Positions 1 through 64,000 of a stretch of 64,000 bases of DNA are shown here, piece after piece. The DNA lies in the NCBI GenBank assembly GCA_965248535.1, contig CBDFJR010000005.1, positions 288,001-352,000 on the forward strand, written 5' to 3'. Position numbers and translations under genes: made by a program. Within the stretch, counting starts at the first letter, position 1, and every line of letters starts with the position of its first letter. Under the pieces are notes generated by a model. The model was not told where the DNA came from and did no database searches. It saw only the letters and a list, made by a program, of their open reading frames with translations. This DNA is from Phormidesmis sp. (GTDB taxonomy: Bacteria > Cyanobacteriota > Cyanobacteriia > Leptolyngbyales > Leptolyngbyaceae).

Positions 1-2
1 CG

Positions 3-398
3 TTGCAGTTTTTAGGCGTTGCCGAAAGTTGGCTGCTAGGCAGTCTAGCGATCGAGCTAGGCGATCAGGTCGATTGGTCACGGCAGTCAAATCGCCTGCG
101 GCTGGCGTTAGTTGAGGCTTATTCTAACGTGGTGCGACATGCTCACCGCGATCGTCCTTATCTTCCGGTGCTGATTCGCTTAGAGGTGAAAGACCGAGAT
201 CTGTCCCTAGAGATTTGGGACTATGGGCAAGGCTATGATCTCTCAACCTATTTGGCTCCGTGCCCTGAGGATCGGCAAGAAAACGGCTATGGCTGGCTGA
301 TTTTGAACCGCCTGATGGACAAAGTGGAATATCGCTTGCAGGTTGATGGACGCAATTGTCTAAAACTAGAAGCGAATTTAGTAGAGGCAATGAAGTAG
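3..398 (+). CDS. RsbW-like anti-sigma factor / HATPase_c domain protein (5'-truncated by window)
   Basis: EAYSNVVRHA N-box, WDYGQG G1 box, ENGYGW G2 box. Confidence 0.85.
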   Translation: MQFLGVAESWLLGSLAIELGDQVDWSRQSNRLRLALVEAYSNVVRHAHRDRPYLPVLIRLEVKDRDLSLEIWDYGQGYDLSTYLAPCPEDRQENGYGWLILNRLMDKVEYRLQVDGRNCLKLEANLVEAMK

Positions 399-484
399 AG
401 CCATCAAAGCTTCAGGGGGATGGTGGCAAGGCAAAGGGCTTCAAATATAATGAGCAATCATTGCTCAAAAAACCCCAGGTAACA

Positions 485-703
485 GTGATAGGAAAATACC
501 GTGTTGTGATCGAGCCAGACGAAGATGGAGTTTATGTGGCTGAAGTTCCAACCCTTCCTGGCTGCATCTCCCAAGGTCAAACTCGTGCAGAAGCCATTAA
601 AACTATTAAAGAAGCGATCGCAGTCTATCTTGAGAGTCTCAATTCTCATGGCGAACCTGTTCCTCCATCAATTTTTGAAGAAATTGTTGAGGTCGCGATG
701 TGA
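485..703 (+). CDS. HicB-family antitoxin
   Basis: YRVVIEPDEDGVYVAEVPTLPGCISQGQTRAEA; GTG start at 485 chosen by family length. Confidence 0.85.
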   Translation: MIGKYRVVIEPDEDGVYVAEVPTLPGCISQGQTRAEAIKTIKEAIAVYLESLNSHGEPVPPSIFEEIVEVAM

Positions 704-770
704 GTTATCTGCCACGATTATCAGGTCGTGAGAGAGTCAAAGCACTTGGAAAAATCTTGTTTTTAACCAG
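700..770 (+). pseudogene. Truncated HicA-family toxin (N-terminal ~20 codons only)
   Basis: MSYLPRLSGRERVKALGKI overlaps the hicB stop; similarity is lost before the GSH motif. Confidence 0.65.
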
Positions 771-787
771 AGCTTTCCTAAAAAACA

Positions 788-815
788 GTAGAGACGCAAT
801 GAATCACGTCTCTAC
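788..815. repeat. REP-like palindrome GTAGAGACG-N10-CGTCTCTAC
   Basis: Perfect 9-bp inverted repeat starting with GTAG, typical of cyanobacterial intergenic palindromes. Confidence 0.7.
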
Positions 816-871
816 AAAATTGTGGTTTATTGAACTAACAGACAGAGACCTGACGGTCAGAGTCAAAAAAT

Positions 872-1531
872 CTATTTCTGACCCATTTGTGCAGCAACTT
901 CTGCGGCAAAGTCAGTCTCTTCTTTTTGAATGCCTTCACCCAACACAAACCGGACAAATCGACGCACTTGAATGTTTTCGCCCAACTGAGTGACGGTTCG
1001 CTTGACCAACTCATCAACGGTGATGTTTTGATCGCGAATGTAGGGCTGATCGAGCAGACACATTTCCTTCAGACGCTTGTCGATGCGACCTTGAACGATC
1101 TTCTCTTTAAGGTCTTCTTTTTTGCCGCTCAGATCATCTTTGCCCATCTCGATCGCTTTCTCTTTATTGACGATCGCTTCGGGGATGTCGCTGACTTTGA
1201 CATATTCCACGTTGGGGCACGCTGCCACCTGCATCGCCACGTTTCTCACCAGTTGTTGAAACGCTTCGTTGCGCGCCACAAAGTCGGTCTGACAGTTCAC
1301 TTCGACCAAAACGCCAATGCGCCCGCCTGTGTGAATATAGCTATCGACCAATCCTTCAGCCGCGACCCGACCTTCTTTTTTACCCGCAGAAGTGATTCCC
1401 TTTTGGCGCAGCCATTCTGAGGCTTTTTCTAAATCACCGTTGTTTTCTTGGAGTGCCTTTTTGCAATCCATCATGCCTGCGCCTGTTTTTTGGCGGAGTT
1501 CACCGACCATTTTTGCCGAAATGTCTGCCAT
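872..1531 (-). CDS. tsf: Elongation factor Ts
   Basis: [27 protein letters not shown]; downstream of rpsB. Confidence 0.99.
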
Positions 1532-1609
1532 CTTGCCTGTTCCCTAATCAACGAGTGGTTAGCCGTCAGCCGTTAGAGGTCAAAACGACAAACGGCTGAA
1601 CGGGTCGAG

Positions 1610-2398
1610 TTATTCTGCGGCGGGTTCTGCCGCTTCTTCGGGAGCGAAGGCTTCGCTTTCGTCGTATTCGTATTCGTCGTCAGCGCCTTCGTAGTCGTAT
1701 TCTTCATCTTCGAGTTGACCGTGACGACCTTCATAGATCGCATCTGCCAATCGACCTACTATTAGCTTAATCGAGCGGATGGCATCATCATTCGCTGGAA
1801 TGGGAATGTCTACCACGTCGGGGTCGCAGTTGGTGTCAAGCAGCGAGACGATCGGGACGCTCAACTTCAGACATTCTTGAACGGCGTTATATTCTCGCTT
1901 TTGATCGACGATCAGCACGACATCAGGAACCTTTCGCATGGCTTTGATGCCGCCGAGATATTTCTGAAGCTTGTCTAACTCTCGCCGCAAGACGGCTGCT
2001 TCTTTTTTGGGCAGCATATCGAGCGCGCCTGTTTCTTCGCGACGCTCAAGATCTTTGAGGCGATCGACGCGAGTTTTGATGGTCGCCCAGTTGGTCAGCA
2101 TTCCGCCAAGCCAGCGCTGGTTGACATAATAAGCCCCGCAGCGAGACGCTTCTTGAGCGACGATTCCGGCGGCTTGGCGTTTGGTGCCGATAAACAGAAA
2201 CTTTTTGCCTTGCTCAGACGCGGTACGCACGTAGTTATAGGCAGTGTCCATCAACTGGGCGGTTTGCACCAGGTCAATGATGTGCACGCCGTTGCGGGCG
2301 GTGTAGATGTAGGGGTCCATCTTGGGATTCCAGCGCCGGGTTTGGTGCCCGAAGTGGACTCCAGACTCAAGCATTTGAGCCAATGAAACGACTGGCAT
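1610..2398 (-). CDS. rpsB: 30S ribosomal protein S2
   Basis: [26 protein letters not shown]. Confidence 0.99.
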
Positions 2399-2409
2399 TT
2401 GTTTTACTC

Positions 2410-2482
2410 CTGATTCGGGTTAATCTTCCACCCAGGCGAGTTTCAATGAAGCTTGAAACACCCGAAGCCCTGGATGTGTGAT
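2410..2482 (-). ncRNA. rpsB leader (t44 / S2 autoregulatory RNA)
   Basis: Minus strand CACAC...CCAGG...GGGTG...CCTGGGTGGAAGATTAACCC directly upstream of the rpsB RBS, with the GGGU/ACCC pseudoknot signature of S2 leaders. Confidence 0.7.
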
Positions 2483-2564
2483 TTGAAACAACTTTACTAG
2501 GATAACACAATCAAAGGAGCGTTGTGGAAGCTGAAAAGCGGTAAGGGAGGACTCGATCGCTCTC

Positions 2565-3482
2565 CTAGTTAAGAGTCATTGCCAGCCCTTCGATCCCAAT
2601 GTCTAGTCGAACAACTTTTGCAGGCTGAATGCCCGTTTGAGGCGGCAGCGACATCCCTCCATTGGTGGTGACGTAGATTGAAGTCCGATCCCGCTCAGTG
2701 CGACCAAAAGCTAATGCAGTGCTGCCCGTCATGCCTTGCTCGGCTGCGGCGATCGTGGTGATCAGTCCATCGGGGGCAATTTTCACCACGCTGTCATAGA
2801 TATGGGTCGTTCCATACAAATTGCCTTGGTGATCGAAGGCAAAATCATCAATGTTGGCGTTTTGCACAAAGATTTCTGGCGCGCTAGGGCTGCCATCTGA
2901 GCCGAGGGGAATGCGGACTAGGTGCTGACATTGCGTGTTTGAGGCATAGAGAACGCCCTGAAAAATCTTCAGGCCATTGACAGCGGGGATCGGGTTCTCT
3001 AGGCTGCGCCGATCGAGCAAATCGTGCTCTAACCAAATTTTTGCTGATTTTTGGGTGGCGTTCAACTCCCAAATGGCACCGAGATAAGAGTCGGCGATCA
3101 GATAGCGATCGTCCATTAAATGAGTCATGCCGTTGAGAAAAATCGCGTCAGCGATCGTCACTAGTGTCTCGACTCCGCTCTGGGTGACTTTAAAGACGGC
3201 TGAGAGTCCCTCATGGGTGACCCCTGAGACGAGAAGATCACCCGCTTGATCAAAGGCGATCCCCGCAGTTTTTCCGTCAACTTTGGCAAATTCTCGTCGT
3301 TGACCAGCCGGACTGATTTCATAAATGATCCCGTCTTCATAGCTCGTGACGAAGAGAGTTCCTAGGGAGTTGACGGCGATGTTTTCAAGAAACGTGTTGA
3401 CGGGAAACTCAGCCAGCAAAGAGTTGGGCACGATCGCCGTTGGAGTCTGGTCAAAAATTGGCGGAAGCCGTGGATTGCTCAT
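2565..3482 (-). CDS. SMP-30/gluconolactonase-like beta-propeller protein
   Basis: FLENIAV, FLNGM, AVNGLK, IDDFAFD blade motifs. Confidence 0.75.
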   Translation of the reverse strand: MSNPRLPPIFDQTPTAIVPNSLLAEFPVNTFLENIAVNSLGTLFVTSYEDGIIYEISPAGQRREFAKVDGKTAGIAFDQAGDLLVSGVTHEGLSAVFKVTQSGVETLVTIADAIFLNGMTHLMDDRYLIADSYLGAIWELNATQKSAKIWLEHDLLDRRSLENPIPAVNGLKIFQGVLYASNTQCQHLVRIPLGSDGSPSAPEIFVQNANIDDFAFDHQGNLYGTTHIYDSVVKIAPDGLITTIAAAEQGMTGSTALAFGRTERDRTSIYVTTNGGMSLPPQTGIQPAKVVRLDIGIEGLAMTLN

Positions 3483-3506
3483 GCTAGAACTCCTGGTCGA
3501 ATAGAC

Positions 3507-4439
3507 TTATCGCTGCTGAGATTCTTCATAGGCATCATACACGGCGCGAACTGTATACCAATTGAGAAAAATGCGGGCGACCTGCTCGGCGAGTTGGGGT
3601 TTGCCTTGTTGAATCAGCCAACCAATCAGAGGAGTCATCGTCCGTTCGTTAAGCCGACCTCCGATCGTCAGTCCTTCCCACAGGACTCGACTGATCCACG
3701 TCATTTGGATCATTAGCCGCACGTCCCAAGTCGGATGTTTTTGATAAAACAACACACCCATGCGCCCGCGCTGAATTTCTTTGTCAATCATGCTGGGAAT
3801 TTGTTCTAGCGAGAACGCCGGATGCCAGTGATAGCCGACCGCATTGGGACATTTGATCAGCGTCAATCCCAAGTTCTTAAGCCGGACTCCCAACTCCAAA
3901 TCTTCCCAGCCATAGAGTTGAAAGCCTACGTCAAACAGTCCGGCTTTTTCGAGCCAGTGACGAGCGATCGCCACATTTCCCGTCGCAAAATAGGCGGCCG
4001 AAAAATCCGTCACTTTAAACGGTTCTGCCGTCGGATTCTCAAAATTGCAGGTATTTATGACTCGCCCGTAGGTAAATAAGCGATCGCTGCCCAATTCTTT
4101 TTGACCTTGGTGAAGTTTTTCGGCATGGGATCGCAGAAATTGATCGGTCACGACTAAATCACTGTCGATGAAGATAATCGTGTCTCCGATCGCTTTCTCG
4201 ACACCGAGATTTCGAGCTGCGGCTGCCCCCTGATGATGTTGACAAAACACCTTGACATGAGGAAAATTGGTCGGCTGAGATTGCAGCCACTCAACCGTCC
4301 CGTCGGTGGAGCCGTCATCGACTACCACAATTTCATAGTCAGAAAATAATTGACTGGGCTGCTGATCTTCGAGTGCCTTCAAGCACTTCTCTAAAATCGG
4401 CTGGCGATCGTAGGTCGGAATCACGACACTAAAAAACAC
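3507..4439 (-). CDS. Glycosyltransferase family 2
   Basis: SVVIPTY, VVDDGSTD, FIDSD, YGWEDLELG. Confidence 0.93.
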   Translation of the reverse strand: MFFSVVIPTYDRQPILEKCLKALEDQQPSQLFSDYEIVVVDDGSTDGTVEWLQSQPTNFPHVKVFCQHHQGAAAARNLGVEKAIGDTIIFIDSDLVVTDQFLRSHAEKLHQGQKELGSDRLFTYGRVINTCNFENPTAEPFKVTDFSAAYFATGNVAIARHWLEKAGLFDVGFQLYGWEDLELGVRLKNLGLTLIKCPNAVGYHWHPAFSLEQIPSMIDKEIQRGRMGVLFYQKHPTWDVRLMIQMTWISRVLWEGLTIGGRLNERTMTPLIGWLIQQGKPQLAEQVARIFLNWYTVRAVYDAYEESQQR

Positions 4440-4568
4440 GGCGTTCCTCTACACAAGACGTTATCAGTATCTCTTTTTGGTTCGCAAATCTGTTCATCTC
4501 CCAACATAACGTGGCGCAGATTCAATGGATAATGTATCTCCAGTCGTTACTACCAACTGAGAAAATTC

Positions 4569-5771
4569 ATGGGTCGTGCTAAAAAAGTTGTCCTAGCCTA
4601 TTCGGGTGGAGTTGATACGTCTGTCTGCATTCCTTACCTCAAGCAGGAATGGGGCGTTGAAGAAGTGATCACACTGGCGGCGGATCTCGGTCAAGGGGAC
4701 GAATTAGAGCCAATCCGCGAAAAAGCCCTAAAATCTGGTGCCTCTCAATCTCTGGTAGTAGACGCTACTCAGAGTTTTGTCAAAGATTACGCCTTTCCGT
4801 CTATTCAAGCCAACGCGCTCTATGAAAATCGCTATCCGCTGTCTACGGCGCTGGCGCGGCCGTTAATTGCCAAGCTGCTCGTCGATGCGGCGGCTGAATA
4901 TGGAGCCGATGCTGTCGCCCACGGCTGCACGGGTAAAGGCAATGATCAGGTGAGATTTGATGTGGCGATCGCCGCCCTCAACCCCGATCTCAAAGTCCTG
5001 GCACCTGCACGAGAATGGGGCATGAGCCGCGAAGAAACGATCGCCTACGGGGAGAACTTCGGTATTCCTTCCCCGGTCAAAAAATCGTCGCCCTACAGCA
5101 TCGATCGCAACCTCTTGGGGCGCAGCATTGAGGCGGGGCCGCTCGAAGATCCCTGGACGGAAGCCTTAGACGAAGTGTTTGACCTCACGAAGGCGATCGC
5201 CGACACGCCCAACGAGCCAGAATATGTCGAGATCGGCTTTGAGCAAGGAATCCCCGTCAGTCTCAATGGTGAGATGCTGAGTCCGATCGATCTGATCACC
5301 CAACTGAACCAAAAAGCTGGGGATCACGGCTTTGGTCGCATCGACATGGTAGAAAACCGTCTGGTCGGCATCAAATCACGAGAGATTTATGAAGCTCCGG
5401 CGCTGCTAGTGCTGATTCAGGCTCACCGCGATTTAGAAAGTTTGACTCTGACCAAAGATGTCAGCCAATACAAACGGGGCATCGAAGAAACCTACGCTAA
5501 TCTGGTCTACAACGGTCTTTGGTACAGTCCTCTCAAAGGGGCGCTGGATGCCTTTGTTGCCCAAACCCAAGAGCGAGTTTCAGGAACCGTCCGCGTCAAG
5601 CTGTTTAAGGGAACTGCGCTGATTGTGGGTCGCCAATCTAGCAAAACCCTCTACACGCCTGAATTAGCAACTTATGGATCGGACGACAAGTTTGACCATA
5701 AAGCGGCTGAAGGCTTTATCTACGTTTGGGGGTTGCCCACCCGCGTTTGGTCACAAAACTTGAGAGGATAG
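4569..5771 (+). CDS. argG: Argininosuccinate synthase
   Basis: [30 protein letters not shown]. Confidence 0.99.
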
Positions 5772-5790
5772 TCTCAAGTTTGAGCAAAAT

Positions 5791-5828
5791 AAAAGGGGGG
5801 ATCGTACAAAGTACGATCCCCCCTTTTT
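5791..5828. terminator. Bidirectional intrinsic terminator between argG and dedA
   Basis: AAAAGGGGGGATCGTAC-AAA-GTACGATCCCCCCTTTT perfect stem with A/T tails, between convergent genes. Confidence 0.85.
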
Positions 5829-5843
5829 AGTTCAGATTCAAAA

Positions 5844-6503
5844 TTACTCACTGTCACCCGCAGGTTGTTGACTCACCTTTGCCGCTTCTTGTTTTGCCTT
5901 GCGAGACTCTAACCACAGCGGCACCACAATCCAGGCGACGACGATTAACAGAGCCACGATCGTAAACTGTGAAGCCAAGCCAATCAGCTTTTCTAACGGC
6001 ACCACCTGACCCGCAAAGAAGGCTAGCGACACCATCACCGATGCCCAAGCGCAGGCTCCAGCCACGTTATAAGCCATAAACCTCCAGTAAGGCATCTCGG
6101 CGATGCCCGCCAGCGGACTCGCAAAGATGCGCAGCAGCGCAATAAAGCGACCGAATAGAACCGCTTTTCCGGCGTTCTCGCTAAACTGCGATCTCAGCCC
6201 TTCGAGCTGCTCCTCCCTCATTCGCACCAGGCTGCCCACCTTGAGCAACATCGCCCAGCCGCCATAGCGACCAATCCAATAGCCACAGTGACCGCCCAAT
6301 ATCGCCCCTGCGGCAGCATCCCCTAAAACTAGCCAATAGTTGAGTTGGTCGTTCCCAGCTAAAAACCCTCCCGCTAAGGTCACCGTTTCTCCAGGGATTG
6401 GTAAGCCCAAATTCTCTAACAAGATTCCTAGAAAAATCGCCCAATAGCCATACTGTTGAGCGATTTCCTGAATAGCTTCTGGCGAGATAAAGTCAAGTGA
6501 CAT
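5844..6503 (-). CDS. DedA family membrane protein
   Basis: LENLGLPIPGE, GRFIALLRIF, YWRFMAYN. Confidence 0.93.
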   Translation of the reverse strand: MSLDFISPEAIQEIAQQYGYWAIFLGILLENLGLPIPGETVTLAGGFLAGNDQLNYWLVLGDAAAGAILGGHCGYWIGRYGGWAMLLKVGSLVRMREEQLEGLRSQFSENAGKAVLFGRFIALLRIFASPLAGIAEMPYWRFMAYNVAGACAWASVMVSLAFFAGQVVPLEKLIGLASQFTIVALLIVVAWIVVPLWLESRKAKQEAAKVSQQPAGDSE

Positions 6504-6871
6504 GCCCATAACCTTTACAAAGCTTAATCTACGTCGATCTTGACTTGATTCTATAGATCCGTCAATCCCAAGCACTGGGATTCTCTGGTCTTGAGTAGAA
6601 TTCCTGAGTTTTCTGCATCAGGTTTGCTGTATCAAACGCTCCCTTTGGAGCTTTAAAAGAAAACTTTTCACCAAATTAAAGTGTAACCGACTTCAAAATG
6701 AAGATTTCGTAAAACTTAAGGAAATCAAGCTGTTTTCAGGAATCTAATCTCTATAGTTGTAGCAAGTCTTAAGTAAATCTACTTAATCGCTGAAAAGTCC
6801 CTCGCTGCCCTTATCTCAGCACTTCAACCTGAGCTGGATATGAGCATCGGCATACGTTAGAAGAGTTCGCT

Positions 6872-7279
6872 ATGGTTACCCAGGTCAACGAAGTCATTTT
6901 TGGGGATGAGGTTATGATTTCTAGAGGACAAATTGAGGAGATTCAGCTTCAGCCCCAGGGTCGCTTAGATCTCCAAGGCGGAGAGTGGCTTCAGCAACAG
7001 CTAAAAACGATCGCTCCCCGACGATACGGGATCTGGATCATCGATCTCTCAGGCATAGAGTTTATCGACAGTCGTGGGTTGTGCGCCTTGATTAGCGGGT
7101 TGGCGCTGGCTAGAGAATCTAAAGCTCGGCTTGTGCTGTGCAACTTATCTCCCTCAGCGCAACTGATTTTTGAAATCACTCAACTCGATCGGGTCTTTGA
7201 TATTTTTGAGAGCCGTGATGCTTTGCTGACGGCTTTGGTGATTCCAGAGTCCACTGTTCTAGCCTTAAAGGTCGCTTAA
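6872..7279 (+). CDS. STAS-domain anti-sigma factor antagonist
   Basis: GRLD...IDLSGIEFIDSRGL...IFEITQLDRVF. Confidence 0.9.
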   Translation: MVTQVNEVIFGDEVMISRGQIEEIQLQPQGRLDLQGGEWLQQQLKTIAPRRYGIWIIDLSGIEFIDSRGLCALISGLALARESKARLVLCNLSPSAQLIFEITQLDRVFDIFESRDALLTALVIPESTVLALKVA

Positions 7280-7996
7280 AGACGGCTGAAAAACTTGATA
7301 GTCACTGCCCTGAGCGATCGTTAAGTCTAAAATCGGAGTGTTGGTCAGGCAGTGCCAATGACAGGCAAACAGATCAGGCGACTGAATCTTGAGACTAGCG
7401 ATCGCAGGTGCCGCCGGAAAGGGAAATAACCGATCGAAGAAGACCGTTTCGCCTGCAAACCCAAACTGCATCAAATAAGTAGAAGGGGTGGCTGAGACCA
7501 GCTTCAATAATCGCTGTCCTAGCTTATAGAGAGGCTGACGATAGCGATCGGGCAGATGCAGGGGCTGGCAATAGCAACGCGAATCAACCGACGTAATCAC
7601 CTCACCATAGAGCGGCCCCTTGGCTGTGAGCACGATCGGCAGCCAAAGCTTTCCTGAGTCAGTGGGCACGCACAATGCAATCTCTACGCGCTGTCGCAGC
7701 CCCACAACATCCTCGCAGGCGCGATAAACTTTTTGTTGAGCAAACGCTAAACTCGGCGGCAGCTTGAACGTGAGAGGGCACAAGATCGTCTCCTCTAAGC
7801 TGTTTTTTCCGTTGGGGAAGTCTGGCTGAAGTCTGGCGATCGTCTGGATTTCGATCTCATATTGACACAAAAAAAGAGACTCAGTTGCGTCTGAGCCTTG
7901 AGTTTGAGGAGTGACAGAGGGCGCGAGAATTGCCTGTTTTAAGGCTTTACCCAACCCGTCAGACTCCTCATCTACCACAATCAGAACCTTAGGCAT
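7265..7996 (-). CDS. Conserved cyanobacterial hypothetical protein
   Basis: Long ORF coupled to the upstream coiled-coil gene; WLPIVLTAKGPLYGEVI block. Confidence 0.75.
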   Translation of the reverse strand: MPKVLIVVDEESDGLGKALKQAILAPSVTPQTQGSDATESLFLCQYEIEIQTIARLQPDFPNGKNSLEETILCPLTFKLPPSLAFAQQKVYRACEDVVGLRQRVEIALCVPTDSGKLWLPIVLTAKGPLYGEVITSVDSRCYCQPLHLPDRYRQPLYKLGQRLLKLVSATPSTYLMQFGFAGETVFFDRLFPFPAAPAIASLKIQSPDLFACHWHCLTNTPILDLTIAQGSDYQVFQPSLSDL

Positions 7997-8543
7997 TGCC
8001 AAAACTCGGCAGCGAAGCCTCACCGTCTGAGCGAGGAAAGCTCGGCAGATCTAGATGAGAGGTGCGACGAGTTCTCACTGCCAAACGGTAGCTGACGCTT
8101 TGCAACTCGGCGTGAAGCTGACGATTTTCTCGCTGCACCAGCGCCACTTTTTCACGCACCGGAGCCATCCGTTCGGCAAACTTTTGCTTATAGATTTTGG
8201 GCAACTCTTGCACGACTTGCTCTAACATTCGGGCCCGATCGGTCAATTCTTGCACCGACTGCCGCAGTTGATAGATTTCGGCATCGCGATCGGCGATTTG
8301 CTCTTGATAAAACGTCACTTGCTGCTCAACGTTTTGCAGTTGCTCTCGCAAAGCCCGCATCTCTTCTAACTGACGCTCAGAGGAGATCTCAGACACAGGC
8401 ACGGCCGCCGCGTTGCCCTTGACAAGCCGAAAAAGCTCTTGAGAAAGCTGCTGGACGAGTTGATCCCGCATCTGCAACTCTTCTTGCAAACGCACAACCT
8501 CGACTTGCAGGGGTTGAACCGGGGAAATATCAGCTTGGGTCAC
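7989..8543 (-). CDS. Coiled-coil protein (Npun_F5560-like)
   Basis: RDQLVQQLSQELFRLVKGN, LHAELQSVSYRLA. Confidence 0.75.
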   Translation of the reverse strand: MTQADISPVQPLQVEVVRLQEELQMRDQLVQQLSQELFRLVKGNAAAVPVSEISSERQLEEMRALREQLQNVEQQVTFYQEQIADRDAEIYQLRQSVQELTDRARMLEQVVQELPKIYKQKFAERMAPVREKVALVQRENRQLHAELQSVSYRLAVRTRRTSHLDLPSFPRSDGEASLPSFGNA

Positions 8544-8559
8544 TTACTCCGTTACTCCA

Positions 8560-9561
8560 TTATGAAGGGGTGGTTTGCTTAAGGTTTTCTTCCCAGAGAC
8601 GGGGAGGAGACGCACGACGAATCTCGCGCCAAATTGCAGTTGCCGCTAATGTACCATCTGCAACCGCAATTGATACCTGATTGAGTCCTTCTTTTAGGTC
8701 TCCTAGGGCAAAAACTCGCGCATGAGAGGTGCGGCACATGCTATCGGTGACCAAATTTCCCCCTTTCCACTCTAAATCTAGGTCTTTTAGATATTGGTTA
8801 AAGAAATGGGAACCCATCGCAACCAGTCCGTTTTCAAGCTCTACGATCGAGTCATCTTCTAGCTGCACCCCGGTCATGTGATGGTCATGACCTAAAAATC
8901 GGCGAATCGGCGTTTCAATGAGGGGATAGCCGTGGGCGTGGAGCTTTTCGCGCATCTCTTTGCCGACTTCACACAGCCCTTGCGTAAAGACAGTGATATA
9001 GGGCGTAAACCAGTTCAGCACGAACGCCGTGTTGATGGCAGCTTCGCTGTTCACAAACAAACCACAGGGGGTATCTGCCATCTCATAGCCGTCACAGATC
9101 ATGCAGACGTGGAGGTTATAGCCCGCATAGTCATAGACGTTTTGCATATCGTCTAGGTGGGGCAGATGATCGATCAATCCGCTAGCAGCCACCAAATATT
9201 TAGAGCGAAACACGGGATAGGCGCTGTCTTTTTTGCCGACTTTGACCTTGACCGCAAAGGTGTCACCCTCATCTTGAACTGCCTCGACAAAGCCGGGGAG
9301 ATAGTCACCGTCTAGCGATTGCAGATGGTCTTGCCCTTGCTGAAGGATGGCGCGTCCGGGGGTGGTGGGCGGCAACCCCAAATAATTTCGCATATCCTGC
9401 ATCCAGAACGATCGCCCGCGGCCTTTCTCAATCACTAAAGTCGAAAGACGGTATCGTTGCAGATAGAGAGCGGCTGACAAACCTCCTGCGCCGCCGCCGA
9501 CGATGATGGCATCGTAGGTGCGATCGAGACGCTGATCTAAGTTTTTGCGTGAGAGCTTCAT
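8560..9561 (-). CDS. NAD(P)/FAD-dependent oxidoreductase (thioredoxin reductase-like)
   Basis: GGGAGG FAD motif, CMICDG, VFALGD. Confidence 0.9.
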   Translation of the reverse strand: MKLSRKNLDQRLDRTYDAIIVGGGAGGLSAALYLQRYRLSTLVIEKGRGRSFWMQDMRNYLGLPPTTPGRAILQQGQDHLQSLDGDYLPGFVEAVQDEGDTFAVKVKVGKKDSAYPVFRSKYLVAASGLIDHLPHLDDMQNVYDYAGYNLHVCMICDGYEMADTPCGLFVNSEAAINTAFVLNWFTPYITVFTQGLCEVGKEMREKLHAHGYPLIETPIRRFLGHDHHMTGVQLEDDSIVELENGLVAMGSHFFNQYLKDLDLEWKGGNLVTDSMCRTSHARVFALGDLKEGLNQVSIAVADGTLAATAIWREIRRASPPRLWEENLKQTTPS

Positions 9562-9667
9562 GGCGTGATTTGATAAAACTAAAACTGGGTGAATACAAAC
9601 ATAGGGAGCCATCACAGCCCCCTAACGTCAACAAAAAACCCCTACGCTTACAGCCTAGCTCTGATTT

Positions 9668-9997
9668 CTAGACCTCAGCCGCTTCAACCTCAGCCTCTTC
9701 GGGTGGAGGCACTTCTTGCTTGACGGTCATATAGCGAATGACCTCGGTGCTGAGGCGCATGGCCCGCTCCATGGGCGCAACCTGGCTGCCATCGCCTTGA
9801 TAGTTCATCTGAATATAGACACCTTCGCGCTGTTTGGCGATCTCGTAGGCCAAACGCCGCTTGCCGCGATGTTGAGTTTCGATGATTTCTGCGCCGTTTT
9901 CCTTCAGAATATTCTGATACTTCTCGATCGCTCCATCAACTGCTTCGTCTCCCACATCGGGACGAAGGATATACATAGTTTCGTAAATGTACTTCAT
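9668..9997 (-). CDS. rpsF: 30S ribosomal protein S6
   Basis: [19 protein letters not shown]. Confidence 0.98.
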
Positions 9998-10247
9998 TGC
10001 AACGGTCTCCTTATGGACAATGGGCTTTTTAGGTGGCTGTTCAAATTTGGCAGATCGTGTCGATCAGCACTTGACGTGCGCCTTTATTGACCAATCATTA
10101 AAAAAGCAAGGACTTATAATTCTATATCAGTTTTTCAGCAATCCGGTTGACTGATTCAAGATCGGGGAGTTGTCGGTTTGGTTCACCGCTCGATCGTGAT
10201 TTGCATTCTTTAAATGACTCGCTAAATTACAAGGTATCGGTTTAGTT

Positions 10248-11042
10248 ATGGCACAGCGCTATGTTCGAGTCCAAAGTCTAGACGGGAAGATTCACTATGG
10301 GCTGCTGCAAATCGATCGCAGAGTTCAGGTTTTAGATGCGCCTCCGTGGTTAAAGGGGCAACTGACCGCCCTCGAATTGAACGCTAACGACTATCAAATC
10401 TTGGCTCCCTGTGCGCCTTCAAAAATCGTGGCGGTGGGCAAAAACTATGCCAATCATGCGGCCGAGATGGGAACGCCCGTGCCGCAGGAGCCGCTGTTGT
10501 TTCTCAAGCCGCCGACTTCTGTCATTGCCTCTAACGGCGAGATTATGTATCCTTTTCAGTCAGAGCGAGTGGACTATGAGGGAGAACTGGCGCTGGTGAT
10601 CGGCGATCGCTGCACCCACTGCACGCCCGAAGAGGCTCACAGCAAGATTTGGGGCTATACGATCGCCAACGATGTGACGGCGAGAGATTTGCAAAAACAA
10701 GACGGACAGTGGACGCGGGCCAAGGGTTTTGACACGTTTTGCCCATTGGGGCCGTGGGTGGTGAGAGAAATCAGTTCAGGGGCACGGCTGCAAACCTTTG
10801 TCAATGACAGCGTTCGGCCGGCTCAGTCTGCCGCCATTAGTGAAATGGTGTTTGCGCCGGATGCGCTGGTGTCTTATATCAGTCAGGTGATGACGCTGCT
10901 GCCCGGAGATGTAGTGTTAACGGGAACACCTGAAGGAGTTGGTGCGATCGGGGTCGGCGATCGCATCCGCATTGAGATTGAGGGGATCGGCTTTTTAGAG
11001 AACTCTGTCACCACTCGCGCTGCGGTGCCCCAAGTCTCATGA
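10248..11042 (+). CDS. Fumarylacetoacetate hydrolase family protein
   Basis: GKNYANHAAE, DYEGEL, NDVTARD, TGTPEGVG. Confidence 0.95.
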   Translation: MAQRYVRVQSLDGKIHYGLLQIDRRVQVLDAPPWLKGQLTALELNANDYQILAPCAPSKIVAVGKNYANHAAEMGTPVPQEPLLFLKPPTSVIASNGEIMYPFQSERVDYEGELALVIGDRCTHCTPEEAHSKIWGYTIANDVTARDLQKQDGQWTRAKGFDTFCPLGPWVVREISSGARLQTFVNDSVRPAQSAAISEMVFAPDALVSYISQVMTLLPGDVVLTGTPEGVGAIGVGDRIRIEIEGIGFLENSVTTRAAVPQVS

Positions 11043-11043
11043 C

Positions 11044-11550
11044 TTATCGGACTTGCGTATAGGCCGCGTCAGAAATCGTGGGGATCTCAGCATAGCGACC
11101 CAGTGCCGACTGCACGATCGAGTAACCCAATCCTGCGAGCGTCCCTAGGAAAATAGTGTTGAACAGCGTTTGAGTTAAGATTAAGAACTCTTTTCTAAGA
11201 AGAATAGCCCCCAGACCATATTGCCAAACGACGCTGATCAAGCTCAAGACAATGCCAAACATAATAGCTTGCATGACATTGAACCGAATGAAATGAGGAA
11301 TGCTTTCGTTTCTGACCACCAGCAAAAACAGCGCAAAGAACACAATAAACGCCGTGATCCCACCAAAACTAAAGTAGACAGACAACAGAGGCGACAGAGG
11401 AAGCGCAATGATCGCTAAGAGCGGAGTGAAGAAAGACCCTGTGATACTTAACGGAACACTCACTAGAACAATCAGATCGAGCAGGGGCAAAAGATAGGCG
11501 AGGCAAGCGAAGATACGATCGGATACGGTTGTAGACCCACGCAAAGACAT
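11044..11550 (-). CDS. Tic20 family protein
   Basis: DRIFACLAYLLPL, HFIRFNVMQAI, EIPTISDAA. Confidence 0.9.
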   Translation of the reverse strand: MSLRGSTTVSDRIFACLAYLLPLLDLIVLVSVPLSITGSFFTPLLAIIALPLSPLLSVYFSFGGITAFIVFFALFLLVVRNESIPHFIRFNVMQAIMFGIVLSLISVVWQYGLGAILLRKEFLILTQTLFNTIFLGTLAGLGYSIVQSALGRYAEIPTISDAAYTQVR

Positions 11551-11621
11551 GGTGCGCTCTCCCAGATAAAGTGTTGGTTTCTAAGGTCTTTAGCCCAGAA
11601 TAACGCAAATCCTCTGCCCGC

Positions 11622-11819
11622 TCACTCAACGTCAGCCACCCGAAACCCCATCTGACACTCAAACTGATCGGGCTGCTGCTCAGTCAGCTTGCGAATGGCG
11701 TGGCCACAGCGAAGCTCTCCGTGGCTCCAGCGAGGTTGCCCGCTTTGGTCTGCCATCAAACAGGTTTTGCAGACTTTTTGGGGAGAGAGGATGCGATCGC
11801 CGACCAAAATGACTAACAT
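11622..11819 (-). CDS. Small Cys-rich conserved cyanobacterial protein
   Basis: GGAGG RBS; CKTC...C...C pattern. Confidence 0.75.
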   Translation of the reverse strand: MLVILVGDRILSPQKVCKTCLMADQSGQPRWSHGELRCGHAIRKLTEQQPDQFECQMGFRVADVE

Positions 11820-12154
11820 TTCACGCCTCCAATAAACGTTACGGCGTAGTCTTATAGGTCATTGCAGAGAATCTGAGGCAGCTAAAGCCCTAAAAGAACT
11901 GACCAAACTGACTATTAACTCAATTTTAGAACAGCTTCTAATCCGATACCGATAAGTCTTATACAGCTTAGTTGAAAACAGCCTGTGTGCTCTCTTGGTT
12001 AAAGGATGCGGATTTTGGGGAGCGATCGCTAGAATTCAGCAATCTGTCTAGTCTACTAACTATTCGTGTAACCCCTAAGCCATGAATCCACGAGGTTTCT
12101 GTAGACGTAATAAAACTACAGAAACAACCGATCGCCGAAATTAGGAGACCCATC

Positions 12155-12610
12155 ATGCGCGTTGCTTACTTTAGACTTGCATCCATATTGGGAGTTGTAG
12201 GGGCCCTTAGCCTCAGCAGTTCTTCAGGTGCCAACCATCCTCCTTTATTTGCGGTTCTTTCGGGCGGGAACGAGGTAGACATGAAAGGTATGGCTGCTAA
12301 AGGTGACCCCGATGCCTATGGGTCAGCCACGATCATTCTAAATTCAACTAAAAATACCCTTTGTTTTGCCCTAACCGTTGACAATATCGAACCCGCTACC
12401 GCCGCCCATATTCACAAAGGCACTGCGGGTATGAATGGGCCTGTGGTCGTTCCTCTGACGGCTCCTATGATGTCGCCGGGTGCTTCTAGCGGCTGTGTGA
12501 CGATCGATGCCGCTTTACTCAAAGATATGCAAGATAAATCAACAGGCTACTATGTCAATCTGCATAATCCTAAATTTAAAGATGGTGCGCTTCGGGGTCA
12601 GCTTTACTAG
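12155..12610 (+). CDS. Secreted CHRD-domain protein
   Basis: Signal peptide; LSGGNEV, AHIHKG...NGPVV, YYVNLHN...GALRGQL. Confidence 0.9.
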   Translation: MRVAYFRLASILGVVGALSLSSSSGANHPPLFAVLSGGNEVDMKGMAAKGDPDAYGSATIILNSTKNTLCFALTVDNIEPATAAHIHKGTAGMNGPVVVPLTAPMMSPGASSGCVTIDAALLKDMQDKSTGYYVNLHNPKFKDGALRGQLY

Positions 12611-12753
12611 AACGCGCTGCCTGACTGCTGTTATTAGGGGTAAGCAATAGTCTGGGTGTAGGTCGTTGAGGGATCAGATACGCTATTCGCTCCGAATACA
12701 GTCACTCTAACCAAAACCCTAGGGATCAAGAATTAAATTAGGACTCAGATCTG

Positions 12754-12784
12754 AGAATGGGCACGGCCATGCCGTGCCCATTCT
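12754..12784. repeat. REP-like palindrome / probable terminator
   Basis: AGAATGGGCACGGC-CAT-GCCGTGCCCATTCT, a 14-bp perfect inverted repeat between convergent genes. Confidence 0.7.
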
Positions 12785-12819
12785 TGTTGTCAGAAACAGA
12801 GAGGATTCAATTCAGCATC

Positions 12820-13461
12820 CTAACCTGGCTTCAGCGCATCTAACGCTAAATTCAGCTTCAGCACATTCACCCCCGGCTCACCAAACAGACCCAGAAATCG
12901 ACCGTCTGTGTTTTGAGCAATTAACCCTTTAAGCTGGTCAGGCGACAGGCTGCGCGCTTTAGCCACCCGATCGATCTGAGCCGTTGCCCCATCGGGCGTA
13001 ATGTGGGGATCAAGACTAGACCCAGACGTATAGACTAAATCTGCCGTTGGCTTTACCCCTGCCTTTTGCAAACGGGGCAGATCGCCCTCGATCGCTTTGG
13101 CGGGGTCGGGGTCACTTTTGCCTTTGATGCGGTCTAACAGGGCTGGGTTGCTCGGAGCCAAATTGCTCGCGCCCGATACGCCCGTTTTGAGAATGCCTGC
13201 ATCATCTTTTTTAGGATCGGCAGTGCTGTAACTAGTGGTGCTAGGGCGGCTATTAAAGTAGCGATCGGACGTAAAAGGCTGACCGATCAGTGCCGAGCCA
13301 ACCACCTGCCCTTGAGCATTTTTGAGCAAGCTGCCGTTGGCTTGGAAGGGAAAGACAAGTTGCCCAAAGGCAATCATCGCAAATGGGTAAATAATCGCCG
13401 TCAAAACCCAAAGCACCAACGTAGATCGAACGGCTCTGCTAGCCTCGCGTGCAAAACTCAT
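12820..13461 (-). CDS. kdpC: K+-transporting ATPase subunit C
   Basis: QANGSL, SGASNL, SGSSLDPHI, GEPGVNVLKLNLALD; ATG overlaps the upstream stop. Confidence 0.96.
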   Translation of the reverse strand: MSFAREASRAVRSTLVLWVLTAIIYPFAMIAFGQLVFPFQANGSLLKNAQGQVVGSALIGQPFTSDRYFNSRPSTTSYSTADPKKDDAGILKTGVSGASNLAPSNPALLDRIKGKSDPDPAKAIEGDLPRLQKAGVKPTADLVYTSGSSLDPHITPDGATAQIDRVAKARSLSPDQLKGLIAQNTDGRFLGLFGEPGVNVLKLNLALDALKPG

Positions 13462-13736
13462 TAGAATCTCTCCGGTACAAACATGACAAAAAATAGATAG
13501 ACAGAGAGGGCGATCGTGACTAGACCCAGCGCCCCCAGACAATAGGCTTGAGTGCGAGAAAACTCGCCGCCCGTAGCCGCCAGCACGGCAGGTGCCAGCA
13601 CCAAGTTAAAGCACAGCCCCAGAAATAGATAAAGCGGCAGTTTTTGTCTGCGCCCCTCAGACCAGATCTCAGTCACGGTCTCAATAACTTGAGCCGGACT
13701 CTGTTTAGGAATTTGAGGCAAATGGGTGAGTTTCAT
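13461..13736 (-). CDS. kdpG: Cyanobacterial KdpG / KdpF-domain small subunit
   Basis: Lies between kdpB and kdpC; two TM segments ending YLFFVMFVPERF (KdpF-like). Confidence 0.8.
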   Translation of the reverse strand: MKLTHLPQIPKQSPAQVIETVTEIWSEGRRQKLPLYLFLGLCFNLVLAPAVLAATGGEFSRTQAYCLGALGLVTIALSVYLFFVMFVPERF

Positions 13737-13785
13737 AAAGATTAATGTTGAGAGAATCACAAAACGAATGCTCAAAGACTCTGGG

Positions 13786-15888
13786 TTAAGAAAATGGAAT
13801 GATCAGGTCGATGAGTTTGATAGCGATAAAAGGAGCAATCACCCCTCCAACCCCGTAGATCAAGATATTGCGACGCAGCAGTTGGTCGGCCGTTAATGGA
13901 CGAAACTGCACCCCTTTTAACGCTAGCGGAATCAGAGCCGGAATGATTAGCGCATTGTAAATCAATGCTGAAACGATCGCCGACTGAGGACTTTTTAACC
14001 CCATGATATTCAGGGAGCCAATGCCAGCCGCCGCAAAAATCGTGGGAATGATCGCAAAATATTTGGCGATGTCATTGGCGATCGAGAAGGTCGTCAGCGC
14101 CCCGCGAGTGATCAAGAGTTGTTTCCCGATCGTCACCAAATCAATTAGCTTGGTCGGGTCAGAATCTAGATCCACCATGTTGGCAGCTTCTTTAGCCGCT
14201 TGGGTGCCAGAGTTCATCGCCACACCCACGTTGGCTTGAGCCAGCGCAGGCGCGTCATTGGTGCCGTCGCCCGTCATCGCCACCAGCTTGCCTTCTGCCT
14301 GCTCTTTGCGAATCACCTCGATTTTGTCTTCGGGGGTGGCTTCTGCAATAAAGTCATCGACTCCGGCTTCTTGGGCGATCACCGAAGCAGTAATGCGATT
14401 ATCACCCGTGAGCATGATGGTCTTCACCCCCATGCGGCGCAGTTGGTCAAAGCGTTCTCGCAGCCCCGGTTTGACAATATCTTTGAGATAGATCACCCCA
14501 TAGATATCGTCGTCGAGGCAGGCTGCTAAGGGCGTGCCTCCCAGTCTAGACACCCGCTCATAGGCTTCATCAAGCTCAGGCGAAACCTTGCCGCCTCGTG
14601 AGCGGACAAAGCCTCTGATGGCATCGACTGCCCCTTTGCGAGCTTCGCGCCCATCGGGTAAGTTGGTGCCGCTCATGCGGGTTCGGGCTGAGAATTCTAA
14701 CCCTTCGGCAGCATCGGGTTTGAAATCGACTTCAGCGCCATTTTTTTCGGCGAGTCGCACGATCGAGCGACCTTCGGGCGTTTCATCAAAGACGCTGGCT
14801 GCCAAACAGACCTGAGACATCTCTTGAAGAGAATGACCGTTGACGGGAATAAATTCGTCTGCTAGACGGTTGCCCAGGGTAATCGTGCCTGTCTTGTCTA
14901 GCACTAGGGTGCCCACGTCGCCGCAGGCTTCGACGGCTCGACCCGATGTAGCAATGACGTTAAATTGCGCCACGCGATCCATTCCGGCAATGCCGATCGC
15001 GCTCAACAAGCCCCCGATCGTGGTGGGAATCAACGCCACCAGCAGCGACACTAAGATCGCGATCGTAGTCGGAGAACCCACATAGTTTGCCAACGGTGGA
15101 ATCGTGGAGACCACAATCAAAAACACCAGCGTTAACACAGACAGCAGCACCGTTAGCGCGATTTCGTTGGGCGTTTTGCTGCGTTCGGCTCCTTCGACCA
15201 GGGCAATCATGCGATCGATAAAGCCCTGACCCGGATCGGAGGTGACGTTAATAATCAGTTCGTCTGAGAGAATGCGCGTGCCGCCCGTGACCGAACTGGC
15301 GATGTCTGTGCCGGGCTGCTTGAGCACAGGGGCAGATTCTCCGGTGATCGCAGACTCGTCTACGGCCGCAACGCCCGTCACCACTTCACCATCCGCCGGG
15401 ATCATGTCACCCGCGACCACCTTGACACGATCGCCCTTCCGCAGAGCCGTAGAACTCACTTCTTGAATCGAACCGTCTGCCAAAAGCTTGTGGGCAATGG
15501 TGTCTGAGCGCGTAGATCGCAAAGCATCGGCCTGAGCTTTACCGCGCCCTTCGGCAACGGCTTCGGCAAAGTTGGCAAACACGAGGGTAAAGAACAGAAT
15601 GAACGTGATCACTCCGTTGAGCAATCGCTGTTGCCCCGGATCTGCCTGAACGGTGCCAAACAAATTGGGGTCGAGCGTCACTAAAAAAGTCACGATCGTG
15701 CCCACCCAAACCACAAACATGACGGGATTTCTCACCTCAATGCGCGGGTCGAGTTTGATAAACGATTCGCGAATGGCTCGCTGATATAAGCCTCGCATAT
15801 CGGCTTTAGGCGTGTGGCGGCGATTTTCGCGAGAGCCGCTCGGCGTGCTGGCACGAGACGGACTAGTCGAATCCTGAGGAGTTTGCAT
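13786..15888 (-). CDS. kdpB: K+-transporting ATPase subunit B
   Basis: [17 protein letters not shown]; start could be TTG at 15909. Confidence 0.98.
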
Positions 15889-15973
15889 AAATTTTGGGTC
15901 TATCGTCAATAGTCAATGCGTCAGTCAATAGCGTCAAAAAAGTCCGATCCCAAGCAGAACTATTTACATTCGG

Positions 15974-17713
15974 CTAGCCAATGCCTTTGGCGATTTGAAA
16001 CGCTTCGGCGATCGGGCCCAGGGCCAAAACTGGAAAGAAGCTGAGTGCGCCCATGATCAAAATCACGCCTGCCGTGATGCCCGTAAATAGGGCTGTATCG
16101 GTGCGAAGGGTGCCCACCGTTTGAGGAACAGGCTGTTTGCGCGACATACTATCCGCCAAGAGCAAGAGAGCCACGATCGGCACATAGCGCCCCATCAGCA
16201 AACTAAACGACGTGCTCAGGTTCCACCACAGGGCAGAAGGGGCGGGCTGAGAGTCCAAAAGGCCTTCAAAGCCAGAGCCATTGTTGGCAGCCGCAGATGC
16301 ATATTCATAGAGCACTTGCGTCAGCCCATGAAACGAGGGATTAGCAATGCCGTTATAAAACCCTTGAGCAGTAACTCCATCGGGGGCACTGGGCAACGCC
16401 ATCGAGATCGCACCTGGAATCAGAATGGCGATCGGGTGCACCAGCAAAATCAAAAAGCTGGCTAGCACAACCTCCCGTTTCTCAATCTTGCGACCCAAAA
16501 ATTCTGGGGTGCGTCCGACCATTAACCCGGTGACAAAGACCGCCAAAATCAAGTAGGCAAACAAATAAGCGGTGCCTGTGCCCTGTCCGCCCCAAATGAT
16601 TTGTAGGAACATATTAGACAACATGACAAAGCCGCCGTTGGGCATAAACGAGTCGTGAAAGCTGTTAACTGCCCCGCACATTGTGCCCGTCGTAATTGCC
16701 GAAAACAGCGCCGATTGCGCCCAGCCAAACCGGACTTCTTTGCCTTCTAGGTTAGGAGCCTGACCACCGAGCAGCGCATTCACTGCTGGATTGCCGTTAT
16801 ATTCTCCGATCGCGCTTATGATAATGAAGACAATTGAGATCGTTAACACCATGCCATACACTAACCAAGCTTGCTTGCGATTGTTAGCAAACACACCGTA
16901 GGTATAGATGAATGATGACGGAATTGCCACCATGCCCACGATTTGAATCAGGTTTGTAAACGGACTAGGATTCTCAAACGGGTGAGCCGAGTTAATGGCA
17001 AAGAAACCGCCGCCATTTTCTCCAATCTGCTTCAAAATCTCAAAGTGAGCGACTGGGCCAAGCGCGATCGCTTGGCTAATCGCGGGATTCTCTAGCGTGG
17101 GCACAACAACCGGGCCCGCCAGAGTTTCGGGCACGCCGCCTGCAATTAGGGCAATGGCTCCTAGAACGCCGATCGGTAAGAGAATTCGAGTAATCGATCG
17201 CGTCAAATCCACATAAAAGTTACCCAGCGGTCTCCCGGTCAAGCCGCGAATAAAGGCAATGCCCACCGCCAACCCCGTGGCCGCTGAGACAAAAAACATA
17301 TAGCCCAAACCAGCAAATTGAGCAAAATAACCATAGGTCGTTTCGCCAGAATAATGCTGCTGATTGGTGTTGGTCACAAATGAAATCGTCGTGTGCAGAA
17401 CGGTGTCCCAGGTTGGTGCACTTAGCCCCGTTGGGTTAAAGGGCAACCACCCCTGACCAAACAAAATAAACGCCAGCAGCAGCGCCATCACAACATTGCT
17501 ATAAAGCACTGCCCGCGCATATTGCCAGCCCGTCATATTCTCTTTTGCTTGCACACCCACCAGCGAGTAGAGAACTCGCTCAATGGGATTCAAAGCCCGA
17601 TCGAGAACCGTCCTTTGCTCTTGAAAAACACGAGCCATATATCCCCCTAGAAAGGGAGTAATCACTACTACGATCAGCAGCGTTAATGCAATCTGAATCC
17701 ATCCTTGAAGCAT
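15974..17713 (-). CDS. kdpA: K+-transporting ATPase subunit A
   Basis: [37 protein letters not shown]. Confidence 0.98.
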
Positions 17714-18094
17714 GGGTTCGTTGAACTCCAATACAATAAGCGTAATTTTTTATCAAGAAGTAGGATTGCCAAAGCCAAGTCACCGTCAATGACTCTTAGA
17801 AGCTTCTAAGCCTTGAAAATGATGATTTCACGAACAAACTAATCTCACTGAGTTAAATGACTGCTTTAGAGAATCACTCAATCCTTGACAAAGCTAATCA
17901 TGGAAGATTTTGTAAAAAACCACAAGGTATATTTTTGCGTTTATCCGACTGGTATATCTGCCAAACTAGACTTGAAGCTGAACCTATTTGATGTGTTTAG
18001 TGAGCGTCTATATCTAGACATATAGTGGGGTCTAAACATCGACTAAACCCTCAAATTTAGACCTAGACTTTCTATATTGCGTTGTAAATAACTG

Positions 18095-19198
18095 ATGCCA
18101 CTGCCTAACCCGATCGCCCAATATAAATCTCTGCATCTCAAAGAGACGTGGCTGGCGGTTGGGCTGTTTGGGGCGGTTGCAGGGCTAGAGTTTGCTACCC
18201 CATCAGACTATGTGTTTGGTTATTTATATATCGGCCCGATTTTGATCGCCAACGCTCGTTTTGGCCGAGCCGCCACCCTGCAAACGACGCTGATCGCCTG
18301 CCTGCTCACGCTTTTAAACGTTTGGGTGCCCAGTAGTGATGGAGTGCAGCCTTCTATGATTGCCGATCGCTTGATCGTGATTTTGGCGCTGCTGGTGACG
18401 GGGGTTCTCAGCGATCGTAACCGTCTCTATCAAGAAAAATTTCTTCAGCAGCAAACCAAACTTCAGACTCAAGAAAAAATTGCCAGCGTTCGAGAAGATT
18501 TTGCGTCTACTTTAACCCACGATCTCAAAACGCCTTTGCTGGGCGCGATCGAGACTTTAAACGCGCTTCAGCGTGAAGATTTTGGTCAGGTGTCGCCGAT
18601 TCAACAAAGCGTTTTAGCCACCATGACCCGCAGCCACCAAACCAGTTTGCAGCTAGTCGAAACACTGTTAGATATCTATCGCAACGACACCGAAGGGTTA
18701 ACCCTGCAACTGGCCCCGATCGATCTAGTCAAAATTGCCGGAGACGTGGTATCGACGTTAATGACGCTGGCCTCTAGTCGCCGCGTGCATATTTCCTTTA
18801 GCTACGGCACCTCTGACTTTCGCAAGTTTCTCTGGGTAGAGGGCGATCCGTTTCAGCTTCAGCGCGTCTTTGCCAATCTGTTGACCAACGCGATTAACCA
18901 CTCGCCGCGAGGAGGCAAGATAGAAGTGGTTTTAGACGCAGGCCCGTCTTATCAAACCGTCAAAATCATTGATGTCGGAGCCGGGATCACTCCTGAAGAA
19001 TTGCCCTATTTGTTTGAGCGATTTTATCAAGGGTGCAGCGATCGTCAAGCTAGAGGCTCTGGGCTAGGGTTATATCTAACTCGCCAAATTATCGACGCAC
19101 ACGGCGGTACAATCTGGGCAGAGAACTACGTTCCTCACGGGGCTATGTTTGCGTTTCGTCTCCCTGTTTTGCCGTTTCAACCGTCTGCGTTTAACTGA
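18095..19198 (+). CDS. Membrane sensor histidine kinase divergent from kdp
   Basis: THDLKTPL H-box, NLLTNAINH, GSGLGL. Confidence 0.93.
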   Translation: MPLPNPIAQYKSLHLKETWLAVGLFGAVAGLEFATPSDYVFGYLYIGPILIANARFGRAATLQTTLIACLLTLLNVWVPSSDGVQPSMIADRLIVILALLVTGVLSDRNRLYQEKFLQQQTKLQTQEKIASVREDFASTLTHDLKTPLLGAIETLNALQREDFGQVSPIQQSVLATMTRSHQTSLQLVETLLDIYRNDTEGLTLQLAPIDLVKIAGDVVSTLMTLASSRRVHISFSYGTSDFRKFLWVEGDPFQLQRVFANLLTNAINHSPRGGKIEVVLDAGPSYQTVKIIDVGAGITPEELPYLFERFYQGCSDRQARGSGLGLYLTRQIIDAHGGTIWAENYVPHGAMFAFRLPVLPFQPSAFN

Positions 19199-19199
19199 A

Positions 19200-19892
19200 A
19201 TGCCCTCTGATCCCTTACGAATTCTTTTAGCCGAAGACGACGAACTCTTTCGGCTCGGTTTAAGAATGTGTCTGCAACAAGAGCCAGGGCTAGAAATCGT
19301 CGCAGAAGCAGAAGATGGTGAAACGACCGTAGAGTTGGCCAAACAGCATCAAGTCGATATTGTGTTATTGGACATTGGCTTACCCGGCATTGGCGGCGTT
19401 GAGGCGTGTCGTCAGATCAAACAGCAGCAGCCGGATCTATCAATTTTGGTGTTGACTTCTCGCACTCAAAAATCTTTGATTCATCGGTTGATCGAGGCGG
19501 GCGCGCAGGGCTATTGTCTCAAAGGCATTGATTCTAAAACCCTGATTTTAGCGATTCGCTCTGTCGCGGCGGGCGCTTCTTGGTGGGATTCCACCGCTAC
19601 TAGTGAGATTCGAGGTCTGTTTGAAAATAGTCCGGCTACGATCGCCGAACCCCTAATTCCTACCTCCACAAACCCGCTCACCCGTCGCGAACAAGAAATT
19701 CTGGCTCTCGTCGCCTCTGGCAAAACCAATCAAGAGATTGCTGAAATGCTCTACATTGCGCCAGGCACGGTTAGAGTTCACGTCCATGCGATTTTGCACA
19801 AGCTGAAGGTGCCCGATCGGACTCAGGCCGCGATTTTTGCGATTCAAAAAAAATTAGTGGCCAACGATTTGCTGTCAGATCCTCAATGCTAG
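19200..19892 (+). CDS. NarL/LuxR-family response regulator
   Basis: Receiver domain LLDIGLP plus LTRREQEIL...TNQEIA HTH. Confidence 0.93.
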   Translation: MPSDPLRILLAEDDELFRLGLRMCLQQEPGLEIVAEAEDGETTVELAKQHQVDIVLLDIGLPGIGGVEACRQIKQQQPDLSILVLTSRTQKSLIHRLIEAGAQGYCLKGIDSKTLILAIRSVAAGASWWDSTATSEIRGLFENSPATIAEPLIPTSTNPLTRREQEILALVASGKTNQEIAEMLYIAPGTVRVHVHAILHKLKVPDRTQAAIFAIQKKLVANDLLSDPQC

Positions 19893-19967
19893 AGCGAATG
19901 GAAGGGATTGAGGCGGCGATCGCTGACCCAATCCCGCTAGCATAACGACAGCGTTAGGAAATAAACC

Positions 19968-21413
19968 GTGATCAGTCTCCCTCAAAAAACCTCTTGGGCA
20001 AAGGCGATATTGCACACTGCAAAAGGGTTTGAGCGGTCTCCCCTCCCGGTGTTGTCGGGGGCAATTCCGTCCGGCTTGCGAGGGTCGCTCTACCGCAACG
20101 GCCCCGGACGGCTAGAGCGGGGCAAACAGCGCGTTGGGCACTGGTTTGATGGCGATGGCGCGATTCTCGGCGTTCATTTCACCCAAACTGGGGCAACGGG
20201 CGTTTATCGCTATGTGCAATCTGCCGAATATCAAGCCGAAGAACAGGCGGGGCGGTTCATCTATGGGGGCTATGGCATGAACCCACCAGGAGCCTTTTGG
20301 GAGCGATTTAAGCCCACCAAAAATGCGGGAAACACCTCCGTGTTGGCGGTGCCTGATGTCTCTGGCAGTCCCGGTATTGGTCGGCTCCTGGCCCTTTGGG
20401 AGGGCGGACATCCTTATGCGCTGGATCTAGAGACTTTAGAAACTCGCGGGCTGGACGATTTAAACGGGTTGCCTAAGTCGCTGCCGTTTTCTGCCCACCC
20501 CAAACGCGACGCGCAAACGGGCGATGTCTATAATTTTGGGGTGAGGTTTGGCAAAAAGGCCATCTTGAATGTCTATCGTCTTGATGCTCAGGGCACCCTC
20601 CAGCAGAAAAACAGCGTTGAGCTAGACGGGGCACCTTTGATTCATGATTTTGTGATGGCGGGGCGCTATCTGATCTTCTTCATTCCGCCCGTGCGCCTGA
20701 ACGTTTTGCCGCTGCTGCTCAAGCTCAAAAGTTTTAGTGACTCATTTCACTGGAAGCCAGAGCAGGGAACGCAGATTTTAGTCTTCGATCGTGACTCTTT
20801 AGCCCTAGTCAGCCGAGGTGAAACCCAACCCTGGTATCAGTGGCATTTTGGCAATGGGTTTATCAATGCTGACGGAGATGCAGTGATTGATGTGCTTCGA
20901 TACGAAAACTTCAACACTAATCAATATCTCAAAGAAGTTTCAACAGGCATAACTCACACATCAGTTAAGTCAACGCTGTGGCAAATTCGATTAAATCCTC
21001 TGACGGGTGACGTGATCGAGATGGTTGAATTGCTCGATCGCTCCGCTGAGTTTCCCGTTGTCAAGCCTCAAGAGGTCGGCCAGTTCAATCGCACCACTTA
21101 TTTATTGCTTCACCGTCGCGGCGTTGACTCTAGTCAAGACTTTTTTGGCTCGATCGCTCAATTTGACCAAAAAACCGGAACTCTAACGGAAGCGGATCTG
21201 GGTGAAAATCGATATCCAATGGAGCCAATTTATGTCTCTGATGCTGAGAACCCCGATCAAGGCTGGATTGTGACGATCGTCTATGACGGCACCCTCGATC
21301 GCAGTGAAGTCTGGATATTCGACAGCGATCGCTTAGACGATCAGCCAGTGTGTCGTTTAGCATTACCCGAAGTGATTCCCTTAGGGTTTCACGGCACCTG
21401 GAATTCGGCTTAA
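19968..21413 (+). CDS. Carotenoid cleavage oxygenase family protein
   Basis: YRNGPG, HWFDGDG, SAHPK, IHDF, EFP, GFHG. Confidence 0.93.
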   Translation: MISLPQKTSWAKAILHTAKGFERSPLPVLSGAIPSGLRGSLYRNGPGRLERGKQRVGHWFDGDGAILGVHFTQTGATGVYRYVQSAEYQAEEQAGRFIYGGYGMNPPGAFWERFKPTKNAGNTSVLAVPDVSGSPGIGRLLALWEGGHPYALDLETLETRGLDDLNGLPKSLPFSAHPKRDAQTGDVYNFGVRFGKKAILNVYRLDAQGTLQQKNSVELDGAPLIHDFVMAGRYLIFFIPPVRLNVLPLLLKLKSFSDSFHWKPEQGTQILVFDRDSLALVSRGETQPWYQWHFGNGFINADGDAVIDVLRYENFNTNQYLKEVSTGITHTSVKSTLWQIRLNPLTGDVIEMVELLDRSAEFPVVKPQEVGQFNRTTYLLLHRRGVDSSQDFFGSIAQFDQKTGTLTEADLGENRYPMEPIYVSDAENPDQGWIVTIVYDGTLDRSEVWIFDSDRLDDQPVCRLALPEVIPLGFHGTWNSA

Positions 21414-21778
21414 TCTTTTTGCTCAACATACACGGTCACAGCAGCGATCGCGATCAGCATCTCGTCATTTTTGTCGTTAAACTCCGCGATCGCTCGCCCC
21501 TGCACCACCATGCCACCCGTTTCAACCGTGAGGGTTTTGCGTCCAAAGGGCAACACCGCCAACACTTCAGCCTCTCGGACTTTTTCGGGGTAGGGCACGG
21601 CTACCTGCACCTCGACAATCATCTGATCGGGGTGATCTAACCCTGCAACTTCCCAGATGCCAGGAAGCGCATTGTGAGCGATCGCGTTTCTAACCGCACG
21701 AGCCGCCGCAACCGTGGGTTCTTGCCCATGTTGATCGATTCCCATTCCCATCTCAATGATGAAGCGTTTTCGAGCCAC
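21410..21778 (-). CDS. Lin0512 family protein
   Basis: IIEMGMGIDQHGQEPTVAAARAVRNAI. Confidence 0.85.
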   Translation of the reverse strand: MARKRFIIEMGMGIDQHGQEPTVAAARAVRNAIAHNALPGIWEVAGLDHPDQMIVEVQVAVPYPEKVREAEVLAVLPFGRKTLTVETGGMVVQGRAIAEFNDKNDEMLIAIAAVTVYVEQKD

Positions 21779-21827
21779 AGATTTTTGTCCCAAACGTGAG
21801 TGATTTGACCATCCTACAGGAGTGCCA

Positions 21828-22358
21828 TCAAGCAAATAGCGCTTTGACAGAAACGCTGAATCCTAGCAAAACGGCTTGAGTGGTGGCGGTCTCTGCGGCT
21901 GAAAACACCCACCACTTCTCTAACGTCACAATCATCACAAGCAGCGTTTCAGGAAACAACAGCCAAACTTCTTGACTGCCGGATTGCAAATATTCTCGCG
22001 CTTTGGCAAACAACGCCTCAGCGCTGTCGTCAGGCGATGCTACTTCCGCAACCAAGGGAAAGCTCTGGGGAAAGATAGCAGGTTCTCCAAATTGCTGAAT
22101 CAATTCAGCCGTTAAATAAGCCACATCAGGGCGACGCTTTTGTTTTCCGGTCTGGCAAGTGACTTCTGTGTAGGCTTTTCCTCCTGTCCCACTAGCGAGG
22201 CTGTAGCTTCTCCATTCTGCTGCCAGACTCGCTTGCGCCGAACCGTGTTTGAGAGTCATTCCCGTTTTTTCGATCAGGGTTCCATCGACAGATTCCATGC
22301 CTTCGGGCAGGTCGATTCCTAGGTCTGGCGAAGGGGCGAGGGCAGTAGATACAGTCAC
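21828..22358 (-). CDS. Uma2 family endonuclease-like protein
   Basis: RRPDVAY, LVAEVASP, KAREYL...EVWL. Confidence 0.9.
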   Translation of the reverse strand: MTVSTALAPSPDLGIDLPEGMESVDGTLIEKTGMTLKHGSAQASLAAEWRSYSLASGTGGKAYTEVTCQTGKQKRRPDVAYLTAELIQQFGEPAIFPQSFPLVAEVASPDDSAEALFAKAREYLQSGSQEVWLLFPETLLVMIVTLEKWWVFSAAETATTQAVLLGFSVSVKALFA

Positions 22359-22467
22359 GATGGGATCTACCTTTCTGAAGGTGCCCCTCTATTATGGATG
22401 CAGACAGGAACCCACAAACAGAAACTCGTTAGGGTAGAATCTATAGACTTTAAGATTTGTCACAGGT

Positions 22468-23229
22468 ATGGTTTTGTCACGATCTTCTGCCCATTTGCTA
22501 GTCTCTCATGGGAGTCGAGATCCGCGTCCGCAAGGGGCGATCGCTCAATTGGCTCGACGAGTGCAGGACAAAATGCAATCCGATCAGCCGTCAGCTTTAG
22601 TCGAGGCGGCTGTTTTAGAATGTGCTCCGCAGCCGCTCCATGAGCAGATTCAGCAGTTTAGTCAAACGGCGATCGCCCACGGCCTTCGTCACCTTCAAAT
22701 CGTGCCGCTGTTTCTGATTCCGGGCGTTCACGTCATGGAAGACATTCCCCAACAGGTGAAAATTGCTCAACAAACTTTGGGCGAAACGGTCACGATCGCT
22801 CTGTCTCCTCACCTAGGCACCCATCCCGGTTTAGAAAAACTTTTGGCGAATCGTCTGGCTCAATACACTGCCGATGCTTATATTTTGATGTCTCACGGCA
22901 GTCGGCGATCGGGCGGCAACCAGCCTGTTGAGTCGTTAGCCTCCAAGCTAGGCGCAGTGTCGGCCTATTGGTCAGTCGCACCCAAGCTAGAGACCCGTCT
23001 GCAAGAGTTGGTGCAGTCTGGATGTCAGAATGTTGTGATTTTGCCCTATTTCTTATTTGCTGGCGGCATCACAGACACGATCGCTCAAACCGTCGAGCAC
23101 TTGTCTCAGCAGTTTCCATTGACGCTTAACCTGGCAAACCCGTTAGAAGTCAGTGACGACCTAGCGCAATTGATTCTAGATTTAAGTCTGTCGTCACCTC
23201 AAGCGGCGATCGCAAATCTGTTGGCGTAG
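22468..23229 (+). CDS. Sirohydrochlorin chelatase (CbiX-like)
   Basis: HGSRDP, PLFLIPGVHVMEDIP, second HGSR domain. Confidence 0.9.
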   Translation: MVLSRSSAHLLVSHGSRDPRPQGAIAQLARRVQDKMQSDQPSALVEAAVLECAPQPLHEQIQQFSQTAIAHGLRHLQIVPLFLIPGVHVMEDIPQQVKIAQQTLGETVTIALSPHLGTHPGLEKLLANRLAQYTADAYILMSHGSRRSGGNQPVESLASKLGAVSAYWSVAPKLETRLQELVQSGCQNVVILPYFLFAGGITDTIAQTVEHLSQQFPLTLNLANPLEVSDDLAQLILDLSLSSPQAAIANLLA

Positions 23230-23359
23230 TTATTTTCTTTTCATTGGTATCTGAGACTGCAATTTTTAAGCCGCTAACTGTCTAGCGTTAATGATAGTAT
23301 TCACCAACTTAATTCTCTAACTGCCTTAATTGATGACTCTTAACTCTGATGTCGCGGCC

Positions 23360-24139
23360 ATGTCTAATCAGCTAAAGTGTTTGGGCAAAGTGTATCTGGT
23401 GGGCGCAGGGCCCGGCGATCCGGGGTTGATGACGCTCAAGGGCAAAACCTTGCTAGAGTGTGCCGATGTCGTGGTTTATGACGCTCTGGTGAGTGCTCCG
23501 ATTTTAGGCATGATTAATCCCAACGCCGAGCAAATCAGCGCCGGCAAACGGCGCGGCCGACACTCAATGGGGCAAGAAGAGATTACGCAAGTGTTGATCG
23601 ATAAGGCTCACACTGCGGCGATCGTGGTGCGTCTTAAAGGCGGCGATCCTTTCGTATTTGGTCGGGGCGGCGAAGAGATGCAAGACCTAGTAAAAGCTGG
23701 GGTGCCTGTTGAGGTGATTCCGGGCGTGACTTCTGGCATTGCAGCTCCTGCCTATGCGGGCATTCCGCTGACTCATCGGGCTTATAGTTCGTCGGTGACG
23801 TTTGTGACGGGGCACGAAGAAGCCGGGAAATATCGCCCTGCGGTGAATTGGTCAGCGATCGCTCAAGGGTCTGAAACGATCGTGATCTATATGGGCATTC
23901 ACAATATGCCCTACATTACCCATCAGCTTCAACAAGCTGGGTTAAGGGCAGACACCCCGATCGCTTTAGTGCGCTGGGGCACTCGACCCGAACAAGAAGA
24001 ATTGATCGGCACCTTGGGCACGATCGCCGCCCAAGTTGAAGCCAAAGGGTTTGGGGCACCCGCGATCGCTGTGATCGGCAATGTGGTTAACTTGCACGAA
24101 ACTCTCTCTAGCTGTCGCCCACAATTCTTGGGTGAATAA
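23360..24139 (+). CDS. cobA: Uroporphyrinogen-III C-methyltransferase
   Basis: LVGAGPGDP, RLKGGDPFVFGRGGEE. Confidence 0.96.
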   Translation: MSNQLKCLGKVYLVGAGPGDPGLMTLKGKTLLECADVVVYDALVSAPILGMINPNAEQISAGKRRGRHSMGQEEITQVLIDKAHTAAIVVRLKGGDPFVFGRGGEEMQDLVKAGVPVEVIPGVTSGIAAPAYAGIPLTHRAYSSSVTFVTGHEEAGKYRPAVNWSAIAQGSETIVIYMGIHNMPYITHQLQQAGLRADTPIALVRWGTRPEQEELIGTLGTIAAQVEAKGFGAPAIAVIGNVVNLHETLSSCRPQFLGE

Positions 24140-24201
24140 AGTTCTCTGACCTTGCTAGCTCCCACTATCATTAAACTAGAAAGGGCTTTTGATGGGTCAG
24201 T

Positions 24202-24624
24202 ATGTCTGCTAAAGATGCGTTTCATGAAGTCGTCAAAAAAGCATTGCAAAAAGACGGCTGGAAGATTACCCACGATCCCCTTTCAGTGCAAGTGGGCACG
24301 GTTGAAATGTATGTTGACTTAGGCGCAGAAAAGCTTATCGCCGCCGAACGAGAAGGTGAGAAAATTGCAGTTGAAATTAAGAGCTTTTCAGAGCGATCGT
24401 CTGCAATTTCAGCATTTCACACAGCATTAGGACAATTTATTAATTACCGAGCAGCATTGAAGCAAACAGAACCCGATCGAGTTTTGTATTTAGCGGTGCC
24501 GATCGTAGCCTATAAGACTTTTTTCCAGCTTGAGTTTCCCAAAATGATGATTGAGGAAAACAGAGTCAAAATGATTATGTACGATACGAAACGCGAGGTC
24601 ATTGCAGAATGGAAGAGAAACTAG
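24202..24624 (+). CDS. XisH family protein
   Basis: MSAKDAFHEVVKKALQKDGWKITHDP, AVEIKSF, FHTALGQFINY. Confidence 0.93.
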   Translation: MSAKDAFHEVVKKALQKDGWKITHDPLSVQVGTVEMYVDLGAEKLIAAEREGEKIAVEIKSFSERSSAISAFHTALGQFINYRAALKQTEPDRVLYLAVPIVAYKTFFQLEFPKMMIEENRVKMIMYDTKREVIAEWKRN

Positions 24625-24947
24625 CGCGATATCGGCAGATTGTGCAGCAAACGCTTCTAGACTATGCCAAAGTAAAACCCTCTTATGGTGACGTTGAGGT
24701 AGAAACAATTTTTGACACCGAACGTGACCATTATCAAATTGTGCACGTCGGTTGGAATGACGATCGCTTAATTCACGCCTGTACAATTCATCTCGATATC
24801 AAAGGCGGCAAAATCTGGCTCCAGTGGAATAGCACCGAACGAGAAGTTGCAGAAGACTTGGTAGAGGCTGGAGTGCCCAAAGAAGATATCGTGCTGGGAT
24901 TTCAAGCACCGTTCATGCGGCAGTTTACTGACTATGCAGTAGGTTAA
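24609..24947 (+). CDS. XisI family protein
   Basis: FDTERDHYQ, HLDIKGGKIW, GVPKEDIVLGF. Confidence 0.93.
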   Translation: MEEKLARYRQIVQQTLLDYAKVKPSYGDVEVETIFDTERDHYQIVHVGWNDDRLIHACTIHLDIKGGKIWLQWNSTEREVAEDLVEAGVPKEDIVLGFQAPFMRQFTDYAVG

Positions 24948-24977
24948 AAAAGTTCTCTAAGATCGCCATCCATCACC

Positions 24978-25462
24978 ATGAAAATCAGACAAGCTACTCC
25001 ACAAAACGCCTCTGAAATCATGAAGCTGTTCTATGAAACTATTCATGCCATTAACATCAGAGACTATTCTCAAGAACAGGTTGATGCCTGGGCACCTAAC
25101 ACAATGACCGTAGATAGGTGGGAAAAGCGACAAGACACGAAAAAACCTTTATTGCTGAAGACAACGGGCAAATTGTTGGCTTTGCAGAACTTGAACCCGA
25201 TGGTCATATCGGTTGTTTTTACACTCACAAAGACTTTCAGGGTCAAGGGGTAGGAATGCAATTATTAGATACGATCGTGACTCAAGCAACTCAAATGCAA
25301 CTCTCTCGCTTATCGGTTGAAGTCAGCATTACCGCCCGTCCCTTTTTTGAACATCGGGGATTTACGATCGTCAAATCTCAAGAAGTTGAGTGTCGCGGAG
25401 TCAAACTTCCAAACTTCGTGATGGAGTATTCTCTTCAGCGCCCTTGCAATATTAGAGAATAG
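24978..25462 (+). pseudogene. GNAT acetyltransferase (YafP-like), frameshifted at the A-run near 25140
   Basis: N-half DYSQEQVDAWA and C-half FIAED...FQGQGVG...SITARPFFE are in different frames; one extra A rejoins them. Confidence 0.8.
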
Positions 25463-25490
25463 AGAAGTCGGGTTATTAGGTTGCTAACTA

Positions 25491-26417
25491 TTGTCTTCTC
25501 AAATTGATCTCTCGGTTGAAGAAACCCCCGATCGCCTCGATCGCTATCTGTCCGATCAAGTCACCGATTTGTCGCGATCTCGCCTGCAAAAGCTGATCGA
25601 GCAAGGTCATGTGCAGGTAAATGGCGGCGTTTGCACCTCTAAAAAGTTAGAAGTAAAAGTGGGCGATCGCATTCAAATCGACATTCCCGACGCTCAACCG
25701 TTAGACCTGCAAGCCGAAGACATTCCCCTTGATATTCTCTATGAAGATGACTCGCTGCTGATTCTCAACAAGCCAGCCGGATTGGTCGTGCATCCCTCTG
25801 CTGGGCACGAGACAGGCACGATGGTCAATGCGCTTCTAGCTCACTGTCCGACTCTACCAGGCATCAATGGCGTGCAGCGTCCTGGCATCGTCCATCGATT
25901 GGATAAAGACACCACGGGCGCGATCGCTGTTGCCAAAACCGAGCAAGCCTTTCACCATCTGCAAGAACAGTTCCGCACCAAAACGGCACGACGCGATTAT
26001 CTGGCGATCGTCTACGGCGCACCGCCTCAAGAGAGCGGCACAATAGACCAACCGATCGGACGGCACCCCGTCGAGCGTCAAAAAATGGCCGTTGTATCCG
26101 CAGAAAAAGGACGACGAGCCATCACTCATTGGCATGTCAAGGAACGTTTGGGCAACTACACGCTGATGGAGTTTGAGCTTGAAACAGGACGAACTCACCA
26201 AATTCGAGTCCACAGTGCGTTTATGGGGCACCCGATCGTGGGCGATCAGGTCTACGGCTCTGGGCGCAAATCTATCAACGTCAATCTTCCGGGTCAGGTG
26301 CTCCACGCTTGGCGACTGCGGCTCAAACATCCACTGACTGACGAGTGGGTGGTGGCGATCGCGCCCTTGCCCGCCACCTTCATAAAACTGCTAGACGTGC
26401 TGAAGCGGAGACTGTGA
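25491..26417 (+). CDS. rluD: RluA/RluD family pseudouridine synthase
   Basis: S4 domain, NKPAGLVVHP, HRLDKDTTG, TGRTHQIRVH. Confidence 0.92.
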   Translation: MSSQIDLSVEETPDRLDRYLSDQVTDLSRSRLQKLIEQGHVQVNGGVCTSKKLEVKVGDRIQIDIPDAQPLDLQAEDIPLDILYEDDSLLILNKPAGLVVHPSAGHETGTMVNALLAHCPTLPGINGVQRPGIVHRLDKDTTGAIAVAKTEQAFHHLQEQFRTKTARRDYLAIVYGAPPQESGTIDQPIGRHPVERQKMAVVSAEKGRRAITHWHVKERLGNYTLMEFELETGRTHQIRVHSAFMGHPIVGDQVYGSGRKSINVNLPGQVLHAWRLRLKHPLTDEWVVAIAPLPATFIKLLDVLKRRL

Positions 26418-26487
26418 CTGAATTCCGGTTCTCGCGATCGCCGTATCCATCAACGTCAGACCCAGCCACGGTTTCAATCTCTCAGGG

Positions 26488-26925
26488 TCAGTTGGCAGGT
26501 TTGAGTTTGGTTAATTTGAGCTTAAAGGTTCCACCGGGCGTTTCGCCAAAGGCTTTAACGCGCACCACATAATTTCCAGATTTAGTAATGCGAGTAAACA
26601 GCAGAGAATTGGTCGTGCCATCCGGGCCGTCATCATTTTCAGCAACGGTTTCACCTTTGGCGGTCATCAACGTGACGATCGTGTCAAACGTGTCGGATGA
26701 AAGGTCGATCGAGACTTGATCACCCGACTGTAGCTGAATGGAATAATCGCGAGCAAAGTTTCCCTGACCCGTGGGAATATCATTTTCTGAGAGTTTATCG
26801 CTGACTTCGCTGCCAGGAGTCAGCAAAATGGGCAGATAAATTTTGTTTTGAGCGATCGCACCTCGATCAACGCCTATTCCTAACGCCATCACTAAACTGA
26901 TCCAAAAACGCTTCATCTCACCCAC
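26488..26925 (-). CDS. Secreted PPC-domain protein
   Basis: Signal peptide; DLSSDTFDT...AENDDG...NSLL. Confidence 0.8.
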   Translation of the reverse strand: MGEMKRFWISLVMALGIGVDRGAIAQNKIYLPILLTPGSEVSDKLSENDIPTGQGNFARDYSIQLQSGDQVSIDLSSDTFDTIVTLMTAKGETVAENDDGPDGTTNSLLFTRITKSGNYVVRVKAFGETPGGTFKLKLTKLKPAN

Positions 26926-27006
26926 AACCTAATTTTTAGTGATCTCGATTTAAACAAAAGACGCTCCACCGGAACGTCTCTAGGCAACCCGACCTGACGA
27001 CTGGGT

Positions 27007-27753
27007 TTAGCCTTTGACTTTGGCAAGGGTGGCTTCGAGATCACCCAACTCGACTGAGCCAGAAAACACGTTGCCATTCATCACAAAGAAGGGAGTGCCG
27101 TCAACGCCCAGCTTTTCTGCCATTTTTACATCTTGGGCGATCGCTGCCTCTGCTGCTTTGCCGCCCCGATCTTGATTAAATTTCTGCACATCTAATCCTA
27201 AATTCTTAGCAGTCTCTTGATAAAAAGCATCACTCAACCGCTTTTGTTGGGTAAATAGCGCGTCGTGATAGTCCCAAAATTTGCCTTGTTGCCCTGCTGC
27301 CCAAGCTGCTTTGGCGGCAGGCATCGCCTCAGCGTGAATCGTCGTCAACGGAAAATTCTTATAGACGAGGGTGACCTCATCTGAGTGTTTGGCCATAAAT
27401 TGCTTTAGCGTCGCGTGGGCTGCGCTGCAATAAGGGCACTGAAAATCTGAAAACTCGACCAGCACGACTTTTCCTAATTTTGCGCCCGTCGTCGGAGATT
27501 GACCAATCACCGCTTTGGGGTTGGTCTTCATGTCTTGAATAAACGCCTGCTGTGCGCTTTGCTGCTGGCTCTGCTGTTGCTTTTGATAGTTTCGCACCGA
27601 TTCCAATACGACTTCTGGGTGCTTGCGAATAATCTCTAAAACTTGCTGCTCTAACTGCGGACTAATATTATTGTCTGCTTTCACCGGGGCAGAGCAGCTA
27701 AACAGCGTCCAGCTTAAGAGCAACAATCCGGCTAGTTTTGATACTTGTTTCAT
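27007..27753 (-). CDS. DsbA/thioredoxin-like lipoprotein
   Basis: EFSDFQCPYC, GVDGTPFF; lipobox-like LFSC. Confidence 0.92.
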   Translation of the reverse strand: MKQVSKLAGLLLLSWTLFSCSAPVKADNNISPQLEQQVLEIIRKHPEVVLESVRNYQKQQQSQQQSAQQAFIQDMKTNPKAVIGQSPTTGAKLGKVVLVEFSDFQCPYCSAAHATLKQFMAKHSDEVTLVYKNFPLTTIHAEAMPAAKAAWAAGQQGKFWDYHDALFTQQKRLSDAFYQETAKNLGLDVQKFNQDRGGKAAEAAIAQDVKMAEKLGVDGTPFFVMNGNVFSGSVELGDLEATLAKVKG

Positions 27754-27856
27754 GAGCGATCGTGTCCTAGATTCTTTCACGTTCCCTTTCCCATTTGCCA
27801 AACCTTTCACCAGAAGATTCTAACTTTTAGATCTAACTGCTGCACAAAGTCTGAAG

Positions 27857-28318
27857 TCATCCCAAGATTGTATGACCATAAATCGTCAAATAAGTCTCGG
27901 TCGAGTTGATCGGCAGCACTCGTAAGGATTGATTTTGTAAGTCAAGCTCAATGCCCAACGCCTCTAGAGGAATCACCCCCAGTAAGGGATCTCCACCTCC
28001 TGGCAACTCCAAACATTCAAAGGTGCCTTCTCGATCGCCCAAAAAAATAGTGGCATCTCTAAAAATTCGAGCTTTGCCGATTCCCATTGCTGTTGAGACA
28101 TCGACTTCTTTAAGAAGTTCCAGCCCCAACCGATCAATTACGTCTCTTGGTAACGATAAAGTTGTTGCCCCAGTATCGACTAGAACTTTTTTGAGGGTCA
28201 CCGATCGGATTTGATCCTCTGCAATCACGCCTGCCTGAGCCAAAATCTGGTCGGCTCGATTGGTAACTACTAAGGTTGTTAAAACTTTGCCCATGTCAGT
28301 GTTAATTTCTATAGACAT
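27857..28318 (-). CDS. Clan AA (retropepsin-like) aspartyl protease
   Basis: LVDTGAT, PLLGVIPLE. Confidence 0.88.
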   Translation of the reverse strand: MSIEINTDMGKVLTTLVVTNRADQILAQAGVIAEDQIRSVTLKKVLVDTGATTLSLPRDVIDRLGLELLKEVDVSTAMGIGKARIFRDATIFLGDREGTFECLELPGGGDPLLGVIPLEALGIELDLQNQSLRVLPINSTETYLTIYGHTILG

Positions 28319-28427
28319 CTATTGACCTCCTAGTAATCCCTTAAAGCCGATAGCCTTATCGTAACGGGCCTACAGATTAGAGTGTCCTATACTGTAAAAT
28401 TGAACGCGGCAGCAGAGAGGACATTGC

Positions 28428-29879
28428 ATGGCATCCATTCGCGAGTTGCATCAACAACTCATTAATAAAGATCGATCGGCGGTTGAAATCGCTCAAGAAG
28501 CCCTCAATCGGATTCAAACCCTTGAGCCGACGCTGCACAGCTTTTTGCACCTTACGCCCGATCGGGCCCTCGACCAAGCCCAGCGAGTGGATGCCAAAAT
28601 TGCCGCCGGAGAAGAGATTGGATTGCTGGCGGGAATCCCGATCGCCCTCAAAGATAACCTGTGTACTCAAGGCATTCCCACCACTTGCGCGTCGCGAATC
28701 TTGCAAAATTTTGTGCCCCCCTATGAATCGACGGTGACGCAAAAACTAGCTGATGCGGGCACGGTCATGGTCGGCAAAACTAACATGGATGAGTTTGCGA
28801 TGGGCGGCTCAACCGAAACCTCTGCCTATCAACTCACCGCTAACCCTTGGGATGTGGGGCGTGTGCCCGGTGGCTCGTCAGGTGGCTCGGCGGCAGCAGT
28901 CGCGGCGGAGGAATGTGTGGTTTCTCTCGGCTCTGACACAGGCGGCTCGATTCGGCAACCGGCCTCGTTTTGTGGCATCGTCGGACTGAAGCCGACCTAT
29001 GGACTAGTCTCTCGTTATGGGCTAGTCGCTTTTGCCTCCTCGTTGGATCAAATTGGCCCGTTTGGGCGATCGGTGGAAGACACCGCGATTTTGCTCAACG
29101 CGATCGCCGGATACGATCCCAAAGATGCCACGAGTCTCAAGGTCGAAGTTCCCGACTATACGCAGTTTCTTACGTCCGATATCAAGGGCAAAAAAGTAGG
29201 AGTCATTCGCGAAACCTTTGGTGAAGGGTTAGATCCAGAGGTTGAAAAGACGATTCGAGCGGCGATCTCCCACCTCAAAGATCTCGGAGCCGAGATTCAA
29301 GAAATCTCCTGTCCTCGCTTTCGCTATGGCATCGCCGCTTATTACATCATTGCGCCGTCAGAAGCCTCGGCTAATCTGGCTCGCTATGATGGCGTTCGCT
29401 ATGGTGCCCGGGCCGAAGACGCTGAGAACTTAATGGATATGTATCTGCGAACTCGGTCTGAAGGCTTTGGCGCAGAGGTCAAGCGCCGGATTATGATCGG
29501 CACCTATGTGCTGTCGGCGGGCTATTACGACGCTTATTATCTGCAAGCCCAAAAAGTGAGAACGCTGATCAAACAAGACTTTGAGCAAGCTTTTTCTCAG
29601 GTGGATGTGTTGGTGTCTCCGACTGCGCCGACTACGGCATTTAAGATGGGCGAAAAGACGGCTGACCCGCTGAGTATGTATCTGACGGATTTGATGACCA
29701 TTCCCGTCAACTTGGCCGGGCTGCCGGGCATGAGTGTTCCCTGTGGGTTTGATGCTCAAGGCCTCCCGATCGGGCTACAAATTGTCGGCAATGTGCTGCG
29801 AGAAGACCAAATTTTTCAAGTCGCGTCTGCCTATGAGCGATCGACCGAATGGCACAAACACAGCCCTAAGTTGGACTAG
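28428..29879 (+). CDS. gatA: Glu/Asp-tRNA amidotransferase subunit A
   Basis: [37 protein letters not shown]. Confidence 0.98.
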
Positions 29880-30147
29880 TGATCAGAAGTTTCAGGTTTT
29901 AGGTTCTTGACTCCTAAAACTTCTGCTCTAATTAACTCTAGCGGTTCAGAAAGCGAGAAACGTGATAGTCAAACCTACTCATGACTAGAGGTTTTGAAGT
30001 TCTATCTATCGTTCATTTTAGTATAGTCAGACTGAATTCAAAATCATTGAAAGTTCTGCATTAGGATTTTCCTTAAAGTGTGACTTGCTGCGTTATAAAT
30101 TTTTGCCTATCGAATAGTTAAAAGGCAGTAAAGGAGTATCTGCACAG

Positions 30148-30723
30148 ATGGTAAAAGGAAGAATAGAAGCCTTCAGCGACGGTGTAATTGCCATTATCAT
30201 TACGATTATGGTGCTCGAAATCAAAGTTCCTCATGGGAGTGATCTGTCAGCATTGCGTCCGCTGCTATCAGTGTTTCTCAGCTATGTGCTGAGTTTCATT
30301 TACGTTGGCATTTATTGGAACAATCATCACCATTTGCTGCAAGCGGTTGAATATGTCAACGGTCAGATTCTTTGGGCCAATCTGCATCTGCTGTTTTGGT
30401 TGTCGCTGATCCCCTTTGTCACAGGCTGGATGGGTGAAAATCACTTTGCTGCGTTGCCTGTTGCTTGTTATGGCGTGGTGCTGCTGTGTGCCGCGATCGC
30501 TTATTTTATTTTGACCAGAGTCTTGGTTGCTCACCACGGCAAACAGTCTGCTCTCGCGATCGCTCTCGGAAGAGACTCTAAAGGAAAAGCCTCGATCGGG
30601 TTCTACGCTGTAGCAATTTTGCTGTCGTTGATCAATCCGTGGTTGTCTTGTGCGCTCTATGTTTTAGTGGCGATTATCTGGCTGATTCCCGATCGTCGCA
30701 TCGAGAAAACGCTAATCTCCTAA
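30148..30723 (+). CDS. TMEM175-family potassium channel
   Basis: RIEAFSDGVIAIIITIMVLE, YWNNHH. Confidence 0.92.
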   Translation: MVKGRIEAFSDGVIAIIITIMVLEIKVPHGSDLSALRPLLSVFLSYVLSFIYVGIYWNNHHHLLQAVEYVNGQILWANLHLLFWLSLIPFVTGWMGENHFAALPVACYGVVLLCAAIAYFILTRVLVAHHGKQSALAIALGRDSKGKASIGFYAVAILLSLINPWLSCALYVLVAIIWLIPDRRIEKTLIS

Positions 30724-30791
30724 TCAGAGTTGTGTACTGGTGCAATTTTTGCGCGAGTACATAACCTGACTGTTATAAACAGTCCACCCTT

Positions 30792-31265
30792 CTAAAACGG
30801 AATATCATCGAGTTCGGGCTGGTCGATCGGGGCAGGAGTAGCCGAAGCCTTGGTGGTCGTTTTTGCCCTGGGAGTCGCCGCAGGCTTTGCCGTTGAAGTC
30901 GCCGCCGCAGGTTGGCTCACCGTTCCCGCAGTAGACGCGATCGCTGACGTGGTGATCTCGGCCCCATTCAGGGCGTAGATCTTCTGCACCGTCATTTCTG
31001 CCATCTTTTCTTTAAAGCCTTCAGGACGCTCGATCGTGCTCATCGTCAAGCGCCCGTCGAGAATGACGCGATCGCCCACATGATAGTTTGCCTGAATGTC
31101 TTGGGCCATGTTGCCCCACCCCACCACCTTTAGCGTCACCGGAGGCTCTTCGGGACGCAACCCTGCAAACTGGACGCGCATCTCAGCGATCGGCGTTTGG
31201 TTATCAGGCGTAAAGCGGAGTTGAGGCTCTTGAATGATCTCCGCCATCAAGATGCAGTTATTCAT
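30792..31265 (-). CDS. ssb: Single-stranded DNA-binding protein (cyanobacterial paralogue)
   Basis: PQLRFT OB-fold start; acidic DDIPF tail. Confidence 0.85.
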   Translation of the reverse strand: MNNCILMAEIIQEPQLRFTPDNQTPIAEMRVQFAGLRPEEPPVTLKVVGWGNMAQDIQANYHVGDRVILDGRLTMSTIERPEGFKEKMAEMTVQKIYALNGAEITTSAIASTAGTVSQPAAATSTAKPAATPRAKTTTKASATPAPIDQPELDDIPF

Positions 31266-31659
31266 GGGTTGTTCGTCCTTTGTCTGGGTCGATGGTCTTT
31301 TGTGAGTCAGCTAGTCTGCAAGTGAATTAGTCCGTCCTCACCGCCGCTTCTTAATTTTAACTGTTGGCTGATCAACCCTGCACATTTAACCCTGACTAAA
31401 GAGATCACCCGTCTGGGTAACTGCCGAAGCGATCGCTGGTTAGTTAACTTAGATGCAGCGAATTCTACTACAGAAAATTAATTTACTAAAGCACTTGGTT
31501 TCGATCTCGAAGCTAGTCTCAGGGCGCGACAGTTCGATTTTTACTCACCCCAATCGTCTGATGATCAATCTCAAAGCTTGTCTACAAGAGCTATTGACGA
31601 GGGCATTTGGATATCTCAGCACTGACTTAGATCTTGATACTCAACTAGGAGACTTAACG

Positions 31660-32904
31660 ATGCCAAATATCGTAATCGAATGGAACGGCGTTTATCTCAA
31701 TGCCATTCGCAACAAGAAACAAGACTCACCTGGCGGAATCGCTAGAAAAGGCGCAATGCTGCACGGCGCGATTTATGATGCTGTTAACTCGATCGTCAAG
31801 ACTCATCAACCCTACCTAATCAGCATTCCGGCTACGGATGGAGCTTCGATCGAAGCCGCCGTTGCTCAAGCCGCTTACCAGATTCTCACTCACGTTTACC
31901 CCGAACAGAAAGCCACCTTTGATTTGAGCTTGCAAGCCTCGATCGAACGCATCTCGGCGGCTGACAGTTCTCAAAACGTTCAGAACGGACGCATCATCGG
32001 CACTGCTGCTGCTTATGCAATGCTTGCTCATCGCACCAATGATGGCTCTGAAAATATGGATGCCTACACTCCGGGCACCAACGCTGGAGATTGGCGACCC
32101 ACCGGATCGGGAGATGCCGTCACGCCCTACTGGAGTAAAGTTCGTCCGTTTGCCATGCAGAAAGGCGATCAGTTTCGTCCCTCTCGACCCGCAGGTTATG
32201 CCAGCAAGCGCGACCTGTTGAGTAGCCCTGAATATGCCGCGCAGTTTAACGAAGTCAAGCGGTTAGGGTCAGCCACATCGGGCAGCCGCACCGCCGAAGA
32301 AACCGAGATCGCCTTCTTTTGGGCTAACGACTTAGACGGAACCTATAAGCCACCGGGTCAACTATTCCGATTTACACAGATTGTTGCCGAGCAGCGCCAA
32401 CTCTCGATCGTCGAAAGTGCCCGTCTGTTTGCCCTAGTTGGGTTGGCTCTCGGAGATGCCGGAATCGTCGCCTGGGATGCTAAATATTCCACTGACCTAG
32501 ATCTATGGCGACCTGAAACCGCCATTCACCTAGCTGATATGGATGGAAACCCTGCCACTGCTCCTGATACTGCCTGGGAACCGCTGTCGGTCGATCGGAA
32601 CGGCAAGCACTTTAGCCCCGCCTTCCCTGCCTACGTTTCAGGTCACGCCACCTTTGGCGCAACCCACGCAGGCATCATGCGAAATTTCTTCGGAACCGAT
32701 AATGTCACCTTTAAGCTCGAAACCAATGACCCCAAAGCTGACGGTGTGACGCGAGCCTTTAACAGCTTCTCGTCGGCGGCGTTGGAAAATGGCAGAAGCC
32801 GGGTCTACCTCGGTGTGCATTATCAGTGGGATGCCGATGCTGGCTATCTTTCTGGCACTGGACTAGCCGATTATGTGTCTGCCAATTATCTACAAGCGCT
32901 ATAG
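31660..32904 (+). CDS. Vanadium-dependent haloperoxidase family protein
   Basis: KY...WRP, PAYVSGHA, RVYLGVHY; AGGAG RBS before ATG 31660. Confidence 0.88.
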   Translation: MPNIVIEWNGVYLNAIRNKKQDSPGGIARKGAMLHGAIYDAVNSIVKTHQPYLISIPATDGASIEAAVAQAAYQILTHVYPEQKATFDLSLQASIERISAADSSQNVQNGRIIGTAAAYAMLAHRTNDGSENMDAYTPGTNAGDWRPTGSGDAVTPYWSKVRPFAMQKGDQFRPSRPAGYASKRDLLSSPEYAAQFNEVKRLGSATSGSRTAEETEIAFFWANDLDGTYKPPGQLFRFTQIVAEQRQLSIVESARLFALVGLALGDAGIVAWDAKYSTDLDLWRPETAIHLADMDGNPATAPDTAWEPLSVDRNGKHFSPAFPAYVSGHATFGATHAGIMRNFFGTDNVTFKLETNDPKADGVTRAFNSFSSAALENGRSRVYLGVHYQWDADAGYLSGTGLADYVSANYLQAL

Positions 32905-32912
32905 ACATAGGT

Positions 32913-32947
32913 CGTGTCGGGGCGTTCACCACCCCGACACGTTTTTT
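32913..32947 (+). terminator. Intrinsic terminator
   Basis: CGTGTCGGGG-N9-CCCCGACACG followed by T6. Confidence 0.8.
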
Positions 32948-33051
32948 AGAATTGCGGATTAAAATCGTGGATTATGAAAATATCAGTAATAAAGTCAAGC
33001 TAGGAAACGCTTGAGGCGACGATCGTCAAACATTTTGCAATCAACACAGTC

Positions 33052-33249
33052 ATGTCAGACCTTCCCCCTCAACTCACTCCAGCAGAACTGCATGAATGGC
33101 AGCAAAGCCTTGAGGAAGCGGATCGGCATAACATTTTTTGTCACTGCCGAGAGTGCGACTACGAATGGGTTGCCTCTAAACCTGAAACCTGTATCTGTGG
33201 CAGCAAACGTGTGGAATACATCGCCTGTTGGCAGTTTCCAGATGGTTGA
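33052..33249 (+). CDS. Small Zn-ribbon protein
   Basis: CRECDYEW...CICGS. Confidence 0.7.
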   Translation: MSDLPPQLTPAELHEWQQSLEEADRHNIFCHCRECDYEWVASKPETCICGSKRVEYIACWQFPDG

Positions 33250-33385
33250 GAAAGAAGGCAGGGGGAGGTTTCAAAATTCTGTGGTGTGGCTTTGCACCGT
33301 TTTCTCATTTTGAGCAGTTTTGTTTAAGCCACATCCGTCGAGAATCTTCGTGCTTGATCACAACCTAGGAGGAAAAGTACCGAGC

Positions 33386-33742
33386 GTGAATAATTCTGCT
33401 ATTCTCAGTCACTATCGAAACGGAATGGCAGCCTATGACTGTTGCCACCCTCCGACCTTTCAGTCTCAATGGACAGCATTCACGGCAGAACTGAAAGAAT
33501 TTATTGTAGAGCCAAGTTCAGAAAAAGCTTGGGACGTGTTGCATTCCTTTGGTCGGTTGGTTTGGAAAATTACAGGAGTTCCGCTACATCTGCTGGCTTA
33601 TCCCACGGTGAGAAAGCATGGACAGCGTTATGCGGCAACTGGCTGTATCCGTAGTAGCCGCAATTGTGAGGGGCGTTGCTACCTTCTTAAGTGCAATGGT
33701 TGCAGTGATTTGATTGCTCACTTTACCTTTCCTCATGGGTAA
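33386..33742 (+). CDS. Hypothetical protein, possible MazG-like all-alpha fold
   Basis: AGGAGG upstream of GTG; ELKE...EKAWD pattern; Cys-rich tail. Confidence 0.5.
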   Translation: MNNSAILSHYRNGMAAYDCCHPPTFQSQWTAFTAELKEFIVEPSSEKAWDVLHSFGRLVWKITGVPLHLLAYPTVRKHGQRYAATGCIRSSRNCEGRCYLLKCNGCSDLIAHFTFPHG

Positions 33743-33835
33743 CGTACTCAAAGCTCAGAATAGGTGCTAAACCGTTCCTGAATCTGGATGTCCTGGTAGT
33801 TAAACTGGTAGAAATTGTCATTGAGACTGGAGTGA

Positions 33836-34480
33836 GTGCGTGTGATTAGTGGAGTTGCCCTACGCAAAACTTCCGATGGATGGAAGTTCGCCAGTGAAGC
33901 CGCCCTCGAAAACTTCGTCTGGGAAGCTCTTCCTCAAATGTTTGGAGTCACCCCTCTCAAACAGCAGCACATCGCGAATGGGGAGATCTGCGACATTCTT
34001 GCGGTGGATGGTGATAGAGGGTTGGTCGTGTTGGAGTTGAAGAATGTAGAGGATCGCTATCTGATTCAGCAACTCACCCGCTACTATGCAAACCTTTTAG
34101 CCGAAAAGCCATTTCAGGAAAAGAGGTCGATTATTCTCGTCCAGTCCGACTGATTGCTATCGCTCCAACCTACCATCGACACAACTTAATTGATAAATCT
34201 TATAACACCCTGCACTTCGAGCTTCTACAATTTTCTGTAGTCAGGGAAGCTAATGAGGCGTTTTATTATCGGCAGATCAGTAGAACAACGACTCGGTTCA
34301 ACAGGAAACTTGATTCCCTACCTCAACCGATCGAGACCTCAACAGTAGAGAACATTTCAGAACCTCCAGAACTACTAATGAGATGGCTAGGAGTATTGCA
34401 CTCGTGAAGAACAGGAAGGCTTTCTTGATAGGTGAGAAGACAAGCTTCTTGCCTGTAGTCCTCGAATGAAAGAGATCTCG
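33836..34480 (+). pseudogene. Degraded NucS/DUF91-like PD-(D/E)xK endonuclease
   Basis: FASEAALE...CDILA...VLELK...QLTRYY; continues out of frame after ~34120 as VDYSRPVRLIAIAPTYHRHN, with further shifts near 34390. Confidence 0.75.
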
Positions 34481-34579
34481 TAAATCGATCGTCCATTGAA
34501 CTGAAGGCTCATTAACCTCCAATATGCCAGACTTAAAAATGTGCGGAGATCCTACGTTTCTCAGCAGTTGAAGGGTGCA

Positions 34580-34760
34580 CAAAGATCTACGTTATTCTTA
34601 AGCGGTGCCGACATTTAGTTAAATGCTGACTTCAACGGATACTCATTTAGAGAATGCCGGATTTGAAGGATGCCATGTTTACTGTAAAAAATGCTAATCT
34701 AAACTCCGCCACCGTAGGGAGCAACACCTTAGAAAAGACGGACTTCAGTGCAACACTGTC
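34580..34760 (+). pseudogene. Decayed pentapeptide-repeat fragment
   Basis: Broken-frame pieces LSGADI, LNADF, HLENA, KNANLNSA. Confidence 0.4.
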
Positions 34761-35094
34761 TTACCCATGTGGGCACAGTGTCAGAATCGCGATTGTGCAA
34801 AATGCAAAATGGAAGCAGGTATCTCAAAAATAGACCCCTTCTGATGAATCTATTCGTCTCTCCGAACTTTCACGATTGACGTTCTAAATTCACATTTGTC
34901 CCAGCAAAAAGGAAAGCTACCTGAGCTATTCAGAGAATACTGAGATGTCTGTCAAATTACTGAACCGGGAAAAAAGACTCTGATCCGACTTCGTCGATCG
35001 AGAACGTTAGACCAGCAGGACAATTTAACCCGAATCGTTAACAAAATTTTGGAATCGGGTACGCTACACAAATTTTGGTTTATATGGACGATCG

Positions 35095-37635
35095 CTAATA
35101 TACGCTTTCCATTTTGATTTCTTCGACCCCTTGCTCTTGATAGACAAACTCCTGCACTCGCAGGCGATATTCTCGCAGCGTCTCATCGACCCAGCCCCGA
35201 TCGTGACTGTTGGCGTAAATATGCACCAACGGTTCGCCCGCGTCAGGCAAAATCAGCACCCAGCTATCGCGGGGATGGTTAAAGATTTTTACTCCGTCAA
35301 TTAGTTCTAAGGTTTCAACCGGGTGGCTCTCGACCAAGTGACGCATGAGCGCCCCCTTCACCGTCCAGGGGCACCGCACCGAGTAGGTTTTGTGGGAAAT
35401 GCGCGGACAGTCAGCCCGAATCTGCGCCAGCGTTCGCTCTTGCAGGGTCAACATCTCGATCAGTTTAGCAATGCAAAACATCGCATCAAACCCCGGATGC
35501 AGTTGCGGAAAGATAAAGCCCATTTCGCCGCTGCCGCCCAACACAGTGCTGTGATTGGTGTGACAAGCCTCCATTAACGCCGTTGGGTTGGCCTTAGTGC
35601 GAATGACTTTGCCATCGTGACGACGAGCAATCAACTCTACTGCGCTTGAGGCGTGAACTGGAACCACGATCGTGCCCCTAGGGTTAGAAGTCAAAATCAT
35701 ATCCACCATCAGCGCCGTCAGAGTTTCGCCCCGAATTGGGCTGCCCGTCTCGTCTACCAGCACCAACTGTTCGCCATTAGCCGAGACTTGAACGCCAAAG
35801 GTTGCCTTGAGAGCTTCGACGACGTGACCGAGTTGATTGAGCAAGCCTTCTCGATCGGCGATCGTGGGAGCCGTCTGCGTCAAACTCGCGTTGAGAACGA
35901 CCGCATCGCAGCCAAACTTGGCCAGCAGTTGCGGCAACACCGCCCCCGAAACTGCATAGGCATAGTCAATCACCACTTTAGAACTGCTGTGATGAACGGC
36001 GTGGAGATTTAGGTGCTTCTCAAACCCGCGACTGTAGAGATCAATGGCATGGTTGACGATCGATACATTGCCGATTTCGTGAACTTGTGCTCGTCTAAAG
36101 TCTTCTTTAAAGAAAGCTCCCTCAATTTTCTTTTCAATGGTTTTAGAAATGTTGATGCCTTTTTGATCAAAGAATTCAATCAAAATGTGATCCGATCGCT
36201 CTGGGTGCACCCGCACATGAATGCCTCCCACCACATTCATCGTTGGCATCACCGATCGCGCCACTGGAATCGAAGTGGCTTCTAGATTTTGCACATTCAC
36301 CCCGACTGACATCAGCCCGGCAATCAACGATCGTGACACCATGCGGGCGATCGGGCGCTGATCGCGTGACACCGTGACATGGGCCCCCGATTTGAGCGTC
36401 GAGCCATAGGCCGCCCCCAACTTAACGGCAAACTCTGGAATGATATCGACGTTAGCCAGCCCCGAAACGCCGCGCTGCCCAAATAGGTTCCGGTGAGCCG
36501 CATAGCCCCAGATCAGGTTGGTGTTGAGTGTTGCACCCGCCTCGACGCTTTTGCTGGGCCACACCCGCACGTTAGGGCTGACCTGCGCCTCTTCGCCAAT
36601 GCTTGACAGTGGGCCAACCACGGCCCCTTCTAAAACGTGGGCCCGCCGATCGACCCTCGCGCCCCGTGCAATCACACAGGCCCGCAAGTGGACTTCTTCA
36701 CCCATCATCACGCCATTCCACACGATCGGGCGCTTGAGATCGGCATCGGCTCCGACGGTGACATTATCCCCGATCGAGGTGCCCCCTTCAATGTGCACTC
36801 TGGCCCCAATGCGGCAATTATTGCCAATAATTGTGGGTGTCTCGATCCGAGCCGAGGGATCAATGTAGGTATTTTCTCCCACCCATAAACCCGGCGATCG
36901 CTCGGTGTAAGGAAAGGTGAGCTTTACTTTTCGCAACAGCCCATCATATTGAGCTTCGCGGTAGGCATCTAAATTTCCCACGTCACACCAATAGCCATCG
37001 GCGACATAGCCATACATTGGCTCTTCTTTTTCTAACAACAGGGGAAAAAGATCTCTTGAAAAATCGGCTTCTTCATCAAAGGGCAGATAGTCTAAAACTT
37101 CTGGCTCCAGAATATAAATGCCCGTGTTGACTGTATCCGAGAAGATTTCGCTCGTTGAAGGTTTTTCTAAAAAACGGCGAATTCGATAATTTTCGTCAGT
37201 GATCACGACCCCAAACTCGATCGGGTTGGGCACTCGCGTCAAAATCAACGTCGCTTTAGACTGTTTTCGCTTGTGAAACTGAATGGCAGCCGTCAGATCA
37301 AAATCGGTGATGCTGTCACCGCTAATCACCAAAAACGTGCCGTCGAGCAACTCAACGATATTTTTGACACAGCCAGCCGTGCCGAGAGGTTGATCTTCTT
37401 CAACGGCGTAGGTCATCTGCACCCCAAACTCGCTGCCATCTTGAAAATAATCGCGCATGATGTCGGGCAAATAATGCAGCGTGGCGATCACTTCGCGAAT
37501 GTGATGACGCTTGAGTAAATTAATAATGTGTTCGGCGATCGGGCGATTGAGAATCGGCACCATCGGTTTAGGCAGATCGCAAGTGAGGGGGCGCAGTCGC
37601 GTTCCCGATCCACCTGCCATTAGCACTGCTCGCAT
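35095..37635 (-). CDS. Sugar-1-phosphate nucleotidyltransferase / phosphomannomutase-like fusion
   Basis: MAGGSGTRLRPLT, EKP, hexapeptide repeats, C-terminal PGM/PMM-like domains. Confidence 0.92.
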   Translation of the reverse strand: MRAVLMAGGSGTRLRPLTCDLPKPMVPILNRPIAEHIINLLKRHHIREVIATLHYLPDIMRDYFQDGSEFGVQMTYAVEEDQPLGTAGCVKNIVELLDGTFLVISGDSITDFDLTAAIQFHKRKQSKATLILTRVPNPIEFGVVITDENYRIRRFLEKPSTSEIFSDTVNTGIYILEPEVLDYLPFDEEADFSRDLFPLLLEKEEPMYGYVADGYWCDVGNLDAYREAQYDGLLRKVKLTFPYTERSPGLWVGENTYIDPSARIETPTIIGNNCRIGARVHIEGGTSIGDNVTVGADADLKRPIVWNGVMMGEEVHLRACVIARGARVDRRAHVLEGAVVGPLSSIGEEAQVSPNVRVWPSKSVEAGATLNTNLIWGYAAHRNLFGQRGVSGLANVDIIPEFAVKLGAAYGSTLKSGAHVTVSRDQRPIARMVSRSLIAGLMSVGVNVQNLEATSIPVARSVMPTMNVVGGIHVRVHPERSDHILIEFFDQKGINISKTIEKKIEGAFFKEDFRRAQVHEIGNVSIVNHAIDLYSRGFEKHLNLHAVHHSSSKVVIDYAYAVSGAVLPQLLAKFGCDAVVLNASLTQTAPTIADREGLLNQLGHVVEALKATFGVQVSANGEQLVLVDETGSPIRGETLTALMVDMILTSNPRGTIVVPVHASSAVELIARRHDGKVIRTKANPTALMEACHTNHSTVLGGSGEMGFIFPQLHPGFDAMFCIAKLIEMLTLQERTLAQIRADCPRISHKTYSVRCPWTVKGALMRHLVESHPVETLELIDGVKIFNHPRDSWVLILPDAGEPLVHIYANSHDRGWVDETLREYRLRVQEFVYQEQGVEEIKMESVY

Positions 37636-38036
37636 ACGGTCTCCTTGCTGGTTTGCGGGTAATGGTGTGACTCAACCACCCTCGATCGCTGATGTTGGGT
37701 CAACGGTTGGGGTCGCTTAACTTTATTTGACAGTGCTGACGATTTTTGTGCCATCAAACCTAACAATTGTTAGCAAATCGTTTTAATCTCAGAACTTTGC
37801 CACATCAAAACGACAATTTTCAAGAAATATTGCCCACGATCGCCCTTTCTCGGCGATTAGATCTGCACCCTATCCTTAGAGTTGATCAGGGCTTGCTAGA
37901 ATCGCTAATATAACAATCCCATTCTGGCTGTGAGAGAGGGATAGGCTTTTGACGGCACCGTCCCAGATGCTCATCCATTCTTTAGGGTTGCTATAGTTCT
38001 ATTCTCTTTGTTTTATCGTCGATTGGGAGTCATGAA

Positions 38037-38213
38037 ATGGGAATACTTGGCTTTTTAGCATTCGTCGTTTATCTAGGCGGCGCTTGGAAATTTTGGACAG
38101 GCTTTCGTCGCACCAATTTTAGTCAAGGACGGTTTTATCTGGCGTTGCTCTGGCCCGTCATGCTGGTCAGTAAGTCCTATCGCCAAAATTTCACCAAAGC
38201 ACTGAAGGGATAA
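38037..38213 (+). CDS. 58-aa conserved cyanobacterial membrane protein (not in ORF track)
   Basis: MGILGFLAFVVYLGGAWKFWTGFRRTNFSQGRFYLALLWPVMLVSKSYRQNFTKALKG; GGGAG RBS; abuts the next gene. Confidence 0.8.
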   Translation: MGILGFLAFVVYLGGAWKFWTGFRRTNFSQGRFYLALLWPVMLVSKSYRQNFTKALKG

Positions 38214-38218
38214 GCGTT

Positions 38219-38899
38219 TTGAATGAATCCCTAGACTGGCAATCTCAGATTTCTGCCGTTGCCCAGCGTTTTAACCAAGAATATCGGGGAGAGCCATTTG
38301 ACCTTCCCGCAGAAGTTCAAGCTATGCCGATCTTTCGAGAGCGCACCTCTGGCATCTTGCAGGCAAAGTTGACTTCTCCGTTTTGGCAACTGGCCCAACC
38401 GCAAAAAAATCAGCGCTGCCTAGATATTGGCTGTGGGGTCAGTTTTTTGATCTACCCTTGGCGAGACTGGGGAGCGCTGTTTTATGGACAAGAAATCAGC
38501 CCGATCGCCAGAGATTTGCTCAACGCTCGTGCCCCCCAACTCAACTCAAAGTTGTTTAAAGGCGTAAATTTGGGCCCGGCTCACGAGTTGCACCATGAAG
38601 CTCATCAGTTTGACCTAGCGATCGCCACCGGGTTTAGCTGTTATTACACGATCGACTATTGGCTGACCGTGCTCACTGAGGTCAAGCGAGTGCTCAAACC
38701 AGGCGGAATTTTTGTTTTTGACGTGCTCAACCCCGACGCTCTGTTAGCTGAGAGTTGGGCAATTTTAGAAATGTATATGGGAGCAGAAGTGCTTTTAGAC
38801 CCATTGCCTGAGTGGGAAAAAGCCATCAAATCAGAAGGGGGGAAAATCGTGAAGACTTTACCCGGTGAGTTGTTTCAGCTATACAAAGTGACCTTCTAA
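38219..38899 (+). CDS. Class I SAM-dependent methyltransferase
   Basis: LDIGCG, FDLAI, RVLKPGG. Confidence 0.9.
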   Translation: MNESLDWQSQISAVAQRFNQEYRGEPFDLPAEVQAMPIFRERTSGILQAKLTSPFWQLAQPQKNQRCLDIGCGVSFLIYPWRDWGALFYGQEISPIARDLLNARAPQLNSKLFKGVNLGPAHELHHEAHQFDLAIATGFSCYYTIDYWLTVLTEVKRVLKPGGIFVFDVLNPDALLAESWAILEMYMGAEVLLDPLPEWEKAIKSEGGKIVKTLPGELFQLYKVTF

Positions 38900-38915
38900 T
38901 TTTGCTCAAAAAATA

Positions 38916-38944
38916 AGGGGAGGTTACCGTTAGCAACTTCCCCT
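38916..38944. terminator. Probable terminator hairpin between convergent genes
   Basis: AGGGGAGGTT...AACTTCCCCT stem with an A-run on the left. Confidence 0.6.
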
Positions 38945-38977
38945 AATTAAAATTCACTCAGTCAAAATTCACTCAGT

Positions 38978-40300
38978 CTATTTGATAGAGTTCACCAGAC
39001 TCTGCTGCGAAGGCTTGTCTTGGTTGGGCTGCGCGAAGGCCGTCTGCTCAAGAGCCGCTAGCGCTCGTGCATATTGAGGGTCTTGCTTGGTGCCAATCAG
39101 TTTGGGGTTGGTGGCCAAAAACTGACGTTGGGCATCGGTCAGGTCAATTTTGATGTCTGGGGTGATGCCTTTGTGACTGATATCAGTCCCGGCTGGGGTG
39201 TAGTAGTGAGCGATCGTCACTGCCAGCCCCGACCCATCTGACAGCGAGTGCACCGACTGTACCAAGGCTTTGCCAAAGGTCTGGCTGCCAATCACGGTGG
39301 CTCGTTTGTTGTCTTTGAGTGCGCCTGTCAAAATTTCGCTAGAGCTAGCGGAGTTGCCATCAACCAGCACCGCCAGAGGCAGCTTGGTGAGAGAGTTGCC
39401 GTTAGAGACAAACTCTTCTTTGCCGCCCTTGCGATCGACGGTTCGCACGATCGCGCCCTTGTCCATCCACATCCGGCTAATCTCAATGCTGGCTTGCAGC
39501 AGCCCACCAGGGTTGCCCCGCAGATCTAGCACATAAGCATTCACCTTTTGAGCCGCCAAGTCTTGAATGGCGCGCTGCATCTGCTCAGAGGCGTGGCTGC
39601 TAAACTCGTTGAGACGAATGTAGCCAATTCGGTTTTTGCCTTCTTGATGGAGGCTATATCGAACGGTTTGTAGCTCAATCTTGGCTCTCGTTAGCGGCAG
39701 GTCAAACTCACTGGTGCCGTCTCGCCCAATTCTCAGAGACACTTTTGAGCCGACTTCGCCCCGAATCTGGTTGGAGGCATCTTCGACACTCATGCCCTTG
39801 GTCAGTTTGCCGTTGATCGCGGTGATGCGATCGCCCGCCTGAATGCCTGCTTTGATCGCCGGAGAGTTTTCAAGTGGCTCAACCACGGTCAAAACTTTTG
39901 TCTTGTCATTGAGTTCTAGCCGGATGCCGACTCCTGAAAGTTCGCCAGACGTTTGGCTGCTCAGGGCTTCATATTGCTTAGGGTCCATGAAGCGCGTGTA
40001 GGGATCGTTGAGCTTCTTAAGCGCGTCGCGCAACGCATCGTAGGCTTGTTTGCGTGAGGTGTAATTTTTGTCTAACAAGCTTTGACGAATGGCTCTCCAA
40101 TCCGTGCGGTTGAAGGTGCCGTCTACATATTCACGGTTAACGATTTGCCAAGCTTCGTCTACTACGGTTTTGGGGCTATCTTGCAGCGCCGCTTTGACGG
40201 AGTGATCGGAGCCAAACAACGTGAGGGTAGCCGTAGCAGCCACTACGCCACTGCAAAGGGCAACTTGGAGAAGCGGGAAACGCCTGGTAGGTCGGTTCAT
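38978..40300 (-). CDS. Carboxyl-terminal processing protease (S41, CtpB/CtpC type)
   Basis: PDZ domain GVGI, DLRGNPGG, SASSSEI, TFGK. Confidence 0.93.
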   Translation of the reverse strand: MNRPTRRFPLLQVALCSGVVAATATLTLFGSDHSVKAALQDSPKTVVDEAWQIVNREYVDGTFNRTDWRAIRQSLLDKNYTSRKQAYDALRDALKKLNDPYTRFMDPKQYEALSSQTSGELSGVGIRLELNDKTKVLTVVEPLENSPAIKAGIQAGDRITAINGKLTKGMSVEDASNQIRGEVGSKVSLRIGRDGTSEFDLPLTRAKIELQTVRYSLHQEGKNRIGYIRLNEFSSHASEQMQRAIQDLAAQKVNAYVLDLRGNPGGLLQASIEISRMWMDKGAIVRTVDRKGGKEEFVSNGNSLTKLPLAVLVDGNSASSSEILTGALKDNKRATVIGSQTFGKALVQSVHSLSDGSGLAVTIAHYYTPAGTDISHKGITPDIKIDLTDAQRQFLATNPKLIGTKQDPQYARALAALEQTAFAQPNQDKPSQQSLVNSIK

Positions 40301-40743
40301 CGAGTTGTTTTAGGAGTGAAGTGAATAGCTGTCGCAGCAAAGCTGCATCTGAGGGCAAGCTTTGAGAAGGTAAATCTACGGCTCACAAAGCGATTGCCAG
40401 ATCGTAACGTTTTCTCTTGAGATTGGGTTGCAACAGAGCCAGTTAATTGCAGCATCGCCTTTGAGACCAATCACTGAGCTAGTTTAGCTATAGAGTATAC
40501 AAGCCTGCACTGAGAGCCACTTGGAATTATGACAGTTCATGAAGTGTCTTTCTAAACAGGCGAGGGTGATGCACTGACAGGTGTTTGAATAGAAATGCAA
40601 GCTCTCTGACAATCTAACTGAATCTAGATGAAATATTCTAGAGTCAAGCTGCGAGTTGTATTAAGTTTTTTGACAGGGATTCATCTCTTGCTTAAGCGTG
40701 AACTATTAGCTCAAAGAAAGTTTAATCTAGGAGACGATCGGGG

Positions 40744-41568
40744 ATGGTGATCAGTAACAATCAATACCGTTGGCGATCGCTGATTTTGCACGGAGCGATC
40801 GCGGGGTCAGCGATCGCGATCGTGATCACCCTACAGCGCATTCAGCTTGCCAAAAATTCTCTCTGGGTCGAAAACCCGCAGCAGGCAGAGCAACAAGAAA
40901 CCCTGCGATTGGATCTCTTGCAGAAAACGCCTACCTTTGGCTTTGATAATGTCATTGCGGACTGGACGTTTCTCAACTTTTTGCAATATTACGGAGACGA
41001 TGAAGCTCGTAAGCAGACGGGTTACTCCCTAAGTTCTAACTATTTTGATGTAATCACTCAGCGCGATCCGCGATTTGTCGATAGCTATTTATTTTTATCG
41101 GGCACGTTGTCTTATCAACTGGGTGAGCCAAAGCGATCGCTGGAGTATCTCAAGCGGGGCACCGATGCTCTTTCGCCTCAAAATCACCCGCGAGCCTTTA
41201 CGGTGTGGCGCTATGCTGCCCTTGATCAACTGCTGCTGCTGGGCGACACGCCGGGGGCAATTCACTCGTTAGAAATGGCTTCAAAATGGGCCAACGACGT
41301 GCCCGAATACCATCCGGCGGCGGCGGTTTTTCAATCGGCCGCTAACTTTTTGAAGACCGATCCTGACAGTCGGCTGGTGCGATTTCAAGCGTGGGGTTCG
41401 GTTTATCAACAGGCAATGGCGATGAGCGATCGTAAGACTCAAGCCCGCGCTAAACAAGAGATATTGACCTTGGGAGGCGTGGAGAAAGTAGACGCAAAGG
41501 GAACCCATTTCTTTGCCTTTTCCCAGCCTGCAAAACCGCAGTCAAATTCATCGGGGGCAGCAAAATAA
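40744..41568 (+). CDS. Conserved hypothetical membrane-anchored protein
   Basis: N-terminal TM; GFDNVIADWTFLNFLQYYGD, DPRF. Confidence 0.75.
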   Translation: MVISNNQYRWRSLILHGAIAGSAIAIVITLQRIQLAKNSLWVENPQQAEQQETLRLDLLQKTPTFGFDNVIADWTFLNFLQYYGDDEARKQTGYSLSSNYFDVITQRDPRFVDSYLFLSGTLSYQLGEPKRSLEYLKRGTDALSPQNHPRAFTVWRYAALDQLLLLGDTPGAIHSLEMASKWANDVPEYHPAAAVFQSAANFLKTDPDSRLVRFQAWGSVYQQAMAMSDRKTQARAKQEILTLGGVEKVDAKGTHFFAFSQPAKPQSNSSGAAK

Positions 41569-41643
41569 AAGTCCCTCAGTGGGTAATAGGCTTTACAAAT
41601 TGCAAGGCTTGAATAGAAGTAGAAACCGATATCTACTAGTTCT

Positions 41644-41949
41644 ATGAAGAGTCAAGACACTTGTCGATTTGGAGTTCAGATTGCGTTTAGCTCAGTCATT
41701 CTCATGTTCTGTATGTATAAGCTCACCGTTATGCCCGAAAATCAGGGCAGCAATGCCATTTATTGGAGCGGCATCACGAGCATTTTGGCGTGGTGGATGC
41801 CCTCACCAGGCGGCAAAAGAGAGGGAAATCCATCAGTTGAGATGGATCATGTCAACATTGAAAAAGCCGAGACAAAGTTTGCTGGAAGGACTCAAGATGT
41901 GTCTGTGAATGTGGATCACGAGTCTCTACGATCGCGGGACAATAACTAA
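41644..41949 (+). CDS. Small two-TM hypothetical protein
   Basis: Two hydrophobic segments ending WWMPSP. Confidence 0.6.
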   Translation: MKSQDTCRFGVQIAFSSVILMFCMYKLTVMPENQGSNAIYWSGITSILAWWMPSPGGKREGNPSVEMDHVNIEKAETKFAGRTQDVSVNVDHESLRSRDNN

Positions 41950-41956
41950 GGTTTCT

Positions 41957-42818
41957 TCAACCCAAAAGCTGCTGAATCATGCGATTTGACTGCGATTCAT
42001 AGCTGCCGCCAAACAGGTTAAAGTGATTGATAATGTGATAGAGATTATAGAGAGTTTTTCGAGACTGATAGCCACTTTCTAAGGGGAAAGTCTGGTGATA
42101 ACCTTGATAGAATTCTCCCGGAAATCCCCCAAATAATTCTGTCATTGCTAGGTCAACTTCCCGATCGCCCCAATAGATCGCAGGGTCAAAAATCACAGGT
42201 TCACCTGATTGAGTCACGGCAGCATTGCCTGACCACAAATCACCGTGAACGAGAGCAGGCTGAGGCGTATGTTCTAACAGTTTGGGAATGGCAGACGAGT
42301 AAGCGATCGCCCTGGGGAAAGTGTCCACCTTTTTGTTGCGCTAGCTGAAGCTGATAGCCAATTCGATAACGGGTAAAAAAATCACACCAGTCCGATGTCC
42401 AGGTATTAATTTGAGGAGTTGCCCCGATCGTGTTGTCTCGCTCCCAGCCAAACGCCGTCGATTTTTTGACTTGGTGAAGTCTAGCCAATTGCCGCCCCAT
42501 TTCTTCCCAAGTTTGGCTAGTGCCACGCCCCAGATCTAACCACTCTAAAACGATGTAGGCAGACTTATCCACGGTTCCCCAACAGATCGGAGCCGGAACC
42601 AAGATGGTCTCTGTCTCGCGCATTTGCTCAAGTCCCAGCGCTTCGGCGGCAAACATCGCGACCTGGCTAGCTTGATTGAGTTTGACAAAATAAGTCTGTG
42701 CGCCATCGGTGACGCGATAGCCCTGATTGATGCAGCCGCCACTGACAGAACGGCGATCGCGACTCTCAAATCTCTTCCCCGTGGATTGAGTAATGTGTTC
42801 AGCAATCTGTGTCCACAT
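41957..42818 (-). pseudogene. Fructosamine kinase family protein, frameshifted near 42296
   Basis: N-part VSGGCIN...FVK...EALGL and C-part HGDLWSGN...DPA...EVDLAM are in different frames. Confidence 0.85.
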
Positions 42819-42827
42819 CGAAGCCGT

Positions 42828-44120
42828 TTATGCTCCTGGTTTAATGGTCACAATGCCATAAGCGGCGGTGGGGAGATAGGTTTGAGCCGCAGCCTGCAAC
42901 TCAGCCGTGGTCAGCGATTGAATGTGAGTCGGGTAGTTAAAAGCTGGCTCTAAACTGCCGATTTGTGACTGATAATAGCCATATAAACCTGAGCGATCGC
43001 TGGGGGTTTCGTTGCCAAAAATAAAGTGATTGGCCACTTGAGTTCGCACTCGTGACATCTCAGACTCAGTGACAAACTCAGCTTGCAGGGTTTGAAGGTG
43101 TTGGACGATCGCCGTCTCTACAGCTTCTAAATTCTCAACGGGCAAATGAGCCGACACGCAAAACAATCCCTGATGGCGATAGGTCATATTGCTGGCAGAA
43201 ACGCTAGAGACTAAACCCCGTCGTTCGCGCAAATCTTGCACCAGTCGGGAGGTGCGCCCGTGACCCAAAACGCTAGCCAGAACATCAAGCGCGTAAGTTT
43301 TTGATAAGTCATCAAGTCCCGGTACGCGCCAGATCATTGTCAATCGGGCTTGTTGAAGGCTGGTATCGACATACTCCTGCCGCACAATCTCTGTAAACGG
43401 CCTCTCAGACGCATATTGAGTTCTCGCAGGCTCTTGCCCTCTGACCTTTGACCCCAAACTATTAAAACTATCTTCAACCGTGCCGATTAGCGTCTCGACG
43501 GGCAGGTTCCCGATCGCCACGGCTGTGATTGAAGCAGGCTGATACCACTGGTGATGAAAGTCTCGCATCTGTTGAGCCGCCAGATTTTCGATCACGGTGG
43601 CAGGGCCGAGCACTTGGCGGCGATAGGGAAGTTTGTCAAAGGCCAAATCGGTCATGCGCTGATAGTTGCGGCGGCGGGCATTGTCTTCCGATCGCCGAAT
43701 TTCTTCTAACACCACAAAGCGCTCTCGGTCAAACCCATCATCAGGAATGCTGGCATTCAGCACCACATCCATTTGCAAAGGGGCCAAGTCTACAAAATCT
43801 TTAGGAGCCGTCGTGATGTAGTAGTGCGTGTAATCTTGGCTGGTCGCCGCGTTGGTGACTGCGCCGCGTTCTTCAATCTGCTTTTCAAAGTCGCCACTGT
43901 TGAGGCGAGCCGTGCCTTTAAACACCATGTGTTCTAAAAAGTGAGCCATGCCGTTGATCTCATCTGACTCGATCGCCGACCCGACATTGAGCCACACATT
44001 GAGGTTGACCGCCTCGATCGGAAGCTGCTCGGCAATAATAGTCAACCCATTGGGCAAGCGGTGAATCGTAGGAGCGTTGAGTTTGGCGATCGAAGAAGAC
44101 TTGACAAGAATTGAGGTCAT
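42828..44120 (-). CDS. M16 (pitrilysin-family) zinc peptidase
   Basis: HFLEHMVFKG, NAATSQDYTHY. Confidence 0.94.
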   Translation of the reverse strand: MTSILVKSSSIAKLNAPTIHRLPNGLTIIAEQLPIEAVNLNVWLNVGSAIESDEINGMAHFLEHMVFKGTARLNSGDFEKQIEERGAVTNAATSQDYTHYYITTAPKDFVDLAPLQMDVVLNASIPDDGFDRERFVVLEEIRRSEDNARRRNYQRMTDLAFDKLPYRRQVLGPATVIENLAAQQMRDFHHQWYQPASITAVAIGNLPVETLIGTVEDSFNSLGSKVRGQEPARTQYASERPFTEIVRQEYVDTSLQQARLTMIWRVPGLDDLSKTYALDVLASVLGHGRTSRLVQDLRERRGLVSSVSASNMTYRHQGLFCVSAHLPVENLEAVETAIVQHLQTLQAEFVTESEMSRVRTQVANHFIFGNETPSDRSGLYGYYQSQIGSLEPAFNYPTHIQSLTTAELQAAAQTYLPTAAYGIVTIKPGA

Positions 44121-44244
44121 GATTTGCCCAATGTTGGCGACTGCTTCATTCATCTTAATGGTCTCAAAGTCTTAAAGCGAGATTTTTCGGTCGAGAACAG
44201 GAGGACGTTAGAATATGAAGACAAGTGTTAAGAAATGTGACGTT

Positions 44245-45780
44245 ATGTCTACACAGGTTGCTGCTGACCAATCTTCTCGCGTCGTCGTAATTGGTGCCGG
44301 AATCGGTGGCTTAACGACGGCAGCTTTGTTGGCACATCGTGGCTATCAGGTGTTGGTGTTAGATCAAGCCTTAGTTCCGGGTGGATGTGCTTCGACTTTT
44401 AAGCGACAGGGTTTCACGTTTGATGTAGGCGCGACTCAGGTAGCAGGCTTAGAACCCGGAGGCATTCATCATCGAATTTTCTCTGAGCTAGAAATCGACT
44501 TGCCTGAAGCGATTCCCTGCGATCCTGCCTGTGCGGTTTTTTTGCCCGGTGAAACTGAGCCAATCAACGTCTGGCGTGATCCGCAAAAATGGCAGGCAGA
44601 ACGAGAGCGGCAGTTTCCTGGCAGTGCTCCTTTTTGGCAGCTTCTGGCGGATTTGTTCAAACATAGCTGGGCGTTTCAGATGCGCGACCCGGTGCTGCCG
44701 CCTCGCAATATTTGGGATTTGTGGCAACTCACCAAAGCCGTGCGTCCCGACACGTTGATGACGCTGCCTCACACCTTCTCAACGGTCGGAGATGCCCTAC
44801 GCGGATATGGGTTGGGTGACAATCAGCGCTTGAGAACCTTTTTAGATTTGCAGCTTAAACTCTATTCTCAAGTTAACGCTGAGGAGACGGCTTTGCTTTA
44901 TGCAGCAACCGCTTTGGGCGTTTCGCAAGCGCCACACGGGTTGTTTCACCTTGAGGGCAGTATGCAGGTGTTGAGCGATCGTCTCGTCTCGGCGTTAGAG
45001 CGCGTTTACCCCGAAGGGGGAACTGCTGCGCAACGCGGTCACCTCCTAATGCGTCACACGGTCGAAAAGATTCACCTCCAAGCCGGAAAGCCCACAGGAG
45101 TCACGATCCGCAATCAGAAGACAGGCGAAACTTGGGTTGAACCCGCCGATCGCGTTGTTGCCAATGTCACGGTTCAAAATCTGATGCAGCTTTTAGACGA
45201 AGATGCCCCAAAAGGCTATCAGCGTCGAGTTGATAAGCTGCCTCCGTCTTCTGGCGCATTCGTCATTTATTTAGGCGTTGATCAGTCGGCGATTCCTGAT
45301 CACTGTCCGCCACATCTGCAATTTTTATATGACTATGAGGGCGCGATCGGAGAAAACAATTCTCTATTCGTCTCAGTCAGCCATCCTGGAGATGGTCGCG
45401 CTCCTGACGGCAAAGCGACGGTGATCGCGTCGTCCTTCACCGATTCGGCACTGTGGTTTCAGTGCGATGACTATGAGGCGTTGAAGAAAAAATATAGTGA
45501 GGAAGCGATCGCTCGTCTCAGCCAGTTCTTTGATTTAGAGGGCACGATCGTTTACCAGGAAGCCGCGACTCCTCGGACGTTTCAACACTTTACGGGGCGC
45601 GATCGCGGTGCAGTTGGCGGCATTGGTCAGCGAGTGCCAACGTTTGGCCCGTTTGGATTTGCCAATCGCACCCCGATTAAAGATCTGTGGCTTGTAGGTG
45701 ACTCAACTCATCCCGGTGAGGGCACGGCGGGCGTGAGTTATTCGGCTTTGACTGTGGTGAGGCAGATCGAAGCGGAGTAA
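44245..45780 (+). CDS. crtD: Carotenoid C-3',4' desaturase
   Basis: GAGIGG, FDVGATQVAGLEPGGIH, GDSTHPGEGTAGVS. Confidence 0.88.
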   Translation: MSTQVAADQSSRVVVIGAGIGGLTTAALLAHRGYQVLVLDQALVPGGCASTFKRQGFTFDVGATQVAGLEPGGIHHRIFSELEIDLPEAIPCDPACAVFLPGETEPINVWRDPQKWQAERERQFPGSAPFWQLLADLFKHSWAFQMRDPVLPPRNIWDLWQLTKAVRPDTLMTLPHTFSTVGDALRGYGLGDNQRLRTFLDLQLKLYSQVNAEETALLYAATALGVSQAPHGLFHLEGSMQVLSDRLVSALERVYPEGGTAAQRGHLLMRHTVEKIHLQAGKPTGVTIRNQKTGETWVEPADRVVANVTVQNLMQLLDEDAPKGYQRRVDKLPPSSGAFVIYLGVDQSAIPDHCPPHLQFLYDYEGAIGENNSLFVSVSHPGDGRAPDGKATVIASSFTDSALWFQCDDYEALKKKYSEEAIARLSQFFDLEGTIVYQEAATPRTFQHFTGRDRGAVGGIGQRVPTFGPFGFANRTPIKDLWLVGDSTHPGEGTAGVSYSALTVVRQIEAE

Positions 45781-45818
45781 ATGCTACGATCGTTCCTATT
45801 CTTTCACGGTTGACGGTG

Positions 45819-46094
45819 ATGAATCTTCCTCCTCAGCTACAGCAAAAAGTTGAACAATGGTCAAATTTGCAGGGAATTGAGCCAGAGCAATTCATTATGG
45901 ACGCGATCGCCGAGAAAGTGAATCGGCTCGATCTGCAACAACCCAAACTTCTTTCTGAACCTAGACTCTATCGAAAAAGCGGTGTCTTAGTTGTAGAAGC
46001 TGGATGGGATGAGGACATAGATATTAACGAATTTATTGACCGTTTGCGTGAAGAGCGGAATCAGGAGATATGGGCGGGTGAAAGTTCTATTTGA
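45819..46094 (+). CDS. Putative antitoxin (partner of the PIN toxin)
   Basis: RHH-like N-terminus; overlaps the PIN gene start. Confidence 0.65.
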   Translation: MNLPPQLQQKVEQWSNLQGIEPEQFIMDAIAEKVNRLDLQQPKLLSEPRLYRKSGVLVVEAGWDEDIDINEFIDRLREERNQEIWAGESSI

Positions 46095-46513
46095 TACTTC
46101 TGTTTTGGTTGCCTGCACTTGTGGTAGAGCATCCTCGGCATTCCGTTTGTTTTCCCTGGCTCGAACAATCGAGACAACAGGAAATTCAGGCATTCATCTC
46201 GACTCATACATTAGCTGAAGCATATTCTGTATTGACAGGTACTCCTACTCGATCGCGGATTTCTCCGGCGGTTGCTCAAGAACTGCTGACAGATTGCTTG
46301 CGATATTTTGAAGTAGTTTCTATCGATGCTGATGATTATCAAGCAGCGATCGCTCAAATGGTCGCACTGAACCTACCAGGCGGTGGAATCTATGACGCAC
46401 TGATTGCACAGGCCGCTCTTAAAGGTAATGCAGAGGTCTTACTGACGCTAAACGCGAAGCATTTCACTCGATTGGGAGATACGATCGCGCCTCTCGTACA
46501 AACTCCACAGTAG
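46078..46513 (+). pseudogene. PIN/VapC toxin with a +1 frameshift near 46112
   Basis: GTG start gives MKVLFDTSVLVA; the rest (ALVVEHPRH...LAEAYSVL...IYDALIA...LLTLN) is in another frame. Confidence 0.8.
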
Positions 46514-46553
46514 TTTTTTGCAATCAAATCAGAGTTTTTCAGTTAGAGGAACT

Positions 46554-48227
46554 CTACAACCGCCAAAGTGTTTTTAGACAGTTGATAAGTTTTATCTGCC
46601 GTCGATCAATAACTATTGATGTCCACTCTTCATCATGAAGCACTTGTGTTGTTAGTGCAAAAGGGCAAACTCCAGAGCTTGTAGTGAAGTATTTCTTCTT
46701 CTTTGTCCCGAATTCATAGTTCTGTGACTCACTATTTTTTGCACGCGAGAGCAAAACTAAGTTACCTAGACGATGAACATACTGCTGACGAATTTCTTCA
46801 GTAGGAAACCACTGCATCCATTCACTTTCGCTTGCCGGATTTTGGGGCAATACGTGTTCAACTGTAATAATGCGATGATCATAAGAAGCTTCGCCTGTGG
46901 AAAGTTCAGCATCCAAACGTAGCAAAACATACAGGCGAATTCTTCGAGCTAAATAGAGATCACCATTAAGGTTTCGTAAAATATTGTGCTGTTCTTCAGA
47001 AGTCAATTGAAGAGGCGAGTCTACTTGAAATAAGTCTCCCTCAGCGTTGATCGCGCTCAACAAACGGCTGAATCGTTCGATTCGCTGATTGATGTTTGAT
47101 CGTTGAATCATCAGACCTGCGGCAAGCCTCTCTAAGTCTGTGAAAAAACGAATAAGCAGATCAGAATCGTTGCGATATTTTGACAGAAAAAGGATCGCGG
47201 GTGGCACCCAATCAGAACTATCGACCCAGTTCAGCCACTTGAACAAGCTGTTGACTTTCTCTGCCCGTCGATCGCTCTGATAAGTTAACGTGTAAATTTC
47301 TTGAAAGGCATCAGCAAGGGGACAAAGAATCTCATCGATAAATTTCTGAGGGTGCTCGGTTGGCTTTACGTGCTCACGAAATTCTTTGATCACGCTGCCA
47401 GCAGGTTTTGCCTTGCGATAAATCATGCGAATGTGAGAGAACAGGCCTTTGAATTGCTCTCTGCCTAACCTCTCTTCAGTGTCTTCCCATCGAATTGTGT
47501 ATTTCTCTTGGTACTGTTCAGGGAGTTTTCCAATGACCTCAGCTTTGAGAATGTCTGTAGGGGATAGATCGAGTCCTCGATCATTCATGACTGAGAATAT
47601 TCGATAGGCAGAATCAGAATCGGGTGTGGTGACGACAACTAGGAAGCATCTTGTTGCAATGAACTTTCCCAAGCGGATGCGCTGTGATTCTGATATTTGT
47701 TCAAGTCTAGATAGCAGTTTGTTTGCATTATCTTTGATATTGCATTGGCTATCGGAGAGTCCGTTAGAGTTTAAGATCTTGAGCTTGTCAACTCCATTCT
47801 CGTCTTGAATGTATTTTCTGAAAAACTCTTTATCTCGATCGCGCAAGGTTAAACGATAATGCTTCTCTACCCCAGCAAACGAGTCCTCTGGCTGACAAAG
47901 ACGAAGTGTTATGCCACTTGCGAAATCGGAAGGTACTAATGTTCGCAGTGCTGATAACAGGATCGTTATGGTTGTGAGGCGCTGCTGACCATCCACAACT
48001 TCAGAATCACGCTCAGTTCCCTTAATCAGCACAATGCTGCCAAGAAAATAGGGATCATTCTGATCAATTTCTTCGCTACCATCGCCCAAAGCTGTGATAA
48101 GGTCATCTAGCAAATCTTCAGATTGCTCAGTCGTCCAAGCATAGGGGCGTTGGTAGCCTGGAATTTTGAAGGTGAATTCATCACTAAAAACTTTGTAGAG
48201 GGGATATTCAGCAGCTTTAATAGACAT
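46554..48227 (-). CDS. DUF262 + DUF1524 (HNH) protein, GmrSD-like defence nuclease
   Basis: YQRPYAW, DGQQRLTT, MNDRG, VEHVLPQ...LGNLVLL...N; AT-rich. Confidence 0.9.
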   Translation of the reverse strand: MSIKAAEYPLYKVFSDEFTFKIPGYQRPYAWTTEQSEDLLDDLITALGDGSEEIDQNDPYFLGSIVLIKGTERDSEVVDGQQRLTTITILLSALRTLVPSDFASGITLRLCQPEDSFAGVEKHYRLTLRDRDKEFFRKYIQDENGVDKLKILNSNGLSDSQCNIKDNANKLLSRLEQISESQRIRLGKFIATRCFLVVVTTPDSDSAYRIFSVMNDRGLDLSPTDILKAEVIGKLPEQYQEKYTIRWEDTEERLGREQFKGLFSHIRMIYRKAKPAGSVIKEFREHVKPTEHPQKFIDEILCPLADAFQEIYTLTYQSDRRAEKVNSLFKWLNWVDSSDWVPPAILFLSKYRNDSDLLIRFFTDLERLAAGLMIQRSNINQRIERFSRLLSAINAEGDLFQVDSPLQLTSEEQHNILRNLNGDLYLARRIRLYVLLRLDAELSTGEASYDHRIITVEHVLPQNPASESEWMQWFPTEEIRQQYVHRLGNLVLLSRAKNSESQNYEFGTKKKKYFTTSSGVCPFALTTQVLHDEEWTSIVIDRRQIKLINCLKTLWRL

Positions 48228-48331
48228 CCGTATAAATTTTCTCAGGGAAGCATTATTGGTTACGTTTCTGTAATCAATGGTGGCTCATTTTCACTTAAAT
48301 GTCACAGTTTCTGAGAAGCACGGTTATTGGA

Positions 48332-48442
48332 ATCCTCAAGTACGTCACAGTACGCCTCTTCCTCCAGCGCATCGGCGGTCGCTATCGCTTTATTCACAAG
48401 CTTTTGCAAGAACACTTTGCAGGAATGAGGGGTGAGGGATGA
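48332..48442 (+). repeat. NACHT-protein C-terminus repeat, copy 1
   Basis: Translates ILKYVTVRLFLQRIGGRYRFIHKLLQEHFAGMRGEG*; no start codon. Confidence 0.85.
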
Positions 48443-48490
48443 GAAACTGGGCAAGGTAAACTAGAGTGAATCCTTACTGCTAGAACCGCA

Positions 48491-48706
48491 ATGCAAGTCA
48501 AAGATTTAACGACCGACGAACTTAAGACTTTAATTCGCGAAACCGTTCTAGAAACCTTAGAAGCGTTTCTGGATGACCCCGATGAAGGCAAAGAAATTCG
48601 TCCAGAAGTAAAACAACAACTGATCGACTCACTACAGCAGACACGCACCGGAGAACGCGGAATTCCAGCAGCAGAAGTCGCCAGAAAACTGGGCTTGTCC
48701 TGGTAA
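48491..48706 (+). CDS. Antitoxin of a RelE pair
   Basis: MQVKDLT...DPDEG...AEVARKLGL; stop overlaps the relE start. Confidence 0.8.
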   Translation: MQVKDLTTDELKTLIRETVLETLEAFLDDPDEGKEIRPEVKQQLIDSLQQTRTGERGIPAAEVARKLGLSW

Positions 48707-48966
48707 TGGAATACACAGTTGAATTTAAGGCTGCGGCACTTTCCCAACTAGAACACATTAGCCAGAACAATCAGAAACGAATCCTTCGTAAAATTCGTTG
48801 GCTCACAGATAACTTTGAGCAACTCACGCCCCAACCGCTCACAGGGGAGTTAAGTCGTCTATTTAAGCTGAGAATTGGTGATTATCGCGCCCTCTACTCC
48901 TTCGATGAGGAAACCCAAATCATCACCTTCCATCGCATTGGGCACCGCAGCGAAATCTACTTGTGA
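48706..48966 (+). CDS. RelE/ParE family toxin
   Basis: LTGEL...KLRIGDYRALY...IGHRSEIY. Confidence 0.92.
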   Translation: MEYTVEFKAAALSQLEHISQNNQKRILRKIRWLTDNFEQLTPQPLTGELSRLFKLRIGDYRALYSFDEETQIITFHRIGHRSEIYL

Positions 48967-48980
48967 GACAGCGCCTCCAA

Positions 48981-49112
48981 TTTCTCCACTACGCCACCGA
49001 TCGCCTCTTCCTCCAGCGAGTCGGTGGTCGCTACCGCTTCATTCACAAGCTCTTGCAAGAGCACTTTGCAGCGATGAGTGAAGTTTCCGCTCCGCTTCGC
49101 GAGGAGAGATGA
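48981..49112 (+). repeat. NACHT-protein C-terminus repeat, copy 2
   Basis: Translates FLHYATDRLFLQRVGGRYRFIHKLLQEHFAAMSEVSAPLREER*. Confidence 0.88.
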
Positions 49113-49152
49113 GGAATTAAACTGAGAAAGTTAGAAGTTCTCGAAAAGCAAG

Positions 49153-49413
49153 ATGGACGTTAGTAAAGAAAGCCAACAACCCTCGATCGACCCCTCTCAA
49201 TCCCCAGCAACAGTGGATGAACCATTGAGAGCGATCGCCTACAGTATGGATGTCCTGATTCCAGGCTTTTATCTCTGGCTCGGTGCCTTCAAACTTCGCA
49301 TCGGTGGCAGCCTGCCAGAAACGACCTATCCTGGCACACTCCATAGCTTTGCTGGCATTTCCGTTGTTTTACCAGGCTATCGAATCTACACAACCTATCA
49401 CGGCAGTTATTGA
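49153..49413 (+). CDS. Hypothetical protein, first gene of an overlapping pair
   Basis: 86-aa ORF with a 4-bp overlap to the next gene. Confidence 0.65.
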   Translation: MDVSKESQQPSIDPSQSPATVDEPLRAIAYSMDVLIPGFYLWLGAFKLRIGGSLPETTYPGTLHSFAGISVVLPGYRIYTTYHGSY

Positions 49414-49640
49414 CCCTCGATAAACACAAAATCGATGGAGTGCCCCAAATTACCGTGAGAGTTTTGCCAACCGAAGAGTTCGACGCACTGCTGATACAAG
49501 CTGGATACCGCAAGATTGGATCGGCTCCTGCTCAAGGAAACCGCATCAAAAGCGGGTGGATTCATTCAACATTTGCCAGAGTCGAAGCGATTTACAGCCC
49601 AGACGGAACCCTAGCAATTACCGCATATCACATCACTTGA
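49410..49640 (+). CDS. Hypothetical protein, toxin-like second gene of the pair
   Basis: 76 aa, ends AITAYH. Confidence 0.65.
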   Translation: MTLDKHKIDGVPQITVRVLPTEEFDALLIQAGYRKIGSAPAQGNRIKSGWIHSTFARVEAIYSPDGTLAITAYHIT

Positions 49641-49652
49641 TAGAGAATTACT

Positions 49653-49814
49653 GAGTACCCCACATAACGCCTCTTCCTCCAGCGAGTCGGAAAACACAAC
49701 GTGTGGCGAAGCTTTCGCGATGCCCTCGGCTCTCGTTTGTGAGTTCGCTTCATTCACAAGCTCTTGCAAGAACACTTCGCCAAAATGGAAAAATCGGGAC
49801 GATCGTCCCCGTGA
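49653..49814 (+). repeat. NACHT-protein C-terminus repeat, copy 3 (with internal insertion)
   Basis: EYPT*RLFLQRVG-[insert]-RFIHKLLQEHFAKMEKSGRSSP*. Confidence 0.85.
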
Positions 49815-49848
49815 TATCTTGACTCCATCACCCCACCCACATTGAGCT

Positions 49849-50085
49849 ATGAACCCCTCTCAACCCAAACAGCAATTTACCGCAATCATTGAACGAGAAG
49901 GTGATGGATATGTTGCGCTCTGTCCTGAACTGGATATTGCAAGTCAAGGTGACACCGTAGAGCAAGCTAAACAGAATCTCACCGAAGCGGTAGAGCTATT
50001 TTTTGAGGTTGCCGACCCTTCAGAAGTTAAGAGACGCTTGCGAACCGACGTGTTTATTACCCGATTGGAGGTCGCCGTTGGGTAA
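49849..50085 (+). CDS. HicB-family antitoxin
   Basis: FTAIIEREGDGYVALCPELDIASQGDTVEQA. Confidence 0.9.
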   Translation: MNPSQPKQQFTAIIEREGDGYVALCPELDIASQGDTVEQAKQNLTEAVELFFEVADPSEVKRRLRTDVFITRLEVAVG

Positions 50086-50302
50086 GCTTCGCGTGTTATC
50101 AGGGCAACAAGTTTGCCGCATTCTCGAAGAACAGGGGTTTATTGAAGTTCGGCAAAAAGGCAGCCACATCATCATGCAGTTTGCAACCGATGAGACGACT
50201 GTGACGGTTCCAATACCCAACCATTCAGAACTTCGTACTGGAACATTACGCTCCATCATTCGCCAGTGCGGTCTTCCTCGTGAATTGTTTGAGGTGACTT
50301 AG
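50078..50302 (+). CDS. HicA-family toxin
   Basis: TTG start after GGAGG; RQKGSH, VPIPNH...GTLRSII. Confidence 0.9.
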   Translation: MGKLRVLSGQQVCRILEEQGFIEVRQKGSHIIMQFATDETTVTVPIPNHSELRTGTLRSIIRQCGLPRELFEVT

Positions 50303-50313
50303 CCAAGTTTCTA

Positions 50314-52272
50314 TCACCGCCCCACAATTTTCTTCCACGCTGCAATCTGAAGTTGAGCTTGAGCATAGGCATTTGTGCGCGGCGGAATCTTTTGAGCCGT
50401 CACGATCGCGCCCCCCATATCCGTGTCTGCTTGGCTAATAGCCGCCTGCAAAATTTGCTGACTCCACAGCCCGATCGCTTGCTCAGCCTCACTCCTTTGA
50501 GGACTCGCACCCGGAACCCCATTAGCCAACCGAATCGCTTCAACAAGGGAATCAGGAGTGCCACCATTGGCTGCAATTTTGGCTTGCTGAAGGCCTTGTT
50601 CGGCTTGCTGTCGGCGCTGCCAAGTTTGCAACTTTGATTGAGCATCGTCATAGATTGCGCTTTTAGAGCCGATGCTTTGAGTAAGCGCGATCGCGCCAGG
50701 TAAATCACCTGACTCAGCCAACCTGTCGGCCTGACTCAAAATCGGCGCATCTTGCAGTTGAGCCAACTGACGATTCCACTGTCTGATTCGGTTTTGGGCC
50801 TCTTTATAGAGAGTCCGACCTGGCCCAATCTGGCTAGCCTGATCCATTGCAGTTTGCAGGTTGGCAATATCACCGCGACTCGCAAACTGATCGGCTTGGT
50901 CGAGCAATGGACGGTCTTGCTGAGTTTGCATTTGTCCGCTCAGATCGGTCGCGAGTTTTTGCGCTTCCTGAGAGCGAGGATTGCTAGACGGCACCAGAGA
51001 CGCTTGAGCGATCGCTGCCTGCAAATCTTCAGGTTTGCCCGACTGAGCCAACTGGCGCGCTTTCTCTAACTGAGCAATGTCGCCCTTCTCTGATTGCCAG
51101 CGATTGAGAAGCGTCTGAGCTTTTGCATAAAGTGGGCGACCCATCTCGACTTTTTGAATCTGAGCGATCGCTTCTTCTAGATCAGCCACTGTTCCGCTCC
51201 AAGATTTAGCCTGAGCGCGGGCAATCACCTCAAAATCTTCGGCTTCGCGCTGCAAGTTGGCGATCGGCGGAATTTTGCTCACAATCTCCAGTGCTCCCTG
51301 CAAGTCGCGGCGGGTCAGGGTGTCTTGCGCCAAATCGAGCATTTTTTGCCCAAACTTAGCGATCGTGTCTTGCGCCTCTTGATAGACATAGCTCTTGGCA
51401 TCGACGTTAGACGCGAGTTTAATCGCCTCCAGCAGGTTAGAAACGCCGCCCCGATCGGCTAAATCTTTGGCTTTGGCAATCTTGCTGATGTCGGCGCGAG
51501 TCACGGTGATTTTTTCGGTCAGTTCTTGATATTTTGTGGTCTGCCAGAAGTTATTCTCAATGGAAAGTAACCGAGCCGCGTCAGAGGACGCTTTACGCCA
51601 ATTTTGATCGCGCAGCGCATCTTCGACTCGCCGATAGATCGCTTCTGCATCTGACCAAATCGCTTGCCAACGGGTGATGCGGGCTTCGACTTCGCTATGG
51701 ATGCTGGCGCTTTGAGGCACCTTGTGAGCAGTGGCGATCGCGTCACCCAACTTGCCCGCGTTAAACGCATCATCGCCCAACTGCAAAATCTCGGTTGACC
51801 ACTGCTCAATCAGTCGCGAAGACTCTTGGTGCAGGGGGTGATCGGGGGGCAAACTGTTGAGAAGCTGAATCGCCTCTAGCAAATCGTTGACCGTTTGCTT
51901 GTTGGCGGCCAGTTGAGCGCAGTGCAGCCGCAGCGAGGCAGAGGCCAGCGGCCAAAAAATAGCCGGACAGTTGGGCACGGCAGGCAGCTTAAACAGAAAC
52001 CCGATCGCCAAAAATGACATCCCACCCGTTAGGGCCAACCCCAAACCTGCTGCGACTCTCCAATCGGTTAAGGCTTGTCTCAGCCGCTTTTTGAAGCGGG
52101 ACTTTGAGAGATTCTGAGACCCCGCAGAACTGGACTGAGATGCCACGATCGCCTCTAAAGGCTGGCTCGGTTGATGCAGAGACAATGACTCTGGGGAGGG
52201 TAACTCAAAGGGGTTCCCTGGTTTTTGCGATTTGGGAAGCCGCCGATCTGGAATGCCGCGATCTCTAGTCAT
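50314..52272 (-). CDS. Conserved cyanobacterial membrane-anchored helical-repeat protein
   Basis: TM followed by PNCPAIFWPLASASLRLHCA and repeated AIA.A..I helical units. Confidence 0.8.
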   Translation of the reverse strand: MTRDRGIPDRRLPKSQKPGNPFELPSPESLSLHQPSQPLEAIVASQSSSAGSQNLSKSRFKKRLRQALTDWRVAAGLGLALTGGMSFLAIGFLFKLPAVPNCPAIFWPLASASLRLHCAQLAANKQTVNDLLEAIQLLNSLPPDHPLHQESSRLIEQWSTEILQLGDDAFNAGKLGDAIATAHKVPQSASIHSEVEARITRWQAIWSDAEAIYRRVEDALRDQNWRKASSDAARLLSIENNFWQTTKYQELTEKITVTRADISKIAKAKDLADRGGVSNLLEAIKLASNVDAKSYVYQEAQDTIAKFGQKMLDLAQDTLTRRDLQGALEIVSKIPPIANLQREAEDFEVIARAQAKSWSGTVADLEEAIAQIQKVEMGRPLYAKAQTLLNRWQSEKGDIAQLEKARQLAQSGKPEDLQAAIAQASLVPSSNPRSQEAQKLATDLSGQMQTQQDRPLLDQADQFASRGDIANLQTAMDQASQIGPGRTLYKEAQNRIRQWNRQLAQLQDAPILSQADRLAESGDLPGAIALTQSIGSKSAIYDDAQSKLQTWQRRQQAEQGLQQAKIAANGGTPDSLVEAIRLANGVPGASPQRSEAEQAIGLWSQQILQAAISQADTDMGGAIVTAQKIPPRTNAYAQAQLQIAAWKKIVGR

Positions 52273-52423
52273 AGACTCTTTAAGAACAGCGCTGTCGCTT
52301 CAGTTTTTTCTAACCATAGACAAGACAATAGATGCAATCCTACTCTTCATCTTGCAAAAAACCAACTTTCTGCCCAAGATTGAGAGGTTTAACAGGTTAA
52401 GATCCGACCTTTCACAATTTTAA

Positions 52424-53266
<843 letters not shown>

Positions 53267-53356
53267 AAATCGTAGAGGTCTGGCCTTGCCGTGCCCATGA
53301 GACGATGCCAGACCCCGATCGGAGTGAATCAGCGTAAATCTACACGTCTAAAGCTC

Positions 53357-53791
53357 TTAGCCTTTGGGTTTGACGACCCAGACTGAGCAAGGAGCATCGG
53401 TGACGATTTGGCTGCTGACCGACCCTAGCAAAATTCGCTGCATCCCCGTCAAGCCGCGACTGCCGATCAAAATCAGGTCGGCTTTATAGATGTTGGCTAA
53501 CCGAATGATTTCTTCGGCTGGATCGCCCGTCACAATCTCAATTTCACTCTGGCAGAGCAAAGTTTTTTGATAGCGGTGTAGCTGCCTTTCGATGCGATCG
53601 TGAGGAAACCCTTCTAAATTAGCCTGGGGTCGATCAACGACCACTTCAACTTCAGTCTGCGTCGCCCCAATCACATGGGCCAAAATCACCGTTGACTCAG
53701 GCTCAAGACTAAGCTGCTGTAGAGCCTGCATCACTTGATCGGCCAGAGGATCAGGCTCGACATCTAAAGCAACCAAAATTGTTTTTAACAT
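53357..53791 (-). CDS. Universal stress protein
   Basis: ILVALD, GDPAEEI, GSRG...LGSVS. Confidence 0.92.
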   Translation of the reverse strand: MLKTILVALDVEPDPLADQVMQALQQLSLEPESTVILAHVIGATQTEVEVVVDRPQANLEGFPHDRIERQLHRYQKTLLCQSEIEIVTGDPAEEIIRLANIYKADLILIGSRGLTGMQRILLGSVSSQIVTDAPCSVWVVKPKG

Positions 53792-53861
53792 CGCACCGTT
53801 CTCCGATCGCGTCACCTATGTGATCACCCTACAATGGTTTTAGGGCGGCGCGATCAAAGGT

Positions 53862-54230
53862 TTATTTATCGTTGCTGAGGGAGTCGGCGGTGAGAGGCTC
53901 GGCAGTGACAGGATCAGTCAAGGTGAGATCAGGTGCGCCGTTTGGCGACTCTACGACGGTTTCGGCGATCGGTCTGACTCGCCGAATTTGGAGGTTGGCA
54001 ATTAACGCCGTAGATCGTTGATTATTTTCTAACGAAATCTCGGTCGCTTCGTCGTCAAGCTCGACATAGCGCGAGACGACTTCTAAAATTTCTTTTCGCA
54101 TCGCCTCGATCACACTGGGAGGCAAGTCTGCCCGATCGTGGGCCAGCACGAGCTTTAGACGGCGCTTAACGTCTTGGCGGCTGTTGTCACCTCCGCGGGG
54201 AAAAAGTCGTTCTAAAAGTTCAATGATCAT
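53862..54230 (-). CDS. minE: Cell division topological specificity factor
   Basis: [25 protein letters not shown]. Confidence 0.95.
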
Positions 54231-54349
54231 GGAGGGCTAGAAAAAATCAGGGTAGGGCGATCGAGAGCCTAGAGACGTTAAGAACTGGATGTAGAGAAAG
54301 TCAGTCAGGTGCACCTTTTCTTAACTGTTTCACTTTTGGGCGGTTTAGA

Positions 54350-55150
54350 TCACTTTTTTGACAGAATTTTACGCAATCGAGTAAAGAAGCTGTCATTGGG
54401 CACGGTCAAATCTTGGAAGGGCACTTTTTCACCATCCAACCGCCGAATGATGTTGTCGAAGGCGGTGCCCGCTAGGGAGGGCGTTTCAGACAAAACGAGC
54501 GGCTCACCTTTGTTGGTCGAGACGATCACCCGCTCATCATCGGGCACCACGCCAATCAAGGGCACCGCTAAGATCTCTTGCACATCTTCGACCGACATCA
54601 TATCGTTGGCCGCCACCATCGCAGGCTTGAGACGATTGACAATCAGATGAATGCGTTTGACGTTGTTGGCTTCGAGTAGACCAATCACCCGATCGGCATC
54701 GCGCACGGCGGCAATTTCGGGTGTGGTGACAATGAGCGCTTCTTTGGCGGCGGCGATCGCGTTTTGAAAGCCCATCTCAATCCCAGCGGGGCAGTCGATC
54801 AAAATATATTCATAAACTCGCGCTAGAGCATTGACCAATTGCCGCATCTGATCGGGCGTGACGGCATCTTTGGTGCGGTTTTGCGCGGCTGGCAGCAGCA
54901 CTAGGTTATTAAATCGCTTGTCTTTGACTAAGGCTTGCTCTAAGCGGCACTGCCCGGCCAACACTTCAACGGCGGTATAGACCACGCGATTTTCTAGCCC
55001 TAGCAGCAGGTCAAGATTTCTCAAGCCAAAATCGGCATCGATCACGGCAACTTTGCGCCGCCGCTTGGCCAAAGCCATACCTAAATTTGCTGTGCAGGTG
55101 GTCTTGCCGACTCCACCTTTGCCCGATGTGATGACGATGATACGAGCCAT
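54350..55150 (-). CDS. minD: Septum site-determining ATPase
   Basis: SGKGGVGKTT, GLRNLDL, DCPAGIE, RDADR. Confidence 0.98.
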   Translation of the reverse strand: MARIIVITSGKGGVGKTTCTANLGMALAKRRRKVAVIDADFGLRNLDLLLGLENRVVYTAVEVLAGQCRLEQALVKDKRFNNLVLLPAAQNRTKDAVTPDQMRQLVNALARVYEYILIDCPAGIEMGFQNAIAAAKEALIVTTPEIAAVRDADRVIGLLEANNVKRIHLIVNRLKPAMVAANDMMSVEDVQEILAVPLIGVVPDDERVIVSTNKGEPLVLSETPSLAGTAFDNIIRRLDGEKVPFQDLTVPNDSFFTRLRKILSKK

Positions 55151-55339
55151 TGCAATGATGCGACTACAGAACGATGAGCGTTGACCCAACCGGATCGGTT
55201 TTTATAAGCTTTTCAGGATACCCGAAACCACGATCGAGAAATTGCTGATCGTGAACCTTCAGCCAAGAGTATCAGAAAACTCGCTCGAATGATTGATCTA
55301 TGCCCCAGAAGTTAACCGTCGAAATGGAGCACAAAGCTT

Positions 55340-56158
55340 TTATCCTGGTTTTTTGGTTTCTTGTTCGGGGGCGGGTTGTCGCACAAAATCGGTGGCTCTA
55401 GCGATGCGAATATTACCTTGAGGCGCAACGTAGGCAACTTCAGGATGATATTGAGCCGGGGGCGTTTCGGGCGCTCTAGCCACAAAATCAGCAATCCGAA
55501 TTTGGGTCGGTTCGAGTTGCAGGGCCATGATCAAGCAGCGGGCATTGCCTTTGCAGCCCGCGTGAGCCACGCCCCGCAGCCGACCCCAGACGAGAATGTC
55601 TCCTTCTGCAATCACACTGCTGCCGGGGTTGAGATCGCCTAAAACAATCACCGTGCCACTGTGACGAATCTCGGTGCCCGATCGCAGCGTCATCTGCACA
55701 TAGAGCGGCTCATCCATCGCTTGTCCGGCTTCGGGTTGAGCCTGATTGAGCGGGGTGACGGAGGCAGACGACTGCTGCTCGATCGAATAGCCAGCCGTGG
55801 CAGCAGCAACCGCCGTTTGACGACGACTGGTGAAGACCCGCTTGAGTTGAAGCTGCACCTCGGTCAGAGCATCGGCGATCGCCTGAAGCTGGCGGCTGTC
55901 GAGCAGACGATCGCTGACGACTAAATCCACGCTGGTGGCGGGCTGCCAAAATCGTTCTCTAGCATCTAGCTGCTGTTTAAACTGCTGCCAGATCTCTCCC
56001 CAAGTCAGTGCCAGCGAAGCATTCACATTAGTCGCTTCCGATTCAGGAGGCAAGGTCAACACGAGTCGTCCTCCTTCACTTCTAAGCCGAACCTGAAGGA
56101 TGGGATTAACCTCGACAGGAAGAGGGCTAGGGGGAGTCGCGGAGGTTTCAGAAGTCAT
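55340..56158 (-). CDS. minC: Septum site-determining protein
   Basis: LRSG, GDLNPG, LRGVAHAG. Confidence 0.95.
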   Translation of the reverse strand: MTSETSATPPSPLPVEVNPILQVRLRSEGGRLVLTLPPESEATNVNASLALTWGEIWQQFKQQLDARERFWQPATSVDLVVSDRLLDSRQLQAIADALTEVQLQLKRVFTSRRQTAVAAATAGYSIEQQSSASVTPLNQAQPEAGQAMDEPLYVQMTLRSGTEIRHSGTVIVLGDLNPGSSVIAEGDILVWGRLRGVAHAGCKGNARCLIMALQLEPTQIRIADFVARAPETPPAQYHPEVAYVAPQGNIRIARATDFVRQPAPEQETKKPG

Positions 56159-56303
56159 GCAAGAGATTGGCGGCAACGGATCAAATATATTACTTTTGCT
56201 TGACTTGGAGAGCATGAGTCAGAAAGTTAGTTCTTTTGGCTAAGAATAGTTGACCGCCGATCGTGAATTAATAGAGATTCAGTCAAAAAAATTTACATCC
56301 TAG

Positions 56304-57041
56304 ATGCTGTTTGATTTAATTCGCAATCTGAGTAGACGATTGATCGCTGAGTGGCGGCGCAGAGTGGGAGTTAGGCTGCAACCGCTTCTGACCACTGTGA
56401 GATTAGGAGGGTTGGCGCTGGCGGCGATCGCGCTCTGGCTGTTTGCTTATATTGCAGAAGAAGTTTTTGAGCATGAGACTCAGGGGTTTGATGCTAGCGT
56501 TTTGCTGTCTATTCGATCGCTGCACCAATCGTGGCTCGACCCAATCATGGTGTTCGTCACGAATGTTGGTGATCCCAGAGTGCTGTTGGTGATTTGTGTG
56601 GGTTTGAGCGTGATTTTGGTTTTACGTCACCACCGGGCGGAAGCGATGACGATCGCGATCGCCGGATTCGGAGCCTTGGGGCTAAATTTTGTGCTCAAAA
56701 ATTTATTTGAGCGGGCGCGTCCTGAGTTGTGGTCTCGCATTGTCGATGTAACAAACTACAGCTTTCCTAGTGGTCACGCGATGCTGTCGATGGTGATGTA
56801 TGGGCTATTGGGCTATTTGTTAGCCACTCAGTTTGATCGGTGGCGGGTGGTGATTGCGACGATTTCAACTCTCTTGATTCTGCTGATTGGGTTTAGCCGT
56901 CTCTATCTGGGTGTTCATTGGTTTACTGATGTGATTGGAGGCTATGCGGCAGGGCTAGTCTGGCTGATCACCTGCATTCTCAGTTTAGAAATCTGGAGAC
57001 ATCGCCATGATTTGACCCAGCCAAAATCTTTGTCTAAATAG
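56304..57041 (+). CDS. PAP2 family phosphatase
   Basis: K...RARP, FPSGH, SRLYLGVHWFTDV. Confidence 0.93.
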   Translation: MLFDLIRNLSRRLIAEWRRRVGVRLQPLLTTVRLGGLALAAIALWLFAYIAEEVFEHETQGFDASVLLSIRSLHQSWLDPIMVFVTNVGDPRVLLVICVGLSVILVLRHHRAEAMTIAIAGFGALGLNFVLKNLFERARPELWSRIVDVTNYSFPSGHAMLSMVMYGLLGYLLATQFDRWRVVIATISTLLILLIGFSRLYLGVHWFTDVIGGYAAGLVWLITCILSLEIWRHRHDLTQPKSLSK

Positions 57042-57066
57042 CTAAGATTGTGTTTGGGAACAGGAG

Positions 57067-58290
57067 TTAAATTGCTCGATCGAAGGTCTCAAACAGCTTG
57101 ACCAACACAACATTAGAAAACAGAAATCCTTCGGGATCGGTGAGTCTAATATAGCCTTGATCAGGTAAGTGAGAATTGAGTGAGATAGGATGACGATCGC
57201 TATTCAAAACTTCAATCCATCCCGACTTCTGAAACGGCTGTAGACAAGTCCAAATCTCTGCTATTTTCTCCTGTCCAAACTGTTGAATTAACGCTGATAT
57301 ATTTAACCCTTCAGCTAATCGCAACCCTACCATTAAAGTATCTAAAAGAATCTCGACTAAATCGGGATCATTTGGACTCATAGATTCCTGTGGTTGCTCA
57401 ACCCACTCGTAATATTCGCGAGTCTTGCGAGGACGAGACACCCGATCGCCCTTCACATAGCTTGTTGCCCCCATGCCAAACCCATAGAACGATTGATTTT
57501 TCCAATACACTCGATTGTGACGACACTGAAACCCCGATCGGGCATAGTTTGAGATTTCATAATGCTCATATCCGGCAGCAGTCAAGGTGCTCTGAGCCAG
57601 ACGATACATGGCTGCGGTCACTTCGTCGGTGGGTAAGGGCGTTGATCCCGGCTGATAGCGTTTGCCAAAGGGGGTCATGGGTTCGATCGTCAGATCATAG
57701 ACAGAAACGTGGCTGGGAGAAAGCGCGATCGCCCGATCTAACGAGTCTTGCCACTGAGCGATCGTCTGATTGGGCAACCCCGAAATCAGGTCTAAACTAA
57801 AGTTAGAAACTCCGGCTTGCTCGATTAACTGAATCGATTTATAAACCTCTTCAACGCTGTGAGTTCTGCCACAAGCAGCAAGCAAACTCGATTGAAAAGC
57901 TTGCACCCCTAAACTAACGCGATTGATCCCAGAAGATCGATATCCTTGAATCTGATCTAAATCAAACGTGCCGGGGTCAACCTCCATTGAAATCTCGGCA
58001 TCGGATGAAAGTCTAAACTGTTGATCTAACGTGTTAAGAATTCGACTCAGTTGATCAACCGACAATAGCGACGGCGTGCCGCCTCCAAAGAACACTGTTT
58101 TGAGCGGTTGACCTAAGGATTTAGTTAGTCGAATTTCATCACACAGCACTTCGACATAGCGCCCGATCGTGCCCGAATTAGTGCCGTTGCGCCGATCGCC
58201 CACCACCGAGATGGGAAAGTCGCAATAAAAACAGCGCCGCCGACAAAACGGGATGTGAACATAGGCAGAGCTTGGAACGCTAAATTCCAT
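57067..58290 (-). CDS. hemW: Radical SAM heme chaperone HemW (HemN-like)
   Basis: YVHIPFCRRRCFYCDF, GGGTPS, YEISNY, HNRVYW. Confidence 0.9.
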   Translation of the reverse strand: MEFSVPSSAYVHIPFCRRRCFYCDFPISVVGDRRNGTNSGTIGRYVEVLCDEIRLTKSLGQPLKTVFFGGGTPSLLSVDQLSRILNTLDQQFRLSSDAEISMEVDPGTFDLDQIQGYRSSGINRVSLGVQAFQSSLLAACGRTHSVEEVYKSIQLIEQAGVSNFSLDLISGLPNQTIAQWQDSLDRAIALSPSHVSVYDLTIEPMTPFGKRYQPGSTPLPTDEVTAAMYRLAQSTLTAAGYEHYEISNYARSGFQCRHNRVYWKNQSFYGFGMGATSYVKGDRVSRPRKTREYYEWVEQPQESMSPNDPDLVEILLDTLMVGLRLAEGLNISALIQQFGQEKIAEIWTCLQPFQKSGWIEVLNSDRHPISLNSHLPDQGYIRLTDPEGFLFSNVVLVKLFETFDRAI

Positions 58291-58615
58291 GAATCTTTTA
58301 TAAATTCTTTGTATTCTCAAACTATCGCAACGAATCTTCTTTAATTCCCGTATTTTTTATTGATTTTTGTATCGTAAATCACAGGCAATAGTAGGGTTAA
58401 CCGCCCACAGGGAAAGGGATTTGCGCGAAAATTCGATAAACCCACAAGATATAATGATGACAAGTCAGTCTGATCAAAAAGATTGCCTCTTAAATCTAAG
58501 ATTTTGGATTGCTTTTAAATTCGTAATCCACCCTTTATAAAAAGCTCTAAACATCCGTCCCTTACAGTCTAAAGTCGCCGATCTAAAATCGACAAAATCC
58601 CTCATTCCAAAGATT

Positions 58616-59695
58616 ATGGTTGATGCAGTCATTATTATTTCATTCATCCTAGCAGGAGCAGGAATTGGCTTTCACGGCATCGAAGCGCTGCCAGGCGGCG
58701 TTTTGCAGCAGGTGACCAACCCTGATGCCCTGCGCTGGGTCTGTTCAGGCTTTGGGGCCATGATTGGCTTTGCAGTCGGTTTATTGGCTCAGTCTAGCTA
58801 CCGTCGGGTGGCTCGCCAGATTCGCGAGATGCCTGCCCCCTTGCTGCTGAGTCGATCGGTAGGCTTAGTTTTGGGCCTATTGGTCGCAAACCTGCTGCTG
58901 GCACCGATTTTTCTTCTGCCAATTCCTCAAGAGTTTTCATTTATTAAACCTCTCGCCGCCGTGGTCGGCAGCATTATGTTTTCGGTTTCTGGCGTGTCGC
59001 TGGCTGATCTGCACGGGCGATCGCTGCTGCGGCTGATCAATCCCAACAACGTTGAAACGATGCTGCTGGCCGAAGGCTCTCTCAAACCCTCTAGCACCAA
59101 GGTTTTAGACACTAGCTGCATTATCGATGGCCGCATTTCTGCCTTGCTGGATACCGGGTTTTTAGAAGGGCAGCTTCTTGTGCCGCAGTTTGTTTTGCAA
59201 GAGTTGCAGCAAGTCGCCGATGCCTCTAACGATCAAAAGCGAGTGCGGGGACGGCGCGGACTAGATGTTTTAAATCAGATTCGGGAAGCCTACCCAGAGC
59301 GGGTTGTGATTCACTCGGCTGACTATGAAGACATCCCCACTGTAGATGCAAAACTGGTGCGGCTCGTGCAAGACATCAATGGCACCCTGCTGACAACTGA
59401 CTACAACTTAAACAAGGTCGCCACCGTCCAGAGCGTTCCGGTGCTGAATGTCAATGATTTGACTCAGGCCGTCCGCCCCTCCTATCTTCCGGGTGACAGC
59501 ATTGATCTCAAGATCTTGCGAGAAGGCAAGGAAGCGGCCCAGGGCGTTGGCTATCTCGATGATGGCACCATGGTGGTGGTTGAAGAAGCCCGTGCCTTTG
59601 TGGGAGGTGAGCTTCAGGTGATTGTCACCAGTGCGCTGCAAACTTCTGCGGGGCGGATGATTTTTGCTCGACCCAAGGCCTCAGCGATCGCTTAA
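58616..59695 (+). CDS. Membrane PIN/TRAM domain protein (YacL-like)
   Basis: LDTSCIIDGRI, GRRGLD, GVGYLDDGTMVVVE, QTSAGRMIF. Confidence 0.93.
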   Translation: MVDAVIIISFILAGAGIGFHGIEALPGGVLQQVTNPDALRWVCSGFGAMIGFAVGLLAQSSYRRVARQIREMPAPLLLSRSVGLVLGLLVANLLLAPIFLLPIPQEFSFIKPLAAVVGSIMFSVSGVSLADLHGRSLLRLINPNNVETMLLAEGSLKPSSTKVLDTSCIIDGRISALLDTGFLEGQLLVPQFVLQELQQVADASNDQKRVRGRRGLDVLNQIREAYPERVVIHSADYEDIPTVDAKLVRLVQDINGTLLTTDYNLNKVATVQSVPVLNVNDLTQAVRPSYLPGDSIDLKILREGKEAAQGVGYLDDGTMVVVEEARAFVGGELQVIVTSALQTSAGRMIFARPKASAIA

Positions 59696-59707
59696 CTCAA
59701 GACGAAG

Positions 59708-59887
59708 ATGGTGCGATCGCGTCAAAAAACCTGTGCTCTCTGCAAAAAATCCGCTCCCGTGCTCTACCGTGTGCAACACGACGAGTCAGCCGAGTGGATT
59801 TTTGTTTGTCGTGAATGCTGGCCGCTAGTTAGTCAAGAAAACCCGTTTTATGGTTATGGCGGCACCTGGAAAGCGCAAAAGCAATAA
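59708..59887 (+). CDS. 59-aa Zn-ribbon protein (not in ORF track)
   Basis: MVRSRQKTCALC...VLYRV...WIFVCRECW...YGGTWKAQKQ. Confidence 0.75.
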   Translation: MVRSRQKTCALCKKSAPVLYRVQHDESAEWIFVCRECWPLVSQENPFYGYGGTWKAQKQ

Positions 59888-59995
59888 GCTGCCCGCTTGC
59901 GATCGCTCCTCCCTTGAGAAATAATCGCGTTGCTACCAAGCCAATAGGGTTGATACTAATGAAGAAATGCGTGTTTTTACTTCATCATTGGGGTC

Positions 59996-61318
59996 ATGGG
60001 TCAGCCTCTTCATTCAAAAGCCAATTATTTTTTTCAGCAGGGGCAGCAGTTGAGCAAGGCAAAAGCTTATGCAGCCGCGATCGCTCAGTTTGATAAAGCC
60101 TTAGAAAACCAGCCCGATTTCCACGCCGGGTGGTATGAGCGCGGCAAAGCTCTTTATGACTTGGGCGATTATCAGGCGGCGATCGTCAACTTTAAAGAAG
60201 TCATTGTGCTCAGATCTGACTATGCCCCAGCCTGGAACAATCAAGGTATGGCTCTGGCAAAGCTAAACCGCCATAACGAAGCGGTTGCTAGCTACGATCG
60301 AGCGATTGAGCTATATCCCAAAAACTACAAGGCTTGGTATAACCGGGGCAATGCGCTGATGAAGCTCAACTCTAGCCAAGAAGCCCTTCGCAGCTATGAA
60401 GAGACGCTCAAACTCAAGCCCGACTATGCAAGAGCCTGGTATAACCGGGGCATTGTTTTAACCCATCTGCGGCGCTATGAGGCTGCGATCGCCAGTTATG
60501 ACAAAGCTCTAGAGGTGCGTCCTCACTTTTCAGATGCTCACTACAATCAAGGGAATCTTTTTAGCCGATTGGGGCGGTTTCAAGATGCCCTCAATAGCTA
60601 CGATCGGGTGTTAGAAATTAAGTCCAGTGTGCCCGATGTGTGGCTTGGTCAAGCCCATGCACTGCACAAGCTGGGGTTTCATGAGCAGGCACTGCAAAGC
60701 TATGATACGGCGTTGCAGTTAAATCCGGCGGCTCACGAAGCCTGGTATAACCGGGGCAACACGCTAGAGACGCTTTGGCGCTATGAAGATGCGATCGAGA
60801 GTTATCATCGCGCTCTGCAATTAAAGCCAGACTTTCCAGAAGCTCTTTATAACCAGGGATGCGCCTTTCAGAGGTTAGGCGACTTGGCTCAGGCGATCGA
60901 CTATTACGATCGGGCTGTGGCTGCTAAACCCGACTTTTATGAAGTTTGGAGTGGTCGCGGCGTTGCTCTGCGTAAATTGGGGCGCTATGACGAAGCGATC
61001 GAGAGCTTCGATCGAGCGTTGGCGATCAATCCTGATTGTGATGAAAGCTGGTATCGTCGGGGTCGAGCGCTCGATCATATTGGGCAAAGTGAGGCGGCGG
61101 TAGCAAGTTATGACAGAGCGCTGAGTCTGTCTCCTGAGTTTGACAAAGCTTGGTATAGCCGAGGCGTGGCGCTGAGTCGATTAGAGAATCACGAGGGCGC
61201 GATCGTCAGTTATGACAAAGCGCTGGCGTTGACTCCTGACTTTCCCAACGCTCAAAGCAGCCGCAGCCTCTCAATGAAGTATTTGCAGCAGAGTCAGTTG
61301 CCTTTGGTCGATCCATAA
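59996..61318 (+). CDS. Tetratricopeptide repeat protein
   Basis: About 12 tandem 34-aa AWYNRG..L..L..Y..A..SYD.A repeats. Confidence 0.95.
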   Translation: MGQPLHSKANYFFQQGQQLSKAKAYAAAIAQFDKALENQPDFHAGWYERGKALYDLGDYQAAIVNFKEVIVLRSDYAPAWNNQGMALAKLNRHNEAVASYDRAIELYPKNYKAWYNRGNALMKLNSSQEALRSYEETLKLKPDYARAWYNRGIVLTHLRRYEAAIASYDKALEVRPHFSDAHYNQGNLFSRLGRFQDALNSYDRVLEIKSSVPDVWLGQAHALHKLGFHEQALQSYDTALQLNPAAHEAWYNRGNTLETLWRYEDAIESYHRALQLKPDFPEALYNQGCAFQRLGDLAQAIDYYDRAVAAKPDFYEVWSGRGVALRKLGRYDEAIESFDRALAINPDCDESWYRRGRALDHIGQSEAAVASYDRALSLSPEFDKAWYSRGVALSRLENHEGAIVSYDKALALTPDFPNAQSSRSLSMKYLQQSQLPLVDP

Positions 61319-61382
61319 GACAGCGATCGACCAAAAAGCTGATCCTAGACTAACTAGCCATCATGCAAAATGAGGAACATTT

Positions 61383-61757
61383 TCAATCTAGCTGAATTGT
61401 TGTTTTGTTGTGCAACTCCTCTACTTGAATTAATGAACCACTACCCAGAACAATGTTGAATTTCACTAAAGAACGTTCAACCTGATAACCGGGCAACACT
61501 CGAACAACTTGATACTCTGTGGTCAAATCACTGGTGCCATCCCACTTCAGAAATGCCAGTTGATTAGACGCAATCTCACTCAGTTGTGAAGTGAAGTCTT
61601 CAATGTGATCGCTAACATCCAAAACAATGCCAGACGACATGAAGAGATAACGCTCTTGTAAATCCAAAGTCACACTCACCCGATAACGCTTTTCGATTGA
61701 GCAACGTAACTCAACCGTAAACGAAATCGAGCTAGGCACGATCGTCCTAACTCCCAT
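61383..61757 (-). CDS. Orphan hypothetical protein (124 aa)
   Basis: ATG preceded by AAGAGG RBS; no family recognised. Confidence 0.55.
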   Translation of the reverse strand: MGVRTIVPSSISFTVELRCSIEKRYRVSVTLDLQERYLFMSSGIVLDVSDHIEDFTSQLSEIASNQLAFLKWDGTSDLTTEYQVVRVLPGYQVERSLVKFNIVLGSGSLIQVEELHNKTTIQLD

Positions 61758-61773
61758 GTTTTTGTCCTCTTAG

Positions 61774-61893
61774 TTAAGTTAAAGAGGACAAAAACACGGA
61801 TCTCTCAGACATTGGGTTGGGGTGAAAACTGTATGCAGGATCTTGATTCCAGCCTTTCAAGATCCCATAGCAAAGCCGACGGTGTACAATCAT
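61774..61893 (-). CDS. Putative 39-aa leader peptide
   Basis: AGGAGG-N5-ATG; MIVHRRLCYGILKGWNQDPAYSFHPNPMSERSVFLSSLT*. Confidence 0.5.
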   Translation of the reverse strand: MIVHRRLCYGILKGWNQDPAYSFHPNPMSERSVFLSSLT

Positions 61894-61992
61894 GAACGCC
61901 TCCTGAGTTAATGGTTCTAACTAGGGATGGAAGTCCTCGGAGTTCTGATCTCGTAAATCAGACTTCGGGGCACAACTCCATCACTGCGGTGT

Positions 61993-62021
61993 ATTCTACA
62001 GGAGTTTTTTGTTTTTTGGAA
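61993..62021 (-). promoter_or_regulatory. Putative sigma70 promoter
   Basis: TTCCAA-N17-TAGAAT, ~10 nt upstream of the first hairpin. Confidence 0.45.
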
Positions 62022-62230
62022 GGCTGAGTTTTTTTGGGGGAGGGGGAAGCGATCGTAAATTCTCCCTGATTTATGTTCCAGTCGAGCAACGGCATGGGTG
62101 CGATCGACTCAGCGCCATGACCGATCTATCGGGACGAGACAATTTATTTTTGGCTCCCTTAGAATCGAAAAATCTGAGCGCCATTCCGTATAAGTACTCG
62201 AAAGTGGAGAGTTATCCTGTGGGAATTCAG

Positions 62231-62236
62231 TATAAT
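62231..62236 (+). promoter_or_regulatory. Candidate cassette promoter (Pc) -10 box
   Basis: Perfect TATAAT ~100 bp upstream of the first cassette boundary. Confidence 0.35.
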
Positions 62237-62322
62237 TCCTAAAAAAATGGGAGTTGTCCGGTTTCCATACGGCATGATTTCCATGAGAGGGATATTTATC
62301 CTGTTTGATAGGAGTTCAAACG

Positions 62323-62341
62323 GCAGAAATAGTAGTTAGCC
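62323..62341 (+). mobile_element. attI-like site / start of cassette 1
   Basis: GCAGAAA-TAGTA-GTTAGCC; GTTAGCC is the exact complement of GGCTAAC at the end of cassette 1. Confidence 0.55.
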
Positions 62342-62406
62342 CCCTTGCGCCAAATGAACATTCGCACTGATGAGTTAGCATTTGAGAGCGATTACAAGGA
62401 TAAGCA

Positions 62407-62934
62407 ATGAAAATTTTGGAGACTAATCGGCTCATCCTGAGACATCAGGTACTGGAGGATCTTGATAGTCTCTACGGGCTTTATTGCGATCCAGCGGTGA
62501 AGCAGTATATTCCCAATGCGCCCCAGACGTATCAAGAGACGAAGGAGGAGTTGGAGTGGTTTCTCAAGGGACATCCAAAGTATCCAGAGTTAGGGCTTTG
62601 GGCAACCATTCATAAAAAAACAAATCAGTTCATCGGACGGTGCGGGTTGCTGCCTTGGACGATTGATGGGTGTGAAGAAGTGGAGGTAGCCTATTTGCTG
62701 TCTAAGGCGTATTGGGGACAAGGGTTAGGAACTGAAGTGGCGCAGGGGGTCGCGCGATATGCCTTTGAGCAATTGCATCTGACGCGATTAATTTGTCTGA
62801 TCGATCCCGAAAACCAGGCTTCGATTCGTGTTGCGTGCAAGCTCAGCATGGAATTTGAGAAAGAGTTCGAGGATGAATACGGACGATGTTTGGTGTACTC
62901 GACCTCAAGATCAGGTGGTGTGAGAAATCGATGA
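62407..62934 (+). CDS. RimJ/RimL-type GNAT acetyltransferase (cassette 1)
   Basis: ILETNRLILR, FIGRCGL, YWGQGLGTE, NQASIRV. Confidence 0.92.
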   Translation: MKILETNRLILRHQVLEDLDSLYGLYCDPAVKQYIPNAPQTYQETKEELEWFLKGHPKYPELGLWATIHKKTNQFIGRCGLLPWTIDGCEEVEVAYLLSKAYWGQGLGTEVAQGVARYAFEQLHLTRLICLIDPENQASIRVACKLSMEFEKEFEDEYGRCLVYSTSRSGGVRNR

Positions 62935-62982
62935 TTCAACAAGCCAACCGCTAGCCAACGCTTAACCTGCTGTCAGAGCGGA

Positions 62983-63071
62983 GGCTAACAACGCCCATGC
63001 ACACCGACCGCTAAGAGTTGATCGGTGATGATGCAGAGGCTACTTGCGGCGGGTGATGGGCAACGTTGGGC
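62983..63071 (+). mobile_element. Integron attC site 1
   Basis: R'' GGCTAAC ... R' GTTGGGC; left arm GCCCATgCACaCCGaCCGC pairs with GCGGCGGGTGATGGGC, leaving three extrahelical bases. Confidence 0.9.
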
Positions 63072-63117
63072 TGGTGCGAATAGCGAATAGAAGCGCGAAT
63101 TGATAGAATCGAAGACT

Positions 63118-63618
63118 ATGGTTGATTATGATGAAGCGATGAAATCCGTCATGAATGGAGACTTGAAGCATTTACAATTTCTGGCGAGTAAGCATGAAGA
63201 TTTTCCCAATGGTAAAGATGCATTCATCCAACGCCATTGGATAACCAATGCTGTAGATTGCGGAACATTTGAAGTCGTGCAATGGATGCTGACCCAAAAT
63301 GTCTCGCTTAAATTCCGAGATGATGAGGGATACACACCTCTTCACTCGGCTATTGATAGGGACAATTCAGACAAACATCGTGTCCTTGAACTTTTATGTT
63401 TAGCTGGGGCCGATACGAATGCACATGGAATTAATGATTGGACACCACTTCACATGGCCGCAGCAAGGAATGATGTAGAAGCGTTGAGGATTCTGCTTAC
63501 TCATGGAGCTGATGCCAGCGTAAGAACTCGTATTGATGATTATTCGACTCCTTTAGAAGAGGCTAAATTACTTGGCTCCAGTGATGCAGTAAAATTTTTG
63601 GAGCATCCAAATAATTAA
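63118..63618 (+). CDS. Ankyrin repeat protein (cassette 2)
   Basis: GYTPLHSA, WTPLHMAA, TPLEEA. Confidence 0.9.
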   Translation: MVDYDEAMKSVMNGDLKHLQFLASKHEDFPNGKDAFIQRHWITNAVDCGTFEVVQWMLTQNVSLKFRDDEGYTPLHSAIDRDNSDKHRVLELLCLAGADTNAHGINDWTPLHMAAARNDVEALRILLTHGADASVRTRIDDYSTPLEEAKLLGSSDAVKFLEHPNN

Positions 63619-63638
63619 CGCCATAATCCTCAACACCA

Positions 63639-63738
63639 GCCCATAAAGGCGCTGCACCCGACCGCCTACAGCCTGCGCTACGCCTCGTTCCTCGGCTCCG
63701 CTTCGGCTTCCGGCGGCGGGTGAGCTTAGTCGTTGGAC
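63639..63738 (+). mobile_element. Integron attC site 2 (degenerate R'' box)
   Basis: GCCCATA-AAGGC-GCTgCACCCGaCCGCC pairs with GGCGGCGGGTGAGC...GTTGGAC; R'' AAC reads ATA. Confidence 0.8.
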
Positions 63739-63901
63739 TGCTCCATCTCTCGGTAGGGAAGGTACAGCAAGGTTATTTGTTGGTGTTGAGGATTAATCGC
63801 CGTAAGGTTGTCTGTAGGGCATTGCCTTGAGGGGAATGGTGAGGCGATCTCGCGAACCACAATTACGGCGTAAAATCAAGACATAGTTTCATGCAACGGA
63901 T

Positions 63902-64000
63902 ATGTTAAAAACACTGTGGGCTACGGTTCGGCAGGGAAAAATTGAGCTATTGGAGTCAGCCGAACTACCAGAAGGGGTAAGAGTACTGGTAACAGTCTTG
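63902..64000 (+). CDS. Antitoxin-like protein (DUF104/AF2212-like), 3'-truncated by window
   Basis: MLKTLWATVRQGKIELLESAELPEGVRVLVTVL. Confidence 0.6.
   Translation, partial: MLKTLWATVRQGKIELLESAELPEGVRVLVTVL

Follow-up and report, generated by a model that had tools for sequence, protein, structure and literature searches.

How a row of small toxin–antitoxin (TA) genes comes to be punctuated by direct repeats that each encode the end of an unrelated protein is the question raised by this locus of Phormidesmis sp. We addressed it in a window of 64,000 nucleotides (the whole stretch of DNA that was analysed), in the 5-Mb genome to which it belongs (G000) and in related genomes. A sequence-only reading of the window had seen an integron-independent array, built from units of a NACHT gene 3′ end plus TA cargo.

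Results

Organization of the array

The features of the locus are listed below in order, with their strand; the left edges of the repeats are given in nt relative to the His codon of the motif FIHK.

44215–45780 (+): flavin oxidoreductase, conserved left flank (Pfam Amino_oxidase)
45810–46513 (+): antitoxin-like gene and PIN/VapC gene, upstream cargo (Pfam PIN, 1.5e-12)
46554–48227 (−): GmrSD-family (DUF262/DUF1524) defence gene (Pfam GmrSD_N/C; PADLOC)
48332–48442 (+): orphan NACHT 3′ end, copy 1 with its own tail; left edge −62
48491–48966 (+): module 1, antitoxin-like gene (71 aa) and RelE/ParE toxin (86 aa; Pfam ParE/RelE, 3.7e-12)
48975–49112 (+): orphan NACHT 3′ end, copy 2; left edge −67; tail matching the NACHT gene end in G006
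49153–49640 (+): module 2, pair without family match (86 and 76 aa)
49647–49814 (+): orphan NACHT 3′ end, copy 3; left edge −57; 45-nt net insertion and stops
49849–50302 (+): module 3, HicB-like and HicA genes (HicA, 1.3e-18; the HicB-like partner is weak)
50314–52272 (−): 652-aa repeat protein, conserved right flank; stop 12 nt from the HicA stop

The three direct, diverged repeats were borne out by alignment and by blastn against G000 (E = 2e-23 to 1e-8); each reads as the end of a NACHT-membrane protein and lacks a start codon. Copies 1 and 2 share 84% identity over 95 nt (48335–48429 and 48984–49078), while copy 3 aligns as two pieces (49654–49690 and 49745–49787). The translated ends are ...EHFAGMRGEG* for copy 1, ...EHFAAMSEVSAPLREER* for copy 2 and ...EHFAKMEKSGRSSP* for copy 3, the last one lying downstream of a 15-codon insertion with a stop; no second copy of this 45-nt insert was found anywhere in G000. 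Copies 2 and 3 do follow the preceding stop closely, at 10 and 12 nt rather than the 12–15 bp first given. The differences had also been described as mostly synonymous, which holds for the core only: when the proposed dN/dS comparison was run as codon counts, copies 1 and 2 differed over 30 codons by 7 synonymous and 5 non-synonymous changes.

No intact parent of the NACHT subfamily of the repeat was found in G000. The sole intact relative found there is a paralog (P0001), 55–62% identical over the end peptide, which is the final gene of an integron array. A fourth copy, near glmS (C5:74505–74590), is likewise an orphan and is followed by a broken PIN pair and then glmS.

Each repeat heads a two-gene module, as had been proposed, and the RelE/ParE, family-less and HicAB-like pairs were all found. 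The module 1 pair also occurs behind NACHT ends at other loci (G001, G032, G040, G055, G061, G062, G071, G077, and G081). Owing to an additional T near 49410, the first gene's end and the second gene's ATG are both shifted in module 2; base 49410 is absent from one contig of sequencing run X2. This module had no match in Pfam, NCBIfam, or PADLOC; it has 131 homologues and a confidently predicted fold, for which no match was obtained in the PDB (nothing by Foldseek at E<=0.001; best VIA-align Z 5.6) and only unnamed cyanobacterial clusters in the ESM Atlas. At 14 of 17 family loci module 2 stands without any NACHT end; at 3 of these 14 it sits within an array in which some other repeat occurs three times, and in two of the three arrays that repeat reads as a gene end. 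For module 3, HicB lies directly 3′ of NACHT ends in G004, where the tail behind intact NACHT ends matches that of copy 3, and of an orphan end in G089.

The left-flank oxidoreductase, which we take to be carotenoid isomerase-like, is present in 7 of the 8 genus genomes, with differing downstream neighbours; PEP-CTERM-like and DprA/ComF-like are likewise presumptive labels. No repeat was detected around the PIN/VapC pair (45810–46513), and because base 46109 is absent from the X1 and X2 contigs, the assembled frame there may be shifted. At the same locus in G006, a decayed NACHT gene lies behind the same oxidoreductase gene and ends in the copy 2 tail, followed by module 2, a repeat, and another pair; the GmrSD gene of the window occupies the spot of this NACHT gene body. 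The junction between GmrSD and the repeat is common to the window and G005, which has GmrSD, one repeat, and module 2 at this locus, and lacks module 1 between them. G005 could represent an empty site for module 1, although it comes from a different species and its repeat shares only 86% identity with copy 2.

Contigs of runs X2 and X3 join 48397 to 49384, and a contig of run X1 joins 49794 back to 48333 (depth 3.7, 43-nt side). These joints, which have further sequence in between, fit strain variants or other organisms, judged from the contigs, and are no demonstration of excised circles. A metagenome pattern scan returned 2 loci only.

The parental NACHT gene and its conserved end

The assignment of the repeat peptide to the C-terminus of NACHT-membrane proteins was corroborated, as intact relatives bear a NACHT domain (Pfam PF05729, 7.2e-9 in L127 and 5.5e-10 in L002), followed by a hypervariable hydrophobic region and the conserved end. 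A PDB profile search with an intact parent matched the Walker A region only. The end peptide may complete the winged-helix domain of the protein. At the nucleotide level, the last ~125 nt (~41 codons) are the most conserved block and are preceded by 700–900 nt of hypervariable membrane-coding sequence. Within lineages, identity is 84–91% in the end block vs 38–56% in the membrane region, and third-position identity is 0.75–0.84 in the end block vs 0.61–0.73 in the NACHT core, figures that are inflated by the way in which the loci were found.

The NACHT partner genes had no Pfam match. By eye, the partner gene at L002 resembles Bell, and it may be Bell-like. In the Bell/BASS amyloid-signalling pair, an upstream Bell-domain gene shares an amyloid motif with the NLR N-terminus (10.1101/2020.01.06.895854).

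Arrays in related genomes

The DNA repeat was found in 6 of the 8 genomes of the genus and in 29 of the 90 of the family. A protein profile, which also picks up paralogous subfamilies, had matches in 65 of the 90 family genomes and 132 of the 301 class genomes, and a search at the level of the order returned the same family again and nothing further. Among 35 hand-picked family loci, 18 (in 17 genomes) are multi-copy, with 2–5 copies each. A full-length end occupies the first position at 11 of these 18 (three damaged or contig-cut) and a later position at none, and the 29 internal copies include no intact gene. L133, for example, comprises a NACHT gene with four orphans, and L134 three. Intact NACHT genes followed by arrays of their own ends, which the sequence-only reading had suggested looking for by BLAST, occur in several genera. 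An exception outside the family is L066/L067, where an orphan precedes a 748-aa NACHT frame. In the named records, which are mostly of Nostocales, other genes usually lie behind NACHT ends, and orphans are mostly single.

The cargo is strain-variable, as predicted, rather than fixed: its content and order differ between strains, and our adjacency table holds more than 40 distinct upstream–downstream combinations (omitted from the counts were L010, whose context is a duplicate, and the latter half of copy 3 in the window). In G001, for instance, the order at glmS is NACHT gene, PIN pair, orphan end, module 1. The pool is small and consists of RelE/ParE, PIN, MazF, DUF433/DUF5615, DUF4258/YgiT, HigBA-like, and family-less pairs, some of them inverted. 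TA cargo was assigned behind 18 of the 21 intact family ends, two or three of the cargo types being pairs without a family.

The view that the unit is a gene 3′ end plus its cargo was upheld, since tail and downstream cargo move together. Ends of one genus that precede the same cargo have tails in common (score 21.9 in 26 pairs vs 12.1 in 152 pairs). In the 6 within-genus pairs with a common upstream cargo the left side is no more alike, and this comparison did not locate crossovers inside the repeat. The further suggestion that recombination swaps the NACHT C-terminal tail is right in that the tail travels with the cargo; because the swap alters just 1–12 residues past the conserved Met, a diversification of NACHT function is unlikely.

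Edges and decay of the orphan ends

The window copies do begin at nearly the same codon, as had been noticed, and this is a local regularity. The left edges of 40 orphans range from −97 to +2, so that the repeats have no shared left boundary, and all of them fall inside the conserved block (L001 was left out of this list because the profile over-ran its edge). The distance from the cargo stop to the start of the orphan is no more than 25 nt in 27 of 32 cases (median 12).

Synonymous, non-synonymous, and stop codons number 101/103/7 in orphans and 100/46/1 in intact ends (Fisher p=1.6e-4; the test omits L125 from the intact ends, and also every genus that has fewer than three such ends). Orphans are released from protein constraint. 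Mismatch in them is 0.21 near the left junction and declines to 0.11, and 23 of 35 are closest to the intact-end consensus of their own genus. Exact HIP1 is present in 12 of 41 orphans vs none of 21 intact ends. Divergence does not rise with array position (rho 0.18, p 0.35), and so gives no sign of an age polarity among the copies.

Search for an integron or a recombinase

G000 has two IntI genes above the TIGR02249 cut-off, both on a contig other than that of the window, and true integrons with 86–88-nt attC hairpins, whose arrays carry TA cassettes. A first simple attC finder recovered 2 integron sites only, and we therefore built a covariance model from these hairpins and used it instead. 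This model found attC at both G000 integrons, as a positive control, and at three sites beyond its training set (window 62979–63075, L154 13910, and L154 16407); the window array and 24 array and NACHT loci gave no hit. Nothing from Rfam was found in the window. Single-strand folding of the repeats was no better than that of shuffles for 12 of 14 strands, window copy 2 alone beating them (z −2.9 and −2.2).

Among the matches listed, there was no tyrosine or serine recombinase near any array, the nearest being at least 34 kb away, and no IntI near the array loci of 16 other genomes. A fixed att core with the same boundary across copies was not found in the 40 orphans. The array is therefore integron-independent, with neither attC nor IntI at the locus. 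Site-specific recombination, which had been left as an option, found no support in a fixed edge, an attC hairpin, or an adjacent recombinase.

Direct repeats at other TA loci and HIP1

In a self-comparison of G000, ~18 other TA-type loci were flanked by direct repeats of 32–608 nt (repeats > 260 nt or > 700 nt were left out of the respective scans). Commonly, the duplicated stretch is the neighbouring gene's 3′ end, with the live copy first, as for genes encoding a WD40 protein, a TPR protein, glycogen synthase (glgA), TsaE, and a large secreted protein; at other loci it is a gene start or intergenic DNA. In an unbiased survey, repeats bracket 12 of the 29 PIN/ParE loci of G000, compared with 1.7% of 700 random sites, and 17 of the 29 toxin loci are repeat-free. 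The bracketed inserts are without a mobile-element gene, and their cargo is of TA type, not restriction-modification; an unrelated DDE transposase is found in the L122 array. Five other duplicated gene ends gave 16 synonymous vs 9 non-synonymous codon differences (5/0 for the WD40 end and 6/2 for the TPR end), and several repeat pairs are 94–98% identical. The glycogen synthase end was not duplicated in six relatives examined.

G000 is HIP1-rich (CGATCG density 4.5 per kb). CGATCG lies within 6 nt of 12 of the 36 cargo-facing junctions vs 2.65 expected from random positions within 3 kb, a null not matched for intergenic DNA, and none of 5000 shuffles reached this count (attC-containing repeats at C2:1280399 and C2:2142471 omitted). 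At the left edge of NACHT orphans, CGATCG was present in only 7 of 41.

The idea that a protein-coding NACHT anchor is special did not survive this comparison, the same scar being present at other gene ends of G000. The feature extends further than was first seen, and the NACHT array is a hot spot of a general process instead of a cassette system dedicated to NACHT genes. The probable reason for the concentration at NACHT ends is that strains have such ends at many loci.

Discussion

A mechanism and its alternatives

We favour, on comparative evidence and with a probability of about 0.55, a displacement in which incoming DNA consisting of a NACHT end and a TA pair would recombine into a resident end and push the old end, together with its cargo, downstream without an integrase, with later shuffling by ordinary recombination. 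A RecA crossover inside the conserved block would anchor the donor, and its far end would be joined illegitimately just past the cargo stop, often at CGATCG, to the displaced resident end. Once a module has an end on both sides, it could be lost, gained, or moved to any NACHT end by homologous recombination, which would shuffle module order and carry modules between loci. The cargo would persist through TA addiction even when the NACHT body disappears or gives way to another gene, as to GmrSD here, and the same process would act at other gene ends of G000. This proposal draws on the intact-first order, the edges in the conserved block, the linkage of tail and cargo, the movement between loci, and the allele-like differences among copies. 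A ComEC gene is present in G000 and, as a putative competence gene, may be consistent with DNA uptake. Random donor ends would not be expected to give joints so near stop codons, for which trimming or selection at a later stage has to be assumed, and repeat-free neighbours are also tight, HicA being 12 nt from the flank; displacement explains the tight joints only partly.

An insertion with long target duplication, which has a lesser though real chance of being the correct account, would instead start from a nick or break (perhaps at HIP1) with a gap of 30–200 nt, into which TA DNA is captured, gap filling then duplicating the target; the copies would be identical at first and would diverge once other alleles take the place of the live copy. 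The repeats at single-copy genes and intergenic sites (glgA, tsaE, and others) are better accommodated in this way, as a donor there has no reason to lack downstream homology, and the repeat pairs of 94–98% identity speak for it as well. Such duplication has been described around genes of restriction-modification systems, one example being an 88/88 repeat in Microcystis (PMC2853133). What it leaves unexplained is the same tail and cargo behind NACHT ends at different chromosomal loci, which needs end-to-end recombination, and the differences between copies lean synonymous at the WD40 and TPR ends. The products of TA pairs are RNases, whereas the restriction-modification model invokes DNA nucleases. 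Both this duplication in place and displacement may operate.

The orphans could alternatively be what is left of tandem units of a NACHT gene and a TA pair, whose bodies were deleted and whose ends persisted because they abut TA promoters. Longer NACHT remnants at single-copy loci, partner-gene remnants upstream of the first orphans at L001 and L113, and the frequency of TA cargo behind intact family ends would fit such decay, which we nevertheless consider improbable: no internal copy is intact, no orphan edge lies left of −97, and the identical scars at the glgA, tsaE, and WD40 ends would go unexplained. A site-specific recombinase acting in trans, for example either IntI of G000, and using a site within the NACHT end as the att site of circular TA cassettes, seems very improbable to us. 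Its appeal lies in the two IntI genes, in the TA cassettes of the integron arrays, in several least-eroded junctions that begin right at the cargo stop, near −90, and in the inversion of some cargo. Against it are the edges, which vary over 100 nt, the same scar at unrelated anchors, and the lack of modelled attC sites, of folding in 12 of 14 strands, and of a nearby recombinase among the matches listed.

Between the core genes of cyanobacteria, TA and other small defence genes are numerous, most of them without an adjacent transposase or integrase. The scars described here are a readable record of the arrival of TA genes, about four in ten PIN/ParE loci of one genome carrying a target duplication, and the NACHT end is a compact substrate, with a block of ~125 nt and a cargo of 550 nt. 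The CGATCG bias at junctions bears on the long-open function of HIP1 and fits the reported rise in transformation when HIP1 in the homology arms is methylated (10.1101/2024.09.10.611283).

Comparison with known systems

Insertion with long target duplication was reportedly described by Nobusato et al. in 2000. In a later account (Furuta et al. 2010, PMC2853133), defence-type genes lie between variable direct repeats > 30 bp, with no mobile-element gene, as they do here; some of those repeats overlap gene 3′ ends, and one cyanobacterial case is listed. Our loci differ from those in their type II TA cargo, in arrays of 2–5 copies on one anchor family, in allele-like copies, and in CGATCG-rich junctions.

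The effector-immunity arrays of the Vibrio cholerae T6SS (Kirchberger et al. 2017, PMC5361080) resemble the present ones in a conserved anchor, a homology-facilitated illegitimate joint (putative here), an old module that would be pushed downstream, the intact gene in first position, and the lack of an integrase. There, a variable toxic C-terminus and its immunity gene are displaced, whereas here the end is conserved and is accompanied by free-standing TA pairs unrelated to the anchor protein. The same likeness and the same difference apply to Rhs C-terminal displacement, as cited there. In the Staphylococcus aureus lpl cluster (Tsuru and Kobayashi 2008, PMC2568036), the exchange unit likewise spans the 3′ part of an ORF and downstream DNA, by way of a conserved intragenic block; its units are intact paralogs, unlike the dead ~100-nt ends with unrelated cargo found here.

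Integrons and CALINs share with these loci compact TA arrays of variable order, some cargo inversion, and repeats near stop codons, and they differ in their attC sites, in IntI at the locus, and in a fixed crossover. The element e14 in icd and SCC at rlmH integrate into the 3′ end of a gene and restore it, leaving the old copy as a pseudogene fragment. The duplicated gene end is thus common to them and to our array, and the site-specific recombinase and the fixed core that they use were not found here. A description of TA pairs or NACHT ends in such cyanobacterial arrays was not found in the literature searched, which missed most subscription journals and bioRxiv supplements.

It is possible, although we lean against it, that these loci constitute an integrase-free counterpart of the integron. 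The conserved 3′ ends of multi-copy families, NACHT above all, would be landing pads, HIP1 would provide the second joint, and two-armed TA modules would be portable cassettes, selected to keep a ~100-nt arm tight to the stop and circulating between loci, strains, and genera; if true, this would be natural evidence that HIP1 marks gene-acquisition junctions. Judged by analogy with the known systems, the array is a combination of long target duplication and C-terminal displacement, to which TA cargo and a HIP1 signal are added.

Orphan ends on other anchors

Module 2, the gene pair at window 49153–49640, is a two-gene module conserved in cyanobacteria that adjoins TA clusters. It was also found inside three-copy arrays on anchors other than NACHT, at L162 (genome G047), L164 (G034) and L170 (G087); two of the three anchors read as gene ends, one of them presumably PEP-CTERM-like, and the third is a HIP1-rich spacer. 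The fold predicted for the second protein of the module is a confident one (pLDDT 96.6), confidently modeled as a helix and a four-stranded sheet, and comparison with the PDB gave no match to it. Orphan protein ends also form a second family, translated as ...VRGMVDAMREVCNQWK*, which is dispersed in the genome holding the window (G000; C2:2382360, C2:2383476, C2:2201498 and C5:2185024) and brackets PIN pairs at two loci.

Integrons, introns, and solitary attC sites

Two complete integrons were identified on contig C2 of G000, one containing a gene pair (which we take to be DprA/ComF-like), a partner gene and the NACHT paralog P0001, and the other containing TA cassettes.

L153 2243–10432: complete integron
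L154 7579–14003: complete integron
L153 ~4800–5500, opposite to attC strand: group II intron (Rfam RF02001, RF01998)
L154 ~9215–9920, opposite to attC strand: group II intron (Rfam RF02001, RF01998)
L154 ~12160–12862, opposite to attC strand: group II intron (Rfam RF02001, RF01998)
Window 62979–63075, + strand: solitary attC-like site (50.5 bits, attC model)
Window 59996–61318: TPR-repeat gene (102-nt periodic repeats)

The three introns are near-identical, of ~700 nt each, and were inserted at attC sites, on the opposite strand. None of them contains a long ORF, and a reverse-transcriptase gene lies away from them, at C2:2381106–2382221. The solitary site, flanked by two 170-aa genes close to the end of the window, is a possible CALIN; further solitary attC sites are at C2:2140700, C5:1695087 and C5:2445331. 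The TPR-repeat gene is an ordinary one.

Variation in NACHT genes and ends

At L066/L067, where an orphan end lies upstream of the NACHT gene, the membrane region of this gene appears to have been deleted, with the core joined straight to the conserved end. The tails at L133, L134, L122, and L123 contain short tandem purine-rich heptamer-like repeats, which in these genera come after almost every NACHT end and lengthen the shared stretch of homology. Short insertions at HIP1-like positions were observed in the orphan ends of L122, L134, L135, and L137 and at window 49690–49745, one being common to orphans whose cargo differs on both sides; these insertions, we presume, resemble small dispersed mobile repeats.

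Follow-up and report, generated by a model that had tools for sequence, protein, structure and literature searches.

A gene with a predicted leader gate and antisense RNA beside chromosomal integrons of Phormidesmis: a candidate type I toxin-antitoxin unit

A unit of about 640 bases, located at positions 61390-62040 of the window (the whole 64,000-nucleotide stretch of Phormidesmis sp. DNA analysed), combines a gene whose ribosome-binding site (RBS) is enclosed in a stem, a leader ORF that ends in the loop of that stem and, on the opposite strand, a predicted antisense RNA with two hypervariable loops. The unit is real and conserved, and apparently undescribed so far. Its anatomy and conservation, the selection on its gene, the strand asymmetry of its main hairpin, the variation of its loops and its link with integrons are established below. 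Judging from these features, the best explanation, to which we give about an even chance, is that the unit would act as a type I toxin-antitoxin (TA) lock, with a soluble toxin of a new family, on the integron island that it borders. No description of the unit was found in the literature covered, subscription papers and supplements being outside that coverage. A survey of RNA structures in 202 cyanobacterial genomes, two of P. priestleyi among them, could include one of these structures, to go by the part of that paper available (PMC12873609).

Anatomy of the unit

The unit comprises the following features, in window coordinates.

61993..62021, minus strand: predicted sense promoter, with -35 TTCCAA at 62021-62016, a 17-nt spacer and -10 TAGAAT at 61998-61993
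61899..61904, minus strand: Shine-Dalgarno (SD) sequence of the leader, AGGAGG, nearly invariant among units
61774..61893, minus strand: leader ORF of 39 codons, based on sequence and conserved length
61838..61865, no strand assigned: hairpin or inverted repeat within the leader, GGATCTTGA/TCAAGATCC, with an invariant 10-nt loop
61754..61799, minus strand: RBS-sequestering stem, whose loop (61772-61781) contains the leader TAA
61383..61757, minus strand: orphan gene of 124 aa (123 aa in other copies), an ORF
61885..61890, plus strand: predicted antisense -10 box TACAAT, inside leader codons 2-3
61896..61990, plus strand: predicted antisense RNA of about 95-120 nt, with a 5' tail complementary to the leader SD followed by two stem-loops
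61902..61925, plus strand: stem-loop A, with a hypervariable 7-nt loop at 61911-61917
61926..61982, plus strand: stem-loop B, the long imperfect hairpin of the preliminary description, with a hypervariable 7-nt loop at 61950-61956

A preliminary description of this DNA had listed a promoter-like site, hairpins, the 39-codon leader, the RBS stem and the 124-aa ORF, and each of these elements was recovered in its place. The minus strand from 61730 to 61995 folds with z = -3.3, none of 200 shuffled sequences being equally good, and perfect stems of at least 15 bp with loops of 3-12 nt, as in the RBS stem, number just 31 in the 5.03-Mb genome. At the sense promoter the -10 box reads TAGAAT in 39, TACAAT in 19 and TAAAAT in two of 70 units, 60 of which are of the TAnAAT type. 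The consensus promoter scan made no call there, TTCCAA matching TTGACA at three of six positions; the prediction of this promoter therefore rests on conservation.

Leader translation and the hidden ribosome-binding site

The leader was analysed in 74 distinct units, which were chosen by a motif that includes the leader start. It has 39 codons in 69 of them, and in the remainder 38 (one unit, through an in-frame deletion), 37 (one unit), 40 (one unit, with a TAG one codon downstream) or a broken frame (two units). In the 38- and 40-codon leaders the stop remains within the loop of the RBS stem. The stem is perfect over 15 bp (61757-61771/61782-61796) and extends to 18 bp at 94%; AAGAGG and the first base of the main-gene ATG lie in its 3' arm, and in its 10-nt loop the TAA is constant while the neighbouring positions vary. 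The main SD is predicted to be closed in all 24 full-length folds computed, with an unpaired probability of 0.00-0.14.

Selection was estimated on the 62 units in which the main and leader frames are both intact. Leader codons 1-20 have a dN/dS of 1.1 on DNA that is nearly invariant, silent sites included (pS 0.01-0.03), and codons 21-39 drift, with a dN/dS of 0.5-0.8. Since length and stop are kept while the peptide varies, what seems to matter is that the leader is translated, and not which peptide it yields. The preliminary description had proposed that translation of the gene behind the sequestered RBS depends on the leader; this is strongly supported at the level of sequence, the stop staying in the loop across two cyanobacterial orders. 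It is the arrangement of the copA/tap/repA type, where the leader stop sits at the stem hiding the RBS of the next gene.

The leader-internal hairpin is equally stable on the two strands. The 12-mer CGTCAGCTTTGC, which covers the RQLC codons (window 61861-61880, L128:1398-1409), is kept across two orders, silent positions included; the window copy has CGG in place of CAG. Fold-back of the 5' on the 3' end, of the hok type, was not consistent among full-length folds (0-34 expected pairs). Mutual information revealed no pairing-type covariation between the antisense loops and the rest of the leader, and a role of the loops as guides or pseudoknot partners was therefore set aside.

The antisense RNA and its two variable loops

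The preliminary description had placed the long hairpin on the mRNA. Stem-loop B fits the opposite strand instead: in all 68 units the plus-strand fold is the stabler one (-27.5 versus -16.8 kcal/mol). Over 22 pairs in 60 distinct sequences the plus strand has 211 G-U cells and two A-C cells; its G-U cells are mismatches on the mRNA, and the hairpin hence probably belongs to an antisense RNA. In the predicted RNA 99.2% of 1800 cells are paired, the changes being one-sided only. Two-sided compensatory changes were found inside the genus at none of 30 pairs, shuffles matching the observed values, so support for the structure comes from the one-sided G-U changes and from a distant lineage described below. 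A covariance model of the RNA gives exactly 17 strong hits in the genome, one per gene copy. The antisense -10 TACAAT is kept in 66 of 70 units; a -35 was not recognisable, and no canonical terminator was found, a T-tract lying downstream at about 62004-62017.

The two 7-nt loops are the most variable positions of the unit. Mean p-distance is 0.63-0.66 in loop A and 0.51-0.52 in loop B, and both exceed the divergence of the gene's synonymous sites (pS 0.32-0.40). Watson-Crick closure of the loop is rare (0/59 for loop A, 2/50 for the other), and loop B begins Y-U in 39 of 50 cases, recalling the U-turn kissing loops of plasmid antisense RNAs. Among the 17 copies of this genome no two share both loops (0/136 pairs), the median difference being eight of 14 positions; in P. 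priestleyi ULC007 both loops are identical in one of 190 pairs. The loop-A allele GCGTTCA (mRNA sense) recurs across species, in L048, L050, L053 and L054 and in two copies of this genome, each time with different loop-B alleles, which suggests that loops may be exchanged by recombination. Unit relatives are present as contigs in four of four RNA runs from three studies (X1, X2, X5, X9), contigs that carry neither strand nor level and may include DNA.

Antisense control, one of the mechanisms first put forward, is supported in the sequence by the strand-specific G-U pattern, the conserved antisense -10 and the variable 7-nt loops. As in type I TA loci, the predicted cis antisense RNA is complementary to the region that controls translation. 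The other proposal, a riboswitch, fared worse. It would make the unit an mRNA-only riboswitch or attenuator on a host stress gene, spread by gene conversion and hitch-hiking, and it could draw on a conserved, structured 5' region and nearly invariant leader codons 1-20, the antisense RNA being known as a prediction. However, Rfam covariance models gave only noise-level hits on the unit (E 0.33 or worse), stem variation keeps the pairs on the opposite strand only, hypervariable loops are ill-suited to a ligand pocket and the antisense -10 is conserved. We accord this reading little probability.

A diverged form in another order

Four further units occur in G553 and G777, two of 57 genomes searched, which belong to one genus of another cyanobacterial order. 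Two are intact, with 47-48% protein identity, and two have a disrupted frame. All four have a promoter-like -10 (TTGACA-N17-TATACT at the same place in G553), a long hairpin stabler on the antisense strand, TAAGAT at the antisense -10 position and, 19 nt ahead of the start, a leader stop that falls within the loop of a stem concealing the RBS. Their leaders have 30-31 codons, begin MILRQLC, follow an SD of GGAGG or GAGGG and contain an internal hairpin at the same place with a different sequence. The second antisense stem, GATA/TATC, differs from the Phormidesmis form, and its 7-nt loop is variable. Pairing is thus preserved although the stem sequences have changed, and this provides the compensatory evidence that the genus itself lacks. 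A strong 3' hairpin follows three of the units, the fourth being cut by the contig end. Neither intI, attC nor an origin was found around them (19 kb examined for one locus and about 2 kb for three), so the unit can stand alone. In L138 and L139 the frame is disrupted by similar insertions of 22-25 nt, both placed at one and the same GATCGC near the beginning of the gene.

The protein

The main gene is under purifying selection (dN/dS 0.13-0.14, 62 units) and is intact in 16 of the 17 copies of this genome. Its product is acidic, with a pI of 4.5-5.3 (mean 5.1 over 156 sequences), and has no hydrophobic segment, the maximum 19-residue hydropathy being 0.7-1.3; the 123-124-aa protein is therefore not Hok-like in the sense of a small hydrophobic protein with a transmembrane helix. 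Eight diverse members share M1, V3, R4, P8, S10, I11, F13, a D, an R and a WD motif. Two concordant structure models (pLDDT 88) show an alpha+beta arrangement of three strands, a long helical stretch and a long beta hairpin.

That the gene is an orphan, as first supposed, was borne out by the profile, PDB and fold searches, which yielded neither a family nor a fold match. The best profile E values were 0.34 in Pfam, 0.059 in PHROG and 0.042 in PADLOC (P0125 only), with none in NCBIfam, and no known toxin or defence family in these four collections matched above cut-off. With the two models the fold search reached Z 4.3 (rmsd 6.0, 78 aligned) and 4.2 (rmsd 3.0, 66 aligned) at best, and Foldseek an E of 0.085-0.1, nothing above background, by which a new fold is not proven. 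The single hit of the PDB sequence search, a designed coiled coil (E 0.004), is not usable. In the ESM Atlas the window protein had no usable hit, and P0168 fell with unnamed clusters at 0.88-0.90, a lead only. Two metagenome scans for the distant proteins P0123, P0124, P0133 and P0168 found no locus; a longer fused form was not found either, a weak negative.

The same antisense switch might serve another function, such as phage exclusion, an immunity-type regulator or a modulator of a host protein, without any killing when the unit is lost. The strength of purifying selection on the gene and the intact state of most copies point to some advantage for the host, and sedentary integrons are said to carry many anti-phage genes, which was also counted in its favour. 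PADLOC, PHROG, NCBIfam and Pfam give no such assignment, however, and a function of this kind does not by itself explain loops private to each copy; we consider it unlikely.

Proposed mode of action

For the preferred reading, that of a type I TA lock, we propose the following sequence of events. The RBS of the gene is locked in a very stable stem, whose loop carries the stop of the conserved leader ORF. Ribosomes completing the leader would very probably open the stem, allowing the main gene to be translated. With equally strong grounds, an antisense RNA of about 100 nt, made from the promoter in the leader start, would contact the mRNA through its two 7-nt loops, cover the leader SD and block the chain from leader to gene. 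Differences between loops would probably make the antisense RNA of one copy a poor silencer of the others. On loss of a copy or arrest of host transcription, the antisense RNA might decay first and the protein might then harm the cell, a step for which the scales are level; such harm would favour retention of the island and may abort phage infection. The protein could be a toxin, at about even odds. Operation like that of hok/mok/sok or copA/tap/repA is predicted, the unit being a member of neither.

Several observations were counted for this reading. With three layers of predicted repression, a restricted range and duplication within particular lineages, the self-standing module matches the profile of type I TA loci, and narrow, lineage-amplified spread is the pattern of type I toxin families in the available part of the source (PMC5367252). 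The same arrangement recurs in another order with about 48% protein identity and other stem sequences; the loops are more divergent than synonymous sites, and loop pairs are near-unique. Against it were counted: (i) the acidic, non-hydrophobic nature of the 123-aa protein; (ii) the mostly intact genes (16/17), since chromosomal addiction toxins are often decayed; (iii) the high loop diversity itself, with which unique loop pairs are likely by chance, and the fact that unpaired loops could merely drift; and (iv) the absence of a canonical terminator, a recognisable -35 and a consistent fold-back, together with that of the 3' hairpin in the window copy.

In its most specific form the proposal would hold that a soluble toxin with an unrecognised fold is governed by a private two-loop RNA key in each copy, and that 10-20 mutually non-neutralising locks per chromosome keep in place a dispersed network of mobile integron platforms that are mostly integrase-less; this form is tentative, and we incline somewhat against it. 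Private loops, if real, would explain how many copies can remain addictive side by side. If true, the TA reading would add a soluble family without a recognised fold to control of the hok/mok/sok type. Over 70 loop-pair alleles exist in nature on a scaffold that hardly varies; the rules of antisense specificity can be tested on them directly, and they would give cyanobacteria a ready supply of orthogonal RNA switches. Through its tight association with intI 3' ends and with integrase-less arrays, the unit would also provide a testable handle on the keeping and spread of dispersed chromosomal integrons.

Comparison with known systems

The hok/mok/sok system (parB, plasmid R1) is likewise a self-contained module, in which a cis antisense RNA overlaps the 5' region and blocks a leader ORF whose translation is coupled to that of the main gene, as set out in the accessible section of its description (PMC4393325). 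Hok is a small membrane toxin, whereas the protein of the unit has 123 aa, is acidic and soluble and belongs to no known family; unlike hok/mok/sok, the unit also has a pair of hypervariable 7-nt loops, is present in 17 copies on the chromosome, most of them intact, and shows no consistent fold-back.

In copA/tap/repA and in the RNAI/SLI system of I-complex plasmids an antisense-blocked leader opens a stem over the next RBS and loop bases set specificity, according to the portions available of both sources (PMC4393325, PMC10724649). The unit differs from those replicons in its chromosomal location and in having neither Rep homology nor the covariation between loop and pre-RBS region that a pseudoknot would need. 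It could still derive from a small integrating plasmid as its basic replicon (R1 copA/tap/repA or IncI/IncB type), in which the antisense RNA would set copy number and incompatibility, the 123-aa protein would be the initiator and the 3' hairpin the origin. The gene order antisense RNA, leader and RBS-sequestered gene is that of copA/tap/repA (PMC4393325), and loop bases set kissing and compatibility in I-complex plasmids (PMC10724649), in both cases as the excerpts available have it. All 17 copies, however, lie on two large contigs and none on the three small ones; the unit was not found in 72,556 plasmid records, 50,697 phage records or viral contigs; and the protein, small and acidic, matches no Rep profile. 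The 3' hairpin lies behind most copies, is variable and is absent from the window copy. Since there is no Rep match and no plasmid record, and since the copies are chromosomal, a replicon is very unlikely.

The type I loci Ldr and Ibs share with the unit a narrow taxonomic range and lineage-specific duplication, in the part of the review available, where small membrane toxins dominate type I systems (PMC5367252). Type I modules of C. difficile adjoin CRISPR arrays, to judge from the accessible text (PMC5961336), and the unit also lies beside an array, but that of an integron. The Ldr, Ibs and C. difficile toxins are small membrane peptides in these partial accounts, whereas the protein of the unit is larger and soluble.

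Among cyanobacteria, MsoT1/MsoA1 of Microcystis, called the first cyanobacterial type I TA candidate by its own paper, resembles the unit in having a two-hairpin cis antisense RNA; MsoT1 is a 63-aa basic membrane toxin with the antisense RNA at the 3' end, and leader coupling is not described in the available part (PMC12390103). No other cyanobacterial type I TA candidate turned up in the literature, and this one is a membrane peptide. The ssr7036/asRNA1/cyRepA1 system of plasmid pSYSA in Synechocystis is also an mRNA-antisense pair in which a small ORF precedes a larger gene; in the portion of the report available it serves plasmid copy control with a primase-helicase Rep (PMC9978351). No sequence similarity to the unit was found in plasmid records.

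Copies, spread and gain or loss

The 17 copies of the unit in this genome are 85-92% identical, and 16 fall into a single clade (support 100/99) in a tree of 69 rows whose bootstrap had not fully settled. The protein is present in all eight genomes of the genus, with 4-21 matches each; among 82 other genomes of the family it is clear in one and marginal in one. Named relatives of the unit are Phormidesmis. One of 401 genomes in the phylum sample (this one) and three of 401 in the class sample have it. A single close copy lies in a genome of another genus (L070, G089:C451; 85% complete), by transfer or binning error.

For 54 of 58 loci of other genomes the downstream flank could be mapped here, and 47 of these sites are empty and seven occupied. 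Conversely, the TPR gene that precedes the unit in this genome has no unit behind it in six relatives. Hence the unit was gained or lost at many chromosomal positions. Neither terminal inverted repeats nor target duplications, as of an insertion sequence or MITE, were evident at 21 junctions, where the genomes compared are about 85% identical and intergenic DNA has diverged. Two copies without an attC array, at G000:C2:1726600 and C5:2345652, have a different 60-bp upstream segment in common.

The integron neighbourhood

Next to the unit the window contains the following features.

62045..62342, plus strand: integron head without integrase, with an attI-like core GTTAGCC at 62335-62341
62049..62055, no strand assigned: CGATCGC, at the joint where intI is absent and the head is fused straight to the unit
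62407..63071, plus strand: first cassette, with a GNAT acetyltransferase gene at 62407-62934 (Pfam) and an attC at 62983-63071 (attC profile)

The motif CGATCGC is presumably HIP1-like, by name. An ankyrin-repeat gene (63100-63618) follows the first cassette, and the attC profile overlooks a second attC-like site near 63616-63733. It had been supposed that the gene occupies the position of intI. Instead, one copy of this genome immediately follows, on the same strand, the 3' end of a complete integron-type integrase gene, with GATCGC at the intI stop; intact copies sit in this manner and the window copy follows an intI deletion, so the gene neighbours intI and does not replace it. To our knowledge, a unit-like element 3' of intI is not a known part of integron platforms.

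The window head (about 300 bp) is common to seven other unit copies at 86-93%, the similarity stopping at GTT. Head and unit meet at GATCGC, where intI is absent or, at one locus, has an insertion in its place. Two further integrase-less copies have the head of the intI-bearing copy, and L027, from a related genome, has a window-type head, an intI 3' remnant and the unit at one locus. In at least two head types of G000 intI seems to have been lost by deletion from one GATC(GC) to another, leaving the head fused to the unit. Many island junctions lie near GCGATCGC (G000, several loci).

In this genome attC sites flank 12 of the 17 copies on the side of the head, always oriented as in the window; of the other five, one has an attC on the opposite side and four have none within 12 kb. 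In the genus the unit lies directly 3' of seven of the 11 strongest tyrosine-recombinase hits, with IntI 60-95% identical to that of this genome; of the remaining four hits, three may or may not be IntI. Sequence of intI or a head lies upstream in 33 of 46 related loci with enough flank, some of the matches being short. CALIN are integrons that lack the integrase, and the window resembles them in its attC array without intI; the CALIN concept covers the array only. At their 3' ends all 17 copies lack a site recognised by the attC profile, and the unit is thus not an integron cassette. The 3' hairpin was considered as an attC and ruled out, as it reads GTT...AAC and occurs behind unit copies only.

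The main rival of the TA reading arises from this neighbourhood. It keeps the same switch and makes the protein a helper of establishment or mobility for the integron platform (an IntI accessory or anti-defence factor), produced in a burst on entry into a cell without the matching antisense RNA, private loops evading the resident copies; we regard it as possible though on balance rather improbable. The 12 copies heading arrays in one orientation and the recombinase and upstream associations just given all accord with it, as do the acidic protein and the position of the unit at the end of strain-specific islands. It is harder to reconcile with the four distant units without intI or attC, the four copies of this genome without attC within 12 kb, the second complete integron of the genome, which has no unit, and the 21 junctions without terminal repeats or target duplications. 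The helper would thus account better for the link to intI, but not for the integron-free lineage.

The array beside the window copy (G000:C5:350983-358684) has at least five profile-detected attC sites, and its cassette genes include GNAT, ankyrin and one that we take to be PemK/MazF-like. Array and unit form an island of about 10 kb, where four relatives have 0.5-4 kb of other DNA. Elsewhere, G000:C2:1670980-1677532 consists of two unit-head-array blocks in tandem; in the first, a transposase gene separates the unit from the head, and the array includes a reverse-transcriptase-like frame.
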